From: Candidatus Poribacteria bacterium
Lineage (GTDB): Bacteria; Poribacteria; WGA-4E; WGA-3G
Assembly: GCA_028824125.1 (NCBI GenBank)
Contig: JAPPES010000140.1
Coordinates: 29,359-93,358 of the forward strand
Length of the DNA: 64,000 nt
Reading direction: 5' to 3'
Position numbers and translations under genes: made by a program. Every line of letters begins with the position of its first letter. The stretch's first letter is position 1. The notes below the pieces were generated by a model. The model ran no database searches. It was not told where the DNA came from and worked only from the letters and a program-made list of their open reading frames with translations. This document shows positions 1 through 64,000 of this stretch, in pieces.

Positions 1-1181
1 CACTCTCCGATGTGGATAACGCATGGCATGGTGAAATCGCTGACCGTGAACCCGCTTTATATCAGGCAATACACACAGCCGAACTCACACATGGCAGAGG
101 TATGAAGTCATACCTCATTATGATGGCGGTGCGGTTGTTAGAGATGAAGCGCGTCCTTAAAGACACTGGAAGTATATACCTCCACTGCGATCCGACTGCG
201 AGCCATTATCTCAAAATGCTTATGGATAGTATATTTGGAAAAGATAATTGCCGGAATGAAATTATTTGGCAACGATTCAGTGCACACAATGACGCGAAAA
301 ATGGCTTTGCAAAAATTCACGATATTCTTTTATTTTATGCTGCAAGTCCCTGCACTAAATTCAATAAGACATACGAGCCATACCAAAAGGAATACATAGA
401 AAAGACATACCGATACAAAGATGAGCGCGGTAGGTATACAACATCACCACTTCAAGCACGTTCATTATCAGGCGGAGGCTATAATTACATTTACAAAGGC
501 ATCCAAGATATTTGGAAATTTCCACTGGAGCGGTTAAAGGAACTTGACGAAACAGGACATATTCATTGGCCCAAAAGAGGAAAAGTCCCAAGACGAAAGG
601 TATATTTAGACACAGCCAAAGGTGTTCCTGTTAAAGATATTATCACAGATATAAAACCGCTTACTTCTGCACATAAAGAACGTGTTGGCTATCCAACGCA
701 AAAACCAATCGCCCTATTAGAACGTATCATAAAAGCAAGCAGTAATGAAGGTGATATAGTCCTTGACCCTTTTTGCGGTTGTGCAACAACCTGCGTAGCA
801 GCAGAACGGCTAAACCGTCAGTGGATCGGTGTTGATATATCAGAAAAAGCCGTAGAACTTGTCAAAATACGTCTTGAGAAAGAGCTTGGAATGTTCTATG
901 ACGTGACACACCGAACTGATATACCCAAGCGCAGTGAAAAACTACCCAAATATGACACCCACAAGCACACACTTTATGGTAAACAGGAAGGTGTCTGCAA
1001 TGGCTGCCGAACTCATTTTCCATTCCGCAATATGACTGTAGATCATATTGTCCCGCAAAAACATGGTGGCACAGATCACGAGGATAACTTGCAACTTCTC
1101 TGTGGGGCATGTAATTCCACTAAAGGCACTGGGACGCAGGCGGAACTTATTGCTAAACTTAAAGATCAGGGAGTACTGTAA
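1..1181 (+). CDS. DNA methyltransferase (beta-class N4-C/N6-A, PF01555-like) fused to a C-terminal HNH nuclease domain; 5' end runs off the window
   Basis: Frame 3 is open from nt 3 with no stop before the GTG at 12, so the gene is 5'-truncated. MTase blocks are SIYLHCDP, NEIIWQR and YPTQKP. AdoMet motif I (DIVLDPFCGCATTCVAAERL) lies late in the MTase part, which is beta-class order, so motif IV DPPY would lie upstream of the window. The last ~70 aa (CNGCR...VDHIVPQKHGGTDHEDNLQLLCGACNSTK) form an HNH motif. Confidence 0.85.
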   Translation, partial: LSDVDNAWHGEIADREPALYQAIHTAELTHGRGMKSYLIMMAVRLLEMKRVLKDTGSIYLHCDPTASHYLKMLMDSIFGKDNCRNEIIWQRFSAHNDAKNGFAKIHDILLFYAASPCTKFNKTYEPYQKEYIEKTYRYKDERGRYTTSPLQARSLSGGGYNYIYKGIQDIWKFPLERLKELDETGHIHWPKRGKVPRRKVYLDTAKGVPVKDIITDIKPLTSAHKERVGYPTQKPIALLERIIKASSNEGDIVLDPFCGCATTCVAAERLNRQWIGVDISEKAVELVKIRLEKELGMFYDVTHRTDIPKRSEKLPKYDTHKHTLYGKQEGVCNGCRTHFPFRNMTVDHIVPQKHGGTDHEDNLQLLCGACNSTKGTGTQAELIAKLKDQGVL

Positions 1182-2171
1182 ATGAATTTGCCCAAAGTTT
1201 TTCTTTCATACGTAAAAGAAAATGAAGCAATAATTAGAATACTTGACCAATTCCTTATAGATTATGGTATTGATGTAATTACAAACTATAAAAATATTGA
1301 CGGTGGTTCTAACTGGAAAAGAACGCTAAAGCAACTTATAGAAAGTAGTGGATATTTTATAGCATGCTTTTCCAAAGAATTTAATATGCGTAAAAAATCT
1401 GTTGCATACAGGGAATTAAATGATGCTATAGAATGTGCAAAGGATTTTCCATTCGACCATAAATGGATAATACCAATTAGAATTAACGAGTGTATAATTC
1501 CGAGTATAGAAATCGGATCGCGCGGACAGCTTAATGAATTACAAAGAATCGACTTGTTTCCTGGCGCTAAATGGTATGAAGGTGTCGAATCTATCGTCAA
1601 CGCAATAGACAAAGATCTTATTACGAATCCACAAGAAGCGTTAGCATCTCCACAAGAAATAGAAATCCTTAAAAGAATAGGATTCAATATGGGACAATAT
1701 TATTGTAATGAATTAGGTGATATAAAATTTAACATGCGGAGAGAATATTGGTCACAATCTGAATGGTTTAGAGTTACCCCTGAAACATACCTTAAATTAC
1801 CAAACTATATCACGGCTATAGTTGCTGGCACGCGGGAAGGTATATTAAGTGAGATCAGACTTTCGCTAACGATTAACAATCATTCTGATAAAGACAATGC
1901 CTATGATTCTCTTATTGAAAAGTGTAATCAACTTTGTGTAGAACTTTGTGGAAGTGGTTTATCTGATGAAATTATTCATGATCTAATTCACATTAAGAAT
2001 TCATTTACTAATGACAAAAAATTCAGACCACACTCAATCTACACTGATAATGATTACCGCTTAGAAGGCATTAATATTAACATGCACAATGAAGTTTCCC
2101 ATAAAAGTCTGCTGGACGAAAAACCAATAAGGTTTAGATTTCATATTACAAAAATTTCTTTCACTTCATAA
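1182..2171 (+). CDS. TIR-domain protein with uncharacterised C-terminal domain
   Basis: The ATG at 1182 directly follows the TAA stop of the MTase-HNH gene (ctgTAAATGaat). The N-terminal ~150 aa fit the TIR_2 pattern: VFLSYVKENEAII, YGIDV, IDGGSNW, SGYFIACFSKEF, SVAYRELNDAI (putative catalytic Glu in YREL). Residues ~170-329 carry no motif I recognise. A 329-codon ORF in ~28-30% GC DNA is unlikely by chance. Confidence 0.75.
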   Translation: MNLPKVFLSYVKENEAIIRILDQFLIDYGIDVITNYKNIDGGSNWKRTLKQLIESSGYFIACFSKEFNMRKKSVAYRELNDAIECAKDFPFDHKWIIPIRINECIIPSIEIGSRGQLNELQRIDLFPGAKWYEGVESIVNAIDKDLITNPQEALASPQEIEILKRIGFNMGQYYCNELGDIKFNMRREYWSQSEWFRVTPETYLKLPNYITAIVAGTREGILSEIRLSLTINNHSDKDNAYDSLIEKCNQLCVELCGSGLSDEIIHDLIHIKNSFTNDKKFRPHSIYTDNDYRLEGININMHNEVSHKSLLDEKPIRFRFHITKISFTS

Positions 2172-2246
2172 ATCTACTAATTAATCATGTCCAAAACTAC
2201 AAATTGCGAAATAAATTAGGTAATTTTGCGGGATGTCCGGGGCGTT

Positions 2247-2440
2247 TAGATGAAGATTAATAAAATGTTTCGGAAATTCTAATTTTTCCTAAACCCGGTT
2301 GGTGCGGTTTCCTAACCGCATCGGATATTTCTCCAAATTACCGAATTAATAAATTAATCTTCATGAAATCGCACCAACCGAAAGTTATGAGAGTGAATTC
2401 ATGGATTTAGAACTTCATACCACTTAAACCGAATTCACGT
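2247..2440. repeat. Nested inverted repeats (MITE-like) in the TIR/orphan spacer
   Basis: Three inverted-repeat pairs are nested: atgaagattaat (2250-2261) / attaatcttcat (2353-2364); cggttggtgcg (2296-2306) / cgcaccaaccg (2370-2380); gtgaattc (2393-2400) / gaattcac (2431-2438). The central hairpin gcggtt-tcct-aaccgc (2304-2319) is a variant of the family C core seen elsewhere in the window. Confidence 0.6.
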
Positions 2441-2460
2441 TAATTGCTAAGGACTATAAT

Positions 2461-3138
2461 ATGTTTTGGAAAGTCTTTAAAAGTAAACTTGAATTAGACT
2501 ACTACACAAGAATCTTTACTGGTATTATCACCAAACATCGTAAACCTGAGACGGTAACTGCTTTATTAGAAATTGAATTATTGTCTGTATCTCCTCCAGA
2601 GGATTATGAAAAATCTTACCCTTTTAAGCTAAGTAGAAAAAATGTTGTAATTATATCCACTGGAGAAAAAATTTCATCTGAAGGGGAGATTGAAAGAAGA
2701 GATGAGATACCAAATTTGGGGATTGTTCTTTATTCTTTACCTGTTGGCACAAAAATAGCATTTACAGGACATCCTTACAAACCAACAGACCTTAATATAA
2801 AAATAAATCCTCAATCCAATGAAGAATATCGGATTGAATTAAATAATCAATACCTTGAAGTTGTTGGTTTTAATTCAACTATAGCAAAAAAGATCTTAGC
2901 GCACCAAATAGCAAAAGAAAAAGAAGAAAGAGAATATGAAAAAAGGAAAAATAAACGTAATAGACAAACCCTCTTTCAAAAATTTTCAGATAGACTTTCT
3001 CCATATATCAATAACCCATATATTAATAATTGGCTTGTTAAAGGCGTTATAGTAACCGTTTTAGGAGGTTTAATATTAACTATTCTACTATGGGTATTTG
3101 GAGATTCAATAAAAAAATTTATTTCGACACATTTATAG
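2461..3138 (+). CDS. Hypothetical tail-anchored membrane protein (orphan)
   Basis: This is a 225-codon ORF in ~30% GC DNA. It has a Lys/Glu-rich segment (KEKEEREYEKRKNKRNR) and a PYINNPYINN duplication. A single C-terminal TM helix is present (VKGVIVTVLGGLILTILLWVF). I recognise no family motif. Confidence 0.55.
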   Translation: MFWKVFKSKLELDYYTRIFTGIITKHRKPETVTALLEIELLSVSPPEDYEKSYPFKLSRKNVVIISTGEKISSEGEIERRDEIPNLGIVLYSLPVGTKIAFTGHPYKPTDLNIKINPQSNEEYRIELNNQYLEVVGFNSTIAKKILAHQIAKEKEEREYEKRKNKRNRQTLFQKFSDRLSPYINNPYINNWLVKGVIVTVLGGLILTILLWVFGDSIKKFISTHL

Positions 3139-3203
3139 GAACAGATATATCCCAAAAGACTAATTGCAAATAATTGACTCACAATTTAAAATAGGAAAAC
3201 ACT

Positions 3204-4517
3204 ATGCATAAACCAAACAAGTTTACACTATCTCTGCTAATAATAGTTTGTCTTACGATGCTTCTCTCTACCGCCTCAGCGCAGTATCTACTTGTGCCGA
3301 TGGAGCAGAAACAGACGAACCATCTGAAAGCGTACGGACTAACATATTGGGCATTAGAAGTGCCGCGTGAATATCAATGTTATTGGTGGCTGAATTATCG
3401 TGGCGGATCGTTTGTGATACCCGATGTGCCCGATGTCCGCGTACGTGCCGCACAGATGGGTGTCACAATTGAACCGATGAGCGATGTTGAGTATCGGACA
3501 ATCAAAGAGACCATTATTGAAACGAGCAATATGGATGAGATTTTGCTCGAAAAAGCGCCCAAAATTGCTGTGTATGCGCCCTCTGAGGCATCACCGTATC
3601 GTGACCCGTGGGACGATGCAGTCAAAATTGCACTGGACTATGCCGAAATTCCTTATGACCAAATCTGGGACAAAGAGGTGCAGCGCGGTGCTTTACACAC
3701 AGAAGGTTACGATTGGTTGCATCTACACCACGAAGATTTTACTGGACAGCACGGGAAATTCCATGGCTCCTATTCTCATCAAGTATGGTATCAACAACGG
3801 ATGACACTGTTTGAGACGGCAGCAAAAGAAGCAGGATTTAAACGTGTGCCACGTCATAAAGGACAAACGGCACTGGATATTGCCGATTATGTTGCAAAAG
3901 GCGGCTTCATTTTTGCGATGTGTTCAGCTCCTGAAACGTTAGATATTGCTTTAGCAACAAAGGGTGGAATTCTTGATATTGTAGATCCTGTTTTAGACAC
4001 AACCCCGCTTGCGCCCGATTTTCAAAACCATTTGGATTTTGAGCGAACCTTTGCATTTGAAAATTTTACACTCTATCCGAATCCAAATCGCTATGAATTC
4101 TCGGATGTTGACAATCCAAATCCTGATAGAAACGCACATTCCGGGGTGGAAGATTTCCAATTGTTTGAATTTTCTGCTAAACATGATCCTATTCCGACGA
4201 TGTTGACACAAAATCACGTTTCAGAGGTGCCGGGTTTTCTTGGGCAGACAACCTCTTTTAATGTAGACAAGATCCACAAATCGGTTACGATCTTAGGAAA
4301 AATTGAAGGCACTAACTATGTTAAGTATATTCATGGCACTTTAGGCAAGGGTACTTTTACCTTCCTCGGTGGACATGACCCGGAGGATTACCGCCACCTC
4401 GTTGGAGAAGGGAAAATTCCTACGAATTTAGACCTCCATAAACATTCACCAGGGTATCGGTTGATACTGAATAATATTTTGTTTCCTGCCGCTCGCAAAA
4501 AACCGCAGAAAACCTGA
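3204..4517 (+). CDS. Secreted hypothetical protein (conserved family, function unknown)
   Basis: A signal peptide (LLIIVCLTMLLSTASA) is preceded by an AGGAAA Shine-Dalgarno ~8 nt upstream. The N-terminal block PMEQKQTNHLKAYGLTYWAL...NYRGGSF resembles, from memory, a Bacteroidota family often mislabelled asparagine synthetase B. That memory is low-confidence. Confidence 0.7.
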   Translation: MHKPNKFTLSLLIIVCLTMLLSTASAQYLLVPMEQKQTNHLKAYGLTYWALEVPREYQCYWWLNYRGGSFVIPDVPDVRVRAAQMGVTIEPMSDVEYRTIKETIIETSNMDEILLEKAPKIAVYAPSEASPYRDPWDDAVKIALDYAEIPYDQIWDKEVQRGALHTEGYDWLHLHHEDFTGQHGKFHGSYSHQVWYQQRMTLFETAAKEAGFKRVPRHKGQTALDIADYVAKGGFIFAMCSAPETLDIALATKGGILDIVDPVLDTTPLAPDFQNHLDFERTFAFENFTLYPNPNRYEFSDVDNPNPDRNAHSGVEDFQLFEFSAKHDPIPTMLTQNHVSEVPGFLGQTTSFNVDKIHKSVTILGKIEGTNYVKYIHGTLGKGTFTFLGGHDPEDYRHLVGEGKIPTNLDLHKHSPGYRLILNNILFPAARKKPQKT

Positions 4518-4520
4518 TAA

Positions 4521-4896
4521 TCATCAACCGTTAGCTTGTAGGTCGGGTGTAGCAAAGCGAAACCTATAACTGTCAACTTAAGTAATGTCTGTGTTTTTAT
4601 GAACCCTTCTCAATACGCATTATGATTGAGACTGTCCGATATTTAGTCCCGTAGGGACGATATGTTTATAGTACTCCGTATAGCCCCAACTCTTGAGCTC
4701 CGTAGGAGCGACATATCTTGATCGGTAAACCGATTCTATAACATACCGCCCCTACGGGGCTCAAGAGGGTTTTCACTCTGTTTTCTATAAACATATCGTC
4801 CCTACGGGACTGAAGAGGGTTACTCATATTCGGAAAATCCTTAAGTTGACACCTATGGGTGGAGCGAAGCGAAACCCAACCTACAAGGCTGATGAC
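4521..4896. repeat. ~375-bp foldback (nested palindrome) element
   Basis: Arm pairs are: tcatcaaccgttagcttgtaggtcgggt (4521-) / acccaacctacaaggctgatga (-4896); gtcaacttaag (4572-4582) / cttaagttgac (4840-4850); agtcccgtagggacgatatgtttatag (4645-4671) / ctataaacatatcgtccctacgggact (4785-4811); ccccaactcttgagctccgtagg / cccctacggggctcaagagggtt. The centre lies near atcggt-aa-accgat (~4725). Confidence 0.8.
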
Positions 4897-4912
4897 TGAT
4901 AACTATAAAAAT

Positions 4913-7018
4913 ATGAAAGCAACACTTGCAACCTGCAACCTGAATCAGTGGGCATTGGACTTTGAGGGCAACTGTGAGCGTATCATCGAGTCAATAGAAC
5001 TTGCCAAGGCAGCGGGTGCACGCTATCGACTCGGTCCTGAACTTGAGATAACGGGTTATTCCTGCGAAGACCATTTCCTTGAAGAAGATACGTTACGGCA
5101 CAGTTGGGAATCGCTTGCGCGCATCATAACGGGTGGATATACGGATGGTATTTTGTGCGATATTGGCATGCCTGTGATGCACAAAAGCGTGCGTTACAAT
5201 TGCCGTGTGTTTGTGTGTGATGGTAAGATTCTTCTGATTCGTCCGAAGTTGGTGCTTGCTGCTGAGGGGAACTACCGTGAACCGCGTTGGTTTGCTGCGT
5301 GGCAAAAAGGGTGGACAACGGAACCGTTCCAAGTGCCGCCTGAGATACTTGAAATCACGCCTAATGCCACAGTACCGATAGGGTGTGCAGTGATTGTGGC
5401 ACACGACACGGTTTTGGCATCGGAAACCTGTGAAGAGTTGTTTGCGCCGCACTCTCCGCATATTGATCTTGCATATAATGGCGTTGAGATAATCGCCAAT
5501 GGGTCGGGTTCACATCACGAACTTCGCAAACTTGACACGCGCTTGTCATTGATACGAAATGCAACTGAAAAATGTGGGGGCGTTTACCTATACGCGAATC
5601 AGCAGGGGTGTGATGGCGGCAGGCTTTATTTTGATGGCTGCGCAACGATTGCACAAAACGGACACGTTCTCGTGCAGGGATCACAATTTTCTATCAACGA
5701 TGTTGAAGTGGTCACCGCGACTGTGGATTTACGGGATGTCCGCTCCTATCGCGGTTCAAGGATGAGTGGGGCAGTGCAGGCGAGTCGCGGTGTTTCTATT
5801 CCGCAGATTTATGCCGATTTTAAAGTAGGCAATGCTGAAAATTGTTCTGTCACCGTTCCAAAGTCTGAGTTAAACATTCATACACCTGAAGAAGAAATTG
5901 CGCTCGGTCCTGCGTGTTGGCTCTGGGATTATCTAAGACGATCCGAAGCCGCGGGATATTTTGTTGCACTTTCGGGTGGCTCGGATAGTGGTGCTGTAGC
6001 GACACTTGTCGGTTCTATGTGTCAACTCGTTGCGAAAGGGATTCTTGACGATGTGCCGCACGTTATTCGCGATACTGAACGGATACTCGGTGCAGAATGT
6101 GTTGAAAAAATTAAGACAGATTATAACGATCCGTGGCACGCTGCGCAACACCTTGCTAATCAACTGCTCTATACGTGCTATATGGGCACATCAAACAGTT
6201 CTCGTGAAACGCGGCATCGCGCCAAACAGTTGGCAAGTGAAATTGGCAGTTATCATCTTGACATTAATATGGAGTCGCTTGTCGGCGCATTGCGCAAAAT
6301 GTTTATCGGTATAACCGGCAAAACGCCGCAGTTCAAAACAGAAGGCGGTAGTACCGTTGAAAATCAGGCACTGCAAAACATACAGGCACGGCTGCGGATG
6401 GTTATCAGTTATCTTTTTGCACAGACGTTACCGTGGGTTCGGAATAGGCGTGGGACGCTTCTCGTATTAGGCACAGGCAACGTTGACGAAGCACTGCGCG
6501 GTTATCTCACTAAATATGATTGTAGCAGTGCCGACATCAATCCGATTGGAAGCATTAGTAAAACGGATCTACGCAGTTTTCTTCATTGGGCAAAAGAACA
6601 TCTCAGCTATCCGAGTCTCGGCACTATCTTGGAGGCACCACCAACCGCAGAATTAGAACCTATCACCGAAACCTATACGCAAACCGATGAAGAAGATATG
6701 GGGATGACTTACGCTGAGCTTAGTCGGTTTGGGCAGCTGCGAAAAGTGCATCGGTGTGGTCCCGTCAGTATGTTTGAAAAACTGGTTCAGGAATGGAATC
6801 ATCTGCCTCCCAGTGAAGTCGCAGAGAAGGTCAAAAGGTTTTTCCACTACTATGCCATCAATCGCCACAAGATGACGACATTAACACCTGCCTATCACGC
6901 TGAACCGTATTCACCCGATGACAACCGATTTGACCTACGGCAATTTCTCTATAACACACGTTGGCGTTGGCAGTTTCGGAGAATTGACAGGATATTAGAG
7001 GAGATGGAAACTGAATGA
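4913..7018 (+). CDS. nadE: Glutamine-dependent NAD+ synthetase (long, eukaryote-like two-domain form)
   Basis: The N-terminal CN-hydrolase domain begins [20 protein letters not shown]...[17 protein letters not shown]. The C-terminal ATP-pyrophosphatase domain has the SGGSDS P-loop ([14 protein letters not shown]). I prefer the start at 4913; 4892 or 4859 are possible, but 4859 lies inside the foldback repeat. Confidence 0.9.
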
Positions 7019-8631
7019 AATCGCAGTTTTTCAGCATAGTGTGTAAGAAATCCACATCGTTTCTATGCTCTCTTTTCCTGTTGTTACTACTCAATTCTTC
7101 TTCAGTTTATGCTGCGCCGAATATTCCGCTTAACTTTGATGGGTGGGTGATTGAAACACTTGCTAAGCTTGAGGTATCGGGTGTTACAGGTGGGTTTCAT
7201 CGGCATTCTTTACCACTATCCCGTGCAGATGTGGCAAATATTATTCAAAACGCTGAAGCACGCATCCGTTCTGGTGTAGTGATTATATCGCCAATAGATA
7301 GAAAGCTTTTAGAGAAACTCAAACGTGAATTTCGCTTTGAATTAACAGGAACAAAGCAAAAGACTCACGTGCATATTCAGCCAGAATTACGTTTTGCAGA
7401 TAAAAAAATTGCACCAGCACTTCAAAGTGGGTTTCATTATGCTGGTGGAAACAGCAAGCATCGGTTCACTGTATATTCCGAGTTGGAAATCTCCAATTTT
7501 GAGCAGGGTCCAGATTTTACAGAGAGTTTTTTTCTGCCCGATCCGCCACCGCTTCTGAAATCTGCTGATCAACGATTTGAAAGATGGCATAGGGATTATG
7601 TTGTTGACTTCAAAAGGAGTTATCTGCAATACCACTTGATGCCTTTTGGAGACGCAGAATTAGACTTATTAGTGGGTAGAGATTTTGTGTTTTGGGGGGC
7701 GAGTCCCGACAAATCTGTCGGGATTTCGGACAACTCACCACCGTTTGAACTTATTCGACTTACTGGTACTGTTCCTTGCAAAATCGGCATACTTAAAGTC
7801 ACTGCATTTTCTGCACAACTCAACTCAACGTGGTTTGACGATGGCACGACGCGCTATCTCGCGAAACGTTATCTGAGCGCGCATCGGCTTGATTATCAAT
7901 TCAGCGATTGGCTTGAAATCGGTGCGGCTGAATGGGTGCTTTACGGAGGCGATGTGCAAACGGTGGAGTGGAACTACCTTAATCCCGTTATCCCATATTA
8001 TGCTGTTCAATACAATGCGAAAAAAGATGACAATATCATGTTTAGTATTGATGGGGCGGTGCGTCCAATTGATGGTATGCGTCTCTATGTGGAATGGGTT
8101 GCAGATGATTTTCAGTATAATCCGGACACCTTTGACCCACATGCGGTTACATGGCTCACGGGTGTGGAGTGGTATCCGATGCAGACGGAGCGTCAACTTG
8201 GTATCCACACAGAGTATGTGCGCGTCAATCGGTGGGCATATACACATCTTGTTCCCGATAACCAGTTCACACATTTCGGCGCGATGATTGGACATCCAAT
8301 TGGTACCGATGCTGACTTATTCACGTTCCGCGTATCGTATCAGGCGACACCTTCAGCCGTAATTGAGAGCCGTTTTAGTCATCAGCGAAACGGGGAGGCA
8401 GATATTACAGACCGATTTTATGGTGAGGCGTATCAAGGCATTCCGTTTCCTTCTGGCGTAGTTGAACGGCTTTCTGAAATTCGGGTTGGTTGGAAATATC
8501 GACCAACGACTGGGTTAAAAGGTTCTGTTAACTATGCGTGGCGACATATCCAGAACATTGAACATACAGCAGGTGAAACTAAACAGGAACACCGTTTTGT
8601 TTTTCTATTTGCTTATGCTTGGGGGAATTAA
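7015..8631 (+). CDS. Secreted/outer-membrane protein, possibly capsule-assembly Wzi-like
   Basis: The ATG overlaps the nadE stop (ATGA). A signal peptide is present ([14 protein letters not shown]). The N-terminal helical block [30 protein letters not shown] resembles the Wzi N-terminus. The rest is rich in aromatic and beta-strand residues. The family call is tentative. Confidence 0.5.
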
Positions 8632-8690
8632 AGTAAAACCAATAATTTTTGATACATTTTGGGCATTTTGCGATTTCTAAAAGGCCCGCG

Positions 8691-8730
8691 TAAATGTAAG
8701 AGGCGCAATGAATTGCGCGACTACAAACGC
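8691..8730 (+). repeat. Family A repeat (taaatgtaagaggcgcaatgaattgcgcgactacaaacgc)
   Basis: Near-identical copies occur at 14453-14492 and 44092-44122 in the same orientation. The core is the palindrome gcgcaat-ga-attgcgc. Confidence 0.85.
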
Positions 8731-8789
8731 ATTTTTTGTTAATGAAAGGCGATTATTCAGAAATAGTATAACAGTGGGATTGGACTCAC

Positions 8790-9467
8790 ATGATAAAGAT
8801 AAAAAGACGTATTCTTGTGAGAATTATTATCTGTGCGCTACTGATTGGGGGTTTTGCGGTATTTGTGCGGGACTGGAGCGGTGTTCGACTTCTAATTCTT
8901 TCTCCAAAGATACTAAAGTATCGTCCAGTTATCCAGAAACATGCTGCGACACATCAGTTGGATTGGCGGTTGGTTACTGCCCTAATTGTCCAGGAATCTG
9001 GGTTTAACGAAAATGCCGTGAGTCCTGCCGGTGCAAAGGGATTGATGCAGCTGATGCCTAAAACTGCAAAAGAGCTTGGTGTTACCGATCCATTTGAAGC
9101 ACATGAAAGCATTGCTGGTGCGACGCGTTATCTGCGCAGTTTGTATGATCTCTATCCAGAGAGTTCACATCCGAATCGTGTGCGTATTGCCTTAGCCAGT
9201 TATAATGGAGGACGCGGGCATATCAAGGACGCGCAGAAAATTGCGGAACACCGTGAGGGTGAACCGCATCAATGGGAATCTATCAGGGCAAATCTTGGTC
9301 TACTCACAGAAAAGGATATAGAATTGCATAGCAAAGTGTGGGAAGCGGGTGTACCGCCGCACGGATATTTTAGAGGGTATCAAGAGACGCGTCAGTATGT
9401 AAAACGGGTGATGCGGTATTATGAGAGGCTGTGCTATTTTTCTGGTATTGTGAAGTGGGCAAAATAG
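8790..9467 (+). CDS. Lytic transglycosylase (SLT domain), membrane-anchored
   Basis: An N-terminal TM helix is present (ILVRIIICALLIGGFAVFV). The SLT catalytic block is VQESGFNENAVSPAGAKGLMQLMPKTAKELGV, followed by ALASYNGGRG. Confidence 0.85.
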   Translation: MIKIKRRILVRIIICALLIGGFAVFVRDWSGVRLLILSPKILKYRPVIQKHAATHQLDWRLVTALIVQESGFNENAVSPAGAKGLMQLMPKTAKELGVTDPFEAHESIAGATRYLRSLYDLYPESSHPNRVRIALASYNGGRGHIKDAQKIAEHREGEPHQWESIRANLGLLTEKDIELHSKVWEAGVPPHGYFRGYQETRQYVKRVMRYYERLCYFSGIVKWAK

Positions 9468-9508
9468 CAGAGATTAGAGATAGAAAACGGGATAATACCA
9501 AATTAACG

Positions 9509-9787
9509 CTATTCGTCTTGGTAGGTTAGGAAACCGCGTCTATCGGGGAATGTGAACATATTTTCGGATTTACTATAAAGTGAATTTCTATTTTGGACGT
9601 CCTGAATATTTTTCATAGATTCGGAATTCACTTTTTTGTCGAATGTCGTTTTCCGTCGAATTAGAACCCTTACGATATCGCCAAGTTGCCAAACTAACAA
9701 CCGCTTTCGCGCACGTTCTGTTACCTCTTCAAGAATCCCTTCCTCCTTGAGAAAATCCTCAAAGTTGTCACCTTCATATTTATTCAT
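9509..9787 (-). CDS. Hypothetical small protein; N-terminus resembles XRE-type antitoxins, rest unrecognisable (possible remnant)
   Basis: MNKYEGDNFEDFLKEEGILEEVTERARKRLLVWQL resembles the conserved N-terminus of ~100-aa HTH antitoxins. No HTH follows it. The 3' end reads through a family C-like repeat (9520-9544). Confidence 0.3.
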   Translation of the reverse strand: MNKYEGDNFEDFLKEEGILEEVTERARKRLLVWQLGDIVRVLIRRKTTFDKKVNSESMKNIQDVQNRNSLYSKSENMFTFPDRRGFLTYQDE

Positions 9788-9875
9788 ATTTTGTTCTCTC
9801 AATGTATGAATTATGGTTATGAAAAAGGCGAGGCACAGAGACCTCGCCCTATGTTAGAGGTGTCTGGGTTAAATG

Positions 9876-10649
9876 TCAAGAAGCCTCAACTGCCGTAAAA
9901 AAATCGGTATTTGATGCACTAAACCCATACTGCTGCTCTACCTCGCGAATTGCGATCTCTGTTGTGAACAGATTATCGTAAGTATCAGGGAACTCAACGC
10001 CTGTGGTGGCGTCGCGGAGCAGAATAATGTTATAGCCATACCGCGCCATAGAACGGATACCGTAATCCCTGCCTAAAACACACCAATTTGTAGCGAAGCC
10101 TGCAAAGATGAGATGTAAGATTTGCCGTTCCTCAAGCAGTTCATGCAATTGCTGTCCCGTTGCAATCACATAATCATCGTCTTGGACATCAATAGCCGGA
10201 GACATAGAGAGTTGCGATGCAAGTTTATCCCAATGGATGCCAATACCCGGCGGTTGACTGCGCGGTCCACGGTGGACAGCATAATCGCCTTCTCTGCCTC
10301 GGAAATCGGAGGGTGGCCAGGCAGAAGGTGTTGAGGGTTCAGGCGGTTTGTGCCGTTTGAGTTGCGGATACTGTGCCGCTACCGATGGCGAAGGGGCATG
10401 AACGATTGTCATGCCTACCTGTCGCGCCGCATCGATAACAGGCACAACGCAATCAACAGTCACCTGTTTAGCGCGTTCTATCCAAGTTTCAATGAAATGC
10501 ACGTTCCATAAATCAACGAGCACCAAAGCGGTTTCCGCAATTGGCAACGGCATTTCAAATTCACGGCGGATAAATGCAGTTTCACGGCACGGCACATCTG
10601 CTGGTGTGCTATCTTGAAAATAACGAACCCGCAAATTCAATGTTTTCAC
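9876..10649 (-). CDS. Isochorismatase-family cysteine hydrolase
   Basis: Motifs are ALVLVDLWNVH and ILHLIFAGFATNWCV (nucleophile Cys). The gene overlaps the upstream M16 gene stop by 4 nt. Confidence 0.75.
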   Translation of the reverse strand: MKTLNLRVRYFQDSTPADVPCRETAFIRREFEMPLPIAETALVLVDLWNVHFIETWIERAKQVTVDCVVPVIDAARQVGMTIVHAPSPSVAAQYPQLKRHKPPEPSTPSAWPPSDFRGREGDYAVHRGPRSQPPGIGIHWDKLASQLSMSPAIDVQDDDYVIATGQQLHELLEERQILHLIFAGFATNWCVLGRDYGIRSMARYGYNIILLRDATTGVEFPDTYDNLFTTEIAIREVEQQYGFSASNTDFFTAVEAS

Positions 10650-12793
10650 TCAGGCACCTCAAAAAGTGAGTCGTCAAGTTCAGTGTTTAATTTGACACTC
10701 TTGACACGATTATCGGTGTAAAGTTCGCCATTCACATTTTGCATAACGTGGAACGCGAATTGAACGCCCTCAACTTCGCGAAAATCAGAAAAGAAAGTTT
10801 CTTTGTCCATTGTCGCTCCCTGCTCTGTCTCGCGGAAGGCTAATTTAATGACATAGTGTGTCTCTTCACTGATGAAGATTTTGACCATTTCACCTGAAGG
10901 CTGCTTTACAAGCAAGGCAGATGCTGGTTTTCCATCCACTTCTTCTGTTCCTGCGTATTGAACCGGGACATCGTTTTGTGAAAGGTGGACCAGGAGCGGA
11001 ACTATGTCCCTGAAAGCTGCGTCTGTCAAGGAGGTTGTCATTTCAGGTGGTAAAGGTTGCGTGCCCGCAACGGACATGACAAAAGCAGCTTCACCATCAA
11101 ATACAATACTGATTTCGCCTTGTGGTGTAACGATATTTTGCCGCATTTTCTCCGGATAGACCTGATATAAGGCGACTTGCAAATCCATTGGTCCCATTGG
11201 CGTATGCGTGGTGGTTTGCATATCCGCAACAACATTTTTGACCGCTTTCAACTTCTCAATTCCACCGTGTGCCTCGACTGATGCAGCAAGGATTTCCTTC
11301 GCTTTTGCAACGTCAGTCTCACTCGCTTCAGGCATCGGTTCGGGGGGTGGAGGTGTCGGTTGCTTGATTTTAATCTCGTTGACTTCTCCGAATTCACGCA
11401 AAGGCCTGTCAAAGTTATCTTGATTTCCGACAGTGACAATCGTGAGTGCGTCAGGGTGAAGATACTTCTGCGCGACTGCCTGCACATCTTCCGCTGTGAC
11501 CTTCGCGATATTGTCTGTATAGGTTTCAAGGAAATCTGGTGCGAATCCGCGATACGCAAGCATCATCTGCTGAAATGCGATTTGAGAACTACTCTCAAAC
11601 CCAAAGACAAACGAATTGATGAGCGAATCTTTAGTACGCTGTAGTTCTTCCTCAGACACTGGGTTTTCTCTTAGGTCACGGACTATGCTGATAATGAGCG
11701 AAATTGCTTCGGCAGTTTTATCTGAACGTGTCTGTGAATAGGCGAACCACTCACCAGGATTTGAGTAGAGGCTCGTTTGCATGAGGCTTCCGACCATATA
11801 GGCGAGACCATGCTTTTCACGTACTTCTTTCATCAAGCGTGAGGTAAACCCGCCTTCTCCAAGAATATCATTCATGACGCGGAGGGCAAAGAAATCTGGG
11901 AAATCTGGGGTACGCTTAATGCCGAAATGTCCAATCAACATCGTAGTTTGTGGCAAATCTTTCATGATATAGTTGACAGAAGGTTTCGGTGCGTTTTCAA
12001 CATCAGAAATGTGTGGAAATTCTATTTTAGCGTTGTCCCATCCATCAAACGCCTTTTCAAGTTGTGCGATCAACGTTTCAGTCTCAAAATCGCCAGTAAT
12101 AGCAAGCATGATATTATCTGGCTGATAATATTTGGCATGGAATGCTTTGAGATCGTCTACTGTAATGCTCTCTACGTCTTCAATTTCAGAATACCAACCA
12201 AACGGGTGATTTGTACCATATAGAATAGCTGAAAAGTTCCGCCATGCCAATTGGATAGGATTATCATTTCTTCTGCGAATTGCTTCAATTGCTTGCTGTT
12301 TTCGGAGTTCAAGTTTATCCTCTCTGAAAGCAGGGTTTTGTAAAACATCTGCAAAGATTTCTAATCCTTTTTCAATATCCTCTGCCATCGTTGAAAGACT
12401 CACTCTCCCGTATTCGGGGGACATACCGACCTCAACAGAAGCAGCCATAGATTCAAGTTCCTCGTTCAATGCCTCTGGTTCACGGGACACTGTACCGCCG
12501 GTTCGCATGACACTTGCACAAATAGAGGCTAATCCCACCTTGTCACTTGAGTCGTAGATGGTCCCTGTTCTAACAAGTCCGCTGATGTCAAATACAGGTA
12601 ACTCGTGATCTTCAAGTAGGTATAAAACCATTCCATTAGAAAGTTCATGTCTTTCAGGCACAAGCGGTTTGAACTGAATAGGTTCATAAGTCAGTTCTTC
12701 ATGCGGTTTAGCATATAACGGCAGGCTGCCCGAAATGATAAAACAGGCAATAAAGACGGCTATAAAAAGTTTTTTCGCGATCTGTTTCTGCAT
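10646..12793 (-). CDS. M16-family peptidase, non-catalytic-type subunit with ~250-aa C-terminal extension
   Basis: A signal peptide is followed by a two-lobed M16 fold pattern with no HxxEH motif. After a Pro-rich linker (QPTPPPPEPMPE) comes an extra domain that looks LolA-like to me; that call is tentative. Confidence 0.75.
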   Translation of the reverse strand: MQKQIAKKLFIAVFIACFIISGSLPLYAKPHEELTYEPIQFKPLVPERHELSNGMVLYLLEDHELPVFDISGLVRTGTIYDSSDKVGLASICASVMRTGGTVSREPEALNEELESMAASVEVGMSPEYGRVSLSTMAEDIEKGLEIFADVLQNPAFREDKLELRKQQAIEAIRRRNDNPIQLAWRNFSAILYGTNHPFGWYSEIEDVESITVDDLKAFHAKYYQPDNIMLAITGDFETETLIAQLEKAFDGWDNAKIEFPHISDVENAPKPSVNYIMKDLPQTTMLIGHFGIKRTPDFPDFFALRVMNDILGEGGFTSRLMKEVREKHGLAYMVGSLMQTSLYSNPGEWFAYSQTRSDKTAEAISLIISIVRDLRENPVSEEELQRTKDSLINSFVFGFESSSQIAFQQMMLAYRGFAPDFLETYTDNIAKVTAEDVQAVAQKYLHPDALTIVTVGNQDNFDRPLREFGEVNEIKIKQPTPPPPEPMPEASETDVAKAKEILAASVEAHGGIEKLKAVKNVVADMQTTTHTPMGPMDLQVALYQVYPEKMRQNIVTPQGEISIVFDGEAAFVMSVAGTQPLPPEMTTSLTDAAFRDIVPLLVHLSQNDVPVQYAGTEEVDGKPASALLVKQPSGEMVKIFISEETHYVIKLAFRETEQGATMDKETFFSDFREVEGVQFAFHVMQNVNGELYTDNRVKSVKLNTELDDSLFEVPE

Positions 12794-14310
12794 TATTCAC
12801 TATCCTCCTCGTCGGTACTTTCAGATGCTACAGGTTCTTTCTTAACAAGTGTAGCGACGGTGCGGTTGCTCTTTTTAAAATAGGTCTGTGCAACTCTCAT
12901 GATGTCATCAGGTGTGATTTCATACATCTTTTTCCGCCAGTTGAGTATGTATCGCCAGTCGCCAGCAATGCCTTCATAAAAAGCGAGTTGGTTTGCCATT
13001 CCGGCGTTTGAACTTAGGGCGCGGATAAAGCCTGCATCTATCTGTTTAAGGATACGTTTAAATTCCTTTTCTGCAACGGGTTCCGTTTTCAGTTTTTCCA
13101 GTTGCGTATAAATTGCTTCCTCCACGTCAGCTGTTGTATGCGGTGAGCGAGGGGTAGCACTAACTACAAAGAGGTTATCGTAACGGGCACCGGGGTATCC
13201 GTTTATTGAATTAGCAGAAACCGCTATGCCCTCTTCAACGATGTTCTTGTAAAAACGGGATGTGCGTCCATCCGAGAGAATAGCACTGATCATGTCCAGC
13301 ACGTAATCGTCAAAATGTGGGATTGTCGGTTTATGGAATCCGATCATCATCTGTGGTTCAGCGTCAAATTCTACCTCAATTCTTCGTTCCCCTTCCTGCG
13401 CGGGTTCACGAACGGTGACCTCATCAGGGAGCGGTTGAGACGGAATATCACCAAAATATTTTTCAATGAGTTTGATAGTTTTCTCGACGTTAATATCTCC
13501 GACAATGACCATCACAGAGTTATTCGGCGCGTAGTGGATACGGAAGAATTCTTCTGCTTTTTTGCGGTTTAGCATCGCGATATCGGAGGGCCAACCGATG
13601 ATTGGCATTCCATAGGGATGCGCAGTGAAGGACGCAGCCATAAACTGCTCATATAGCTTGCCACCAGGGCGCGTATCCACAACCATCCGGCGTTCCTCTT
13701 TTACCGCTTCACGTTCAACATAAAATTCACGTAAAACAGCGTTCTTAAGCCTGTCTGATTCAAGCATTGCCCACAATTCTAATTTGTTTGATGGCAATTC
13801 CACCGTGTAAATCGTATAGTCAACAGAGGTGCCAGCGTTGAATCCGGTGCTGCCGTGTTGTGTATAGATTTCGGTGTATTCACCAGAGACAACCCATTCT
13901 TTTACGGCTTCTTGTTGTGTTTTGAGTGCCGCTTCTAATTCGGCAATTTTTTCTGCGTCTGCCCTTGCACCTTTTGCACGTTCCATGTCTAATGCGTCAC
14001 CAATTTTATCTATTTCGGCAAGCACAACTTTTTCTTTTTTATAGTCTTTGGTGCCGATTGTTTTCGTGCCTTTGAACAGCATGTGTTCAAGCATGTGTGC
14101 AATGCCACGTGCATCGTCAGATTCATCTACGGAACCCGCTTTAAAGAGGATGTACGGCGCGACGGTCGGTGAAGTGTGACGTTCAATCATCAATAGTTTT
14201 AAACCGTTAGGGAAAGTGTGTTCCACTACTCGGTCTGCAAGATTTTGGGCTGATGCTATTCCGTGTAACGTCACAAGGAACAGTATCAGCAGATAACGGA
14301 CCTGTTTCAT
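12793..14310 (-). CDS. M16-family zinc peptidase (catalytic subunit)
   Basis: The inverted zinc motif HMLEHMLFKGT (HxxEH) is present. Signal peptide: MKQVRYLLILFLVTLHGIASA. I chose the start at 14310 rather than the ORF-track 14343. The stop overlaps the downstream M16 start (TAATG). Confidence 0.9.
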   Translation of the reverse strand: MKQVRYLLILFLVTLHGIASAQNLADRVVEHTFPNGLKLLMIERHTSPTVAPYILFKAGSVDESDDARGIAHMLEHMLFKGTKTIGTKDYKKEKVVLAEIDKIGDALDMERAKGARADAEKIAELEAALKTQQEAVKEWVVSGEYTEIYTQHGSTGFNAGTSVDYTIYTVELPSNKLELWAMLESDRLKNAVLREFYVEREAVKEERRMVVDTRPGGKLYEQFMAASFTAHPYGMPIIGWPSDIAMLNRKKAEEFFRIHYAPNNSVMVIVGDINVEKTIKLIEKYFGDIPSQPLPDEVTVREPAQEGERRIEVEFDAEPQMMIGFHKPTIPHFDDYVLDMISAILSDGRTSRFYKNIVEEGIAVSANSINGYPGARYDNLFVVSATPRSPHTTADVEEAIYTQLEKLKTEPVAEKEFKRILKQIDAGFIRALSSNAGMANQLAFYEGIAGDWRYILNWRKKMYEITPDDIMRVAQTYFKKSNRTVATLVKKEPVASESTDEEDSE

Positions 14311-14452
14311 TTTTATATTACGGCATTTTGTCAATTGGTGCAAGGGACCAACAATGCCGTTCCTTTCTGATAGTTAATAAAAAACCTGAAGGCATCTCAT
14401 AAATTGAATTTACTATTTCACTATACTCAATCCAAGCCGAAAAATACTCCTA

Positions 14453-14492
14453 TAAATGTAAGAGGCGCAATAAATTGCGCGACTACAAACGC
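14453..14492 (+). repeat. Family A repeat copy
   Basis: The sequence taaatgtaagaggcgcaataaattgcgcgactacaaacgc differs from the 8691 copy at 1 of 40 positions by eye. Confidence 0.85.
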
Positions 14493-14589
14493 GGTAACCG
14501 CCAAGAAGTATATATGGATTCGATGTAAAATTAAAATTACAGATAAAATAGAAAGAAGCCCCGATTGCGTGAATCGGAGCTTGCTCATT

Positions 14590-14847
14590 TTATTCTTTCT
14601 GGAGGTCACTAAGTAAACCCACCAAAGCGAATCTGATGTGTGAGGAGAGAGCAGAATTCTCTGCACGGAGGTCAGCCCCTTCTTCATCCGGGTACATGAC
14701 ATGTGCTGCTACGGCGCGTTTGACCCACCGTTCCGCTCTGTCATCGTAAGGGATATATTTCTCTTTGGGTGCGGTGCAAGCTGGGCACTCGTCTGGCGGT
14801 TCATCCGCTTCTTTCCACAAATAACCACATGCAATACATACAAACAT
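14590..14847 (-). CDS. Small rubredoxin-like zinc-ribbon protein
   Basis: MFVCIACGYLW...PPDECPACTAPKEKY carries a CxxC...CxxC knuckle pair like the C-terminal domain of rubrerythrins. The remaining ~50 aa are uncharacterised. Confidence 0.5.
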   Translation of the reverse strand: MFVCIACGYLWKEADEPPDECPACTAPKEKYIPYDDRAERWVKRAVAAHVMYPDEEGADLRAENSALSSHIRFALVGLLSDLQKE

Positions 14848-14992
14848 TGTAAATTCCTTTCTTTTAAAAGCGCTCTGCGCGCGTCTACACTCAATAAGTA
14901 AGTCAAAATCTCCAATACTGCTATTTTAGCAAATTTCGTTTTGAGATGCAACGTTTAAACCTACACTTATTCTGAAACTCCGCTACTCAATC

Positions 14993-17900
14993 TTATTCGG
15001 TAGTTATCTCAGAAGGCAGATTTTCAATAATCTTCGTTGATTCCACACTCACATAAACAATTCGCTCAATTGCTGTGATGAGATCACGCGGGTTTTCAAA
15101 CCAACAATTTGCATCGTTGAGAATGCCGTTGTTCTTTTCTCGTGGCGTAATTTTATAACGATTGATAAACCATTCCAATGGTGTTCTACCGTTGACGACA
15201 TACCCATGTGCTTCTTCTGGGATACCTTCTATTTGCACGTGATCATTGATAAAAAGCACGCCTTTCGTGTTTTTATCTTTGTATTTCATCGGTTTTGTGC
15301 CTAATAGGAAATGCTCAGGTTTTTCTTCCCAAAATAGGTCCGGCTTACGTGGGGCAACTTTAAGGTTTGGATACCGTTCACAAGTTTCATAATTAAGATG
15401 GAGGTCTGCCAAATTATATCCTGCTTCAGCAAAGGCTGTGAAGTCTGGGGCATACGGGATGTGTGGTAGCATTTTTGATAAATCATTGGCAAACTGCTCC
15501 CGATAACTGGGGGCGTGCAGGATACCGTAAACGTAGTCAAAAATGTCGTCTTTTGTGATGGAGTCGTCGTTATAGTGTTCTCGGAAGGCGCGCAGTGCTG
15601 TATCTGATATGTTGTCGAAACGTATTTCGTATTCGTTGGATACGGAATATTGCCATCGGGAAAAACATTGTGTGCCCGCATCGTTAATATTGAGATCTGG
15701 TATTGTATCTGTCATAAGAGCAGAAAACGACTTTTTGCTTGAGATACCGGGAACACATATCACCCGATTTTTACTTGAACTATCTGGGAAAATTAGATCT
15801 TGTTGGTATTTACAATTTACAAATGTGTAGTCGTTATAACCATTCGTTTTAATATAAGGTCGGTACGCAACTTTTCTTATGTAACTTACATCGAATTCGG
15901 TTATTCTTCTCCGTCTTAGATTGTTCTCAAGTTCCCGATCCCACTGAACATTTGCTGTATGTTGGCGTGCTACTTCTCTTACATCAAGATCGGGATTTTC
16001 CTCAAGTTCAGATAGTGCATTGAGATAATCTTGTGTCATTCGCAGGGCATTCTCTGCACATGCATCACTTGAGAAATTATAGATATACTTGTCTCTGCTT
16101 GTTGCTAATCCTCTTGAATACAATACAAATACTGCGTCATCTGTTCTTCCTGCCTTCGCTTCTTTTGATCCCATTGGATAAAATTGTGTAAAAGCATCGC
16201 TACGTTGTTCTATCCAATCGTAATGTTTATTTGGGTTGATTATTTGCCAATCGTGGAAACCTGATATTGATTTAGCTTCGCTCAGTGAATTCAGTTTTTC
16301 CTTACGTTTAAGGGTATTGCCAATATCTCTGTAGTGGATGTGACACCTTTTGTGTATAGCGTTTGGGTTTTTGACAAGGATTGTGATAGCGACAGGTGAC
16401 TGCGTAGCACTACCAAAAACACCCTCTCCTTCTAACTTGCCCTGCTCACCGTATATTTTCGCATCACCTTTAAGGTTTAACACATAAATCGAATTAATCT
16501 CCTCTGCCAAGCATCCGCGTATTCCAGCGTCAACGTTTCCGGTAATCCATGTAGCAGGAGTAACAAATGCAACAATGCCTTGTTCTTTTGCTTCTTCATG
16601 CAGCCTGTCGGTTGCCCATCGAATTGCCATCTTGTATGTGTCGTAAAGACTATTCTTTAACGTCGCTGTCGTGCGCTCAGCGTAGGTTTCACTAATGCGA
16701 TTTTCAAGCTCAGGATATTCTACATTTTGGTTATCATCAGCAGAACTTCTCTGCTTTGCAGACCAAGGGGGATTGCCGATGATAACCTCTATCGGGAGAT
16801 TTTGTTGGCGTTCTATCCGTTTGTTGTTTTCTACCATCCGTTGTTCTTCAGGAAGGAGGGTATCTTGTTTAGGTTCCTCTCCTTTGTATTTATTAAGATT
16901 GAAGGTATCAGTCAGGACAATGCCCTCAAAAGGTTCATATCCTTTGTCTCCGTTGCGCTGTCCTCGGAATGCTTCTTCAATATTCACAGACGCGATATAG
17001 TAAGCAAGTAAGAGTATCTCGTTTGCATGGAGTTCCTTATGGTATTTTCGTTCGATATCTTCAGGTTGGATGAGTCCAGATTGTAGGAGTTGAACAAGAA
17101 AGGTACCAGTGCCGGTGAACGGGTCTAATATATGCACATTTTCATCAGAGATGCTTTGCCCAAATTCTTCTTTTAAAATGTCATTGACGCTGTGCAGGAT
17201 AAAGTCAACAAGGGGAGTCGGTGTGTATGCGATACCGAGTCTTTCTGCTTCTTTTTTCAATGCTTTTTTGAAAAACTGTTCATAGAGGTCTGATAGTACC
17301 TGTTGTCGTCCTTCGCTGCTTTTGACACCGCTGACACGGGTTTGGACACTATCATAGAAACCTTTCAATTCTCGAGTTTCAGTATCAAGCCCAAATTTTA
17401 CAAATCTCTTCTCCAAATTATTTAGTGCCTTTGCGACAGGATTACGAGATGAAAAATCATAGTCTTCAAAAAGTGCATCAAAGACTGGATGTGTTATCAT
17501 GTGCTGTGCGATCATATCAATGGCGTTTTCGCGCGTAATGGACGTGTTAATTGTCTTTTTCAATTCGGTATGGAAACGATCAAATCGTTTAGCCAACGTA
17601 GCGTTTTCAGGATCACCCAATAGATTTTCAATTCGGCTAACGATTCGGTCAAAAATTTCTGCGACCTCATTTGCCCAGTTTTCCCAGTATCTTTTGTCAC
17701 CACACTTATCAACGATTTTAGAGAGTATCGCCTCAACAGGAATATCAATTGGCATTAGTGGGAGTTGCTCACCAACCCAATTGGTGTCACTATCTCTTCT
17801 ACCGCCAATGACAATAGAATCAGGCAATTCTTTATTGAGGTCAATACTGTTGATTTTAGCATCAAATCTGTCATCGTGTGAACGTAAGGCGTTTAGAACA

Positions 17901-19798
17901 CTCCAAACATTAGAGAATCTTTCATTGTCATTAAGGGCTTCGGCGGGGTCTCTATCTTCCGGGATTGCAACAGGCAATATGACATAACCGAATTGCTTGC
18001 CGGGTGCCCTGCGCATGACGCGACCGACTGCTTGGACAACGTCAATATGCGATTTTCGGGGTTTATAAAAGATTACAGCGTCAAGTGCGGGGACATCAAT
18101 ACCTTCGGAGAGGCACCGTGCGTTGGAGAGGATGCGGCAAACGCCCTTATCGTCACCTTTTAGCCAATCAAGGCGTGCCTTTCTATTTAGCGCGTGGTCT
18201 GTTCCGTCAACGTGTTTGGTTTCACATTCAAAATTAGCAGGGATTTCATCTTCTGGTAATTCCTCAATTGCATCTGCAACAACATCATTCCAATAGTGCG
18301 CCAGAGCCTTTGACTCGTCAATTCTGTTTGTAAATGTGATAACGCGTCTTAAAGGTTTGAGCGTTTCGTCATTTTTTTCCTTATTTTCAGGATTTTGTAA
18401 TGCGCGCCAACATCCGATAATTCGCGTTGCATCGTTTATGTTGATTTCGCTACCGTATTTGCCGGTATCACCCCCCAATGCCGAATTGACTTCCTGTTCA
18501 GAGATGCCAAAAATGGCGACTCTGTAATCGGAGAGTTGTCCGATCTCAACAGCTTTGGAGAAAGGGAGTCGGTGAAATTGGGGGCCAAATTTTTCTTCGT
18601 CGTCCATAGAGAACACTTCAACATTATAGTCTGCTGCTTTTGTTCTTACGGTTTCTGTATAAAGTTTTGGGGTGGCAGTCATATAGAGACGTTTGCTGGC
18701 GCGAATCCGTTTTGCATCGTGGACAAGCACAAAAGGTGAGGTTTTATCTCCAGGCTTGTCAATACCAGTGGTCCTGTGTGCTTCATCGCAAAAAACAATA
18801 TCAAATTGGGGGGCACCTGCAGCTTGTGCTTTTTCTATAAGAGGGAGCGATTGATAGGTGCAAAAAACAACAGTCATTTTGTTTGTGTCAGTATTCTGCA
18901 ATGATTGCGTAATTGATAATGGATCTGTGGTAACGGGGATTTTGAGTTCCTGAATAGATGTATCCTCAGCGGTGTCACCAGCGCGTGTATCTGAGCAGAT
19001 ACCGATGTAACTATGGTCTATTCCGCGTTGATCTGACCATTCTCGCATCGCTTGTGAAAGTAGACTGATAGACGGCACGAGATATAGGACTCTGCCCTCA
19101 GTTTTAGCGAATTCTTCAGCGATTCGGAGTGCGGTAAAGGTTTTTCCTGTGCCGCATGCCATAATCAGTTTTCCACGGTCTGATGTTTTGAACCCGTTGA
19201 CAACATCATCAAATGCTTCTCTTTGGTGGTCCTTCAGATTGAATCGTCTTTGCTTGTAGGTCAGTGCTTCGGGGTCTTGTAGACTCAGGTCAGGCCATTC
19301 AAACGGACTACTTTCAAGATCACTAAAGCGAATTACGCGAAACTTGTCGCCTAATGGTTCTACTAATCTAAGCGCGTTTGGTCCTAACTCGCCACCAGTG
19401 TTAACAAGAATTCGAGTGTTATCGGCAAAAGCGGGTAGGGAGGCAGTAGAGAGAAATGAATTGAGATCCCCCATTGAAATCCGAGTCTCTGGCGCATAGC
19501 ATTTACACTGTATAGCACAAAATCCGCCATCGTGTTTTTTGCCAACAAGGTCAACGCCTATGTCAGTGCCGTCAAATTCTGTTCGGAGTTCTGCCCACTG
19601 TTTCCAAAGATAGACATCGGAAAATTGGTCTTTATAGTCGGGGTCTTCACTGAAATATTTCAGCATCAACCGCTCAAAAAGTTCGCCTTTTTTACGTTCT
19701 GACTTGGCTACCTCACGGATATAGTCAAGGGTTCCTTGAAATTTGGGGTTGGTGTATTCGCTTGGACTAAAAAGATATTCTTGTGTTACTTCTGACAT
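14993..19798 (-). CDS. Type ISP restriction-modification enzyme (Mrr-like nuclease + SF2 helicase-like motor + N6-adenine MTase + target-recognition domain), LlaGI/LlaBIII-like
   Basis: This is a single 1601-aa chain:
- Nuclease: an N-terminal PD-(D/E)xK Mrr-type block, DIGVDLVGKKHDGGFCAIQCKCY.
- Helicase: motif I ACGTGKTFTAL, motif II VFCDEAHRTTG, motif III YMTATPK, motif VI QAVGRVMRRAPGK.
- Methyltransferase: gamma-class motif I ILDPFTGTGTFLV and motif IV IIGNPPWSAKQ.
- Specificity: a ~450-aa C-terminal region consistent with a specificity domain. Confidence 0.85.
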   Translation of the reverse strand: MSEVTQEYLFSPSEYTNPKFQGTLDYIREVAKSERKKGELFERLMLKYFSEDPDYKDQFSDVYLWKQWAELRTEFDGTDIGVDLVGKKHDGGFCAIQCKCYAPETRISMGDLNSFLSTASLPAFADNTRILVNTGGELGPNALRLVEPLGDKFRVIRFSDLESSPFEWPDLSLQDPEALTYKQRRFNLKDHQREAFDDVVNGFKTSDRGKLIMACGTGKTFTALRIAEEFAKTEGRVLYLVPSISLLSQAMREWSDQRGIDHSYIGICSDTRAGDTAEDTSIQELKIPVTTDPLSITQSLQNTDTNKMTVVFCTYQSLPLIEKAQAAGAPQFDIVFCDEAHRTTGIDKPGDKTSPFVLVHDAKRIRASKRLYMTATPKLYTETVRTKAADYNVEVFSMDDEEKFGPQFHRLPFSKAVEIGQLSDYRVAIFGISEQEVNSALGGDTGKYGSEININDATRIIGCWRALQNPENKEKNDETLKPLRRVITFTNRIDESKALAHYWNDVVADAIEELPEDEIPANFECETKHVDGTDHALNRKARLDWLKGDDKGVCRILSNARCLSEGIDVPALDAVIFYKPRKSHIDVVQAVGRVMRRAPGKQFGYVILPVAIPEDRDPAEALNDNERFSNVWSVLNALRSHDDRFDAKINSIDLNKELPDSIVIGGRRDSDTNWVGEQLPLMPIDIPVEAILSKIVDKCGDKRYWENWANEVAEIFDRIVSRIENLLGDPENATLAKRFDRFHTELKKTINTSITRENAIDMIAQHMITHPVFDALFEDYDFSSRNPVAKALNNLEKRFVKFGLDTETRELKGFYDSVQTRVSGVKSSEGRQQVLSDLYEQFFKKALKKEAERLGIAYTPTPLVDFILHSVNDILKEEFGQSISDENVHILDPFTGTGTFLVQLLQSGLIQPEDIERKYHKELHANEILLLAYYIASVNIEEAFRGQRNGDKGYEPFEGIVLTDTFNLNKYKGEEPKQDTLLPEEQRMVENNKRIERQQNLPIEVIIGNPPWSAKQRSSADDNQNVEYPELENRISETYAERTTATLKNSLYDTYKMAIRWATDRLHEEAKEQGIVAFVTPATWITGNVDAGIRGCLAEEINSIYVLNLKGDAKIYGEQGKLEGEGVFGSATQSPVAITILVKNPNAIHKRCHIHYRDIGNTLKRKEKLNSLSEAKSISGFHDWQIINPNKHYDWIEQRSDAFTQFYPMGSKEAKAGRTDDAVFVLYSRGLATSRDKYIYNFSSDACAENALRMTQDYLNALSELEENPDLDVREVARQHTANVQWDRELENNLRRRRITEFDVSYIRKVAYRPYIKTNGYNDYTFVNCKYQQDLIFPDSSSKNRVICVPGISSKKSFSALMTDTIPDLNINDAGTQCFSRWQYSVSNEYEIRFDNISDTALRAFREHYNDDSITKDDIFDYVYGILHAPSYREQFANDLSKMLPHIPYAPDFTAFAEAGYNLADLHLNYETCERYPNLKVAPRKPDLFWEEKPEHFLLGTKPMKYKDKNTKGVLFINDHVQIEGIPEEAHGYVVNGRTPLEWFINRYKITPREKNNGILNDANCWFENPRDLITAIERIVYVSVESTKIIENLPSEITTE

Positions 19799-19861
19799 AT
19801 CTGTTCCTTAAGTTAATCGTTTGAAAATTGTATCTAAAATAAAGTATGTTCATAGACACAA

Positions 19862-21250
19862 TTAGAAAGGTATATCATCCTCCGTAGATTCACTCTCAAT
19901 CTCGGAAATACTTTGGTTAATTCTCGTGATCAGTTTAACCTCACTCATCTCTCGCGCCAATAACAATGCAACATCCAAATCTTCTTTTGCGGATCTAAAT
20001 TCAGACATTTGTATCCTTGCTTGTGCCCGCATGTAATAAATATATGCATTTTTAGGTTTTCGTTGAAGTGCCTCATTATAATCTGCAATCGCCTCTTCAT
20101 ATTGTTCCAATTCTACTTTTACCTTTGCCCGATAGTAGTATCGAGATGAATCAGGATATAATTCAATAGCTTTGTCATAATCTGTGATAGCCTCCTCATA
20201 TTGCCCTAATTCTACTTTCGCCTCTGCCCGTTGGATGTAGTTGTATGAATCGTTGGGTTCTAATTCAATAGCTTTGTTATAATCTGTGATAGCCTCCCTA
20301 TATTGCCCTAATTCTACTTTCGCCTCTGCCCGAAAATAATAATGAGATGATTTGCCGGGCTCTAATTCAATAGCTTTGTCATAGTCTACAATAGCATTTT
20401 GATATTTTTCTGTTTGGTATGCATCATAAGCCCGTTTTGCATACTCCGCAGCACTTAGTTCTGTATATGGAACATTTTCACGGTATAAACGAGCAAAACC
20501 ATCAAAGTCAGGGAACAACATGGCTTGTGTAATACCCGATACCCGTTCTAACTCAGCTAGAATAATCTTCTTATTACAGTCTTTAATAATACATACACCA
20601 TCTGCCTTAAGTTCGTAAGAACCAAAAAGGAAAATTGATTGTTGGGCAATAACACGGTTGTTCTGGTGTCTGGGTTCCCAATGATACAGTTGAGGTGTAA
20701 CGTTTGTATCGAATTGAGAAAATTCATTAATCTCTTTTTTTAATAAAGCCGAATCAATTTTTTTAAACCGATTCGGATCATTACGTACAGCATAAACTTT
20801 ACCATATGGAGCTTCTTCAGAATCTTGTGGGTTATTTTCCCACTTTAAATCTTTCAGGCAGGCGAAATAGAGAGCAATTTGTGCGTTATGAGTAAAGTCA
20901 ATAAGCCATGTTGCTGCAAAATAATGCTGAAATTCTGCAAGTATTTCCAAATCTTCAAGTGCCCGACCATCTCTTTTGTCGTGTCCTCGTAGTCGAGCAT
21001 CTGCAATTAAGTCACTATTGATTTGGAGAACCTTTTGGTTTTTTTCAGCTCTCTCCTTTTGAATACGATAATTAGACTTTGATATTTCAGATTTTTCGGT
21101 GTCCTTTTTCATGCGCCGGTAAGCAGACGCTTGTATCCTATAGTCTTGATTTGGGACACCTCTAAACCAATATTTGTCAGAACCCAATTTATTTACCCAA
21201 TCAATGAAATCACTCAATGATGAAATCTCAACAATTTTTTCTGTTGCCAT
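19862..21250 (-). CDS. FRG-domain protein with C-terminal TPR array
   Basis: The N-terminal FRG signature is KYWFRGVPNQDYRIQASAYRR, FQHYFAATWLIDFTHNAQIALYFAC and NNRVIAQQSIFLF. The C-terminus has ~5 TPR units (AI.DY.KAIEL.P....YY.RA.AKVELGQY.EA). The gene starts 3 nt after the PhyH stop and ends 63 nt before the Type ISP start. It is very AT-rich. Confidence 0.75.
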   Translation of the reverse strand: MATEKIVEISSLSDFIDWVNKLGSDKYWFRGVPNQDYRIQASAYRRMKKDTEKSEISKSNYRIQKERAEKNQKVLQINSDLIADARLRGHDKRDGRALEDLEILAEFQHYFAATWLIDFTHNAQIALYFACLKDLKWENNPQDSEEAPYGKVYAVRNDPNRFKKIDSALLKKEINEFSQFDTNVTPQLYHWEPRHQNNRVIAQQSIFLFGSYELKADGVCIIKDCNKKIILAELERVSGITQAMLFPDFDGFARLYRENVPYTELSAAEYAKRAYDAYQTEKYQNAIVDYDKAIELEPGKSSHYYFRAEAKVELGQYREAITDYNKAIELEPNDSYNYIQRAEAKVELGQYEEAITDYDKAIELYPDSSRYYYRAKVKVELEQYEEAIADYNEALQRKPKNAYIYYMRAQARIQMSEFRSAKEDLDVALLLAREMSEVKLITRINQSISEIESESTEDDIPF

Positions 21251-21253
21251 TTG

Positions 21254-22057
21254 CTACTCCCTTTCTGCTGCTAAGGATTTGAGTTTTGCGAGTGCCTCCT
21301 GCTCCTCTTTTATCCACGGACGGTCTGCGGGTTTGTCCAATTTTTGTGGCGGACCACTGAAAACAAGGATATATGCCCTACGTGTTTGCGCTGTGCTGTT
21401 CGGAGTAGAATAATGCAAAGTCCGACAGTGATGGAACGTAGCACCGCCCGCCGGTATCGGACATGCAACCGCCTCTGATGGATCAACATCATCGGTGACC
21501 AAACCATGCACAAGCGGGTCGTTGTTGATATGCCGATGCCACCGCACTTCGCCTTTATGAGACTTCGGAATAAACTGGAGACATCCACTTTCAAGCGTTG
21601 CTTTGTCAAGCGGCAGCCAGACGCTTAAACTATGCGGCAAGACTTCGGGATTCCAGTATGCCTCATCCTGATGCCACGGTGTTTCGTTGCCATAATGTGC
21701 GGGTTTCAGAATCATGTGTCCACCACCGCCAACCTTTTCCTTTTCTACACTCAGCAATTTCGCAGCGAGTCGTTGTGCGTTTTGGAAATAGATAGATTCG
21801 CGGAGTTCGGGAAACTGTGCTTCTGGACCCAGGACCTGTGGTAACGTTTCTTGTCCAGTATGCGCACGGGGACCCGCTAAATCAAAATAGCGTCCCTGTT
21901 CCTCACCTGTGCGTTCAGTGAAGAGTTCATCGTAAATGCCTTTAAGCCATTCAATCTCGTCATCTGTTGTGATGCGCGGAATGCTCAGATATCCGTTCTC
22001 TTGAAAAAAGGCAATTTGTTCGTCTGTCAAATCAACGTGAAAGTCATTGGTTTTCAT
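21254..22057 (-). CDS. Phytanoyl-CoA dioxygenase (PhyH) family Fe(II)/2OG oxygenase
   Basis: Motifs are FQENGYLSIP, the HxD in TPWHQDEAYW, and the distal His in FHHCRTLHYSTPN. Confidence 0.8.
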   Translation of the reverse strand: MKTNDFHVDLTDEQIAFFQENGYLSIPRITTDDEIEWLKGIYDELFTERTGEEQGRYFDLAGPRAHTGQETLPQVLGPEAQFPELRESIYFQNAQRLAAKLLSVEKEKVGGGGHMILKPAHYGNETPWHQDEAYWNPEVLPHSLSVWLPLDKATLESGCLQFIPKSHKGEVRWHRHINNDPLVHGLVTDDVDPSEAVACPIPAGGATFHHCRTLHYSTPNSTAQTRRAYILVFSGPPQKLDKPADRPWIKEEQEALAKLKSLAAERE

Positions 22058-22061
22058 AAAA

Positions 22062-23879
22062 TCACCGAATTAAAATATCGTAAGGTAAGGCTGTGACCAC
22101 CCGTTCTTTCTCAAATAGGGTTAACCATGTTACTATCCGATGCCATTGCGTGTTTAGCTTAGAGATTGCTGGATGCTGCTGTGCCAATTGTAAAGGCAAT
22201 GGTGCTGAAATCCCTGCCTCTTCTTCAAGTATGCTTTCCATGATCTGTTCAAAAAAGGATTTCTGCTCTGGTAGCACGATGATGTCAACTCTGTCTTCAT
22301 CGGTGAGTCCTACCTCTTTTTTAGCGATAGTCAATGCAGTATCAAGTCCACCGAGTTCATCAACGAGCCCGAGTTCTTTTGCCTGCTTGCCTGTCCAGAC
22401 TCGTCCTTGTGCGACTGCATCAATTTCGTCAAAAGTCGTCTGTCGACCGTCAGCTGCTTTCGTGACAAAATCTTCATAGACAGTTTTCATCATCTTTTCA
22501 ACACGTTCACGTTCTGTCTCCGTAAAGCTGCCGTAATCTGAATAGAGTGTTGCGTTTTGTCCGTGTGTGATAATCTCTTTTGTTAATCCGACCTTGTTAT
22601 AGAGACCTTTGAGATTGAGCTTACCACCGAAAACTCCGATTGAACCTGTAAGTGTGCCGGGTTGTGCAACGATTGTTCCTGCTGCCATTGAGATATAATA
22701 ACCACCAGAGGCGGCGTAATTTGCCATAGAGACAATCACAGGTTTTTCGCGTTGTGTGCGCACCACTTCTCGCCAAATGAGATCAGATGCGATTGCGGAA
22801 CCGCCCGGACTATTCACACGCAACACGACTGCTTTTATAGCATTGTCAGCACGCGCTTTTTCAAACGCTTTTTTTAACGTCTTCGGTGTGATTATAGACG
22901 TTGTGGGAAAGGGTGAGTCAAAATCGGGTAAAATAGGACCGCTTGCATAGATGAGGGCAAGTTGATTTTCTGCTGGACGCGCCTTTGCACGCTGCGGTGG
23001 ATTCAACATATTGAACAACTGCATCAACCCCATAACACTATTCATATCTGGCACTTTTCGCTTCTTTTTGTCGTTCTGTTTAGCAACCTGTGTGTCTGGT
23101 GTTTCATTGATTGTATCTAAAAGTTCGTCGTAGTATTGCAGGGCGTCAACGAGTTTTGCTTCCTGTGCTTCCTTTGCAGTGAAGGGACCACGGTCTATTA
23201 ACTCAGCTGCAATTTCTGAGGTAATCCCATCTCTACCATCGGCAATCTTTTCCAACAATTGCGCATACAGATCATCAAGCAAACCGGTCATGGATTCACG
23301 GAAGGCATCGGACATGTCCTCACGCGTGAAGGGTTCAATACCAGATTTGAATTCTCCCATTGCGAGCATATCTGCCTCAACGTCCAGCTTTTCCAAAAGC
23401 CCTTTGTAGAAAAGGATTTCCGCGCGTAAACCGATTAGATTGAGATTTCCGGTCGGCATTAGCACGATGCGGTCCATTGCAGTGGCAAGGAGATATTGGG
23501 CATTGCCGCCGCTTTCAAGATAAGCGATCATCTCTTTTTCCGCATCTTTGAATTCGTCTAACTTATTTCGGACTTCCTGCAGACTTGCCCAGCCTATACC
23601 GATATTTCCGATTTTAAAGATAACGCCAGCGACTTCATCGTTATTTTTGAGCGCGTCTAATTTCTTGAAAAGTCCGCGCAACGTCTTCGTTGAAGAAGTG
23701 CCGAAAAAACTCATCTCTTTTATATCGGTGTAGGTGCCGCTCAGTGTGAATTCAACGTATTTTTTAACTGGGGGTGCTGCCTCTTCTTCGGTTTGTTCCT
23801 CAGCAGACACTGGCAAGACAAAAAAGATAATTAGGAACACTGGGACCACTGTCTGCCACAAGGTTTTTAATGGTTTCAT
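22062..23879 (-). CDS. sppA: Signal peptide peptidase SppA, 67K type (two S49 domains)
   Basis: There is an N-terminal TM helix and two S49 repeats. The second repeat contains MANYAASGGYYISMAAGTIVAQPGTLTGSIGV. I chose the start at 23879 (MKPLKT), which has a GGAGAA Shine-Dalgarno, over the ORF-track 23903. Confidence 0.85.
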   Translation of the reverse strand: MKPLKTLWQTVVPVFLIIFFVLPVSAEEQTEEEAAPPVKKYVEFTLSGTYTDIKEMSFFGTSSTKTLRGLFKKLDALKNNDEVAGVIFKIGNIGIGWASLQEVRNKLDEFKDAEKEMIAYLESGGNAQYLLATAMDRIVLMPTGNLNLIGLRAEILFYKGLLEKLDVEADMLAMGEFKSGIEPFTREDMSDAFRESMTGLLDDLYAQLLEKIADGRDGITSEIAAELIDRGPFTAKEAQEAKLVDALQYYDELLDTINETPDTQVAKQNDKKKRKVPDMNSVMGLMQLFNMLNPPQRAKARPAENQLALIYASGPILPDFDSPFPTTSIITPKTLKKAFEKARADNAIKAVVLRVNSPGGSAIASDLIWREVVRTQREKPVIVSMANYAASGGYYISMAAGTIVAQPGTLTGSIGVFGGKLNLKGLYNKVGLTKEIITHGQNATLYSDYGSFTETERERVEKMMKTVYEDFVTKAADGRQTTFDEIDAVAQGRVWTGKQAKELGLVDELGGLDTALTIAKKEVGLTDEDRVDIIVLPEQKSFFEQIMESILEEEAGISAPLPLQLAQQHPAISKLNTQWHRIVTWLTLFEKERVVTALPYDILIR

Positions 23880-24002
23880 TTCGTTCTCCTTACGGACGGG
23901 CATAATGGCACCGCCACTGTGATTTTTGTTTGTATTTTACAATATAATGGGGGGTGTGTCAACGTAAAATGGAGGAGGTACTGATTTGAGGATTGTCCAG
24001 AC

Positions 24003-26273
24003 TTACTGATCCATATCAACAATTTTGTTTCTATCCCACAAAAGGATTGTACCATCGATACTACCACTGACCAGTGTTGATCCGTCTGCTGAGAATGTTA
24101 AAGAATTGACTCCGCCTGCATGTCCTCTGAAAATAGCGAGTTCAACTTCCTTTTCAACACTCCACAATCGAATAGTTTTGTCCTGACTGCCACTTGCAAG
24201 TAATTTTCCATCAGGCGAGAATGCAAGTGCTTCAACTGCTCTTTTATGTCCGGGAAGAGTTAAAGGACGTGGATCAGGACCAACATCCCATAGAATAACC
24301 ATACCGTCAATACTGCTACTTGCAAAGTGTTTACTGTCAGCAGAAAATACCAATCTCATTTGATGATAGTCATCGTTTTTCCAATAATTAGGAACATACG
24401 TTTCATGTGCCGTGAGTTTTGAAATTAGTCTGCCAGTATTAAGTTCCCATAACCAGATTGTGCCTGCTGGGATCGCGCCTGCAAGCATTGTCCCATCTGG
24501 TGAAAATACCAAACTATTTGCTGACGCTTTATGTTCTGTGAGGGGTATAAGGACTTTCCTTGTCTGAATATCCCATAAACGAATACTATTATCTTTGCTG
24601 CTACTGGCAAGACTCTTACCATCTTTAGTGAACGCTATAACACTGATTTCATCAGTATGTTCCGTAGACAATGCCCCAAGTTGATTTGTGCTGCCATCCC
24701 ATAACCAAAGTGAACCATCCTTATTGCCTATGGCAAGTGTCGGACCAATTAATGAAATTGCACCTGCTGTTACGTTAAGTTTTGTAATCGTGTCAACATG
24801 CGTAGTTAATTTTTCCCAAGTTTCTGTAACATCTAACTGAACCTGTCCAGTGTTCTTTTCACGTATCTTAAAAACGGTGCCACGATTATTGGTGCTAAGA
24901 AAAGTCTTATCGGCCACATATCGAATCTCAACTATTGGGTGTTCTGTCAATGTTGATTTAATTTTCCCAGTGTTCATGTCCCATAGCTGTATTTCTGCAT
25001 CCTTTCCAGAGGGTACAAAGGCAAGCGTTTTTCCATCAGGAGAAAAGTCTCCTGAACCAATAATTTCACTATTTGAAGGCGAACTGAATTCTGGGGGTGA
25101 TATTGTGAAAGATGATATCAAGTTTCCTGTCCTTGTGTTCCACAGTTGAAACCCTTTGTCTTTACTTAAGGTCACAAACATCTTGCCATCTGGAGAAAAT
25201 CTAAAACTATGGATTTCACCCAGTTCATGTTCCGGTATGAGGGCAGGCAGTTCACGCCCTGTGCTGACCTCCCAGAACCGAAGTTTTCGGTATTCAGTTT
25301 TTTCGATCCGCCTTTTGGTTTTAGGATCCCGTGTACTACTTGTCTTAACAATTAGACCTACAAGTATTGTACCATCTGGCGAAAAACCAAGTCCTTCAAG
25401 TGGAACTGGAACTGATGCAACTGTTGTTGCTGTTTCCAAATCAGGTGGAGCTGATTGGTCTGCGTTCTGTCCAAAAATATACATGTGTGTTGGACGCAGT
25501 TTTCCAGTATGTACATCCCCTAAACGAATAGCTGCCTCTGACTCTCCATCAATAATCGTAATATTCGTATTGACCGCAGCAAAAGTTGTACCGTCAGGTG
25601 AAAGAATAACTGCTACAAGAGGCTGATGTTTCTGCTTTACTGAGTCTGTTGATACTCTGACCCCAGATTGAGAAAATTGGGCATCTTCTTTAAGTGGAGG
25701 ACCACCTATGCGTCCCGAAACATCTGATAACAAGTTGCCAGAATTCATATCCCACACCTTAATCCTATATTCTGGTGCCCCTTCTAAAACCGTAAGGCTT
25801 TTTCCATCTGAAGAAAAAGCCAAATCCCTGATTCTTGGGCCACTAAAATTGTTGACATTTCCCTCTTTATTTGTGGCAAGTGTGTAACGTTCAGTGTAGG
25901 TTGATACATCAAAAATTCTAATGGTTTCATCCGTACTTGCACAAGCAAGTAATTCACCATTTGGAGAAAATGCTAACTTATGGACTGTAAATGGTGCATC
26001 GAAAGTTGAGATCACTGATGTGGTAAACTTTTCTCTATATCCAGGAAGTAGTGCGAGTTCTTTACCTGTTTGGACATCATATATCCATATCCCTATAGAA
26101 CTTGCAACCGCAAGTTCAGTACCGTTTGGAGAGAATGCGATTGTAGTTATCTCCCCCTTACCAAGACGCGCTTTAGCTCCATCAGGCAACCCCCATGTTG
26201 TATACTCTTGAGCATATCCGTTTGACAAAAACAACGTCAAAATCGATAAAAATGCGCAAACTAAGATTCTCAT
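24003..26273 (-). CDS. Secreted WD40/beta-propeller repeat protein
   Basis: Signal peptide: MRILVCAFLSILTLFLSNGYA. More than 10 blades follow the pattern FSPDG..LA....D..I.LWD. Confidence 0.85.
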   Translation of the reverse strand: MRILVCAFLSILTLFLSNGYAQEYTTWGLPDGAKARLGKGEITTIAFSPNGTELAVASSIGIWIYDVQTGKELALLPGYREKFTTSVISTFDAPFTVHKLAFSPNGELLACASTDETIRIFDVSTYTERYTLATNKEGNVNNFSGPRIRDLAFSSDGKSLTVLEGAPEYRIKVWDMNSGNLLSDVSGRIGGPPLKEDAQFSQSGVRVSTDSVKQKHQPLVAVILSPDGTTFAAVNTNITIIDGESEAAIRLGDVHTGKLRPTHMYIFGQNADQSAPPDLETATTVASVPVPLEGLGFSPDGTILVGLIVKTSSTRDPKTKRRIEKTEYRKLRFWEVSTGRELPALIPEHELGEIHSFRFSPDGKMFVTLSKDKGFQLWNTRTGNLISSFTISPPEFSSPSNSEIIGSGDFSPDGKTLAFVPSGKDAEIQLWDMNTGKIKSTLTEHPIVEIRYVADKTFLSTNNRGTVFKIREKNTGQVQLDVTETWEKLTTHVDTITKLNVTAGAISLIGPTLAIGNKDGSLWLWDGSTNQLGALSTEHTDEISVIAFTKDGKSLASSSKDNSIRLWDIQTRKVLIPLTEHKASANSLVFSPDGTMLAGAIPAGTIWLWELNTGRLISKLTAHETYVPNYWKNDDYHQMRLVFSADSKHFASSSIDGMVILWDVGPDPRPLTLPGHKRAVEALAFSPDGKLLASGSQDKTIRLWSVEKEVELAIFRGHAGGVNSLTFSADGSTLVSGSIDGTILLWDRNKIVDMDQ

Positions 26274-26311
26274 TGTTTTGCCTCCTTTCTGGAAACAAAG
26301 GAAACCTGTTA

Positions 26312-27619
26312 TTAAACAGCCATCTTTCTCAAGATTAACAAAAATTCTGACTTCATGCCATCAGGATTCTTATTCTTTCGCACGCCGAACAGTTGGCGCG
26401 TTTTTATTCTATCTTCATAGACTTTTTCAAATCCGAAACCACGTTCCGTAAAGTATTCTGTCAAGATTCGCCACAACTCAACTGTTATCCCGTCAATACG
26501 TGGATTGCCAACGAAAATACAGGCAGGTGAGTTGGGTTTCAATCGGTTCATTGAATTCTCAAGCGCATTCAACGTATGGCAAAAATAGGAGTCAAGACGC
26601 TTATGTAGGTCTGCAGGGGTGAGTTGATCCCTGACTTTATCCAATGTTGGCGTCCGAATAATGCGATCTGCCTTGCGATACGGAATTTCAAGTCGTGATA
26701 ACTCTTTAATCTCTTCCTCAGTGTGTCCTAACCAAAAGAGATCCATCTTTGTGGAGCGGATATATTCCTGTGCTTGGAGATAGGGCGGTGATGTGATTAA
26801 TGCGTCACATTCGCGTGGTACAGCAACATAAGAGGAATCGACACCTCCTTGAAACTCAACCTGATTTTGATGATGTTGTGTGTGCATCACAAATTCATTA
26901 ATATTTCCTAACGTTTTCAAGGAGTGATCGTAAACTATCTCTATTAACTGGTCTTTCCAATTTTCGCTGAGCAGTTCTTCAATCGCTGCTAATTTACGCT
27001 TAGATCGGGCTAATTTTGGTGTTCTGTGTTCAGTATAAGAGAAGCGTTTGCTCACCTTCAACAGTGCTGATTTTATGATGCCGGAATAGACGTTATCCTC
27101 TATGCTGTAGATATAACCCCAGTATTGCGACAGCAATTCTAAGATTTCAGAGGCGTACCAGTATTGGACATTGGACCAGGAGGGAACAAAACGGTGCTTT
27201 TCATTTTCTTGCAGCCCGTCCAACAATTTCAACATAAGTTCTTTACGTAGCCGTTCTTTTCCGCGGTATATCTTCAGCGGCATGATGTGATTCAAGAGTA
27301 GGTTGAGGTCAAGTAGAATCGCATTGCGTTTACACAAGTAAGCCTCAACACCCACAGTCCCTGAACCTGCAAATGGATCCACAATCCAATCATCTTCCTT
27401 TGTGTAGGTGTTAATTGCATATCTGACGACTTGCGGGATAAATTTCGCTGGATAGGATACGATGGCGTGTGTCAAGTAGCCGGTATCTGTGATTTCAGGC
27501 ACTAAATCACGGAATGAGACTAACGTTACGCCCTCAGGTGTTGTGTCCTCTTTTGGCACTTCAAACGCAGTATTTATGGGAAAAAGCGTGAATTGTTCTT
27601 CAAGATTTCGGTTTTTCAT
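26312..27619 (-). CDS. DNA methyltransferase, motif order I...IV (alpha-like), no adjacent nuclease
   Basis: Motif I is WIVDPFAGSGTVGVEAYL at ~aa 80. Motif IV is DALITSPPYLQAQEY at ~aa 275. About 190 aa between them probably form the target-recognition region. Confidence 0.75.
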   Translation of the reverse strand: MKNRNLEEQFTLFPINTAFEVPKEDTTPEGVTLVSFRDLVPEITDTGYLTHAIVSYPAKFIPQVVRYAINTYTKEDDWIVDPFAGSGTVGVEAYLCKRNAILLDLNLLLNHIMPLKIYRGKERLRKELMLKLLDGLQENEKHRFVPSWSNVQYWYASEILELLSQYWGYIYSIEDNVYSGIIKSALLKVSKRFSYTEHRTPKLARSKRKLAAIEELLSENWKDQLIEIVYDHSLKTLGNINEFVMHTQHHQNQVEFQGGVDSSYVAVPRECDALITSPPYLQAQEYIRSTKMDLFWLGHTEEEIKELSRLEIPYRKADRIIRTPTLDKVRDQLTPADLHKRLDSYFCHTLNALENSMNRLKPNSPACIFVGNPRIDGITVELWRILTEYFTERGFGFEKVYEDRIKTRQLFGVRKNKNPDGMKSEFLLILRKMAV

Positions 27620-27673
27620 CAGCGGATTATGAGGTTTGTAGAGAAAGTTTGGCTTACGCGCTGTGTCAAAAGA

Positions 27674-28876
27674 CTATTCTGATTCTTCTCCCACTTCTTT
27701 CGCGTTTTCAATTTCTTCCTCAGTCAATTGGAAGTCGAACACATCTTCCCCTTCATCAACAGTTTCTGTTTCTGTATCAGGCGGAGTAACCTGCTGCACC
27801 TCATCTGCAGGTTGTGCCGCATCTTCCTGGGTTTCAAGTTTAGGCGCAGTCGCACCGAGGATTGTCAATCCCACAATTGCTACAACACAAACACTTGTGA
27901 CCGTCATTGCAATTGGGCGTTTCCAAAGAACTTTGCGCTCGCTTCTGTCTAAGAAAGGCAAGAATAACAGTAGCAACATCCCGACAGTCGGGATAACAAA
28001 CGTCCCAAGTATTTCAAAGGGACCTTGGAAGTATTTGAGCAGTTGAAACAGGAAAAGGAAATACCATTCGGGACGCGGATCGTAATCGGCATTGGTTGGG
28101 TCTGCCACATCTTCAAGCGGAACAGGTGCGAACAATGCCGCGCAGGCGAGGACCACAAAGAGAATTAGCATGCCGACAACATCTTCAAATACCTGATCCG
28201 GATAAAACGGTTTTCCCGTTTTCATATCCTCTGGTGTGTTTTTCAGCGTGCCAGAAGAACCGTAGAATCGGACAAGGAAAAGGTGCAGACCGACCAAACC
28301 GAAAGCCAACCATGGCAACCAAATCGTGTGGAGTGCATAAAACCGAGATAGCGTCACTGCGCCGACCTCTGCACCGCCACGCATGACCTTTGCGACTACA
28401 TCACCCAACACAGGCGCAGTGCTTGAGATTTCAATCCCGACAACCGTTGCCCAATACGCTTTTTCATCCCAAGGTAACAAATAACCTGTAAATCCAAAAC
28501 CGAGCGTAACCAATAGGAGCAGAACGCCGACAACCCAGGTGAGTTCACGCGGTGCCTTGTATGATCCGTAAAGCACAACGCGGAGTATATGTAGAAACAC
28601 AATGATAACCATCGCGCTGGCACCCCAATGGTGCAAACCGCGCACAAAGTTACCGAACGGCACTTCTTTGCTGATATACTGGACTGCATTATGGGCGTGG
28701 TCTGGAGAAGGAGAATAGGATAACGCCAAAAATGCCCCCGTTGCTGCTTGAAGTAGCAGCAGAAACATTGCCAAACTACCCAGTGAGAAAAGCAGGTTGA
28801 TATGTTTCGGCAACGGTTTGCGTAAATGCGCCATCACCTCGCCTAATGGGAGGCGATCATTGAGGAATTGCTTCAT
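27674..28876 (-). CDS. Cytochrome b (fused b6 + subunit IV type) with acidic C-terminal tail
   Basis: Multiple TM helices carry the haem-ligand contexts RGLHHWGASAMV and FYALHTIWLP. The tail is acidic (EDAAQPADE...EEEIENAKEVGEESE). The gene sits directly downstream of the Rieske gene. Confidence 0.85.
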   Translation of the reverse strand: MKQFLNDRLPLGEVMAHLRKPLPKHINLLFSLGSLAMFLLLLQAATGAFLALSYSPSPDHAHNAVQYISKEVPFGNFVRGLHHWGASAMVIIVFLHILRVVLYGSYKAPRELTWVVGVLLLLVTLGFGFTGYLLPWDEKAYWATVVGIEISSTAPVLGDVVAKVMRGGAEVGAVTLSRFYALHTIWLPWLAFGLVGLHLFLVRFYGSSGTLKNTPEDMKTGKPFYPDQVFEDVVGMLILFVVLACAALFAPVPLEDVADPTNADYDPRPEWYFLFLFQLLKYFQGPFEILGTFVIPTVGMLLLLFLPFLDRSERKVLWKRPIAMTVTSVCVVAIVGLTILGATAPKLETQEDAAQPADEVQQVTPPDTETETVDEGEDVFDFQLTEEEIENAKEVGEESE

Positions 28877-29344
28877 TTAACTCTCCTTCACATATAAAAG
28901 ACCGTTTTCTACTTTGACTTCAAGTTTCTGCAAAGGTTCCGGCGGTGGCCCAGCAACAACGGCTCCAGTCTTATCAAACACAGCACCGTGGCACGGGCAG
29001 AGGAACGATTCCTTGCTCTCGTCCCATCGGACAAGGCAACCGAGATGTGAACATGTCCGTGAAAAGACGCTCCATGCTCCGTTACCGGCATCTGTCACGT
29101 AAACAGAACGTTTTTTCGCGGCTTTCACCCAACCATCTTTCGCTGTAAATGTATAATTGACTTTCTTAAAACGACTGTTTTTGAGACGGTCTACTGTGCC
29201 AACGTCAACCCATTGCGATTCACCTTTTTTCCACGCGGGCGAGATCGCAAATCCGATTAACGGAATACCGGCAGCTAAACTCACTAATCCACCGATACAA
29301 GCGGTGGCGATTTGTAAAAAAGAGCGTCTACCCTCTTTTGACAT
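28877..29344 (-). CDS. Rieske [2Fe-2S] protein
   Basis: A Tat-like N-terminus (GRRSFLQ) is present. The cluster boxes are CSHLGCLV and CPCHGAVF. Confidence 0.9.
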   Translation of the reverse strand: MSKEGRRSFLQIATACIGGLVSLAAGIPLIGFAISPAWKKGESQWVDVGTVDRLKNSRFKKVNYTFTAKDGWVKAAKKRSVYVTDAGNGAWSVFSRTCSHLGCLVRWDESKESFLCPCHGAVFDKTGAVVAGPPPEPLQKLEVKVENGLLYVKES

Positions 29345-29439
29345 CCTAATTCTCCTCTATTACAATATAAGCGGATTTTCAGAGTATAAAACCTTCTACA
29401 ATCGGGGTTGAAAACCCCTCCTACAAGAAAGAAAACGCG

Positions 29440-30507
29440 TTATCTCTTACGGGTTTGTCCTTCAAATGGCGTACGCAGATCGTATTTACCCTCTTCCAAG
29501 ACAGGAAGTGTGCCATCGTCAACCATCAACTCCAGCGGCAATTCTTTGGTTTCTAACGGCATGTTGACGACATTTTTAATCCGTAAAGACTCATAAATCG
29601 CCATCATAATTTCGATGGTGTATCGGGCTTGTTCTCCTCTACCACGATGGGTTGGGATTTTACCTTCTATCCATTCAATTAGTTCTTGAAATTGGTTTTT
29701 GGGTTCAGGTGGTGGTGTAATTGTCTGCCAACCTTTAGCATCTCCGTTTTGAAGCAGCACTGTTCCGTTATCGCCATTGCGAATTTGTCCCTCTGTGCCA
29801 GCGATTCTGGGCATAGAAACCCCGGGATCGGGTAAGTCACCTTCATAGATAGCACGTGCGCCGCCTTCAAAGCAGACTAATCCCATACAGAGGTCTTCAC
29901 AGATTGTGCGCCGTTCCCACCGATCAGTAGTGCGGGAAGTTTGTCCAATCACCCACAGTGTTTCTGGATCGGACAACAGATAACGCCAACCATCAATCGC
30001 GTGTGTACCTGTGTTGAGTAGACCTGCATGTGCTTTTGCACGATGATGGAGTGTTGTTGGTTGACCGATCGCACCTGCAGCAACAAGTCTACGAATTTCT
30101 GTGTTCTGCGCACTGTATCTGCCTTGGTGTCCAATGACAAGTTTGACATCATTTTGCTCACAAGCAGCAATCATGTCATCTGCCTGACCAAGCGAAGCAG
30201 ACATCGGTTTTTCACCGATAATTCCTTTCACGCCAGCTTTCGCTGCAGCAACTGTGGCTTCAGCACGCGGTCCCTGCCACGTTGTGATGCTAACAATGTC
30301 CAAATCCTCTTTTGCTAACATCTCATCAACATCGGTGTAGATGGCAGGTATACTGTATTCATCCGCTGTTCGTTTTGCGGATTCTTCGTAGATATCCATC
30401 GCTGCTACGACTTCAGCATTCTCTTGTTTTTGCCATGCTCTTGAATGGGACCTACCCATGCCGCCGCACCCGATGATTCCAATACGATATGTTTGATCCG
30501 TTGCCAT
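29440..30507 (-). CDS. Gfo/Idh/MocA-family oxidoreductase
   Basis: The N-terminal Rossmann motif is IGIIGCGGMGRSH. The EKP motif is GIIGEKPM. Confidence 0.85.
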   Translation of the reverse strand: MATDQTYRIGIIGCGGMGRSHSRAWQKQENAEVVAAMDIYEESAKRTADEYSIPAIYTDVDEMLAKEDLDIVSITTWQGPRAEATVAAAKAGVKGIIGEKPMSASLGQADDMIAACEQNDVKLVIGHQGRYSAQNTEIRRLVAAGAIGQPTTLHHRAKAHAGLLNTGTHAIDGWRYLLSDPETLWVIGQTSRTTDRWERRTICEDLCMGLVCFEGGARAIYEGDLPDPGVSMPRIAGTEGQIRNGDNGTVLLQNGDAKGWQTITPPPEPKNQFQELIEWIEGKIPTHRGRGEQARYTIEIMMAIYESLRIKNVVNMPLETKELPLELMVDDGTLPVLEEGKYDLRTPFEGQTRKR

Positions 30508-30682
30508 AATTTAGTCTCCTTGATTTGATTGAGCATTCGGTCATATAGGTTAATGTATCAATTTCTGCCGTTTTCGTCAACAGATTTCATGTTCACTTTT
30601 ACCAATGCTTTTACAGGGTTATTTAGTTCTCGATTTTTCTGGTATATTTTTCACATTTTCATATAAACTAATACGTATGCAA

Positions 30683-30754
30683 AGTAGTAGGCACACGCCG
30701 TGTGCCGTCCACCCAAGATGTAAAGCGGACGGCACGCGGAGCGTGCCTGCTACC
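30683..30754. repeat. Family B hairpin repeat (gtaggcacacgccgtgtgccgtcc ... ggacggcacgcggagcgtgcctgctac)
   Basis: This is a long imperfect palindrome. Related half-sites occur at 32015-32045, 44056-44090, 40305-40378 and 56409-56482. Confidence 0.8.
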
Positions 30755-30874
30755 TTTAAATCAACGTTTAAGTTCACATAAGGGGAGAGCACAAGCAAAA
30801 CCCGACGGACGATATAACTATCAGTCCTACTCATTAACTGGGAATTCTTAAAACTAAATAACCCTGATGTCAAT

Positions 30875-30903
30875 TTGCTTTTAATGTGCATTCAGCGTAT
30901 AAT
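30875..30903 (+). promoter_or_regulatory. Putative sigma70-type promoter (TTGCTT-17-TATAAT)
   Basis: The -35 ttgctt is at 30875-30880 and the -10 tataat at 30898-30903, with a 17-nt spacer. The promoter lies ~70 nt upstream of the 30974 start. Confidence 0.45.
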
Positions 30904-30973
30904 AGCAATTGTAATGATAGGGGAATTCTACCCTACGTAAGAATATACGGAATTATACTTAAAGGAGAACAAG

Positions 30974-32014
30974 ATGTACAAATGTGCAATTTTAGGCTGC
31001 CGTGGACGCGCCCGCGCCCATGCACGAGCGTATGACACCGTCAAAGGTGGAAAACTCACCGCTATCTGTGATATGAAGGAAGACCTGCTCAACGGGTTCG
31101 GTGACGAATTCGATATAGATGCTCGCTATACTGACTTTGATGAAATGCTTTCTAAGGAAAAACCCGATCTATTACATATCGTGACCGCCCCCGTTTTGCG
31201 CGGCACAAATGAGAGGATTCGGTATCCGTTATTGAATCAAGCATCAGAGTACGGTGTTCCGGCAGTGATTATTGAAAAACCGATCGCTGTGGAGAGCGAA
31301 GACTGGCGGCAAATCTATGAACTCTCCAAACGCACCCAAACAAAAATTGCTATCAATACACAACTCAACTTTCATCCTAAAAACCTCGAATTGAAACGGG
31401 ATGTCGCAGAAGGCAAAATCGGTGCAATTAAATTTATTGAAGCAAGCGCACGCAACCCACCCGTAGACCAAGCACCTCACGTACTTCAGTTAGTCTCATC
31501 CTATATTGACAACTCCCAACCCGCAAAGGTCCTGGGACAGATTGCTGGTGCTGGTAATTTGGATGGAGCACAACCTTCTCCTGCAAACGCTACAGGGTTA
31601 GTTACTTACGAAAACGGCGTGCAAGCTTCAGTCGCTTTCGGACCAGAGATGGCACCACGTGTGAGCCAAGGAACCGGGAATAATCAGCACAAACGCGTCT
31701 GTGTTTTTGGTGAAAAAGGGTTTGTCCATTGGCGTTTTAGTAGTTGGGAACGTTACACGCCAGAAGGCGGTTATGAAGGGGGTCCCCTCGGTTACGGCAA
31801 CCAAAATTCATCTTCACAAACCAATTTAACAGAGGCGATGTTTGATTGGCTTGACGATGACAACAAAGTTCACCCGACAAGTCTACCGCAATCCCTTGCA
31901 GAATTCAACCTGCTTCTCGGTATCTACTATAGCGGTTTGAGTAACACTGTGATTGAATTACCTTTTGACCCACCAGACGGACTAATGGACATGTTCAGAG
32001 AACAGCTTAAATAG
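30974..32014 (+). CDS. Gfo/Idh/MocA-family oxidoreductase
   Basis: Motifs are CAILGCRGRARAHARAY and VIIEKPIA. A GGAGAA Shine-Dalgarno lies upstream. Confidence 0.8.
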   Translation: MYKCAILGCRGRARAHARAYDTVKGGKLTAICDMKEDLLNGFGDEFDIDARYTDFDEMLSKEKPDLLHIVTAPVLRGTNERIRYPLLNQASEYGVPAVIIEKPIAVESEDWRQIYELSKRTQTKIAINTQLNFHPKNLELKRDVAEGKIGAIKFIEASARNPPVDQAPHVLQLVSSYIDNSQPAKVLGQIAGAGNLDGAQPSPANATGLVTYENGVQASVAFGPEMAPRVSQGTGNNQHKRVCVFGEKGFVHWRFSSWERYTPEGGYEGGPLGYGNQNSSSQTNLTEAMFDWLDDDNKVHPTSLPQSLAEFNLLLGIYYSGLSNTVIELPFDPPDGLMDMFREQLK

Positions 32015-32200
32015 TAGTAGGCACACTCCGCTGTGCCGTTCACCTGAAGGTATAAAAATGAGTAGGCGCGCTTATATGAAGTTTAAGAAAGAAATCGGTC
32101 CTTTGGCGAGGTTAGGAAACATCGCCAGCAGGGGGCACCTGCATTGGACAGAAAATTACAGAATTAAAAAATTAATCCTCATGTAAGCGCGCCTACAGTA
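32015..32200. repeat. Composite repeat (family B half-site + inverted repeat flanking a family C core)
   Basis: The family B half-site gtagtaggcacactccgctgtgccgtt starts at the stop codon. The inverted repeat gagtaggcgcgcttatatgaag (32060-) / cctcatgtaagcgcgcctacag (-32198) encloses aatcggtcctttggcgaggttaggaaacatcgcc. Confidence 0.75.
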
Positions 32201-32217
32201 GAAAGTAGAACTATCCC

Positions 32218-33372
32218 ATGAATGACGTCATCTACATGGACAACCATGCCACAACACCGATTGCTCCTGAAGTGTTAGATGCAATGTTGCCATATCTAAC
32301 GACACACTTCGGAAATGCCGCCAGCATGCATCCGTTTGGCGTTGCTGCCAAGAACGCAGTGGACAAAGCGCGACATCAAGTTGCCAATCTGCTCAGTTGT
32401 TTACCAGAAGAGATAATCTTTACAAGTGGGGCAACAGAATCGGACAACCTTGCCATCAGAGGTGCTGCATACACCAATAAAGATAAGGGAAATCACATTA
32501 TCACAAGCACTGCCGAACACCACGCTGTGCTTGATACATGTCACGCCTTAGACACAGAGGGTTTTGAAACCACATATCTGCCTGTGGACAGATACGGAAT
32601 GGTCCATCCTGACGAAGTAGAAGCCGCTATTACCCCGAAAACTATTTTAATAAGTTTCATGTACGCCAATAACGAAGTCGGCACTATCAACCCGATTCGT
32701 GAAATAGCCGATATTGCTTCAAAGTACGGTATCCTGTTTCATTCGGATGCGGTGCAAGGCATCGGCAAACTTGAATCAAATATGGATGGATTAGGGCTTG
32801 ATATGGCATCAATTACCGCACATAAGATTTATGGCCCGAAAGGTATTGGTGCACTTTACGTTCGAAGTGGAAAACAGTTAGCCCCGCTTTTCTATGGCGG
32901 CGGACAGGAGGCAGGAATCCGCCCAGGGACACTGAATGTGGCAGGCATTGTCGGTTTAGGGGCAGCCTGTAAAACGTGTCAAAATGCGATGGAGATGAAA
33001 ACGGAAGAAAAAGTAGTTGGACCTTTACGTGATGCACTGCACCAGAAATTAGCATTACAGTTATCGGATATTTATCTCAACGGTCATCCTGAAAAACGTT
33101 TGTTGGGAAACCTAAATCTATGTTTCGCGGGGGCACAAAGCCATGCACTTTTAGCAGGGCTCAAGCGTGTTGCGGTGTCAACAGGTTCAGCGTGTGATTC
33201 CGAATCTGTTACGCCATCACACGTATTAGTGGCAATGGGTATTCCGAATGATCTGGCGTTGACCACTATCCGTTTCGGTTTAGGACGTTACAACACGGCG
33301 GAAGAAGTTCGCATCGTTGCAGAAGAAGTCATAAAAGTAGTTAATCGGTTACGTGCCTTAGCACCCGAATAG
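32218..33372 (+). CDS. Cysteine desulfurase (class V aminotransferase, NifS/IscS-like)
   Basis: The PLP-lysine context is SITAHKIYGPKG. The active-site Cys loop is STGSACDS. The N-terminus is IYMDNHATTP. Confidence 0.9.
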   Translation: MNDVIYMDNHATTPIAPEVLDAMLPYLTTHFGNAASMHPFGVAAKNAVDKARHQVANLLSCLPEEIIFTSGATESDNLAIRGAAYTNKDKGNHIITSTAEHHAVLDTCHALDTEGFETTYLPVDRYGMVHPDEVEAAITPKTILISFMYANNEVGTINPIREIADIASKYGILFHSDAVQGIGKLESNMDGLGLDMASITAHKIYGPKGIGALYVRSGKQLAPLFYGGGQEAGIRPGTLNVAGIVGLGAACKTCQNAMEMKTEEKVVGPLRDALHQKLALQLSDIYLNGHPEKRLLGNLNLCFAGAQSHALLAGLKRVAVSTGSACDSESVTPSHVLVAMGIPNDLALTTIRFGLGRYNTAEEVRIVAEEVIKVVNRLRALAPE

Positions 33373-33508
33373 CAAGAGGTAATACTATATGGCAATCTTC
33401 CTGAAAATGTGTTATTCTTTTAATCAATAGATTACCATATCGGATACTGTCAGCAGAACAAACAAAACTGAATATCACGAAGTCGAGACTATAACATAGG
33501 AAACACGC

Positions 33509-34078
33509 ATGTCATCAGTTGCAGCCCAAACCTACTTAACTCCCAAGGAATACCTCATTACTGAACGGAAGGCGACACTCAAAAGCGAATACCTGAGCGG
33601 AGAGATTGTCGCAATGTCCGGTGCAAGTCATGAACATAATCTTATTACAGTGAATACTGTAAACGGTCTATATAACCAATTAGCTGATCAAGGATGTAGA
33701 GTCTACGCCAGCGATATGCGTGTCGGAATTAGCGCAGGAGACTCGTACTTCTATCCAGATGTTACTGTTGTTTGTGAAAAACCCCGCTTTGAAGATAACG
33801 AATTCGACACACTTATCAATCCAATAGTTGTAATAGAGGTGCTTTCTCAGTCAACTGAGACGTATGACAAAGGCGAGAAATTTAGGCGTTATCAGCAATT
33901 GGAGTCATTACAAGAATACATATTTATTTCACAAGATCATATTAGAGTTGAACGCCATCACCGTCAGGGCAAAAATTGGGTATCCAGCGAATTGACTACC
34001 TTTGAAGATACGCTTAAACTCATATCGGTTGATGCCGAACTTTCTTTGCAGCAGATCTACAGATTTATTGAACTATAA
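33509..34078 (+). CDS. Uma2-family (DUF820) putative endonuclease
   Basis: Family pattern: EYLSGEIVAMSGASHEHNLI, YASDMRV, YPDVTVVC, PIVVIEVLSQST (PD-(D/E)xK-like). Confidence 0.75.
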   Translation: MSSVAAQTYLTPKEYLITERKATLKSEYLSGEIVAMSGASHEHNLITVNTVNGLYNQLADQGCRVYASDMRVGISAGDSYFYPDVTVVCEKPRFEDNEFDTLINPIVVIEVLSQSTETYDKGEKFRRYQQLESLQEYIFISQDHIRVERHHRQGKNWVSSELTTFEDTLKLISVDAELSLQQIYRFIEL

Positions 34079-34102
34079 ATTGAAAAGCGCCTTACGCTAC
34101 AA

Positions 34103-34999
34103 TTATTCAGAGTCCAGCCTCACAATCGCAATTCCTTGTTCACCAGCCACAGAATAGAGGAGCCAGGTTTCTCCATCCTCACAAAAGATCTCTGGGTCGC
34201 GGAGTTGATGCACCCGTTCCCGGTCAAGCCCATTCGTTGAAGGCACAATCGGGACATCCACACCTTCAAAATCGTATTTCGGCGCAATAACTTCTACTGG
34301 CGGAGATGCATGCCAATCATTCCAATTTTCCGTAAGCGCTACTGTGCTTTTTAAAATGCGTTCCGGCGTGCCACCATAAAGCGAATAATAAACAGTTAAC
34401 GTATCTCCTACAAGGTAATTAGCAGTGTGACGCGGGGTGCCATCTCTGCCTTTCCCCGGTTCCCCAGGAAAGAGAGGAGCATCACGTCTTTCAAACACAG
34501 TTGTCCATTCAGCAGTTTTTCCGCGGTTCAGCAGATTGTGATTCGTTGCGTAAGGAAGACCTTTCCACCAAAAGACACGGAAATATGGTCCCTGCTGCTT
34601 CTCTAACGTTTCTGATGCTCTATAATCTATCCCATTGTGAGAAGTTGCCCAACAAGTGGCTTGCCCACCGCGATAATTACCATGAAAATACATGATGAAA
34701 CGTTTGTTATCTTCATCTATATGAACATCAGGCGAAGCGATGTGGTCACACCCTTTAAAGACTGTATTATCACGATGCAGTGTACCGGGACGGTAGACAG
34801 TATAAGGTCCCTCAATTTCATCGGCATAAGCTAAGCGGATGTAGGCACCACGATGATGTGCAAAATAGAGATAGTATTTACCCAACGGATTGTCTACCCA
34901 TTTCGGCACGCGAACAAGCGACGGACCATTAATATTAGAAAATCCGTGTTCTCTATCAATATCGGGCATATCTGGATGAATAAGCAGTGTGCGTTCCAT
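34103..34999 (-). CDS. Hypothetical protein, possibly five-bladed beta-propeller glycoside-hydrolase-like
   Basis: NGPSLVRVPKWVDNPLGKYYLYFAHHRGAYIRLAYADEIEGPY resembles GH43/GH32-clan-like hypothetical proteins. The call is tentative. Confidence 0.4.
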   Translation of the reverse strand: MERTLLIHPDMPDIDREHGFSNINGPSLVRVPKWVDNPLGKYYLYFAHHRGAYIRLAYADEIEGPYTVYRPGTLHRDNTVFKGCDHIASPDVHIDEDNKRFIMYFHGNYRGGQATCWATSHNGIDYRASETLEKQQGPYFRVFWWKGLPYATNHNLLNRGKTAEWTTVFERRDAPLFPGEPGKGRDGTPRHTANYLVGDTLTVYYSLYGGTPERILKSTVALTENWNDWHASPPVEVIAPKYDFEGVDVPIVPSTNGLDRERVHQLRDPEIFCEDGETWLLYSVAGEQGIAIVRLDSE

Positions 35000-35026
35000 A
35001 ATCTCCTTTTAAAATACAATAATTTC

Positions 35027-35842
35027 CTAATCGTGTGTCTGAAAACGATATACCTCTTGTGTATTTTCGGACATGTTCGTCCATATATCTTCTGGGACTT
35101 TTGCGTTGAATATATTTGGGGCATCCGGTGAATGATGAAACCTTCGGAAATAAACGAGAGCAAGCATAGGGCGCCGAGTTTGCGTCCGATTCGGCATCGC
35201 TCGATGCCAGCACCGCATATCACGTACCACGACCGAACCTGCAGGCATAACTAACTGAAAAGAAGGCATTTGTGCAGCGCGAACCTCATCACAGACGTTG
35301 TAAGGCGTATTGCGTACTGCCTCATCATCAATTATGAGATGTGATCCAGGCCAAACCTCTGTAGCACCATTTTCTATCGTAAAATCAACGAGTGGAATAT
35401 TCACAACAATTGTTGAAACAGGCAGCGCAAACGGCAATTCAGGAAAAAGTTGGCCAGAATCTCGATGAATCCATTGTATTTCGTTGCCAGGGGTGGTTGC
35501 GTTGCATCCGTAAGGTAAATAAGCAAATATTTTCTCTCCCATTACAGCTTTCATGATCGGCATCGCAAACGGATTGTCAATGATACGTGCATCCATGAAC
35601 GGCATTTTTAACATCGGGTGTTCGCCATTATGGGTATCTTCTTCCATATCAAGCACTGCTTCCATAGCAGTGTTCACCTCTTCAATCCAATCACGTGGAA
35701 GAACACTCTCAATAACAACTAATCCTGTCTCGCGTAAGAGGCGAGTGGCAGCATCAATGCTCTCTGGTGTCGGTTTGCTTTCAGCGCGCTCCTCTGCAGA
35801 GATTTCTAATTTGGGGATGTTTATTGTTATTCCTGCACTCAC
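35027..35842 (-). CDS. Phytanoyl-CoA dioxygenase (PhyH) family protein
   Basis: The HxD is in QWIHRDSG and the distal His is in RCWHRAMPN. Confidence 0.75.
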   Translation of the reverse strand: MSAGITINIPKLEISAEERAESKPTPESIDAATRLLRETGLVVIESVLPRDWIEEVNTAMEAVLDMEEDTHNGEHPMLKMPFMDARIIDNPFAMPIMKAVMGEKIFAYLPYGCNATTPGNEIQWIHRDSGQLFPELPFALPVSTIVVNIPLVDFTIENGATEVWPGSHLIIDDEAVRNTPYNVCDEVRAAQMPSFQLVMPAGSVVVRDMRCWHRAMPNRTQTRRPMLALVYFRRFHHSPDAPNIFNAKVPEDIWTNMSENTQEVYRFQTHD

Positions 35843-35870
35843 GGGTTAAACTAACCTCTCTATAGTTATT

Positions 35871-36623
35871 TTACAGTAATTTCAACGCTTTCCGAATTGC
35901 TTCACGAACTATATTGCAAATTTTCACTGCATGCTCTGCATTCTCAGCTGTTGCTGACTTTCCCGGGTAACGAAATTCCACAGCGTATGGTGCAACAATA
36001 GAAAGATCTGTTTGCCATGCCTGCCAACTCGGCATGGTCGGAAGAATCAGACCTAATAATCCTAACAAATCATGTGATTTTGGAAAAGGGATATTTGATT
36101 CTTGGATCCACGCCTTTAAATACTTTTCTATACACTGTTGCGCATGGAAACAGATGAAATCGAAATCTGGCGATTGCGCTTGCTGATGCAAGGTTATCGC
36201 AGCATAATCTCTTTCAGCTTTCTGTGCCCACTCAAGTGTTAATGGGTTCATAAAGCACTTTTCCTTATTCGGTGTTTTCTTACGATCTATCTTATTGTAG
36301 GAAAATCCTACGGATTCATAAAGGACTTCCCCTTTTTCGGTAATTTCGCGAAGAAACCAATCGTTATGTGAAATTCGATACGCAATCTCTTCCGGTGAGC
36401 GCACTAACAAATCCATACCAAAACGGCGTGGAATACGCTGCCAAATCTCCGAAGCTTGACGACTCGTCTCCGATTCCGGAATGTCCATCACTACCAGCAA
36501 GTCAACATCCGAGTCTTCTGTCGGTGTACCGTAAGCGTAGGAACCAAACAGGATAACCTGTAGCGGCGCAAATTCACGCACAATGTCATCACAAGTCGCT
36601 TGAATGTCTTTTTGGGTAACCAT
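35871..36623 (-). CDS. Single-chain nucleotidyltransferase (MNT)-HEPN fusion protein
   Basis: The N-terminal MNT motif is ILFGSYAYGTPTEDSDVDLLVV. After a ~20-aa linker comes a C-terminal HEPN-type helical domain (EWAQKAERDY, FHAQQCIEKYLKAWI, KSHDLLGLL, YAVEFRYPG). I chose the start at 36623 (MVTQKD). Confidence 0.75.
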   Translation of the reverse strand: MVTQKDIQATCDDIVREFAPLQVILFGSYAYGTPTEDSDVDLLVVMDIPESETSRQASEIWQRIPRRFGMDLLVRSPEEIAYRISHNDWFLREITEKGEVLYESVGFSYNKIDRKKTPNKEKCFMNPLTLEWAQKAERDYAAITLHQQAQSPDFDFICFHAQQCIEKYLKAWIQESNIPFPKSHDLLGLLGLILPTMPSWQAWQTDLSIVAPYAVEFRYPGKSATAENAEHAVKICNIVREAIRKALKLL

Positions 36624-36732
36624 GAGCACGTCTCCTTCTTGAAAGTATAGCATGGAACGTGACGGGTGTCAATGTTCGGTGTGTCCAGTTTTTGGCATGT
36701 GTGTCGTCTGAATCGCGGGATAGAAATAAACT

Positions 36733-36969
36733 GCGTCATCCGTGAAATCCGTGTCTTCCGTAATTCAGACAATAAAAATGTAGCACAAACTTTCCAGTTT
36801 GTGCCAAAAAACGCAAACTAAAAGTAAAATCAACGGTATGAATCATGGCGAATGCCATACGGGGAATGCCATACGCGCATTCATACCGTTGATTTGGCGC
36901 ATTCGCCCAATGGCATTCCCCGTGGTACAAAAGACAAAATCCGCGTTTTCTGCGAAATCCGCGATTCAG
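36733..36969. repeat. Composite repeat block (family D ends, family E palindrome, family B' pair)
   Basis: Components are: catccgtgaaatccg...attcagacaa; tgtagcacaaactttccagtttgtgcc (36779-36805); aaatcaacggtatgaat...attcataccgttgattt with ggggaatgcc/ggcattcccc (36836-36925); and gcgaaatccgcgattcag. Confidence 0.8.
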
Positions 36970-37006
36970 AAAAAAGAAAAGGCAGATACCCAAAAGGTAC
37001 CTGCCT
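36970..37006 (-). terminator. Intrinsic terminator-like hairpin plus U-tract after the 37030 gene
   Basis: The minus strand reads aggcaggtacc-tttt-gggtatctgcc followed by ttttctttttt. It lies 24 nt after the stop. The same module recurs at 60120-60160. Confidence 0.6.
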
Positions 37007-37029
37007 GTAAAAGTTTGTGAGGTGAACGG

Positions 37030-38556
37030 CTACTCTTGGTGCGTCCCGAAACCACCGGTGACATTCCAACACCGCGTGTCGCACATGTCCCACTGTTCGC
37101 CACACGTCCCCCAAACAACTGTATTCAACCCCGTGAGCGGATCCCGTTCTTGCCGAAGTGCCTTGTACCGCGTGCAAGTGCGGGTCCTGTGATACTCGTT
37201 TGGGTCCATGGGTTGCGTCGTACTACACGACCAATACTTGTTGGCGTTTATACACCAGCGGCGATGTTCTTCGCGGAAAGCCACTGACTGCGTACAAGAG
37301 GCATTTCCACACGGAACCGTCGGGAACACGCACGTATGCGTTTGACACGCATAAAAGTTCGTGACCGTGCAAGTCTGCATCCAATTATTTGAAAGCGAGC
37401 AACTTGCCTGCATGGCGTGTGAACTTGCTTCGCTCGGATGGCCGCTATGCACACCACACGCATAAGTGATCGGACAACTTGAACACCCACCCGTTGTGCA
37501 ATGCTCACAATTCGGGCTATTGTCCACCTGCGAAGTCGGCGCAATAGTTTGCTCTTCCGTGCTACCCTCTTCACCAGAACCACCATCACCTTCGTCAGAA
37601 TGCTTGGCACTGCCAATGACATCTGGGTTATGATCAAAGGTGTGCCCCATGCACTTTCTGAACTTGCGACCACACCGATAGGATTTGAAGGCATTGAGAT
37701 AGCCGCTCGGTTTCTCCCATACCCACAAATTGCAGGTACGCTCTCCATGTTTTGCTTCATCTTTGCAGTTGTAATAGTTGCGACCACATCCATCTGAAAC
37801 CGAGCGGCTTTTCAGAATCTCCCCAACAGATCTGATTCGGGTGCCATAGCCAGACATTTCCGACAGAGACTCTTTATCAACATCCATTGCAGTGCCACAT
37901 TTTACCCAATGTGGGCTTGTTGGTTTTGTAAAGGACTGGTTGCAACTGCCCCCACAAGGGTAGGACGGCAAATTGTAATTCGGAGATATCGGTATAAAAT
38001 CATCTATTGGGTGGTCCCCGGACTCCGAATTTTTATGAGGTCCCGCATCATTATGTGTTCGAACCAACGTATCATAGGCATTCCAACTATTTTCATAGTT
38101 CGTGACAGCAGTCTTTGCCGTTGCTATTCGGGAGATGGTCTCGTCAATTGCGGCCTCATAGGCAGACAATACTCCAGCTTCACTGTTTATACTGGCAGCT
38201 AATCCGAGTGACTTGACAAGCGAACTTAGCGCAGTAGGAACCATCACGGATGCGGCGGCACCCCCTGTCGCAGCAGTAACAGCTACAGCTACTGCTCCCG
38301 TAAAGACATCTGACAGTAGCACCTGCGTTCCATTTTGAATCTCTGCCTGCTTCAAATCGTATTTCAGGGCAAGCAACGCCATGAGACTTTGTGCCTCTAT
38401 CAGTCGCTTATCTGCTTCGTTTGCTGCTCCATACTTACCAAATTGATCAGACTTCGCTGTCTCGATCAGCAAACCGGGATCATGGGCATCCACAGGCAAG
38501 ACATAAAAGACAAGTGAGAATAATATAAGAGTCAAAATACAACGTTTTGTTTTCAT
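37030..38556 (-). CDS. Secreted Cys/His-rich hypothetical protein
   Basis: Signal peptide: MKTKRCILTLILFSLVFYVLPVDA. The N-terminal half is Ala-rich and helical. The C-terminal half has about 25 Cys by my count (for example NCEHCTTGGCSSCPITYACGVHSGH, CQTHTCVFPTVPCGNASC). I recognise no family. Confidence 0.7.
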   Translation of the reverse strand: MKTKRCILTLILFSLVFYVLPVDAHDPGLLIETAKSDQFGKYGAANEADKRLIEAQSLMALLALKYDLKQAEIQNGTQVLLSDVFTGAVAVAVTAATGGAAASVMVPTALSSLVKSLGLAASINSEAGVLSAYEAAIDETISRIATAKTAVTNYENSWNAYDTLVRTHNDAGPHKNSESGDHPIDDFIPISPNYNLPSYPCGGSCNQSFTKPTSPHWVKCGTAMDVDKESLSEMSGYGTRIRSVGEILKSRSVSDGCGRNYYNCKDEAKHGERTCNLWVWEKPSGYLNAFKSYRCGRKFRKCMGHTFDHNPDVIGSAKHSDEGDGGSGEEGSTEEQTIAPTSQVDNSPNCEHCTTGGCSSCPITYACGVHSGHPSEASSHAMQASCSLSNNWMQTCTVTNFYACQTHTCVFPTVPCGNASCTQSVAFREEHRRWCINANKYWSCSTTQPMDPNEYHRTRTCTRYKALRQERDPLTGLNTVVWGTCGEQWDMCDTRCWNVTGGFGTHQE

Positions 38557-38567
38557 GGGTATTCTCC

Positions 38568-39251
38568 TTACTTTTGTGTGAATTCAGATGGGTATTCGCT
38601 TATCTGCTCATCATCAAATAGTCTGTATGGCATCATTGCCCAAGTCAACTTTGTAAGGTCCCACCAACGAGCACGGACTTTAACATCATCACTTTCGATA
38701 GGATAACGGGTGTCGTATTCTTTGATGAGATTCCACTTTCGTTTCAACGCTGTTTCTCGTTCGGGACTTATCTCTGGATAGTCACCCACATGCTCATGAT
38801 AGATGAGTAGATATACAACTCGTGCCAACTCACTCGCTTCGTGATCATCCGCAGGAAAGGGCGGTATCCATTTAGTCATCCAGTGTCCGCGTTCTTCTGC
38901 TTGTAGGCGGAGTGCTTGGACAGGATCTGTTTTCAGTAGTTCCTCGTGATAGGTTAAGGGACCATCATAAGTTTGTGCTACAGGTTCATGCGGTTCACCT
39001 TGCCACACATCCGGTGCGTCAATCGGCACCTCATGGAAGTGGTCACCATGTGGTACCCACTTCTTGCCGGGAGCCGCGGGGGGCGGCTCATTCGCTGCGA
39101 CCGGTTTCTCCTCTTTTTCAAGCATCTTCTCAAATAGTGCAGTTTGTTTTTTCATCTGCTGCACTGTTGACACTTGCCAATAGATGAACCCACCGGCAGC
39201 AATCATGAAAACAATCAGGGCGGCTATGCCCAAATACATTTTTTTCGTCAT
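38568..39251 (-). CDS. Membrane-anchored hypothetical protein with a Pht-like histidine-triad motif
   Basis: An N-terminal TM helix is present (LGIAALIVFMIAAGGFIYW). WVPHGDHFHEVP resembles the zinc-binding HGDHYH histidine-triad motif of streptococcal Pht proteins. The gene is 11 nt upstream of the Cys-rich gene. Confidence 0.6.
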   Translation of the reverse strand: MTKKMYLGIAALIVFMIAAGGFIYWQVSTVQQMKKQTALFEKMLEKEEKPVAANEPPPAAPGKKWVPHGDHFHEVPIDAPDVWQGEPHEPVAQTYDGPLTYHEELLKTDPVQALRLQAEERGHWMTKWIPPFPADDHEASELARVVYLLIYHEHVGDYPEISPERETALKRKWNLIKEYDTRYPIESDDVKVRARWWDLTKLTWAMMPYRLFDDEQISEYPSEFTQK

Positions 39252-39517
39252 TTATCTATCCTCCTAATTCCGGTTTCCCCACTGACAAGGGGGGCAGGGG
39301 AGTTATCCCAGTTTCCCAACTGACAACGGGGTCTCGGATTTGGACAGCATTCGGGGAGCTGTCCCTCTTTTTTTAATGGACATTCCTGTTGAATGCGTTT
39401 TTCGCAATCAGACGGATCTGTCTGTGTAGCATCGAGTGTGCCAAGCAGCAAGAAACCGCTGAAAATGAATGCGAAAACAATAAGTGTGGTGAGAAGAACT
39501 GTGTAGTCTCGTCTCAT
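39248..39517 (-). CDS. Small membrane-anchored Cys-rich protein
   Basis: I chose the start at 39517 (MRRDYTV), which has a strong AGAGGAGG Shine-Dalgarno. A TM helix (VLLTTLIVFAFIFSGFLLLG) is followed by DCEKRIQQECP...PECCPNPRPRCQ. The gene overlaps the next gene by 4 nt. Confidence 0.55.
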   Translation of the reverse strand: MRRDYTVLLTTLIVFAFIFSGFLLLGTLDATQTDPSDCEKRIQQECPLKKEGQLPECCPNPRPRCQLGNWDNSPAPLVSGETGIRRIDK

Positions 39518-39786
39518 CTTGTGCCTCCTCTTTAGAGAGTAGGTTAATTGTTTATGACAGACTACAGAAATAGGTAGGTTTTTGCTATCCCTGCAGGGGT
39601 TGCTGGTTTCCATTCCAATAGACATCAACACCTTGTTGTGCTATTATAGAAACCAGCGCTGTCGTAAAGTCACACAATATACGGCAGTGCTTCGCATCGG
39701 CAGTGTGAGCGTTACTTACACACTGTCGGTGCATTGGAAGCACCCCCTACCCGTTAAGAATTATCCATAAATCCTTAACAGGACAT

Positions 39787-39815
39787 ATTATAATAAAATT
39801 GTAACAAAATGTCAA
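39787..39815 (-). promoter_or_regulatory. Perfect sigma70 consensus promoter P1 (TTGACA-17-TATAAT)
   Basis: The minus strand reads TTGACA ttttgttacaattttat TATAAT. It lies ~270 nt upstream of the 39517 start. Confidence 0.6.
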
Positions 39816-39902
39816 CGATTTTTATAATATGTCTTTATTCGGTGCATTAAAAAGCACCTCCGACGTAATCCGCGCGAACGCGAATTTTTACGCCTACATG
39901 TA

Positions 39903-39931
39903 ATTATATAATATTGTGTAACGAATGTCAA
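39903..39931 (-). promoter_or_regulatory. Perfect sigma70 consensus promoter P2 (TTGACA-17-TATAAT)
   Basis: The minus strand reads TTGACA ttcgttacacaatatta TATAAT. It lies 116 nt upstream of P1. Confidence 0.55.
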
Positions 39932-40140
39932 GAAAAAATTCAGAAATTTTATTATTTTTTTGGTAAAAAGTCCGAATTTGAGGCAATTTTGGCAATTTTT
40001 AACCCTTAAACACATTTTTACACGCTCGCGTCCTTTCTGCGACTCTTGCGTTTTTATTGGATATCTATCGTTCGCACCTCGAAATTTCCACCAGCCACCC
40101 TCCGATTTTAGATGGGCTCTTGTGTCCAGCATTCAATTTT

Positions 40141-40380
40141 CTGAATCGCGGATTATCGCGGATTTCACGGATGACGCGGAGGGCGGTATTAGGGACTCCC
40201 AAACGCCTATTCAAAGTGTGCTGCAATCTCTTGAAAAGGAACTTATCTTGCCAAACCCCCATCCGCGCCCTCCGCGTCATCCGTGAAATCCGCGATTCAG
40301 ACAACACACGCGGGCGGACGGCACCAAATCAACGGTATGAATGCCATTTAGGCATTCCCCGCAGCGTGTGCCTGCTACTG
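40141..40380. repeat. Composite element: 160-bp TIR-bounded family D module + family B' hairpin module
   Basis: ctgaatcgcggat...(40141) to ...atccgcgattcag (40300) is bounded by terminal inverted repeats. It is followed by acacgcgggcggacggcaccaaatcaacggtatgaatgccatttaggcattccccgcagcgtgtgcctgctac. A second copy at 56409-56633 has its modules rearranged. Confidence 0.85.
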
Positions 40381-40642
40381 TAACAATCACCCCTCCGCGT
40401 CATTCGTGTCCTCCGCGATTCTGATAGCAAATCGGTCCTTTTGCGAGGTTAGGAAGAAATCAATGTTTATCAGTATTTTCTCTGTTCCTCTGTCCCTCTA
40501 CGTCTACATCCTTGTGTAGGAGCGAGTTTTCGCGACGCCTGCTGATTGCTGACCGCTCTAAAGAATCCTGTTGATTTTCTTCGCAAGATGTGACAAAATA
40601 AAGAAAAGATTCCAGTTTTATCCCTTTGCAAATAAAATAAAT

Positions 40643-41959
40643 ATGAAGAACGATAGAAAATCAATTTTTGGCTGGTGCATGTACGATTGGGCAAATTCTG
40701 CCTATATCACCACTGTCCATGCAGCATTGCTGCCGATTTATTTCCGGGAAGGTATTGTTGGAGATACGGGTACAGTCATTTTCGGACTAACAGTCAGCGC
40801 GGATGCGTTGTGGGGATTCATGGTGGGAATAGCTGCGTTTTTTGTCTTTCTTTTTGCCCCTGTGCTTGGTGCGATAGCCGATTTTTCTTCAGCAAAGAAG
40901 CGGTTTCTTATCGGTTTCGCTTATTTCGGGAGTTTGTTTGCCACCTTACTCTTCTTTTGTGAGCCTGGATTTGTGTGGTTGTCGGTTGTGCTTTATATCA
41001 GTTCGCAGGTCTGCTTTGTCGCGGGGAATGTTTTCTATGACGCGTTTTTACCGCAGCTTGCTTCGGACGATAAACTTGATTCAGTTTCTGCCAAAGGGTA
41101 TGCATTCGGTTATGTTGGCGGATCCGTACAATTTGGTATATCGCTTGCAATTGTTGCTATGCATGACAAAATCGGAATTAGTCAACCGATGGCGGTACGC
41201 ATCGCTATGGCAATGACAGGAATCTGGTGGGCAGGTTGGACAGTACTGACTCTCATATATTTAAAGGAGGATAAAACAGAACAAGAACTTCCAGAAATTT
41301 ACCGCCATCAACCGAAAATCTTTGCCTATCTTTCCCTTGGCATCAACCGCACAATCGCAACCGCCAAAAAGGTGAGCAATTTCAAACATCTTTCCCTTTT
41401 TGTGATTGCTTATATGGTATACAATGATGGTGCTCACACGGTGACAAGCATGGCGGCAATTTATGGTAAAAGTGAGTTAGGCCTATCAGCGACATCCCTG
41501 ATGGTGACACTTCTGCTTGTCCAAATTGTTGCAATTGGAGGCGCGTTGATATTCGGCCAACTTGCGAACCGTATCGGCGCAAAAAAAGCAGTGATGGTTT
41601 CATTAGTCCTGTGGAGTGGTGTCGTCATTTATGGATATTTTATTCAAACAGCAACAGAATTTTTTGTGTTGGGAATGGTTGTTGGATTAGTTCTTGGTGG
41701 GACGCAGGCACTCAGTCGTTCTTTCTATGGAGCAATGATTCCGGAACAAGCAAGTGCTGAGTTTTACGGATTTTTTTCTGTCTTTAGCAAGTTTTCTGCT
41801 ATCTGGGGACCACTTACCTTTGGACTAATAAGACAGATTACTGGGACAGCGCGTTTGGCTATAATATCATTGATGGTTTTCTTTATCGTTGGGTTGATTC
41901 TACTTGCATTTGTGAACGAAGAGAAAGCGAAAGCGGAAAAACTTGCATTTGATATATAA
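40643..41959 (+). CDS. MFS transporter (UMF1/Atg22-like family)
   Basis: I chose the start at 40643 (MKNDRKSIFGWCMYDWANSAY, the family-typical YDWANSAY). About 12 TM segments are present. Confidence 0.8.
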   Translation: MKNDRKSIFGWCMYDWANSAYITTVHAALLPIYFREGIVGDTGTVIFGLTVSADALWGFMVGIAAFFVFLFAPVLGAIADFSSAKKRFLIGFAYFGSLFATLLFFCEPGFVWLSVVLYISSQVCFVAGNVFYDAFLPQLASDDKLDSVSAKGYAFGYVGGSVQFGISLAIVAMHDKIGISQPMAVRIAMAMTGIWWAGWTVLTLIYLKEDKTEQELPEIYRHQPKIFAYLSLGINRTIATAKKVSNFKHLSLFVIAYMVYNDGAHTVTSMAAIYGKSELGLSATSLMVTLLLVQIVAIGGALIFGQLANRIGAKKAVMVSLVLWSGVVIYGYFIQTATEFFVLGMVVGLVLGGTQALSRSFYGAMIPEQASAEFYGFFSVFSKFSAIWGPLTFGLIRQITGTARLAIISLMVFFIVGLILLAFVNEEKAKAEKLAFDI

Positions 41960-42038
41960 TCTAATACCATCTGTTTGCACGCGCGAGAAAACCTCGCCTC
42001 TACAACGAATGGTACTTTGGTATTATATGATACTAAAT

Positions 42039-43889
42039 TCAAGCACTCAACCCAAGTTCTTGTCCAAGTTCCATCAATCGGGCGTTGATCTTTGTTTTGT
42101 CAATCTGGTTTTCGTTTACAAACTCCCGGTATGGTGGCGGCAGTCTATCTGGTAGCATAGCTCGGGAATTTGCCTCCTGTAACGCTAATAACACCATAAA
42201 CATTCGCATTTCTGGAGAATAGTCTGGCATAAAATCTGATACCACCTCGCGTAAATCTTCTTCTGTGAAAGTATTTCGATTTTTCCGTTTGGCAACATTA
42301 TGGCTGCGTTGCGCAATTAGATTGAGATCGTTGACACTTACACCCCGTAGTTTTTCGTGTCTCGCAATTTCCTGGAAATTAATTTCTGCCTGTGTGTGAA
42401 ACCGGCAGAAAAACTGTAAAATACCTGCGCGACTCTCTCGTATAGGTGGCAGCAGCACCAATTTATGATTGAAGATATCAGGGCGTCGAAAGATAGGTGG
42501 GATTAGATCAGGACGACTTGATGTGCCAACCCATATTACCTGACCATGCAAGGAAGCATCGCTGATAGCATTCGTAAGAATAACAGGAAAGGGGCGTTCC
42601 AAGTTTGCTGTTTTCATGCTTGCATGCGGCGAAACCTGCTCAATTTCGTCCATAAACACAACGACTGGAGCAAGTCCACGGATAAAGTTAATAGCAGAAT
42701 TCAAGTTTCTATCATAACCCGCACCATTGTCATTAACGTTTATTGTTACCTCACTTACCTGACTCGCATAACGAAGCCGCACAAACGCCATATTTGTTTG
42801 TCCAGCCAACATACGTGCTGCGAAGATGTTTCCATTACCGGTAGGTCCAAGTAGAAGAATCCCCCGTGGCACGCGCCTCAAATCCTGTTCATTTAATCCG
42901 CCTACAATATCTTGAATTACCCTTGTTACATGGCTTGACCAATGCTGTTTCGGCTCGGTAAGCGGTTCATTGACTTCAATAATTCCGTGGCTAAATGTTT
43001 TGACGCTTTCGCGCCGATAGTTTGCAAGTATGCGGCCTTCTACTTTCTGTTTTAAGGAAGTTGCGTGCCGTACTAAATCGTGGATAGCGAAAAGATTTAA
43101 GCCTGCTGCATCTCTGGCTAATGTTTGCTTTTCCCGGTCATTCCCAAGGTTTAATTGCACTTGCACTTTCGTATCTGGAGAATCTTGATGTGAAATTTCT
43201 TGTGGGATTGTGTTTAAATGTTCAATAAACTTCAGACGTTCATCATAATCTGGAAACGGTACCTCCACGATAGGTATTTCTTGATTCACAAGAAAATGCG
43301 GATGAATATCGTAAGTATTTTGCGTAAGCAGTAAGATTATATGTTTTTTTCTACGAATTTCCAAGTCTGATGCCCAATTTTGGAGTTGATGGAAGAAGAA
43401 TTGGAGGTTGTCTGTCGCCCCTGCATCAAACATAGAATCGTTTGGGGCAATCTGTTCAAGGTGGTTGATAATCAAGCCTATCCTGACTCTGTCTTGCTTC
43501 AGGAGGTCATGCATCTTATTTGCCAAATCTTTTGTAGGTAATGGATCGCTTTTCAGAAATGGATCCTCATGAAGCTTATGAAGTGCGAGCTGACTATTAA
43601 TTCTTTTACGATTGTCGGTCTCTTCTGGAGGGCCTTGGTCTTTAGGAATTAGCCCTAAAATTTTCTGTGTTTCCAACCATTTACCTATATTGGGCCACGC
43701 AAATCCTTGTGTTGCGTTGTATCCAAGGACTAAACGGCACCCGAGCACATTCAGTTGCTCCATTAAATAATCCACAGTGGGCAAATAGCCAAAAGCTTCG
43801 TCGTACTGTAAATCACTTACATTAAAATGAAGTAAAAATTGGTGTGCAGCGGCGACTTTGAATTGTGATTCAATTTTTTCCCAAAACAT
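42039..43889 (-). CDS. AAA-family ATPase-like protein with non-canonical Walker A
   Basis: The classic-clade AAA module is at aa ~340-520. Its Walker A reads GILLLGPTGNGNIFAARMLA where GPPGTGKT is expected. The Walker B is VVFMDEIEQ. The SRH-like region is PDLIPPIFRRPDIFNHKLVLLPP. The N-terminal ~330 aa are uncharacterised. Confidence 0.7.
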   Translation of the reverse strand: MFWEKIESQFKVAAAHQFLLHFNVSDLQYDEAFGYLPTVDYLMEQLNVLGCRLVLGYNATQGFAWPNIGKWLETQKILGLIPKDQGPPEETDNRKRINSQLALHKLHEDPFLKSDPLPTKDLANKMHDLLKQDRVRIGLIINHLEQIAPNDSMFDAGATDNLQFFFHQLQNWASDLEIRRKKHIILLLTQNTYDIHPHFLVNQEIPIVEVPFPDYDERLKFIEHLNTIPQEISHQDSPDTKVQVQLNLGNDREKQTLARDAAGLNLFAIHDLVRHATSLKQKVEGRILANYRRESVKTFSHGIIEVNEPLTEPKQHWSSHVTRVIQDIVGGLNEQDLRRVPRGILLLGPTGNGNIFAARMLAGQTNMAFVRLRYASQVSEVTINVNDNGAGYDRNLNSAINFIRGLAPVVVFMDEIEQVSPHASMKTANLERPFPVILTNAISDASLHGQVIWVGTSSRPDLIPPIFRRPDIFNHKLVLLPPIRESRAGILQFFCRFHTQAEINFQEIARHEKLRGVSVNDLNLIAQRSHNVAKRKNRNTFTEEDLREVVSDFMPDYSPEMRMFMVLLALQEANSRAMLPDRLPPPYREFVNENQIDKTKINARLMELGQELGLSA

Positions 43890-44055
43890 ATTTTTTCTCC
43901 ACGATAAAAGACAGTGTTAGGTAAGGTCTCATGTTATAATTGTCGGAGGCACAATCCATCGTTTAATACAATAACATAAAAACTCTACTGAAGTCAAGTT
44001 AAAACTAAATGAGGGGTGTGTATGAATAATTTCGATGTTAAATATGCGTTTAAAG

Positions 44056-44122
44056 GTAGTAGGCACACGCCGTGTGCCGTCCACAAGTTTAAAGAGGCGC
44101 AATGAATTGCGCGACTACAAAC
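44056..44122 (+). repeat. Family B half-site abutting a family A copy
   Basis: aggtagtaggcacacgccgtgtgccgtccac is followed by aagaggcgcaatgaattgcgcgactacaaac. Confidence 0.85.
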
Positions 44123-44232
44123 AGCACTTTGTGAAATAATGCCGCACCTACCGCCCTTGGGTATATAGCAGGTGTTAGAAATTCGTCCAAAAAACCGAAA
44201 ACTAAATAACCCCGTCACACTTCTGAAAAGTG

Positions 44233-44261
44233 TTGACACTAAAAGTTTTTCTATCTATAAT
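44233..44261 (+). promoter_or_regulatory. Perfect sigma70 consensus promoter (TTGACA-17-TATAAT)
   Basis: TTGACA is at 44233-44238, followed by a 17-nt spacer and TATAAT at 44256-44261. It lies ~40 nt upstream of the 44303 ORF. Confidence 0.6.
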
Positions 44262-44302
44262 AAATAAGAAATTTTAAAACTATCGGGATATTTCCCTTAT
44301 CT

Positions 44303-45436
44303 ATGTTGAAAGAAATGAATATGAAGCAAACAGGACTTATTTTTTTTATAATTGTTTTCTTTAGTGTCCAACCGCTGTTTGGGCAGTTACCAGATTCGCA
44401 AACTGAGCCTTCTTCTCCACCTACGCAAGAAGAAAAACCTGTGGAGAACGACAAAGAGGACACGGAACTCGTTTCACCATCCAATAATGAGAAACAGGAG
44501 ACCGAAAACGCACCACAATCTACACCTGAAGAAATCCCTGTAGATAGCGACAAACAAGAGGCAATATCTAATAGTGAGAAAGTAGAAACCGAAGAACAGC
44601 TTGATGCATCGGATCCAACACTGCCAAAATGGCAAGGGCGGCAGCGGATTTTCAAACTTGTTAACGATTATCAGTTAAAAGCAGATGACGTCATCACAAC
44701 GCTTGTGATGATTGCCGGTGACGCGACTATACAAGGGACAGTAACAGGAAATATTTTAATAATCGGTGGAGATGTTGCGCTCGCGCCTGGTGCACAAGTG
44801 AAAGGAATGCTAAAGGTAATTGGAGGGCAGATAACTGGAAACCTTGAATCAGCAAAGAATTCCAGTGTGAGTAACCATTGGAGAACCTTACCTGCTGTAG
44901 CGAATGTGTTGATGCATCCTCATACTGTTTGGGATATCAAAAAACATCGGAATTTTCGCTTGACGACCTTAAAATTCGCCCTTCTACTTTTGACATACCT
45001 GTTAATTGCGCTGGTATTTCCAAGACCGATAAATGCGATAAGTTCACTGCTGGCCCGTAGACCGATTGAGTGTATTCTATTTAGCATTTTAATGTTTGTT
45101 GTTATTCCAGCAGTTTTTGTTGTCCTAATACTTTCCATTATAGGATATCCGTTCTTGTTGCTGTGCATTTGCCTTTTGGTGCCGTTGGCATTATGTGGAA
45201 AAGCGGCAATTTTTTTCACACTTGGCAGCACACTTCTTGCCGGACGTTTAAAACCGCTTGCAGTTATTTTTGGCTTTATACCTTACTTCATGGCAACTGA
45301 AATTCCACATGTGGACTGGATAGCCTTCCTTACTTTTAATGGCATAGGTATTAGTCTCTGTATACTGGCAATCTTAAGTGCCACGTCATCACAAAGGCAA
45401 GGCAAAAACACCCATTGGTCTGAAAGGGCGCGCTAA
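44303..45436 (+). CDS. Membrane protein with acidic linker, bactofilin-like beta-helical segment and C-terminal TM bundle
   Basis: The signal/anchor is MKQTGLIFFIIVFFSV; alternative starts are 44315 and 44321. A Glu/Pro/Ser-rich region is followed by MIAGDATIQGTVTGNILIIGGDVALAPGAQVKGMLKVIGGQITGN and about 5 TM helices. Confidence 0.6.
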   Translation: MLKEMNMKQTGLIFFIIVFFSVQPLFGQLPDSQTEPSSPPTQEEKPVENDKEDTELVSPSNNEKQETENAPQSTPEEIPVDSDKQEAISNSEKVETEEQLDASDPTLPKWQGRQRIFKLVNDYQLKADDVITTLVMIAGDATIQGTVTGNILIIGGDVALAPGAQVKGMLKVIGGQITGNLESAKNSSVSNHWRTLPAVANVLMHPHTVWDIKKHRNFRLTTLKFALLLLTYLLIALVFPRPINAISSLLARRPIECILFSILMFVVIPAVFVVLILSIIGYPFLLLCICLLVPLALCGKAAIFFTLGSTLLAGRLKPLAVIFGFIPYFMATEIPHVDWIAFLTFNGIGISLCILAILSATSSQRQGKNTHWSERAR

Positions 45437-45438
45437 TA

Positions 45439-46440
45439 ATGCATCTTCAATCCCCTATTTTTCTCAGCCTATTCTTCATACTACCACTGTTGATAATATA
45501 CCTATGGTGGATACGAAAACACGCAACTTTGCATGCTATTCGCTTCAGTGAACTTGAAGGTGTCCGACAAATTCCGAAAACGTCCGCTGTCAAACTACTA
45601 CCGTTGCTCAAAGTAATTAGGTTCATCGTAATAGCACTTCTTATTTTTACCCTTGCGCGTCCACAACTCTCCCAAAGTCAGGAGCGGCGTTTCGTGGAAG
45701 GCATTCATATTTTTTTGGCACTTGATGTTTCTGAAAGTATGCGGGCAGAGGATTTTAAGAACGCCAATCGGCTCCAAACAGCGAAATCGGTTATTCGAGA
45801 TTTTTTGAGGAACCGTGAAAGCGATCAGATCGGATTAGTCGTCTTTCCAGGGGAAAGTTTCACACTTTGCCCGCTCACACTGGATTATCCATTTTTGATA
45901 GAAAGACTTGATGACGTGGAAATTGCCATGGGAGGTCAGTTAAAAGACGGCACAGCTATCGGTGATGCAATCGCCACTGCTACATATCGGCTACGTGATT
46001 CAGAGGCAAAGACAAAAATTGCCATTCTTTTAACTGATGGTGAAAACAATGTCGGCACAATTGACCCTAAAACAGCAGCATCGTTAGCACAATCTTTTGA
46101 TATTAAGGTTTACACCATCGGCATGGGTAAAGAAGGAGGCGCGCGTATCCCTTATGAGGATACTACATTTGGAAAGCGATATCGAGAGGAATTAACCTAT
46201 CTTGATGAAGACACACTCAAACAGATTGCTAACACGACTGGTGCCCGTTATTTTCGCGCTACGGACGTAGAATCGTTAAAAAATATTTATGCAGAAATCG
46301 ATAAACTCGAAAAGACAAAATTTAAGGTTGTTAACTATACTGAACGTAAAGAATTAGCAGCGTATTTTCTAATACCTGCAGCCCTTCTGTTAGGGCTTGA
46401 AATTGTATTGAGTAATACGATTTTAAGAAAAATCCCATAG
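45439..46440 (+). CDS. VWA-domain membrane protein (BatA-like)
   Basis: N-terminal TM helices are present. The MIDAS motif is LALDVSESM, followed by ILLTDGENN. There is a C-terminal TM helix. The start is 2 nt after the upstream stop. Confidence 0.8.
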   Translation: MHLQSPIFLSLFFILPLLIIYLWWIRKHATLHAIRFSELEGVRQIPKTSAVKLLPLLKVIRFIVIALLIFTLARPQLSQSQERRFVEGIHIFLALDVSESMRAEDFKNANRLQTAKSVIRDFLRNRESDQIGLVVFPGESFTLCPLTLDYPFLIERLDDVEIAMGGQLKDGTAIGDAIATATYRLRDSEAKTKIAILLTDGENNVGTIDPKTAASLAQSFDIKVYTIGMGKEGGARIPYEDTTFGKRYREELTYLDEDTLKQIANTTGARYFRATDVESLKNIYAEIDKLEKTKFKVVNYTERKELAAYFLIPAALLLGLEIVLSNTILRKIP

Positions 46441-46478
46441 AACCACTATCATTTCCAATCAATCTCAAGGAGATTATT

Positions 46479-47240
46479 ATGAAAAACATTATTGCATGTA
46501 ATTTAGGTAGTTATCGGCAGTTCGGAGCAAATGCTTATTCACATTTAGCAGAAATCGGTCTAACTAATGTAGAGATCGGTGTGCCTTCGGCTGATTCAAT
46601 TGACACAGTACAGGCGGACTTGAAAGCTCACGGACTTACTGCTACAAGTTTAACCGGCAGTTGCGATGTGAAATCAGACACGGTTGTTGATGATTTTCAA
46701 ACGACGTTAGATGTCGCAAACGAGATGGGTGTGAAGGTTATTTTTATAAGCGTTCATGCTGGTGAAACAGACCGAAACGTTGTATATGATCGTCTCCGTG
46801 CTATTGGTGAAAATGCTGAACCGTTGGGTGTTAAAGTGTGTTTAGAAACGCATCCAGATATGGCACACAACGGGGACATCGCGCTTGAGACAATGAAAGG
46901 CGTTAATCACCCGAATATATGCATCAACTTTGATACAGGTAACGTCTATTATTACAACCATAACGTGACGGCTGTTACAGAGGTGCAAAAAATTGTTGAA
47001 TATGTTGGTGCAGTTCATCTTAAAGATACAAATGGCGGTTATCGGACGTGGCATTTTCCAACCCTCGGAGAAGGTGTAGTTGATTACAAAGCCGTATTTC
47101 AGACACTAAACGATGCGGGTTTTTATGGACCCTTCACGATGGAATTAGAAGGGATTGAGGGTGAGAATCTTGATGAAGCAGGTGTTAAGGCTCGCGTTGC
47201 AGATTCACTACAACACCTTAAAGACATTGGGGTCATCTAA
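46479..47240 (+). CDS. Sugar phosphate isomerase/epimerase (xylose isomerase-like TIM barrel)
   Basis: Family-typical blocks are VCLETHPD, INFDTGNVYY and HLKD. A GGAG Shine-Dalgarno lies upstream. Confidence 0.75.
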   Translation: MKNIIACNLGSYRQFGANAYSHLAEIGLTNVEIGVPSADSIDTVQADLKAHGLTATSLTGSCDVKSDTVVDDFQTTLDVANEMGVKVIFISVHAGETDRNVVYDRLRAIGENAEPLGVKVCLETHPDMAHNGDIALETMKGVNHPNICINFDTGNVYYYNHNVTAVTEVQKIVEYVGAVHLKDTNGGYRTWHFPTLGEGVVDYKAVFQTLNDAGFYGPFTMELEGIEGENLDEAGVKARVADSLQHLKDIGVI

Positions 47241-47614
47241 TGGATACGAATCTTTGTATCATTCGGCTCGGTGAGGGTGAACGGGTCGGCAGTGCGCTCG
47301 GAGAAATCTTGGACACCCCAGATATGACAACGATTGGACCTTTTGCTGTCTCTAAGGAACATCCGACTGAGCTGCATTTCCACGATTTTGATGAGTACTG
47401 GTATTTTACGGAAGGCACGACAACGGTAACGCTCCGGACCGCTGATGGCCAATCCAAGTCCTATCGCATCCGTCCAGGGGATTTAGTCGTCACTCCGAAA
47501 GGTGTTGAACATGGACACATTCCAGACGATGTTGTTAAAGGTGTGCAATGGGTAAGTGTGATTCATCCTGATACACGCCGTGGGCATTTGCACCGAGAAT
47601 TCCCATCGGTATAA
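47240..47614 (+). CDS. Cupin-domain protein
   Basis: A small beta-barrel pattern with the His-containing blocks ELHFHDFDEYWY and PKGVEHGH. The start overlaps the upstream stop by 1 nt. Confidence 0.65.
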   Translation: MDTNLCIIRLGEGERVGSALGEILDTPDMTTIGPFAVSKEHPTELHFHDFDEYWYFTEGTTTVTLRTADGQSKSYRIRPGDLVVTPKGVEHGHIPDDVVKGVQWVSVIHPDTRRGHLHREFPSV

Positions 47615-47658
47615 AGTTGTAGGCATATCTTGTTGTGCAGTAACACGGATAATAGAAA

Positions 47659-48267
47659 ATGAATACAACAATCTTTACCAAACGCGAGATTAAACAAACG
47701 CTTCTCAGCCATCAGAACACGCTGAGAACATACGGTGTGAAACGCCTTGGACTTTTTGGATCCTATGTTAAAGACACCGCTCATAGCGAAAGTGACATCG
47801 ATCTGCTTGTAGAACTTGAGGAAGTGTCATTTGATCGATATATGGAGCTCCGTATTTTTCTTGAGGACCTATTTCAGGAAAAGATTGACCTCGTCATCGC
47901 TGATTCGCTCAAACCACGTTTGCGCCCACATATCGAAAAGGAAGTTGAGGAGGATATATTAGAGGCAATAGATAGGATTCAAGAATATGTCCAGGATGTT
48001 ACACGCGAGACCTTTGAAACGGATCGGATGCGAATTGACGCGGTCATCCGAAACCTTGAAGTTATTGGTGAGGCTGTTAAACAGGTGCCTGGTTCCGTTC
48101 GAGAAAAGTATCCAAGTGTCGCATGGCGGAAGATTGCTGGGTTGAGAGACATCCTCATGCACAAATATTTTGATGCCAATCTTGAGATTGTCTGGGGTGT
48201 GGCGCAATCAAATATTCCGATTTTGAAGACAGAAATCCAACAGATCCTTCAAGAGAAAAGTGAATAA
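47659..48267 (+). CDS. Single-chain MntA-like nucleotidyltransferase fused to HepT-like (DUF86) HEPN domain
   Basis: The MNT motif is LGLFGSYVKDTAHSESDIDLLVEL. It is joined without a stop codon to a DUF86 domain (ILEAIDRIQEYV...VIRNLEVIGEAVKQVP...LRDILMHKYFD, which matches Rx4HxY). Confidence 0.8.
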   Translation: MNTTIFTKREIKQTLLSHQNTLRTYGVKRLGLFGSYVKDTAHSESDIDLLVELEEVSFDRYMELRIFLEDLFQEKIDLVIADSLKPRLRPHIEKEVEEDILEAIDRIQEYVQDVTRETFETDRMRIDAVIRNLEVIGEAVKQVPGSVREKYPSVAWRKIAGLRDILMHKYFDANLEIVWGVAQSNIPILKTEIQQILQEKSE

Positions 48268-48302
48268 TTCTATAGCGCACGCTCATTAAAAAAGGTGAAA
48301 TT

Positions 48303-49202
48303 ATGTCAACACCAAAACATCCGCTGCCCTTGCGGCGGTTAGGACGCACAGAATTAGATGTCACATGCCTCAGTATGGGTGGTGCTGGTATCGGCAGAGG
48401 GGAAGTCACCGATGATGAAGCGATAGAGGCAGTCCGCTGTGCTATTACATTAGGCATAAATTATCTTGATACGTCACCTCTTTACGGTGAGAGCGAAAGA
48501 CGGGTTGGACTGGCACTTGCAGATGGATGGCGTGAGAAGATTTTTCTTGCTACGAAAACGGGGACACACCCAAAATGGCGAGGTGATTACAGCGCTGCCG
48601 GCACCCGTCGTAGTGTAGAAAATAGTCTCCGTCTGTTGGGGACTGATTACCTGGATGTTTGCTTAGTGCATGACCCGTCAAGTATGGATCCGGTTGTTGC
48701 CAAAGAAGGTGCTTTAGATGAACTACAGCGGATGCGTGAGGAAGGATTGGTTAAATTCATCGGTCTCGGTGTCCGAGAACATGAATTCCATAAGATTGCT
48801 ATAGAAACAGGGACAGTTGATGTCATCCTAACCCATTTGGATTATACGTTACTTAGCCAAACTGCAAATGAGTGGTTATTATCCTTTGCTTATGAAAACG
48901 ACATTGGTGTCATCAACGGCAGTCCTTTGGGAATGGCGTTACTGACGGGACTGGAACCGGATCTCGGAAACAAATCACCTGATGCAGAAAAAGCACATCA
49001 ACTCTGGCAGTGGGCAACTGATAACAATTTGAATTTGCTGAACCTTGCTATCCAATTTTCCTTACGTCAGCCGCTAATTGCAACAACCTTGACAGGTTCC
49101 AAGAATGCGACAGAAGTAGAACAGAATTTCGCCGCTGCCACAACACCTGTTTCTGATGATGTTTGGGAAAAATATAATAGGAGATTTACAAATGAAAAAT
49201 AG
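48303..49202 (+). CDS. Aldo/keto reductase
   Basis: Motifs are LGRTELDVTCLSMGGAGIG, INYLDTSPLYGESE and YLDVCLVHDP. Confidence 0.85.
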   Translation: MSTPKHPLPLRRLGRTELDVTCLSMGGAGIGRGEVTDDEAIEAVRCAITLGINYLDTSPLYGESERRVGLALADGWREKIFLATKTGTHPKWRGDYSAAGTRRSVENSLRLLGTDYLDVCLVHDPSSMDPVVAKEGALDELQRMREEGLVKFIGLGVREHEFHKIAIETGTVDVILTHLDYTLLSQTANEWLLSFAYENDIGVINGSPLGMALLTGLEPDLGNKSPDAEKAHQLWQWATDNNLNLLNLAIQFSLRQPLIATTLTGSKNATEVEQNFAAATTPVSDDVWEKYNRRFTNEK

Positions 49203-49983
49203 AATTTTCCATAAACGAAATCAGTTAAATCGTTACCTGATTTTAATCATCACGATTCTCAGTGTAGTTTCACTAATCAGTTGTGACGAAGCAACCGTTT
49301 TTGGTAGAAATATCTACTACAACAATAATCAGTGCACACTTACTGAAGATGAAACTACAATCTATTTCACTTGTAAAATTTTCTCAAAAATCGACTTCGA
49401 AGAAGGTGAACCTGTTTACTATGGAAGTATCGCACACATAGACGATGTGTACGATGCTGATACAATAAGCAGAGTACTGATCCTTTTTCACGAGTATGAA
49501 TCCGGACCAATGCTGACGGATCTTGATGCTTGGCCAGGACTACAAAAACGTGAAGATGGTATCTATATTATTACAAATATCCGTGTTCAAGGAGTGGATG
49601 CAGCAGAAATAGAAAGGTCGAAAAAGTATCCCGAAGAAGAACGTGATCGTGCAAAGGAACGCGGATTCGAAGCAAGGGATTATCTAAGAAGTCTCGTCGA
49701 AGAATCCTTGATCGATGATTTTCCGCTCACAATAGAAATTCGAAATCCCGATTTCGGATCGTACCCAAGGCGAACGGTCGCGGATGTCTACCTTCATATC
49801 AATGGAGAAAGAATTTCAGTTGCAGAAAAACTCTTTGAAACTCGATACGCAGTTCCGTTCTCGTTTGACTATGATTTTCAGTGGGGACAACCGGAACTCG
49901 ATTTTGAATCATGGTACAGAATGCTTGGGATTGACGATCCTGTTACACCTGATATAGATGAAAGCATCCCCGAAAACGAATAA
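49192..49983 (+). CDS. Lipoprotein, thermonuclease (SNase)-like
   Basis: I chose the start at 49192 (MKNRIF), which has an AGGAG Shine-Dalgarno and overlaps the AKR stop. The lipobox-like sequence is VVSLISC. IRVQGVDAAEIERS...ERGFEARDYLRSLV resembles the SNase core. The call is tentative. Confidence 0.5.
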   Translation: MKNRIFHKRNQLNRYLILIITILSVVSLISCDEATVFGRNIYYNNNQCTLTEDETTIYFTCKIFSKIDFEEGEPVYYGSIAHIDDVYDADTISRVLILFHEYESGPMLTDLDAWPGLQKREDGIYIITNIRVQGVDAAEIERSKKYPEEERDRAKERGFEARDYLRSLVEESLIDDFPLTIEIRNPDFGSYPRRTVADVYLHINGERISVAEKLFETRYAVPFSFDYDFQWGQPELDFESWYRMLGIDDPVTPDIDESIPENE

Positions 49984-49985
49984 CC

Positions 49986-50102
49986 TTGACAGACCGTATC
50001 GTACGTGAGTTTGATTCACTAAAAATTATACTATTCGGTTCACAAACACGCGGAGATGCAAACGCAAATAGTGATGTAGATTCGTTTGTGGTATTCTCAT
50101 AA
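49986..50102 (+). pseudogene. Truncated MNT-type nucleotidyltransferase fragment
   Basis: The fragment translates as LTDRIVREFDSLKIILFGSQTRGDANANSDVDSFVVFS*. The GSxxRG...DxD motif is present, but only 38 codons remain and there is no proper start. Confidence 0.5.
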
Positions 50103-50272
50103 CTATACTATAGCGAAGCCATAATTATTTGGATACTACGAATCAACGCCTCATGCGCGTAGCAGAATACACTTAAGAAGAACTTGAACATAGACATAAT
50201 CAGATAGGGGCAGTATACCGTTATGCATAACAAAAAGGTAGGATACTCTGTGGAACATAGGAGAAGATATTA

Positions 50273-51022
50273 ATGAAATTTCAGGGAAAGGTTGCATTGG
50301 TAACCGGTGGAAGCCGCGGTATAGGGAAGGCAACTGCTCTCAAACTTGCAAGTGAAGGTGCGACCGTTGCAGTACACTATTCCCGATCAGCTGCTAAGGC
50401 GAAAAGAATCTGCGAACAGATTCATGTCTTGGGACAGAAAGCAATACCTGTCCAAGCCGACATCTCAGACAGAGAAGCAGTAAATAGAATGGTTGCGGTG
50501 GTAACAAAAGAACTTGACACAATAGAATTATTAGTAAACAACGCTGGCGATGTCGGTGATATGGTGTTTGACAAACTTACACCTGAACATTGGGATCGGA
50601 TAATCGCAATTAATTTAACCGGTCCCTTCAATGTGTTATGGGCAGTCAAGCCTGGGATGATCAAACAACAATTTGGACGTATCGTAAATGTATCGTCAAT
50701 AGCTGCGTTAGCAGTCCGCCCGAATCAATTGCCTTATGCAGCGGCGAAAGCTGGAATCATTTCTCTGACGAAATCGTGTTGTGGACCGCTTGCCCAGCAT
50801 AATATCCGCATCAATTCTGTAGCACCGGGTGCAATCGCGACAGATATGCTGAGCGAAGTTTCGCCAGAAATGGTGGAACAACTTCGATCAACTACTCCGC
50901 TTGGCAGGCTCGGTGAACCGGAGGAGATGGCGAATGTGATAGCGTTTCTCTTAAGCGAGGAATCCAGTTATATGACAGGGGCAACTGTGATTGCAAGTGG
51001 AGGGCGTATCCTCATACCGTAA
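50273..51022 (+). CDS. SDR-family oxidoreductase (FabG-like)
   Basis: Motifs are VALVTGGSRGIGKA, NNAG, and the YxxxK in YAAAKAG. Confidence 0.9.
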   Translation: MKFQGKVALVTGGSRGIGKATALKLASEGATVAVHYSRSAAKAKRICEQIHVLGQKAIPVQADISDREAVNRMVAVVTKELDTIELLVNNAGDVGDMVFDKLTPEHWDRIIAINLTGPFNVLWAVKPGMIKQQFGRIVNVSSIAALAVRPNQLPYAAAKAGIISLTKSCCGPLAQHNIRINSVAPGAIATDMLSEVSPEMVEQLRSTTPLGRLGEPEEMANVIAFLLSEESSYMTGATVIASGGRILIP

Positions 51023-52289
51023 GTACCAGTTCTGTTTCTCCTATTTCCAGATCGAAAGCAACATAAGTGTGCTTACCTTCACAGAAAAACGTGTCTCTCC
51101 GAAAATCGCGCCGAGAATGAACCTCGCGCAGATCCCATCCGTTTACTTGGATATGACGGACCGGTGTATCAATCGCTAACGTAAAGTTTGCAGTCGGAAA
51201 TTGTGTGCAAAGATTTATTTGCTGTTGTTCTTCAAGGACAGCAACGTCTGTGAATTCCCGTGCCATCCAATAATGTCCGATTTCCGATGTTTTCATCCAG
51301 AGCGTTTTTGTTCCATCAGGATCGTAATTATCTAACCTTGATTTGACGGTTTTTAAAACATCAAATCCGAGTTTTTCTCCATTAAAATAGAAACCGGGCC
51401 AATGTCCTACAAGGACACACGGCAGTTCCTTCTCAAGAATTGGTGGCAAGCGCCCGCCTTGTCCATCTTCTGTAATGAACTGATCAGCATTTCCTAAATC
51501 GTAACCTGTCCACCCGCCAAACCAATCGCCTGCACACGCTACAATACTTGCAATCGCACTCCCGTTTTTCTTGTCAACGTGCCAGATAGGTACATCTGGC
51601 AATTCATCGTGTTTAAGCCAAAGAAAATAGAAGGGGCGTGGATCGTTGTTGACCTCCTGCGATGCGGTTAACACTGCCTTCGAATATGCTGCCTCTTGTC
51701 GTTTACCAAATGCGCCAGGACTCGTTACACCTTCACACGGAATGCCAACATTATTTAACATTTCCATCGCAGTGATAATATAATCTGTCAGTTTATCAAT
51801 AGGCGGATCTACCCACTCAACCTGTTCCCATTCTTCAGTCAGTGAGAACGTATCTAAATCAACAACAGCGGTATGCGTGAGCATCTCCGGTGTTAAATCG
51901 AAGTTTGGCCAGATAATTTCTCTGTAAATCCGTAGCCACGACTGATATTCGTGTGTCGGACTTTTTTCGAAAACTTGGGCAGGAAACCCTTCATCAACGC
52001 GCCCAACTCCTGCAGGATAAGGAATAAGACTAAATTTGCCTTTCACACCGTTTTCCCAACACCATTCTGCCCACTCCCACGCAAAATCTGCAGGGATTGT
52101 TGGTGGCATTTTCTTATGTTGAGCCGCATCACCTTCCCATCGATCTGGCGGCACATTCGGTTGATGTCGTGCTTTCCACGCATGTCTTTGTTGTATCCAA
52201 TAGTAGGTCAGATTGATTACAGGACACGAATCGTCAACTATAAGGGATAATGGTGTTCTGAGGAGTGGGTTGCAGACGGTAACGTTCAT
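51012..52289 (-). CDS. Hypothetical protein (425 aa), Trp-rich, possibly carbohydrate-esterase-like
   Basis: This is a long ORF with backbone-like codon usage, and I recognise no firm motif. Its 3' end overlaps the convergent SDR gene by 11 nt. Confidence 0.6.
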   Translation of the reverse strand: MNVTVCNPLLRTPLSLIVDDSCPVINLTYYWIQQRHAWKARHQPNVPPDRWEGDAAQHKKMPPTIPADFAWEWAEWCWENGVKGKFSLIPYPAGVGRVDEGFPAQVFEKSPTHEYQSWLRIYREIIWPNFDLTPEMLTHTAVVDLDTFSLTEEWEQVEWVDPPIDKLTDYIITAMEMLNNVGIPCEGVTSPGAFGKRQEAAYSKAVLTASQEVNNDPRPFYFLWLKHDELPDVPIWHVDKKNGSAIASIVACAGDWFGGWTGYDLGNADQFITEDGQGGRLPPILEKELPCVLVGHWPGFYFNGEKLGFDVLKTVKSRLDNYDPDGTKTLWMKTSEIGHYWMAREFTDVAVLEEQQQINLCTQFPTANFTLAIDTPVRHIQVNGWDLREVHSRRDFRRDTFFCEGKHTYVAFDLEIGETELVLTV

Positions 52290-52307
52290 TCTTTTCTAAT
52301 CCTACGC

Positions 52308-53075
52308 TTATATTTCATTGGTAATTTGTTTAACACAGTTCCTGATATAAGGCACATCGTCTACCCATAGTCCTTGAATACCATTTTTTAGTGCCCAAGC
52401 AACATCCTGGGGTGTCAAGATAAATCCAGCTTCAACAACAATTCCTTTTGCACACAACTCATTAACTTGTCGTGGAATGGAACGTGTAAAGGCGTTGTAG
52501 ATTTCAAAATGATTGATTTTGTTCCAACCAAAGATGATACGGTTGGCATCAATCTCGGTGGCTGCTTTGAGAAAGTTTGCCATCGGATTAATGAAAATCA
52601 CGCTCGTCTGGAGTCGTGGTTCTAACCTTTTGGCATCAATAAATAATTGTTTCCGAAAGGAAAAGGTGAGAATACTGACGAGGTGAATGACACCAAAGTG
52701 ATGAATTCGTTCAATGATGATAGGGAGGAGTTCAGGTGTGTCCGATTTCGGTTCAACAAAACACGGCATCTGGTTTTCCTGTGCAAATCTAAGTGCGTCA
52801 TCAAGGTGTGCCACAGGTTCATCTGAGTTTTTTGATTTTAACTGCTGTACTTCTTTCCAGTTTAATCGACTGAGGGGCGTCGAGCATCCAGTGGCTTCGC
52901 GGATATCATATCGGTTAAAGTCAACATGAATCAGCACAGGTTGCTTATCTTGGGTGAGGCAGACATCACATTCAAATCCATCAGCACCGTCTGAGAGTGC
53001 TTGTTTAAAAGAGGTAAGTGTGTTTTCGGGTGCGCGTCCCAGGCCGCCGCGATGTGCCAGAAGTTGAAGTTTCAT
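52308..53075 (-). CDS. Glycerophosphodiester phosphodiesterase family protein
   Basis: Family-typical motifs are LLAHRGGLGRAPENT and GADGFECDVCLTQD. Confidence 0.75.
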   Translation of the reverse strand: MKLQLLAHRGGLGRAPENTLTSFKQALSDGADGFECDVCLTQDKQPVLIHVDFNRYDIREATGCSTPLSRLNWKEVQQLKSKNSDEPVAHLDDALRFAQENQMPCFVEPKSDTPELLPIIIERIHHFGVIHLVSILTFSFRKQLFIDAKRLEPRLQTSVIFINPMANFLKAATEIDANRIIFGWNKINHFEIYNAFTRSIPRQVNELCAKGIVVEAGFILTPQDVAWALKNGIQGLWVDDVPYIRNCVKQITNEI

Positions 53076-53509
53076 AAACTAATTTGTGCCGGATGTTCTC
53101 CCAAACTTAATAATGCTCTACGCAGATTTATCCGCTGTGGAAGATTCATATTCAGTGCTTCAGCTGTTGCCCTACCTGTCCGCGTACGACCTAAAATGAG
53201 GAGAAGGTCTTCACTCCACATAAAATGGCGATTCCAGTTTTTTAAACGAGGATTGAAGAGTGGAACACGTTGGCCTGTTTGTGGGTCTTGTGCGTGTGTT
53301 TTTGCATGTTTGTGGTTGTTACAACGCGGACATGCCCACGCTAAATTATCTAATGAATTAGTTCCACCCGTTTTTTGAGGAATGATATGTTCACAATGAA
53401 AAGAGGAGGTAGCAAAATTGTCAGGTGTTCTGCAATATTCACAAAATCCTTTCGCACGTCCTTGAACTTGTCGGCGTATACGAGCAGAAATACGATCAAC
53501 GGATATCAT
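53072..53509 (-). CDS. HNH endonuclease
   Basis: The HNH motif is CEYCRTP...FHCEHIIPQKTGGTNSLDNLAWACPRCNNHK. The start overlaps the upstream gene stop (ATGA), and the stop overlaps the GDPD start by 4 nt. Confidence 0.85.
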   Translation of the reverse strand: MISVDRISARIRRQVQGRAKGFCEYCRTPDNFATSSFHCEHIIPQKTGGTNSLDNLAWACPRCNNHKHAKTHAQDPQTGQRVPLFNPRLKNWNRHFMWSEDLLLILGRTRTGRATAEALNMNLPQRINLRRALLSLGEHPAQISL

Positions 53510-54006
53510 CCTTTACTATATTCCTGCCTTTTGGTTTCCGAATGAATTAATTGGGAAATAGATTCGTAATAATCGGGTTCATCATGTTGGGAAATATGTA
53601 GACCATATTCTGAGAGAATTTCGCTTGCTGGTTTTTTCCAACGATGTACTAAGATAGTGAGTGCTTCAAGACGTTTGACACTCATTTCTGCTAACTTTGT
53701 TAAAAAAGCCTCGTATTCAACCGTTTCGTCATCACATAAGTCTGTATCCTCTCGTTTAAGTCGCAATTCCCAATAACGTCGATTCTCTGTTTCCGGTAAA
53801 CGTGTGTTTTTCTTGATAAATGCTAATACCTCATCATCAGAGGCATCAGGATCGACGTTTTCATCTACTATGCTCTCCTGTTGTTGCTGCCATTCTGCTA
53901 ACTTCTGCGTGAATTCATCCAATTCGCCCGGCGATAACTGTTTAACGCTATTCAGTAAATGTTCTACTCTTAGTTCGGCGGGGACATCAACGATAGACAT
54001 TAGCAT
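53506..54006 (-). CDS. Acidic hypothetical protein translationally coupled to the HNH gene
   Basis: The 166-aa protein is helical and acidic (QQQQESIVDENVDPDASDDE). A GGAGG Shine-Dalgarno lies upstream. I recognise no motif. Confidence 0.6.
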   Translation of the reverse strand: MLMSIVDVPAELRVEHLLNSVKQLSPGELDEFTQKLAEWQQQQESIVDENVDPDASDDEVLAFIKKNTRLPETENRRYWELRLKREDTDLCDDETVEYEAFLTKLAEMSVKRLEALTILVHRWKKPASEILSEYGLHISQHDEPDYYESISQLIHSETKRQEYSKG

Positions 54007-54124
54007 TCCTCCGAGGATGTAATCATATAGTGATTAAAAACACTTTATTTGCGGTTTATATACCACAAGTTTAACACAGATTGTCGCAGGTTGCAAGTCG
54101 TTCTGTGTTGGAGTACGGAACATG

Positions 54125-54856
54125 TTAGACTTCCTTCTTCTTATGCCACATCCACTCAAAGTTATCCTGCGGTTGAAATCCTAAAATCCGTTTCGTCTTC
54201 ACATTTGAGAATTGCTGATGGGGCAAGTCTGCGAAGATATTGAAAATCTCACACTTTGATGGTAGTTCTTCCAGATCAATTTCCAGACCTAACCGAAACG
54301 CCTCACCTGCATCGCGCCAGCTAACGGAAAATGGGTTGAGATCGGTACCTTCTGCTTCATAGTTGAGGTCTTGGAAACTGAGAAATAGATAACAGAGAAC
54401 ATAGATGTCGTAATGTTCAGTAAATATCTTACAGATTTCCTGTCCAAGTCCTTTCGTTAACGGATAGAGGCCCGTGCTGGTATGCGGTGGCACATCAGGA
54501 TTGATTTCATAATCGTAGGAAGTATAACTCTCACCTTGGATGGTGAAATGCGGACCGGTATTGATAACGCGGCGGATGCCGTGTTCAACAGCAGCACGCA
54601 TCACATTATAACATCCACGCGTGCTAACATCAAATGCTAATTGCCGGTCATGACGAAGCACTGAGCAATTTATAATAGTGTCCATTCCCTCTGCTGCGTG
54701 CATCACTTGGTCTAATGACCCGACATCAATATGCATAGATTCATGTTTCGTCTCAATCTTATTTATGTCTGTTACGCGTAAGGTGTAATAGGGTTCCAAT
54801 GCCTTAACAACATGCGGACCGAGGTAACCGTTTCCACCTAAAATAAGAACTTTCAT
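54125..54856 (-). CDS. NAD-dependent epimerase/dehydratase family protein
   Basis: I chose the start at 54856 (MKVLILGGNGYLGPHV, GxxGxxG), which has a GGAGG Shine-Dalgarno. Confidence 0.8.
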   Translation of the reverse strand: MKVLILGGNGYLGPHVVKALEPYYTLRVTDINKIETKHESMHIDVGSLDQVMHAAEGMDTIINCSVLRHDRQLAFDVSTRGCYNVMRAAVEHGIRRVINTGPHFTIQGESYTSYDYEINPDVPPHTSTGLYPLTKGLGQEICKIFTEHYDIYVLCYLFLSFQDLNYEAEGTDLNPFSVSWRDAGEAFRLGLEIDLEELPSKCEIFNIFADLPHQQFSNVKTKRILGFQPQDNFEWMWHKKKEV

Positions 54857-54878
54857 TGCTATCTTTCCTCCGGGCCAG

Positions 54879-55598
54879 CTATTTTGTCGTTGGCACAAAT
54901 TGTGGATTGAATTTCAAATGTCCCTTCGCTTTTCCGATATTAAAACGGGAACCGGAAAATTCCGATTGGACATGAAAAATGCCCCATCTTGACGGTGCAT
55001 CAATTGCACCTTGAAATGCTGCGACTGCATCGTCTATTTCAAGCCACATGGCATTGAACGCCGCCTCAGATGCTTCTTCAGCAGTAGTAATTGTGCCAAG
55101 TCTAAGGCATGTAACTTGGATTTTTCCTTCCCGTGCGAATTCGCGACACGTGAATTCACCAAGGTGTTTTGCCAGTACGAAACTATCCGTACTCGGACGC
55201 GGTCTCCAATTCTCTTTAACAGTCCAATCTTCACCGTGTTGTTCAAACAAGCGGAGCGTGCTGGCATAGATAAAGTGTTGGACTCCTTCCTCCGATGCAG
55301 CCATCAATAAGTTATAGGTGCAGCGCGTCTGGTAATCAATCTCATAGTTCTCTGGTTGGTCGGATTTTGCTATCAAGTCAGATGGTATTTCTGCGATATG
55401 GACAATAGCGTCTATGCCCTTCACCAATTCGTTTGTCGACTCGTCGTGACCTAACGCACTCTGCACAAACTCACATCCATGTAAATTGGCGGTATCAACA
55501 GGTTGAAGTTCAGTTAGGCGGATCGTATGCGATTTAGATGCAGCGGCTGCTAATTTGTGTGCCAATTCAGAAGCTGCTGAGGTAATCAAAACTTTCAT
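54879..55598 (-). CDS. Epimerase/dehydratase-like protein with degenerate dinucleotide motif
   Basis: MKVLITSAASELAHKL stands in place of GxxGxxG. The rest resembles extended-SDR proteins. Confidence 0.6.
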   Translation of the reverse strand: MKVLITSAASELAHKLAAAASKSHTIRLTELQPVDTANLHGCEFVQSALGHDESTNELVKGIDAIVHIAEIPSDLIAKSDQPENYEIDYQTRCTYNLLMAASEEGVQHFIYASTLRLFEQHGEDWTVKENWRPRPSTDSFVLAKHLGEFTCREFAREGKIQVTCLRLGTITTAEEASEAAFNAMWLEIDDAVAAFQGAIDAPSRWGIFHVQSEFSGSRFNIGKAKGHLKFNPQFVPTTK

Positions 55599-55664
55599 AA
55601 GATTTCTCTCAAAATTTGGTTGATTTGTGGGATTATAGTAGATTACAGGAACGACACTATGACC

Positions 55665-55686
55665 GGCGAGGTTAGGAAACCTCGCC
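55665..55686. repeat. Family C palindrome (ggcgaggttaggaaacctcgcc)
   Basis: The stem cgaggtt/aacctcg is perfect. Other copies are at 32105, 56640, 56678, 58801, 58846-58903 (interrupted) and 60386. Variants occur at 2304, 9524 and 40443. Confidence 0.85.
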
Positions 55687-55745
55687 TACCGTGTGGAGGT
55701 TGCTATCCATTGAAATGCCTACCTATTCTATAATTCACTATAGTT

Positions 55746-56156
55746 TTACAAAGCCTTTCTGATTTTGTCTGCAATGTTACTGATCTCTTCAATATTTCCT
55801 TCACCCCTCGGTTGCCAAAGTGGCTGCAATGAATCTGCTTTCCATCGCGGAATGAGGTGCAGATGAAAATGGAAAACCGTCTGAAATCCGGCTGGTTCGT
55901 TATTTTGAATTAGGTTGAGACCATCTGGGTTTAGTGCCTCACGAATCGCTGCAGCAATCGGGATTGCGACTTCCATTATTTTACTGCCTACTTCAGCAGG
56001 TATATCAAAGATATTCCGATAGTGCTGCTTCGGTATAATCACTAAATGTCCCGGGTTTGCTGGGGCAATATCCATAAAAGCAAAAACGTGTTCGTCATCA
56101 TATACTTTTGCAGAGGGAATTTGGCCTTCAGCAATCGCACAAAAGATACATTCCAT
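55746..56156 (-). CDS. HIT-family (histidine triad) protein
   Basis: The HxHxHxx motif is HFHLHLIP. The N-terminus is CIFCAI. Confidence 0.9.
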   Translation of the reverse strand: MECIFCAIAEGQIPSAKVYDDEHVFAFMDIAPANPGHLVIIPKQHYRNIFDIPAEVGSKIMEVAIPIAAAIREALNPDGLNLIQNNEPAGFQTVFHFHLHLIPRWKADSLQPLWQPRGEGNIEEISNIADKIRKAL

Positions 56157-56408
56157 TAATTCGTATCCTCACAAGAATTTTGGGTAATTTTAGCAAATTC
56201 GGATTTGAATATCAAGAATAAATATGAGTTCGTTTACGGGTGTGTAAAGTTTTGTCACCCTTTTTCAGAATCGCGCGTCAGAAACCCACCCACTCACTGC
56301 ACAGCATGCCAATATTGTGCAGCTGCAAACGGCCGCTGCACATTTTTGTGCAACAAATTGGTAGCATATCGGTTTAGGCGTTGGCATATAAATTGCGTAT
56401 TGCATAGG

Positions 56409-56700
56409 AGTAGGCACACGCTGCGGGGAATGCCTAAATGGCATTCATACCGTTGATTTGGTGCCGTCCGCCCGTGCGTGTTGTCTGAATAGCGGATTAC
56501 GCAGAAGACGCGGAGGGGGTATGAAGGACTCCCAAATTCTTGTTTAAAATGTGCTGTAATTTTTTGAAAAGGCACTTATTTTGCCAAACCCCTTTCCGTG
56601 TCATCCGCGTAATCCGCGTAATCCGCGATTCAGACAAGAGGCGAGGTTAGAAACCTCGCCAGCGGCCTGTTTTCTTGCTGGCGAGGTTTCCTAACCTCGC
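56409..56700. repeat. Composite element: family B' hairpin + TIR-bounded family D module + inverted pair of family C cores
   Basis: Components are: gtaggcacacgctgcggggaatgcctaaatggcattcataccgttgatttggtgccgtcc...; ctgaatagcggat (56485) to atccgcgattcag (56633), including the tandem atccgcgta x2; and ggcgaggttagaaacctcgccagc...gctggcgaggtttcctaacctcgc. Confidence 0.85.
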
Positions 56701-56770
56701 TCTATTACAGACAACAAGAACCGAAAAAACATGCCAATTTCAGCTAATTACAATTTTTTTAAAATTTAAT

Positions 56771-56799
56771 TTGACATTTTACTGTTTATGTTTTATAAT
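56771..56799 (+). promoter_or_regulatory. Perfect sigma70 consensus promoter (TTGACA-17-TATAAT)
   Basis: TTGACA is at 56771-56776 and TATAAT at 56794-56799. It lies ~235 nt upstream of the 57033 start. Confidence 0.6.
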
Positions 56800-56986
56800 A
56801 CTAATCATATTCAATTATTACTGTTGAAAGTTGGGTACCCACCTTTCTAAATTGAACTTTAGACAGTAGTAATTGAATAACAGGGTGCCCGTTGTGTTTT
56901 AAAGGGGTACCCGAAAGGAATGAGAACGCGACACGCTGATCACGTGTAGCAGAACCTATGTTGTCCGTAGCGCTCTAACGTAAGGA

Positions 56987-57032
56987 ATCTAAAACAAGGA
57001 GATATCGAAATCTAAAACAAGGAGATATCGAA
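56987..57032 (+). repeat. Exact 23-bp tandem duplication containing the Shine-Dalgarno
   Basis: The unit atctaaaacaaggagatatcgaa occurs twice (56987-57009 and 57010-57032), immediately before the ATG at 57033. Confidence 0.9.
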
Positions 57033-58484
57033 ATGAAAAGTAATTTATTTTCGAACAAACTTTTTCTGGGTGGGCTCATAATATGTTGTCTAATTCTCAC
57101 CCTTGGTGTTTATTTCATGATTATTCCCGAAAAACCTGCTGTGCGGGGCCACCCGCCCGCAAATCAGGATAAAGGTGTGATTTATATTCGGGATGAAAAG
57201 GGTCAAACCGTTCCGTCAACAAAGACGTATACCGCGCCCAAAGCCAAAGACGCTGATCTTCAATCTGATACCTCAATCTATCATAGAGGGAAGACAATTC
57301 CGAAACTGACAGAACAGGATATGTGGGTTGCGATGATGACATGGCATCAAGGGCCACAAACTGTTGAGGCGCTCATGGAATCTTATCATGTTGTGTATCT
57401 CCAAAGTAAACGGCGTAGAGAGATAGATATGAGAGTTCCGCCCGAACAGTGGCTGCAAAGTGTGCTGGATAAAGGTTACACAATCCTCAATTATGATGAA
57501 TATATTCGTTATATGGATGCGAGAACTGCAACGGATATTCTTGACGATCCACAGGTAAGGCAGCCATATTTAGAGGCATTTGGAATTCCTGAAACAGAAA
57601 TAGAGAGACTCCAAAAAATATATATTGAAAACGAGTTTATTCGCATAGCACGCGAACACGCCATGAAGCGTGCATCCACTGAACCTATTGCATTCGGTAT
57701 CCATATTGCAGACAAGGTTCTCCCTATTTACAAGAATCGGGATGTCGTCTACGTGCAACGCCACGAAAGTGGTGCTCAGTATATCGGCAAGAAACTCACC
57801 ACTGAGCAAAGGTTTAATCTTCTCTTTAGAGGGATTGAACCGGAAGACATTGAGGTTATCTACATTGATGAATTGGGCAATCAACTATCAAAGAAACCGA
57901 AACCGATCACCCGCGAAGAGGTTCGCAAAATGATGTCAGAAGGGGAAGTCCCGCCTCCGAAAGAGTGGTGGGATCCAGATGCCCCTGTCCCAGACGTTGA
58001 AGAGTTTGAAGAGTTCCTGCCCCCGGAAAGGGATACCGATTTGGATTTCGAAAGACGACGCGAGCGGGAAGAGTTCGAACGTGCGCGCGAAGAGTTTGAA
58101 CGACACGCAGCAGAAGTGGAACGGCAACCTGAGTTTGAAAGGTTTCTGCGGGAGGTTCGGCAACTTGAGAAATTTGCGACGATGTCGGATGCAGAGATTG
58201 CAGCCGAACTTGAAAAACAGCTGCGTCAACAATTGCTACCTGGGGCCTCAACGGAGGCAAGTCTTGAGGACGCAGTCCGTGAAAAGATCCCCCAAAAACC
58301 GCTGACCTCAGAGCGATTTAACAAGGCGAAGCAAATTTTGCAGAACTACGGCCCCAAAGAGGGGTTGCGGCGCCTCACAGAGGCGGACCCCGAACTCGCT
58401 GAGTATTTCCGCAGAAATCCACAAAAGGTGCCGCCGCCAAAACGTTCACAGCCTTCAAACGCTGAGGACTCCCAGGAGGAGTAA
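57033..58484 (+). CDS. Membrane-anchored hypothetical protein with Glu/Arg/Phe-rich repeat region
   Basis: An N-terminal TM helix is present (LFLGGLIICCLILTLGVYFMII). The charged repeat region is REEFERAREEFERHAAEVERQPEFERF. I recognise no family. Confidence 0.7.
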   Translation: MKSNLFSNKLFLGGLIICCLILTLGVYFMIIPEKPAVRGHPPANQDKGVIYIRDEKGQTVPSTKTYTAPKAKDADLQSDTSIYHRGKTIPKLTEQDMWVAMMTWHQGPQTVEALMESYHVVYLQSKRRREIDMRVPPEQWLQSVLDKGYTILNYDEYIRYMDARTATDILDDPQVRQPYLEAFGIPETEIERLQKIYIENEFIRIAREHAMKRASTEPIAFGIHIADKVLPIYKNRDVVYVQRHESGAQYIGKKLTTEQRFNLLFRGIEPEDIEVIYIDELGNQLSKKPKPITREEVRKMMSEGEVPPPKEWWDPDAPVPDVEEFEEFLPPERDTDLDFERRREREEFERAREEFERHAAEVERQPEFERFLREVRQLEKFATMSDAEIAAELEKQLRQQLLPGASTEASLEDAVREKIPQKPLTSERFNKAKQILQNYGPKEGLRRLTEADPELAEYFRRNPQKVPPPKRSQPSNAEDSQEE

Positions 58485-58488
58485 CCTT

Positions 58489-58788
58489 ATGAAAAACATG
58501 TACATCTTGTCCAGTATCACCATCATCGCTGTTGTCGGCATCCTTGTCTGCTGTGTCAGTTACACACGCGGTACAGCGGCGATAGACACATCCGGACAAA
58601 CGTCCACGGTGACATCTAAACAAGCGTTAAAGAAGAAATCCTGTCCATGTTGTGATGAGAAACAGAAGCGCACGCGCAAAATGATGCGTCAATGGCTCAA
58701 CGAAAAACCACAGGAAAATCCTTCAAACAAAGAGGTTTCTGTGACAGCCGCAGACCCCGAACAAACACAAATGAAGATTAAAAAATAA
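58489..58788 (+). CDS. Small membrane-anchored Lys-rich protein with CPCC motif
   Basis: The gene starts 4 nt after the upstream stop. A TM helix (ILSSITIIAVVGILVCCV) is followed by KKKSCPCCDEKQKRTRK. Confidence 0.5.
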   Translation: MKNMYILSSITIIAVVGILVCCVSYTRGTAAIDTSGQTSTVTSKQALKKKSCPCCDEKQKRTRKMMRQWLNEKPQENPSNKEVSVTAADPEQTQMKIKK

Positions 58789-58800
58789 ATTGGATAATTT

Positions 58801-58903
58801 GATGAGGTTAGGAAACCTCACCAGCAGAGATGTACACCTGCTGCTGGCGAGGCGGGGAATGCCTAAATGGCATTCATACCGTTGATTTCTTCCTAACCTC
58901 GCC
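58801..58903. repeat. Family C pair with a family B' module inserted into the second copy
   Basis: gatgaggttaggaaacctcaccagcag...ctgctgctggcgagg [cggggaatgcctaaatggcattcataccgttgattt] cttcctaacctcgcc. Confidence 0.8.
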
Positions 58904-59031
58904 CCCTTACCGAAATATTTATTTAAACTTCATAAGTGTTCGGTAAATGTAAGAGAACAGTTCTCTTGCAAATTCTAAACCTAATCCAATGTGATTAGAG
59001 ATAGCATATATTTTACAAAAGGAGAATCGAA

Positions 59032-60033
59032 ATGATTTCAATGAGAAGTTTCTTAACACGTAATGCGTTTTACCTATTCAGTGTCCTCCTATTGACAATT
59101 ATCACTGTGCAAATTGTGATGGCACCTCAACTCAATGCCCATGAAGTCGGGAAAAAAAAGGGTCCGCCCCCGCTGCCGATGCTCACTGTCGAAGCGTGTA
59201 CAGGTTCAGGCAATGCCTCACTATCCGTTGATCCATCTATTGTCAATTGGGATACTCTAACTTTAGAGGATCATGGAACACTATTTGAAGGAACGGCTAC
59301 AGGACATACTGAACAGAAAAGAATTACAAGTGTGGAGTATAAGAGGGATGAAAATGGTCAAACCGTTCCGATACACTTAAATCACAAAAAGATTTTGGCT
59401 CAAGTAGCATTCGGTGATATCAGTATAACTGGCGGGCTTACCGCTGCACAAGTTATAAGTCTGTATAAGGGAAAATCCAAGCCGACACCTCAACTACATA
59501 AAGAGGATGCGTCCTTAGATGATTGGTTTTCTCTGAGGAGCGCCAGCTCTGCTGGTTGTGCAGGCAATTTAGGTGGCCATCACGACGATGCCGCAGCCAA
59601 CTATGAAAGTTTCATGGTTTTGGGTTTTCCAGTCTGTGATGGCACTAATCACCGTGGAGATGGTGCTAATAATGGCGGCGGTGAAGAGGCGAACAATTTT
59701 GTAGCTCCCGATCCCCCCACCCTCGGCATCACCCTTGCTAATTCCGATCAAACTTTCGAACCGGGCGATAGTGTGACATTGGATATCGTTACAGCGGATC
59801 CGTTTTATGACATTAGTTGGTATGTGCATACGCCCTGGGACACAAGCTCCTCCGGCACATACTTGCAAAACAGCTCAGGAGATGGAACGTCAACGTCAGC
59901 GAGCCTCTCCTACACATTTCCCAGTGGTGCCATGCATACTGGGGATTTTGTGTTTAGAGCATACGTTTACAAGTGGTCCGACATGTCTTATGTCGGTGAG
60001 GAAACGTATACGGTGTCCGTCTCCAGCGAGTAA
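59032..60033 (+). CDS. Secreted hypothetical protein
   Basis: The signal/anchor is AFYLFSVLLLTIITVQIVMA, preceded by an AAGGAG Shine-Dalgarno. The local motif KRDENGQTVP is shared with the 57033 protein (IRDEKGQTVP). The C-terminus looks Ig-like and beta-rich. Confidence 0.65.
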   Translation: MISMRSFLTRNAFYLFSVLLLTIITVQIVMAPQLNAHEVGKKKGPPPLPMLTVEACTGSGNASLSVDPSIVNWDTLTLEDHGTLFEGTATGHTEQKRITSVEYKRDENGQTVPIHLNHKKILAQVAFGDISITGGLTAAQVISLYKGKSKPTPQLHKEDASLDDWFSLRSASSAGCAGNLGGHHDDAAANYESFMVLGFPVCDGTNHRGDGANNGGGEEANNFVAPDPPTLGITLANSDQTFEPGDSVTLDIVTADPFYDISWYVHTPWDTSSSGTYLQNSSGDGTSTSASLSYTFPSGAMHTGDFVFRAYVYKWSDMSYVGEETYTVSVSSE

Positions 60034-60119
60034 AGACTACAACTCAGACTGTTCTCTGTGTGTTTTGTATAGCACACAGTCGTGTTCTCAGTGTGAATAA
60101 CATCACGTTTTAACTTTAC

Positions 60120-60160
60120 AGGCAGGTATCCGTTCTGGGTATCTGCCTTTTTCTTTTTTC
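60120..60160 (+). terminator. Intrinsic terminator (12-bp stem, U-tract)
   Basis: aggcaggtatcc-gttct-gggtatctgcct forms a stem with two G-U pairs and is followed by ttttcttttttc. It lies ~85 nt after the 60033 stop. Confidence 0.65.
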
Positions 60161-60197
60161 TTTTGTCTTTTGTACCGTAATCTTTTAGATTGCGTTT

Positions 60198-60407
60198 TGT
60201 AGCACAAACTGGAAAGTTTGTGCTACATTCTTTAGTGTCTGAATTGCGGATTACACGGATTTCGCAGAAGACGCGGATTATGTCTAACCACTGTATAAGC
60301 ATACAGCCAAAAGGATAAATGGACGCGTGGACACGTGAAAAACGGCTTGGCAGCTCCAACATCCCTTTCCGCGATTCAGATAAGAGGCGAGGTTTCCTAA
60401 CCTCGCC
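60198..60407. repeat. Composite repeat block (family E palindrome, TIR-bounded family D module with different cargo, family C core)
   Basis: Components are: tgtagcacaaactggaaagtttgtgctaca (60198-60227); ctgaattgcggattacacgg (60239-) to ccgcgattcag (-60378); and ggcgaggtttcctaacctcgcc (60386-60407). Confidence 0.8.
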
Positions 60408-60578
60408 AAATTACCGATTTATTTTTTTATCTTCATTCAAGGGGGAATGCGTCCATCCTGTACCAAAAACTTTACACACCTTTCGTTTACGCGTGAATTG
60501 CGCAAATCAGGAACTTCTGCTAACATATTGAGTCCGTAGCAAGATTTTATTTTCGTCATTAGGAAAAGGAGAGTAACA

Positions 60579-61460
60579 ATGTCTACACAACATGATCAAG
60601 GCGGACTTACAGAAGAACAGAAACAACAATTTCAGGACGATGGATTTTTGCATATCCGAAATCTGCTATCTAACCAAGCGCTTCAACCTCTGATTGATGA
60701 ATTAACTAAAAAAGTTGATGATGGTACTCAGGCGGCAGTGAAAGCAGGGGTTCTTGATCCATCAAATACTTATGATGATGAACCTTTTGAAACGAGATTG
60801 GGCATGGTATCAAGTGCCTGTGCCGATCCGAACTGGATTTGGAGTAACTATTTCCGCGACCAAAAAATCCGTACTGCTGGCATGTTCACGCTCAGAACAG
60901 CACCCGAATTGCTTGACGTTGTCGGTTCACTGATTGGTCAGGAGATATTTGCACATCCACAGTTTAATTATCGGGCAAAACTGCCAAATCAGGATATCAC
61001 TGTGATTCCATGGCATCAAGATTTGGCGTATCTTATCCCTGAAGAAGCTGGGGACACTCTGGTTGTGAACGTTTGGCTGCCATTGGTAAAAGCTTATGAA
61101 GAGAACGGATGTATGCAGCTCATCCGAGGTTCACACCGCTTCAATCTAATTAACCACAACTATCAGGAGCCGACACCAGGTCATACGGGCGGTAAAGGTA
61201 TTAGTGAAGCGGAATTGCCACATGGTGACATCGTTACTGCTGAGCTTGATGTTGGTGATGTTTTATTGACGACTGAGCGGGTTGTCCATCGTGGGTTACC
61301 GAACCGTGGAAAAACGGTCAGGTGGAGTGTAGATACGCGCTATAGCCAAATTGGCCTGCCGACCGGGCGCGCACATGTGCCAGGTTTTGTCGCTCGGAGT
61401 GTGAAAAATCCGGAAAGTGTTGCAATGTCGCATCATGATTGGAATCGGCAATTTGCATAG
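60579..61460 (+). CDS. Phytanoyl-CoA dioxygenase (PhyH) family protein
   Basis: Motifs are FQDDGFLHIRN, the HxD in IPWHQDLAYL, and the distal His in RVVHRGLPN. A GGAGAG Shine-Dalgarno lies upstream. Confidence 0.8.
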   Translation: MSTQHDQGGLTEEQKQQFQDDGFLHIRNLLSNQALQPLIDELTKKVDDGTQAAVKAGVLDPSNTYDDEPFETRLGMVSSACADPNWIWSNYFRDQKIRTAGMFTLRTAPELLDVVGSLIGQEIFAHPQFNYRAKLPNQDITVIPWHQDLAYLIPEEAGDTLVVNVWLPLVKAYEENGCMQLIRGSHRFNLINHNYQEPTPGHTGGKGISEAELPHGDIVTAELDVGDVLLTTERVVHRGLPNRGKTVRWSVDTRYSQIGLPTGRAHVPGFVARSVKNPESVAMSHHDWNRQFA

Positions 61461-61470
61461 GTATAAATTT

Positions 61471-62454
61471 TCAAATTTCGTATCTAACTAACTTACGCGC
61501 AGCATCAACAATCTGTTCTGTATCTGGAATAACAAAGTTCTCCATCACGGGAGCGAAAGGGACAGGCACTGGCGCAGCAGCGACACGTTCAATCGGTGCG
61601 TCGAGATAGTCAAATACTTCACGAACAACAAGCGCAGCGATCTCGGCACCGAACCCAGCTCTACCCACTGCCTCATGCGCAATTAACAGACGATTCGTTT
61701 TCTTGACAGAGTCAAAAATGGTTTCTTTGTCAAGCGGCATCAACGTCCTCGGATCGACGACTTCTGCTGAAATGCCTTCTTCCGCGAGTTCATCTGCAGC
61801 GGCAAGTGCTTTCAAAACCATACGTGATGTCGCTAAAATTGTTATATCTTCACCTTCACGTTTAACATCCGCTTCTCCCAACGGAATCGTATACTCTTCA
61901 TCGGGAATCTCACCCTCTTCAGTGTAGAGCAGTTTATGTTCAATAAACATAATCGGGTTATCGTTTCGGATAGCGGTTTTTAGTAAACCTTTCGCATCAT
62001 AGGGAGTAGCAGGCATCACAACGAGGAGTCCCGGAATATGTACAAACCACGCTTCAAGGCTCTGTGCGTGCTGTGCAGCAGAAGAACGCCCCGCGCCACC
62101 TTGTGTGCGAATAACAAGCGGGACATCTAACTGTCCACCTACCATATAGCGAATTTTTGCCACTTGATTCACAATCTGATCCATACCAACCGCCGTGAAG
62201 TCAATGTACATGAGTTCAGCGACAGGACGCATGCCTGTAACAGCGGCACCGAGTGCCGTTCCGATGATGGCAGCTTCAGAAATTGGTGTGTTTCGGATGC
62301 GATCCTTTCCAAATTGTTTAAAAAGCCCATCCGTGACCTTGTATGCCCCGCCATACTCAGCAATATCTTCCCCCATAAGAAAGACTGCATCGTCGCGTTC
62401 CATTTCCTCTATCAGTGCCTCTTTTAGCGCATCACGATAGGTAATTGTTTTCAT
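61471..62454 (-). CDS. 2-oxoacid (pyruvate/acetoin-type) dehydrogenase E1 component beta subunit
   Basis: MKTITYRDALKEALIEEMERDDAVFLMGEDIAEYGGAYKVTDGL...NTPISEAAIIGTALGAA is typical of E1-beta. I chose the start at 62454. Confidence 0.9.
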   Translation of the reverse strand: MKTITYRDALKEALIEEMERDDAVFLMGEDIAEYGGAYKVTDGLFKQFGKDRIRNTPISEAAIIGTALGAAVTGMRPVAELMYIDFTAVGMDQIVNQVAKIRYMVGGQLDVPLVIRTQGGAGRSSAAQHAQSLEAWFVHIPGLLVVMPATPYDAKGLLKTAIRNDNPIMFIEHKLLYTEEGEIPDEEYTIPLGEADVKREGEDITILATSRMVLKALAAADELAEEGISAEVVDPRTLMPLDKETIFDSVKKTNRLLIAHEAVGRAGFGAEIAALVVREVFDYLDAPIERVAAAPVPVPFAPVMENFVIPDTEQIVDAARKLVRYEI

Positions 62455-62502
62455 GATTAGTTTATTCCTTTCAGGTTCGTTTTTAGTTCTCTTGCTTTCC
62501 AT

Positions 62503-64000
62503 TTAAACTGATGACGGACGTTTTTGCATCACAGGAATCACATAACTCCGAATTGTCACACCGTCTACTGTTTCTGTCTCTACCAACGGTTCTGGTTTGT
62601 CGCGATGATCAAATACAACATAGTATCCCTCTGTAGTTCCCTCCAATTCCATATACGCGGCGAGTTGCTTTTTACCCGTTGCATAACGGTTGCTACCCTC
62701 CCAAATCTTGGTTTCTACAATATATTTTCGCTGGTTGTGGATGAGGAGGAGATCCATCCTCCCTCGACCTGTTTGCACCTCAAGATACATATTTCCGCCC
62801 ACACTGTGGACAAACTGTTCAAGATAGGCATAAAGTAGATGTTGTCCTACGTATTCCTGCGGTTTATCTGGCACCTGTAAGATACGAAAACCGACACGAG
62901 CGATGAAATCTTGAAAGTTATCAAGCACGGAAACCATACCAATTTGTCCTTTAGGTGTAAGGTAATCCAAGAAACATTCATCCTTCTCTTCAGAGAGATA
63001 CTCATTCTCCAGCCCATTGAATGTTGGTTTGAAGGTTCTCATAATACGGTAGAGATAAATTGGATTAACTATCTCACACATGCCGTCAGCTGCTTTTTTG
63101 ATAACACCGTAGGTCGCAAGTTCACTGATGATGTCGTCATCAAGGTTGAAGTTCACACCTTCCTCACGCGCCATGATTTTCATCAGCATACTTTCAAAGC
63201 GCGGGTCTCTGCGGACATTCGTTGTTAGATGCTGAATATTAACGTTTTGTCCGCGAAGAAGCTGCGTGTGTGCCGCTGAGAAGTGTATAGGGGTAATGGT
63301 TTCGGTTTTGGGAATATCCATCTCCTCAGTGAGAATCTGCGCGAAACGGTTCACAAGTACAGGTTGCCCCGCGGTCTGCTTATGAATAGATGCTATCACT
63401 TCTGGTGCGAATTCTTGACCTACTTCGTCCGTATACTGCGAAAGCAGGTCTTGCACTTGCTGAAGCGTAAAGTTAGGCAAGCGAAACTCGTCTTGGATAT
63501 TAAACGGTGAAACAGAGCGGTCATAGTTCAGTTGACTAATGCTCTTTACGCCAACGATGCCAACACTGTGTAGACATTGAAGTTCATCAGCGAGATAAAT
63601 GTTACGGAGCGTATACAGAAAATCACTCACGACATCTTGAGGAATGCCATCAAACTCATCAATCAAAAGCACAACCTTCTTATTACCAAGTAGTATTTCT
63701 AATTCTTCAAAGAACGCTAACATTGAAAAATGATCGATCAGCTGTGTATCATTCAAAAATTGCGTTAAGTCCTCGCTCGGTTTCATTTTATTTTTTTGTA
63801 AAACATACTCAATTTGCCTACGAATCAATTGAAAGAGTCTGTCATAAAAAATAGGAGGCGAGCCATTGCGCATCACCTGAAAATCCAACTGAATAGGGAA
63901 ATAGGTTGGGTCTTCTGTGGTAAGGACAGCAAGTGCCATTCGGAAAAAGGTGGTCTTCCCAGTTTGGCGTGGTGCAAAGAGAACGATATACCGTCCATCT
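62503..64000 (-). CDS. AAA-ATPase-like protein with C-terminal PD-(D/E)xK nuclease-like domain; 5' end beyond the window
   Basis: The frame stays open upstream of the ORF-track Met. Codons 63940-63999 read DGRYIVLFAPRQTGKTTFFR, which contains a Walker A motif. A Walker B-like motif is VLLIDEFD. The C-terminus GRGRMDLLLIHNQRKYIVETKIW fits a D...ExK nuclease motif. Confidence 0.75.
   Translation of the reverse strand, partial: DGRYIVLFAPRQTGKTTFFRMALAVLTTEDPTYFPIQLDFQVMRNGSPPIFYDRLFQLIRRQIEYVLQKNKMKPSEDLTQFLNDTQLIDHFSMLAFFEELEILLGNKKVVLLIDEFDGIPQDVVSDFLYTLRNIYLADELQCLHSVGIVGVKSISQLNYDRSVSPFNIQDEFRLPNFTLQQVQDLLSQYTDEVGQEFAPEVIASIHKQTAGQPVLVNRFAQILTEEMDIPKTETITPIHFSAAHTQLLRGQNVNIQHLTTNVRRDPRFESMLMKIMAREEGVNFNLDDDIISELATYGVIKKAADGMCEIVNPIYLYRIMRTFKPTFNGLENEYLSEEKDECFLDYLTPKGQIGMVSVLDNFQDFIARVGFRILQVPDKPQEYVGQHLLYAYLEQFVHSVGGNMYLEVQTGRGRMDLLLIHNQRKYIVETKIWEGSNRYATGKKQLAAYMELEGTTEGYYVVFDHRDKPEPLVETETVDGVTIRSYVIPVMQKRPSSV

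What the first reader, a model, noticed from the sequence alone, without database searches (positions are those of the whole stretch)
1..3138. MTase-HNH fusion, abutting TIR-domain gene and tail-anchored orphan: low-GC candidate for an undescribed TIR-based defence module
Seen in sequence:
- A beta-class DNA methyltransferase is fused to an HNH nuclease.
- Its TAA stop is immediately followed by the ATG of a TIR-domain gene (1179-1184), so they share one transcript and are probably translationally coupled.
- The TIR protein has a ~160-aa C-terminal domain with no motif I can place.
- After a 290-bp spacer full of nested inverted repeats comes a 225-aa orphan with one C-terminal TM helix.
- Hand counts on single 60-nt lines give ~27-30% GC at 1200-1900, against ~55% in nadE.

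Established knowledge: bacterial TIR domains are NADases or signal-nucleotide synthases in Thoeris, CBASS, Pycsar and short-pAgo systems.

Inference: no SIR2- or Macro-type ThsA partner is visible, so this is not canonical Thoeris. I know of no described system pairing an MTase-HNH fusion with a TIR protein. It could be a restriction-like first line coupled to a TIR abortive-infection arm. The left part of the locus lies outside the window.
Basis: partly seen in the sequence, partly recalled or inferred. Interest (0 to 1): 0.8.

Follow-up and report, generated by a model that had tools for sequence, protein, structure and literature searches.

The report
Portable TIR defence gene beside restriction genes
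The three genes are real but are not a conserved module: the middle one is a small, self-contained TIR gene with an unplaced C-terminal domain. In Poribacteria-like genomes it sits inside or beside many different restriction-modification systems, so it is probably a stand-alone NAD+-depleting anti-phage gene.

Summary
A beta-class MTase-HNH fusion (cut by the window edge, 450 aa in full) ends in TAA directly followed by the ATG of a 329-aa TIR protein. A 289-bp structured spacer and a 225-aa tail-anchored orphan follow. TIR plus orphan form the lowest-GC stretch of the window.

The proposed three-gene module is not supported. Ten distinct neighbourhoods of TIR homologues (55-80% identity; the two named genomes are Candidatus Poribacteria) lack both the MTase-HNH and the orphan. 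The orphan's three homologues never sit near a TIR.

What recurs is the context. In nearly every case the TIR gene lies co-oriented inside or beside restriction or modification genes: type I, type IIG, type ISP, a CfrBI-type pair, and a PAPS-reductase/ScoMcrA-like HNH locus. DNA similarity between loci starts and stops at the ORF, so the gene moves as a one-gene cassette.

Both domains are under purifying selection (dN/dS 0.13-0.44) and Glu78 is invariant. The C-terminal domain models confidently but matches nothing in PDB or BFVD. It occurs in six clusters among 1.84 billion representatives.

Best reading: a single-protein TIR NADase abortive-infection gene with a private sensor domain, a guilt-by-embedding defence candidate. 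This is a new variant of a known kind.

The parts
1..1181 (+). 3' part (aa 59-450 of 450) of a beta-class N6/N4 DNA methyltransferase fused to a C-terminal HNH nuclease. Neighbour of the TIR gene, not a conserved partner.
   Evidence: Frame open from base 3. N6_N4_Mtase 6e-43 and HNH 4e-13. PADLOC MTase_II 2e-66. Full length read from L001:8648-10000.
996..1130 (+). HNH nuclease domain of the fusion (CxxC...DH...N...CxxC-N).
   Evidence: Pfam HNH at aa 329-373 of the window fragment. The motif is invariant in 18 family members.
1166..1184 (+). Junction: GGAG Shine-Dalgarno-like motif inside the last MTase codons, then TAA stop directly followed by the ATG of the TIR gene.
   Evidence: Sequence. 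The same GGAG-N4/5-TAA-ATG leader precedes TIR homologues in L005, L006 and L013.
1182..2171 (+). TIR-CTD gene (329 aa): the portable one-gene cassette and the real feature of interest.
   Evidence: ORF. 41 homologous clusters. DNA homology to other loci starts at 1179-1181 and ends at 2171-2175. dN/dS 0.13-0.44.
1197..1589 (+). TIR domain (aa 6-136).
   Evidence: TIR_2 2e-15. Foldseek hits SPARTA TIR-APAZ at E 5e-8 and the SARM1 and AbTir TIR domains at target TM 0.64-0.68.
1413..1415 (+). Codon of Glu78 (YREL), the putative NADase catalytic glutamate.
   Evidence: Invariant in 22 aligned family members. Its position resembles SPARTA E77 (PMC9097488, found). The residue equivalence is inferred.
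1737..2168 (+). C-terminal domain (about aa 186-329; three strands, two long helices, three strands) with no recognisable relative. Proposed sensor.
   Evidence: CTD-only model: pLDDT 88.7, pTM 0.84. No significant PDB or BFVD match. Six real clusters in 1.84e9 representatives.
2172..2460 (+). 289-bp AT-rich spacer with nested inverted repeats, including a 16-bp stem (2296-2311/2365-2380) that encloses a terminator-like hairpin (2299-2324).
   Evidence: fold z = -3.6.
2461..3138 (+). 225-aa tail-anchored protein (TM at aa 195-214, bases 3043-3102). An independent accessory gene.
   Evidence: Homologue contexts. Alignment.

Best explanation
The feature of interest is the 329-aa TIR-CTD gene (1182-2171) on its own.

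What it is:
- A promoter-less, ORF-bounded, low-GC accessory gene that circulates among Poribacteria-like genomes.
- It lands co-oriented behind or beside DNA-modification and restriction genes of many types, and also on plasmid-like elements.

Proposed mechanism (inferred, not shown):
- It is a single-protein abortive-infection effector.
- The private C-terminal domain binds a phage-derived trigger.
- Binding drives TIR-TIR assembly.
- The composite TIR active site, with Glu78, then hydrolyses NAD+ and arrests the infected cell.

In this window it was inserted exactly after the stop codon of a resident MTase-HNH gene and borrows that gene's transcript. The 225-aa tail-anchored gene is a second, unrelated accessory gene in the same low-GC insertion.

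Shown: gene structure, domain content, family distribution, neighbourhoods, cassette boundaries and selection.

Inferred: NADase activity, trigger sensing by the CTD and the defence phenotype.
For: TIR domain:
- TIR_2 2e-15. TIR fold similar to the NADase TIRs of SPARTA, SARM1 and AbTir.
- Glu78 is invariant.

Selection and mosaicism:
- Both domains are under purifying selection, with omega 0.10-0.36 for TIR and 0.14-0.45 for the CTD.
- Divergence of the two domains is discordant. L005 vs L013 gives TIR dS 0.011 and CTD dS 0.27, which suggests recombination that reshuffles the CTD.

Context, 10 distinct neighbourhoods:
- Embedded in type I R-M between hsdS and hsdR: L005, L006, L013.
- Directly behind hsdS in L015.
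- Behind a type IIG enzyme: L020.
- Behind a type ISP enzyme: L026.
- In front of an N6_N4 MTase + RE_CfrBI pair: L007.
- Beside PAPS-reductase and ScoMcrA-HNH genes: L008.
- On IS/ParA/DUF4238-bearing elements, including a circular 65.9-kb contig: L022-L025.
- Co-cargo includes HEPN_AbiU2, ThsB_TIR, AAA_21 ATPases, DUF4062 and a DpnII-type REase.

Cassette behaviour:
- DNA homology is bounded by the ORF.
- The TIR gene is low-GC in every locus, 0.31-0.39 against flanks of 0.37-0.49.

No partner:
- No conserved neighbour gene was found.

Precedent:
- Genes embedded in type I R-M are often defence genes (bioRxiv 10.1101/2024.01.29.577857).
- Single-protein TIR systems defend E. coli (PMC11350192).
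Against: - No biochemical or phage data exist.
- The catalytic-residue equivalence was not checked by superposition.
- The CTD has no recognisable ligand- or protein-binding precedent, so calling it a sensor is an assumption.
- R-M genes are abundant in sponge-symbiont genomes, and no background rate was computed, so the association is not statistically tested.
- A signalling (Thoeris-like) role with an unlinked effector cannot be excluded.
- TPR proteins flank the gene in 3 contexts and could be partners there.
Confidence: 0.55

Rival explanations
1. Restriction-modification guard (PrrC-like logic). The TIR-CTD protein is kept silent while the neighbouring R-M or modification enzyme works. 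It fires as an NADase when a phage disables restriction, for example through a DNA-mimic anti-restriction protein or SAM depletion. This is, but it is not tied to the MTase-HNH.
For: - In 8 of 10 contexts the gene is within one or two genes of a methyltransferase-containing R-M gene, co-oriented with it and usually just downstream.
- In 3 to 4 contexts it is physically embedded between hsdS and hsdR, as prrC is (PMC12707154; bioRxiv 10.1101/2024.01.29.577857).
Against: - The adjacent systems belong to at least five unrelated architectures: type I, IIG, ISP, a separate M+R pair and MTase-HNH.
- Nearly identical CTDs sit next to different types. L001 vs L005 and L006 gives CTD dN 0.10. A specific protein-protein guard is therefore unlikely.
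- Copies on plasmid-like elements (L024) have no adjacent R-M gene.
- A promoter-less cassette would be found behind expressed operons anyway.
Confidence: 0.17
2. One reading: MTase-HNH, TIR and the tail-anchored protein form one three-gene defence system. The TIR makes a signal and the membrane protein acts as effector.
For: - TAA|ATG abutment with an internal GGAG.
- All three genes are on one strand.
- Two-gene TIR systems with TM partners exist in E. coli (PMC11350192).
Against: - The combination occurs only on the window's own contig and its 2.6-kb duplicate.
- The orphan's homologues never neighbour a TIR.
- The spacer carries a terminator-like hairpin.
- The MTase-HNH has a different GC content and is a huge independent family.
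- Close MTase-HNH relatives (96-98% identity, P0049-P0051) exist, while the TIR's 90% cluster has a single member sequence. This hints that sister strains lack the TIR; it is indirect evidence.
Confidence: 0.06
3. Thoeris-like signalling TIR. The protein makes a cADPR-type or other nucleotide signal for an effector encoded elsewhere in the genome.
For: - TIR domain with the conserved Glu.
- ThsB proteins also carry variable non-TIR parts that sense phage proteins (PMC12578639, listed).
Against: - No SIR2, SLOG, Macro or other candidate effector is conserved next to it in 10 contexts.
- Known Thoeris genes are tightly linked.
Confidence: 0.12
4. Host-interaction factor. A eukaryote-like TIR protein used by a sponge symbiont to interfere with host TLR/MyD88 signalling, and not a phage defence gene.
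For: - The two named genomes that carry the family are Candidatus Poribacteria.
- Symbiont genomes are rich in eukaryote-like proteins (PMC11706023).
- TPR genes are frequent neighbours.
Against: - No signal peptide or TM segment.
- Embedded co-oriented inside R-M operons among Abi and defence cargo.
- The closest structural matches include the prokaryotic NADase TIRs of SPARTA.
Confidence: 0.05

Closest known systems
Single-protein TIR anti-phage systems (E. coli TIR-V, TIR-VI, TIR-IX and other one-gene TIR systems; PMC11350192)
   Same: - One gene with an N-terminal TIR domain and the conserved NADase glutamate.
- Located among defence genes.
- Presumed abortive-infection outcome.
   Different: - No sequence relationship beyond the TIR domain.
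- This protein carries a ~150-aa C-terminal domain found only in this narrow family.
- No experimental evidence.
SPARTA TIR-APAZ (short pAgo systems)
   Same: - Best sequence-profile hit (PADLOC Aga_TIR-PNTD, 8e-10) and best structural hit (E 5e-8) for the TIR domain.
- TIR at the N-terminus, with the Glu at a nearly identical position (E78 vs E77).
   Different: - The C-terminal domain is not APAZ. The CTD-only model has no match to SPARTA chains.
- No short pAgo gene lies in any neighbourhood.
PrrC and other genes embedded in type I R-M operons ('guilt-by-embedding' candidates, Payne et al. 2024)
   Same: Homologues sit between hsdS and hsdR, co-oriented with the operon, together with other Abi-type cargo.
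   Different: - The effector is a TIR NADase rather than an anticodon nuclease or ABC ATPase.
- The gene is not restricted to type I systems.
- In this window it follows an MTase-HNH instead.
Thoeris ThsB
   Same: TIR protein with a variable non-TIR part that could sense phage proteins.
   Different: No linked ThsA-type effector. The ThsB_TIR Pfam model does not hit this protein (TIR_2 does).
Beta-class N6/N4 DNA methyltransferases of phages and plasmids (PHROG 67; Streptomyces and Mycobacterium phage methylases)
   Same: The MTase part is 42-44% identical to them.
   Different: The window protein has a C-terminal HNH domain. This fusion is common in metagenomic bacteria and present on some viral contigs, but absent from the best annotated phage and plasmid hits.

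Membership tests
TIR-domain NADase | TIR fold (flavodoxin-like, Pfam TIR/TIR_2) | tested here: met
   TIR_2 2.3e-15, above the gathering score. Foldseek target TM 0.64-0.68 to SARM1 and AbTir TIR domains.
TIR-domain NADase | Conserved catalytic glutamate on the alpha-C helix | tested here: inconclusive
   E78 is invariant in 22 family members and lies at the position expected from SPARTA E77. No residue-level superposition could be made.
TIR-domain NADase | NAD+ cleavage activity | not testable with these tools
   Needs biochemistry.
Thoeris | Linked ThsA effector (SIR2-SLOG or TM-Macro) | tested here: not met
   No such Pfam family in the genes around 10 distinct TIR loci. No conserved neighbour by tblastn.
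SPARTA (short pAgo / TIR-APAZ) | APAZ domain C-terminal to the TIR | tested here: not met
   The PADLOC profile aligns only aa 5-152. The CTD-only model (pLDDT 88.7) gives best PDB E 0.03 and TM below 0.25, with no SPARTA chain among the hits.
SPARTA (short pAgo / TIR-APAZ) | Adjacent short pAgo (MID-PIWI) gene | tested here: not met
   No Piwi-family gene in any neighbourhood.
CBASS / Pycsar TIR effectors | Nucleotide-sensing domain (SAVED, cNMP-binding, STING) and a linked cyclase | tested here: not met
   Only a marginal N-terminal hit to SAVED_TIR (E 0.02, aa 5-57). No cyclase in the neighbourhoods.
Genes embedded in type I R-M (PrrC-like arrangement) | Location between hsd genes, co-oriented | tested here: met
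   Met for homologues L005, L006 and L013; L015 lies behind hsdS. Not met for the window copy, which follows an MTase-HNH.
Genes embedded in type I R-M (PrrC-like arrangement) | Functional silencing by, and physical association with, the R-M complex | not testable with these tools
   Needs co-purification and anti-restriction trigger assays.
Beta-class N6/N4 DNA methyltransferase (for the upstream gene) | Motif IV (DPPY/F) N-terminal to motif I (FxGxG-like), and an N6_N4_Mtase profile match | tested here: met
   DPPF at aa 31-34 and DPFCGCATT at about aa 313-321 of the full protein. PF01555 6e-43.
Single-chain R-M enzyme (for the upstream gene) | Sequence-specific cleavage by the fused nuclease, blocked by its own methylation | not testable with these tools
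   The HNH motif is intact and invariant. The activity is unknown.

The most novel reading that the evidence does not exclude
The TIR-CTD protein is a general 'restriction guardian'. It would be an NADase whose unplaced C-terminal domain senses a consequence common to the failure of many kinds of methyltransferase-based systems, such as a DNA-mimic anti-restriction protein or loss of SAM. That would explain why the same cassette is found behind type I, IIG, ISP, type II and MTase-HNH genes. It would be the first TIR-based counterpart of PrrC or PARIS.
Probability: 0.15. Interest if true: 0.75.

Novelty: new variant of a known kind. Interest (0 to 1): 0.45.

Why it matters
If the TIR-CTD gene defends against phages, three things follow.
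- It adds a compact one-gene TIR system with a new sensor fold.
- It comes from a phylum (Poribacteria, uncultivated sponge symbionts) whose immune repertoire is known only from annotation.
- It extends 'guilt-by-embedding' from type I R-M to several other R-M architectures.

The ORF-exact cassette boundaries raise a separate question: how are single promoter-less defence genes moved between operons? The MTase-HNH + TIR pairing that prompted the finding is an accident of insertion and should not be catalogued as a system.

Tried and rejected
- **APAZ-like C-terminal domain.** The full-length model aligned over about 400 columns to SPARTA TIR-APAZ. I modelled the CTD alone and searched PDB and BFVD. 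Nothing was significant. Weak recurring hits to MHC-like platforms and phage tail-terminator or tail-completion proteins had TM of 0.37 or below. Rejected.
- **Conserved small downstream partner.** tblastn of 14 neighbour ORFs against all loci found none shared, apart from generic TPR repeats.
- **Orphan homologue near other TIR genes.** The 220-aa ORF in L023/L025 is not related to the orphan.
- **PDB sequence search.** A search with the family profile and with the TIR domain alone gave no meaningful hit.
- **Rfam.** A scan of 1-5000 at the E-value threshold found nothing in the spacer.
- **Spacer as a repeated element.** The 16-mer stem occurs only in the spacer within the window. One 81-nt relative lies in L006. 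I saw no convincing integron attC core sites on inspection, and the contexts are not integron arrays.
- **Viral origin.** No TIR-CTD or orphan relatives were found on IMG/VR contigs.
- **tRNA or integrase at the island edge.** There is no tRNA in the window and no integrase next to the island.
- **nadE and isochorismatase near the NADase.** Not seen at other TIR loci, so treated as coincidence.
Full report
**1. What is in the sequence**

The region 1-3138 carries three same-strand ORFs.

The first ORF is open from base 3 to a TAA at 1179-1181.
- It matches N6_N4_Mtase (6e-43) and HNH (4e-13) in Pfam and type II methyltransferase profiles in PADLOC.
- An exact-protein look-up found the same contig in a public assembly. 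This locus, L001, is 100% identical to the window from its base 8820.
- L001 gives the full 450-aa protein. It has DPPF near the N-terminus and DPFCGCATT near residue 315, which is the beta-class order, followed by a CxxC...DH...N...CxxC HNH domain.

The ATG of the second ORF (1182-2171, 329 aa) follows that TAA directly. A GGAG lies 8 nt upstream, inside the last MTase codons.
- This ORF has a TIR_2 domain at aa 6-136 (2e-15).
- The remaining C-terminal part has no hit in Pfam, NCBIfam, PADLOC or PHROGs.

The 289-bp spacer (2172-2460) holds nested inverted repeats, a 16-bp stem and a terminator-like hairpin. It folds better than shuffles, with z = -3.6.

The third ORF (2461-3138, 225 aa) has one C-terminal hydrophobic helix.

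GC content:
- It is 0.29-0.36 from about 1200 to 3150.
- The window mean is 0.437, and nadE is 0.47-0.52.
- These are the two lowest 1-kb bins of the window.
- The MTase-HNH gene (0.39-0.45) is not part of the low-GC block.

**2. The surroundings**

On L001 the three genes lie between ordinary chromosomal genes.
- Upstream: a Tricorn-like 956-aa gene, an ABC transporter and glutamate synthase.
- Downstream: a secreted 437-aa protein, nadE, a Wzi-like gene and others.
- There is no integrase next to the island and no tRNA in the window.

The organism is probably a member of Candidatus Poribacteria.
- The only named genomes with the TIR family are Poribacteria MAGs.
- Several MTase-HNH hits carry that name.

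**3. Is the trio a module? No**

The TIR protein has 41 homologous clusters. About 35 are full-length at 55-80% identity. I recovered ten distinct neighbourhoods:

| Locus | Context of the TIR gene |
|---|---|
| L005, L013/L004 | hsdM-hsdS, TIR, 3-5 cargo genes, hsdR |
| L006 | hsdM-hsdS, HEPN_AbiU2, TIR, ..., ThsB_TIR, HEPN-like, AAA_21, hsdR |
| L015 | hsdS, then TIR |
| L014 | TIR, then the same AAA_21 / DUF4062 cargo as L005 |
| L020 | type IIG (Eco57I/TaqI_C) enzyme, then TIR |
| L026 | type ISP enzyme, Trypsin-TPR gene, then TIR |
| L007 | TIR, then N6_N4 MTase + RE_CfrBI |
| L008 | BrnT, PAPS-reductase, ScoMcrA-like HNH, two small genes, then TIR |
| L022-L025 | IS/ParA/DUF4238-bearing elements, one a circular 65.9-kb contig |
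| Window (L001) | MTase-HNH, then TIR |

- tblastn finds the MTase-HNH next to a TIR only on the window's own contig and a 2.6-kb duplicate.
- The 225-aa protein has three homologues at 44-48% identity.
  - They lie next to an integrase and a DUF4238 gene, or next to MmeI/Eco57I-type methyltransferases and a GIY-YIG/NUMOD3 gene. One is on a circular 101.9-kb contig.
  - None lies near a TIR.
- No other neighbour is conserved across the TIR loci.

**4. The MTase-HNH is its own story**

- A homology search was saturated at 8000 hits. The best 120 are all full-length MTase-HNH fusions at 61-74% identity or more, from many large contigs.
- The HNH motif and the C-terminal ...LKxQGVL tail are conserved across the family.
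- The tail conservation shows that the TIR ORF was inserted exactly after an intact native stop codon.
- The methyltransferase part resembles phage and plasmid methylases at 42-44% identity (PHROG 67).
- Full-length fusions also occur on predicted viral contigs.
- In the one other context I could read (L028), the fusion has different neighbours.
- Whether it acts as a single-chain restriction-modification enzyme cannot be told from sequence.

**5. The TIR gene behaves as a one-gene cassette**

- blastn between loci starts at window 1179-1181 and ends at 2171-2175, which are the ORF limits.
- Only two short non-coding pieces are shared. One is a 13-nt leader (GGAG-N4/5-TAA-ATG). The other, in six of nine loci, is a ~25-nt tail after the stop.
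- The gene is low-GC in every locus: 0.31-0.39 against flanks of 0.37-0.49.
- In most contexts it is co-oriented with the upstream genes. This fits a promoter-less gene that depends on read-through (inference).
- Pairwise dN/dS is 0.13-0.44, with both domains constrained.
- Divergence of the two domains is discordant. For L005 vs L013, TIR dS is 0.011 and CTD dS is 0.27. For L005 vs L006, TIR dS is 0.95 and CTD dS is 0.20. This indicates recombination near the variable linker.
- In one clade that linker carries tandem peptide repeats.

**6. The C-terminal domain**

- The full-length model (pLDDT 80) hits SPARTA TIR-APAZ and the SARM1 and AbTir TIR domains.
- Modelled alone, the CTD is confident (pLDDT 88.7, pTM 0.84). 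Its layout is three strands, two long helices, then three strands.
- The CTD model has no significant match in PDB (best E 0.03, TM below 0.25).
- It has none in BFVD either (best E 2e-3, TM 0.27).
- It is therefore not APAZ.
- An exhaustive phmmer search of 1.84 billion representatives found six real clusters. All full-length ones have the same TIR-CTD architecture, and the most distant is 29% identical.
- The domain is private to this narrow family.

**7. How it most likely works**

TIR domains in bacterial immunity act as NADases or signal synthases once they are brought together. The known examples are SPARTA, Thoeris, CBASS effectors and the E. coli TIR-I to TIR-IX systems (PMC9097488, PMC11350192).

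In this family:
- Glu78 (YREL) is invariant.
- No effector gene is linked.
- The company is restriction, Abi and other defence cargo.
- Genes embedded in type I R-M loci have repeatedly proved to be defence genes (TgvAB).

I therefore favour a stand-alone abortive-infection NADase whose CTD senses the trigger (confidence about 0.55). The catalytic activity, the trigger and the phenotype are all inferred.

The main rival is a PrrC-like guardian of restriction (about 0.17).
- The consistent position behind methyltransferase-bearing genes speaks for it.
- The variety of partner architectures speaks against it.
- So do the near-identical CTDs that sit next to different R-M types, and the copies on plasmid-like elements without an adjacent R-M gene.

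Other readings rank lower:
- A Thoeris-like signalling role with an unlinked effector: about 0.12.
- A host-directed eukaryote-like TIR protein: about 0.05.

**8. Comparison and novelty**

The gene works like known one-gene TIR defences and sits like PrrC-type embedded genes. It is not a member of Thoeris, SPARTA or CBASS/Pycsar, because the defining partners or domains were tested and not found. PADLOC does not recognise it as a system.

I rate it a new variant of a known kind: a TIR effector with a new, lineage-restricted C-terminal domain that is mobile as a bare ORF.

The specific claim that prompted the finding, an MTase-HNH/TIR/tail-anchored module, is not supported. Interest is moderate (0.45): it is a credible, testable new defence candidate in an uncultivated phylum, and the R-M guardian reading adds an open possibility.

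Noticed in passing
window 1166-1184; L005, L006, L013, L007, L026 just upstream and downstream of their TIR genes: The TIR cassette shares only two short non-coding pieces between loci. One is a 13-nt leader (GGAG-N4/5-TAA-ATG). The other is a ~25-nt tail after the stop (ATAYCATAAAAYACTYDGCATTTAC), present in 6 of 9 loci. The window copy and L020 lack the tail. How a bare ORF is moved so precisely is unexplained.
   Followed up: partly
TIR family alignment A1, columns about 145-190 (P0028, P0032, P0034, P0035): The linker between the TIR domain and the CTD varies in length. In one clade it holds 1-3 tandem copies of a ~15-aa peptide (IEPVN-R/E-SENVSPTTS).
   Followed up: no
L005 vs L013, and L005 vs L006 (TIR genes): Divergence of the two domains is discordant. 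The TIR domain is nearly identical where the CTD dS is 0.27, and the reverse holds in another pair. This points to recombination between alleles at the domain junction.
   Followed up: partly
L013:11027-11548, L023:6420-6707, L026:6275-7771: TPR-repeat ORFs lie directly next to the TIR gene in three independent contexts. E. coli TIR-II systems pair TIR with TPR (PMC11350192). TPR genes are also very common in sponge symbionts, so this may be chance.
   Followed up: partly
L013:11793-15559 and L005/L014 equivalents: The type I R-M operons that hold the TIR gene carry a long embedded cargo. It includes DUF6978, DUF1828 (PADLOC PDC-M24B), a 497-501-aa DUF4062-HATPase_c_4-wHTH protein that hits pAgo-associated SIR2-PNTD profiles, a DUF2321-DpnII/MboI nuclease and AAA_21 ATPases.
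   Followed up: partly
L006:10928-12283: A ThsB_TIR-type 182-aa gene is followed by a 194-aa HEPN_AbiU2-like gene in the same type I R-M cargo. This could be a separate TIR+HEPN pair.
   Followed up: no
L010 (circular 101.9-kb contig), L011, L012, L009: Homologues of the 225-aa tail-anchored protein lie beside MmeI/Eco57I-type methyltransferases and a GIY-YIG/NUMOD3 gene, on elements that also carry 1400-1600-aa ORFs without any Pfam hit. One lies next to an integrase and a DUF4238 gene. These look like uncharacterised plasmids or phages of sponge symbionts.
   Followed up: no
window 2250-2328 and L006:2530-2610: An 81-nt piece of the structured spacer is 78% identical to an intergenic stretch elsewhere in another genome. 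It may be a small dispersed repeat.
   Followed up: no
window 53072-54006 (- strand): A 145-aa HNH-domain ORF (53072-53509) overlaps by 4 nt a 166-aa acidic ORF upstream of it (53506-54006). This could be a two-gene nuclease/partner pair.
   Followed up: no
window 4859-7018, and the isochorismatase-family gene about 8 kb into the window (L001:18695-19468): A glutamine-dependent NAD synthetase gene and an isochorismatase-family (possibly nicotinamidase) gene lie within 8 kb of the putative NADase. This is not seen at other TIR loci, so it is probably coincidence.
   Followed up: partly
L030-L032 (IMG/VR contigs): Full-length MTase-HNH fusions (47-51% identity) occur on predicted viral contigs. 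The fusion is therefore shared between bacteria and phages.
   Followed up: partly
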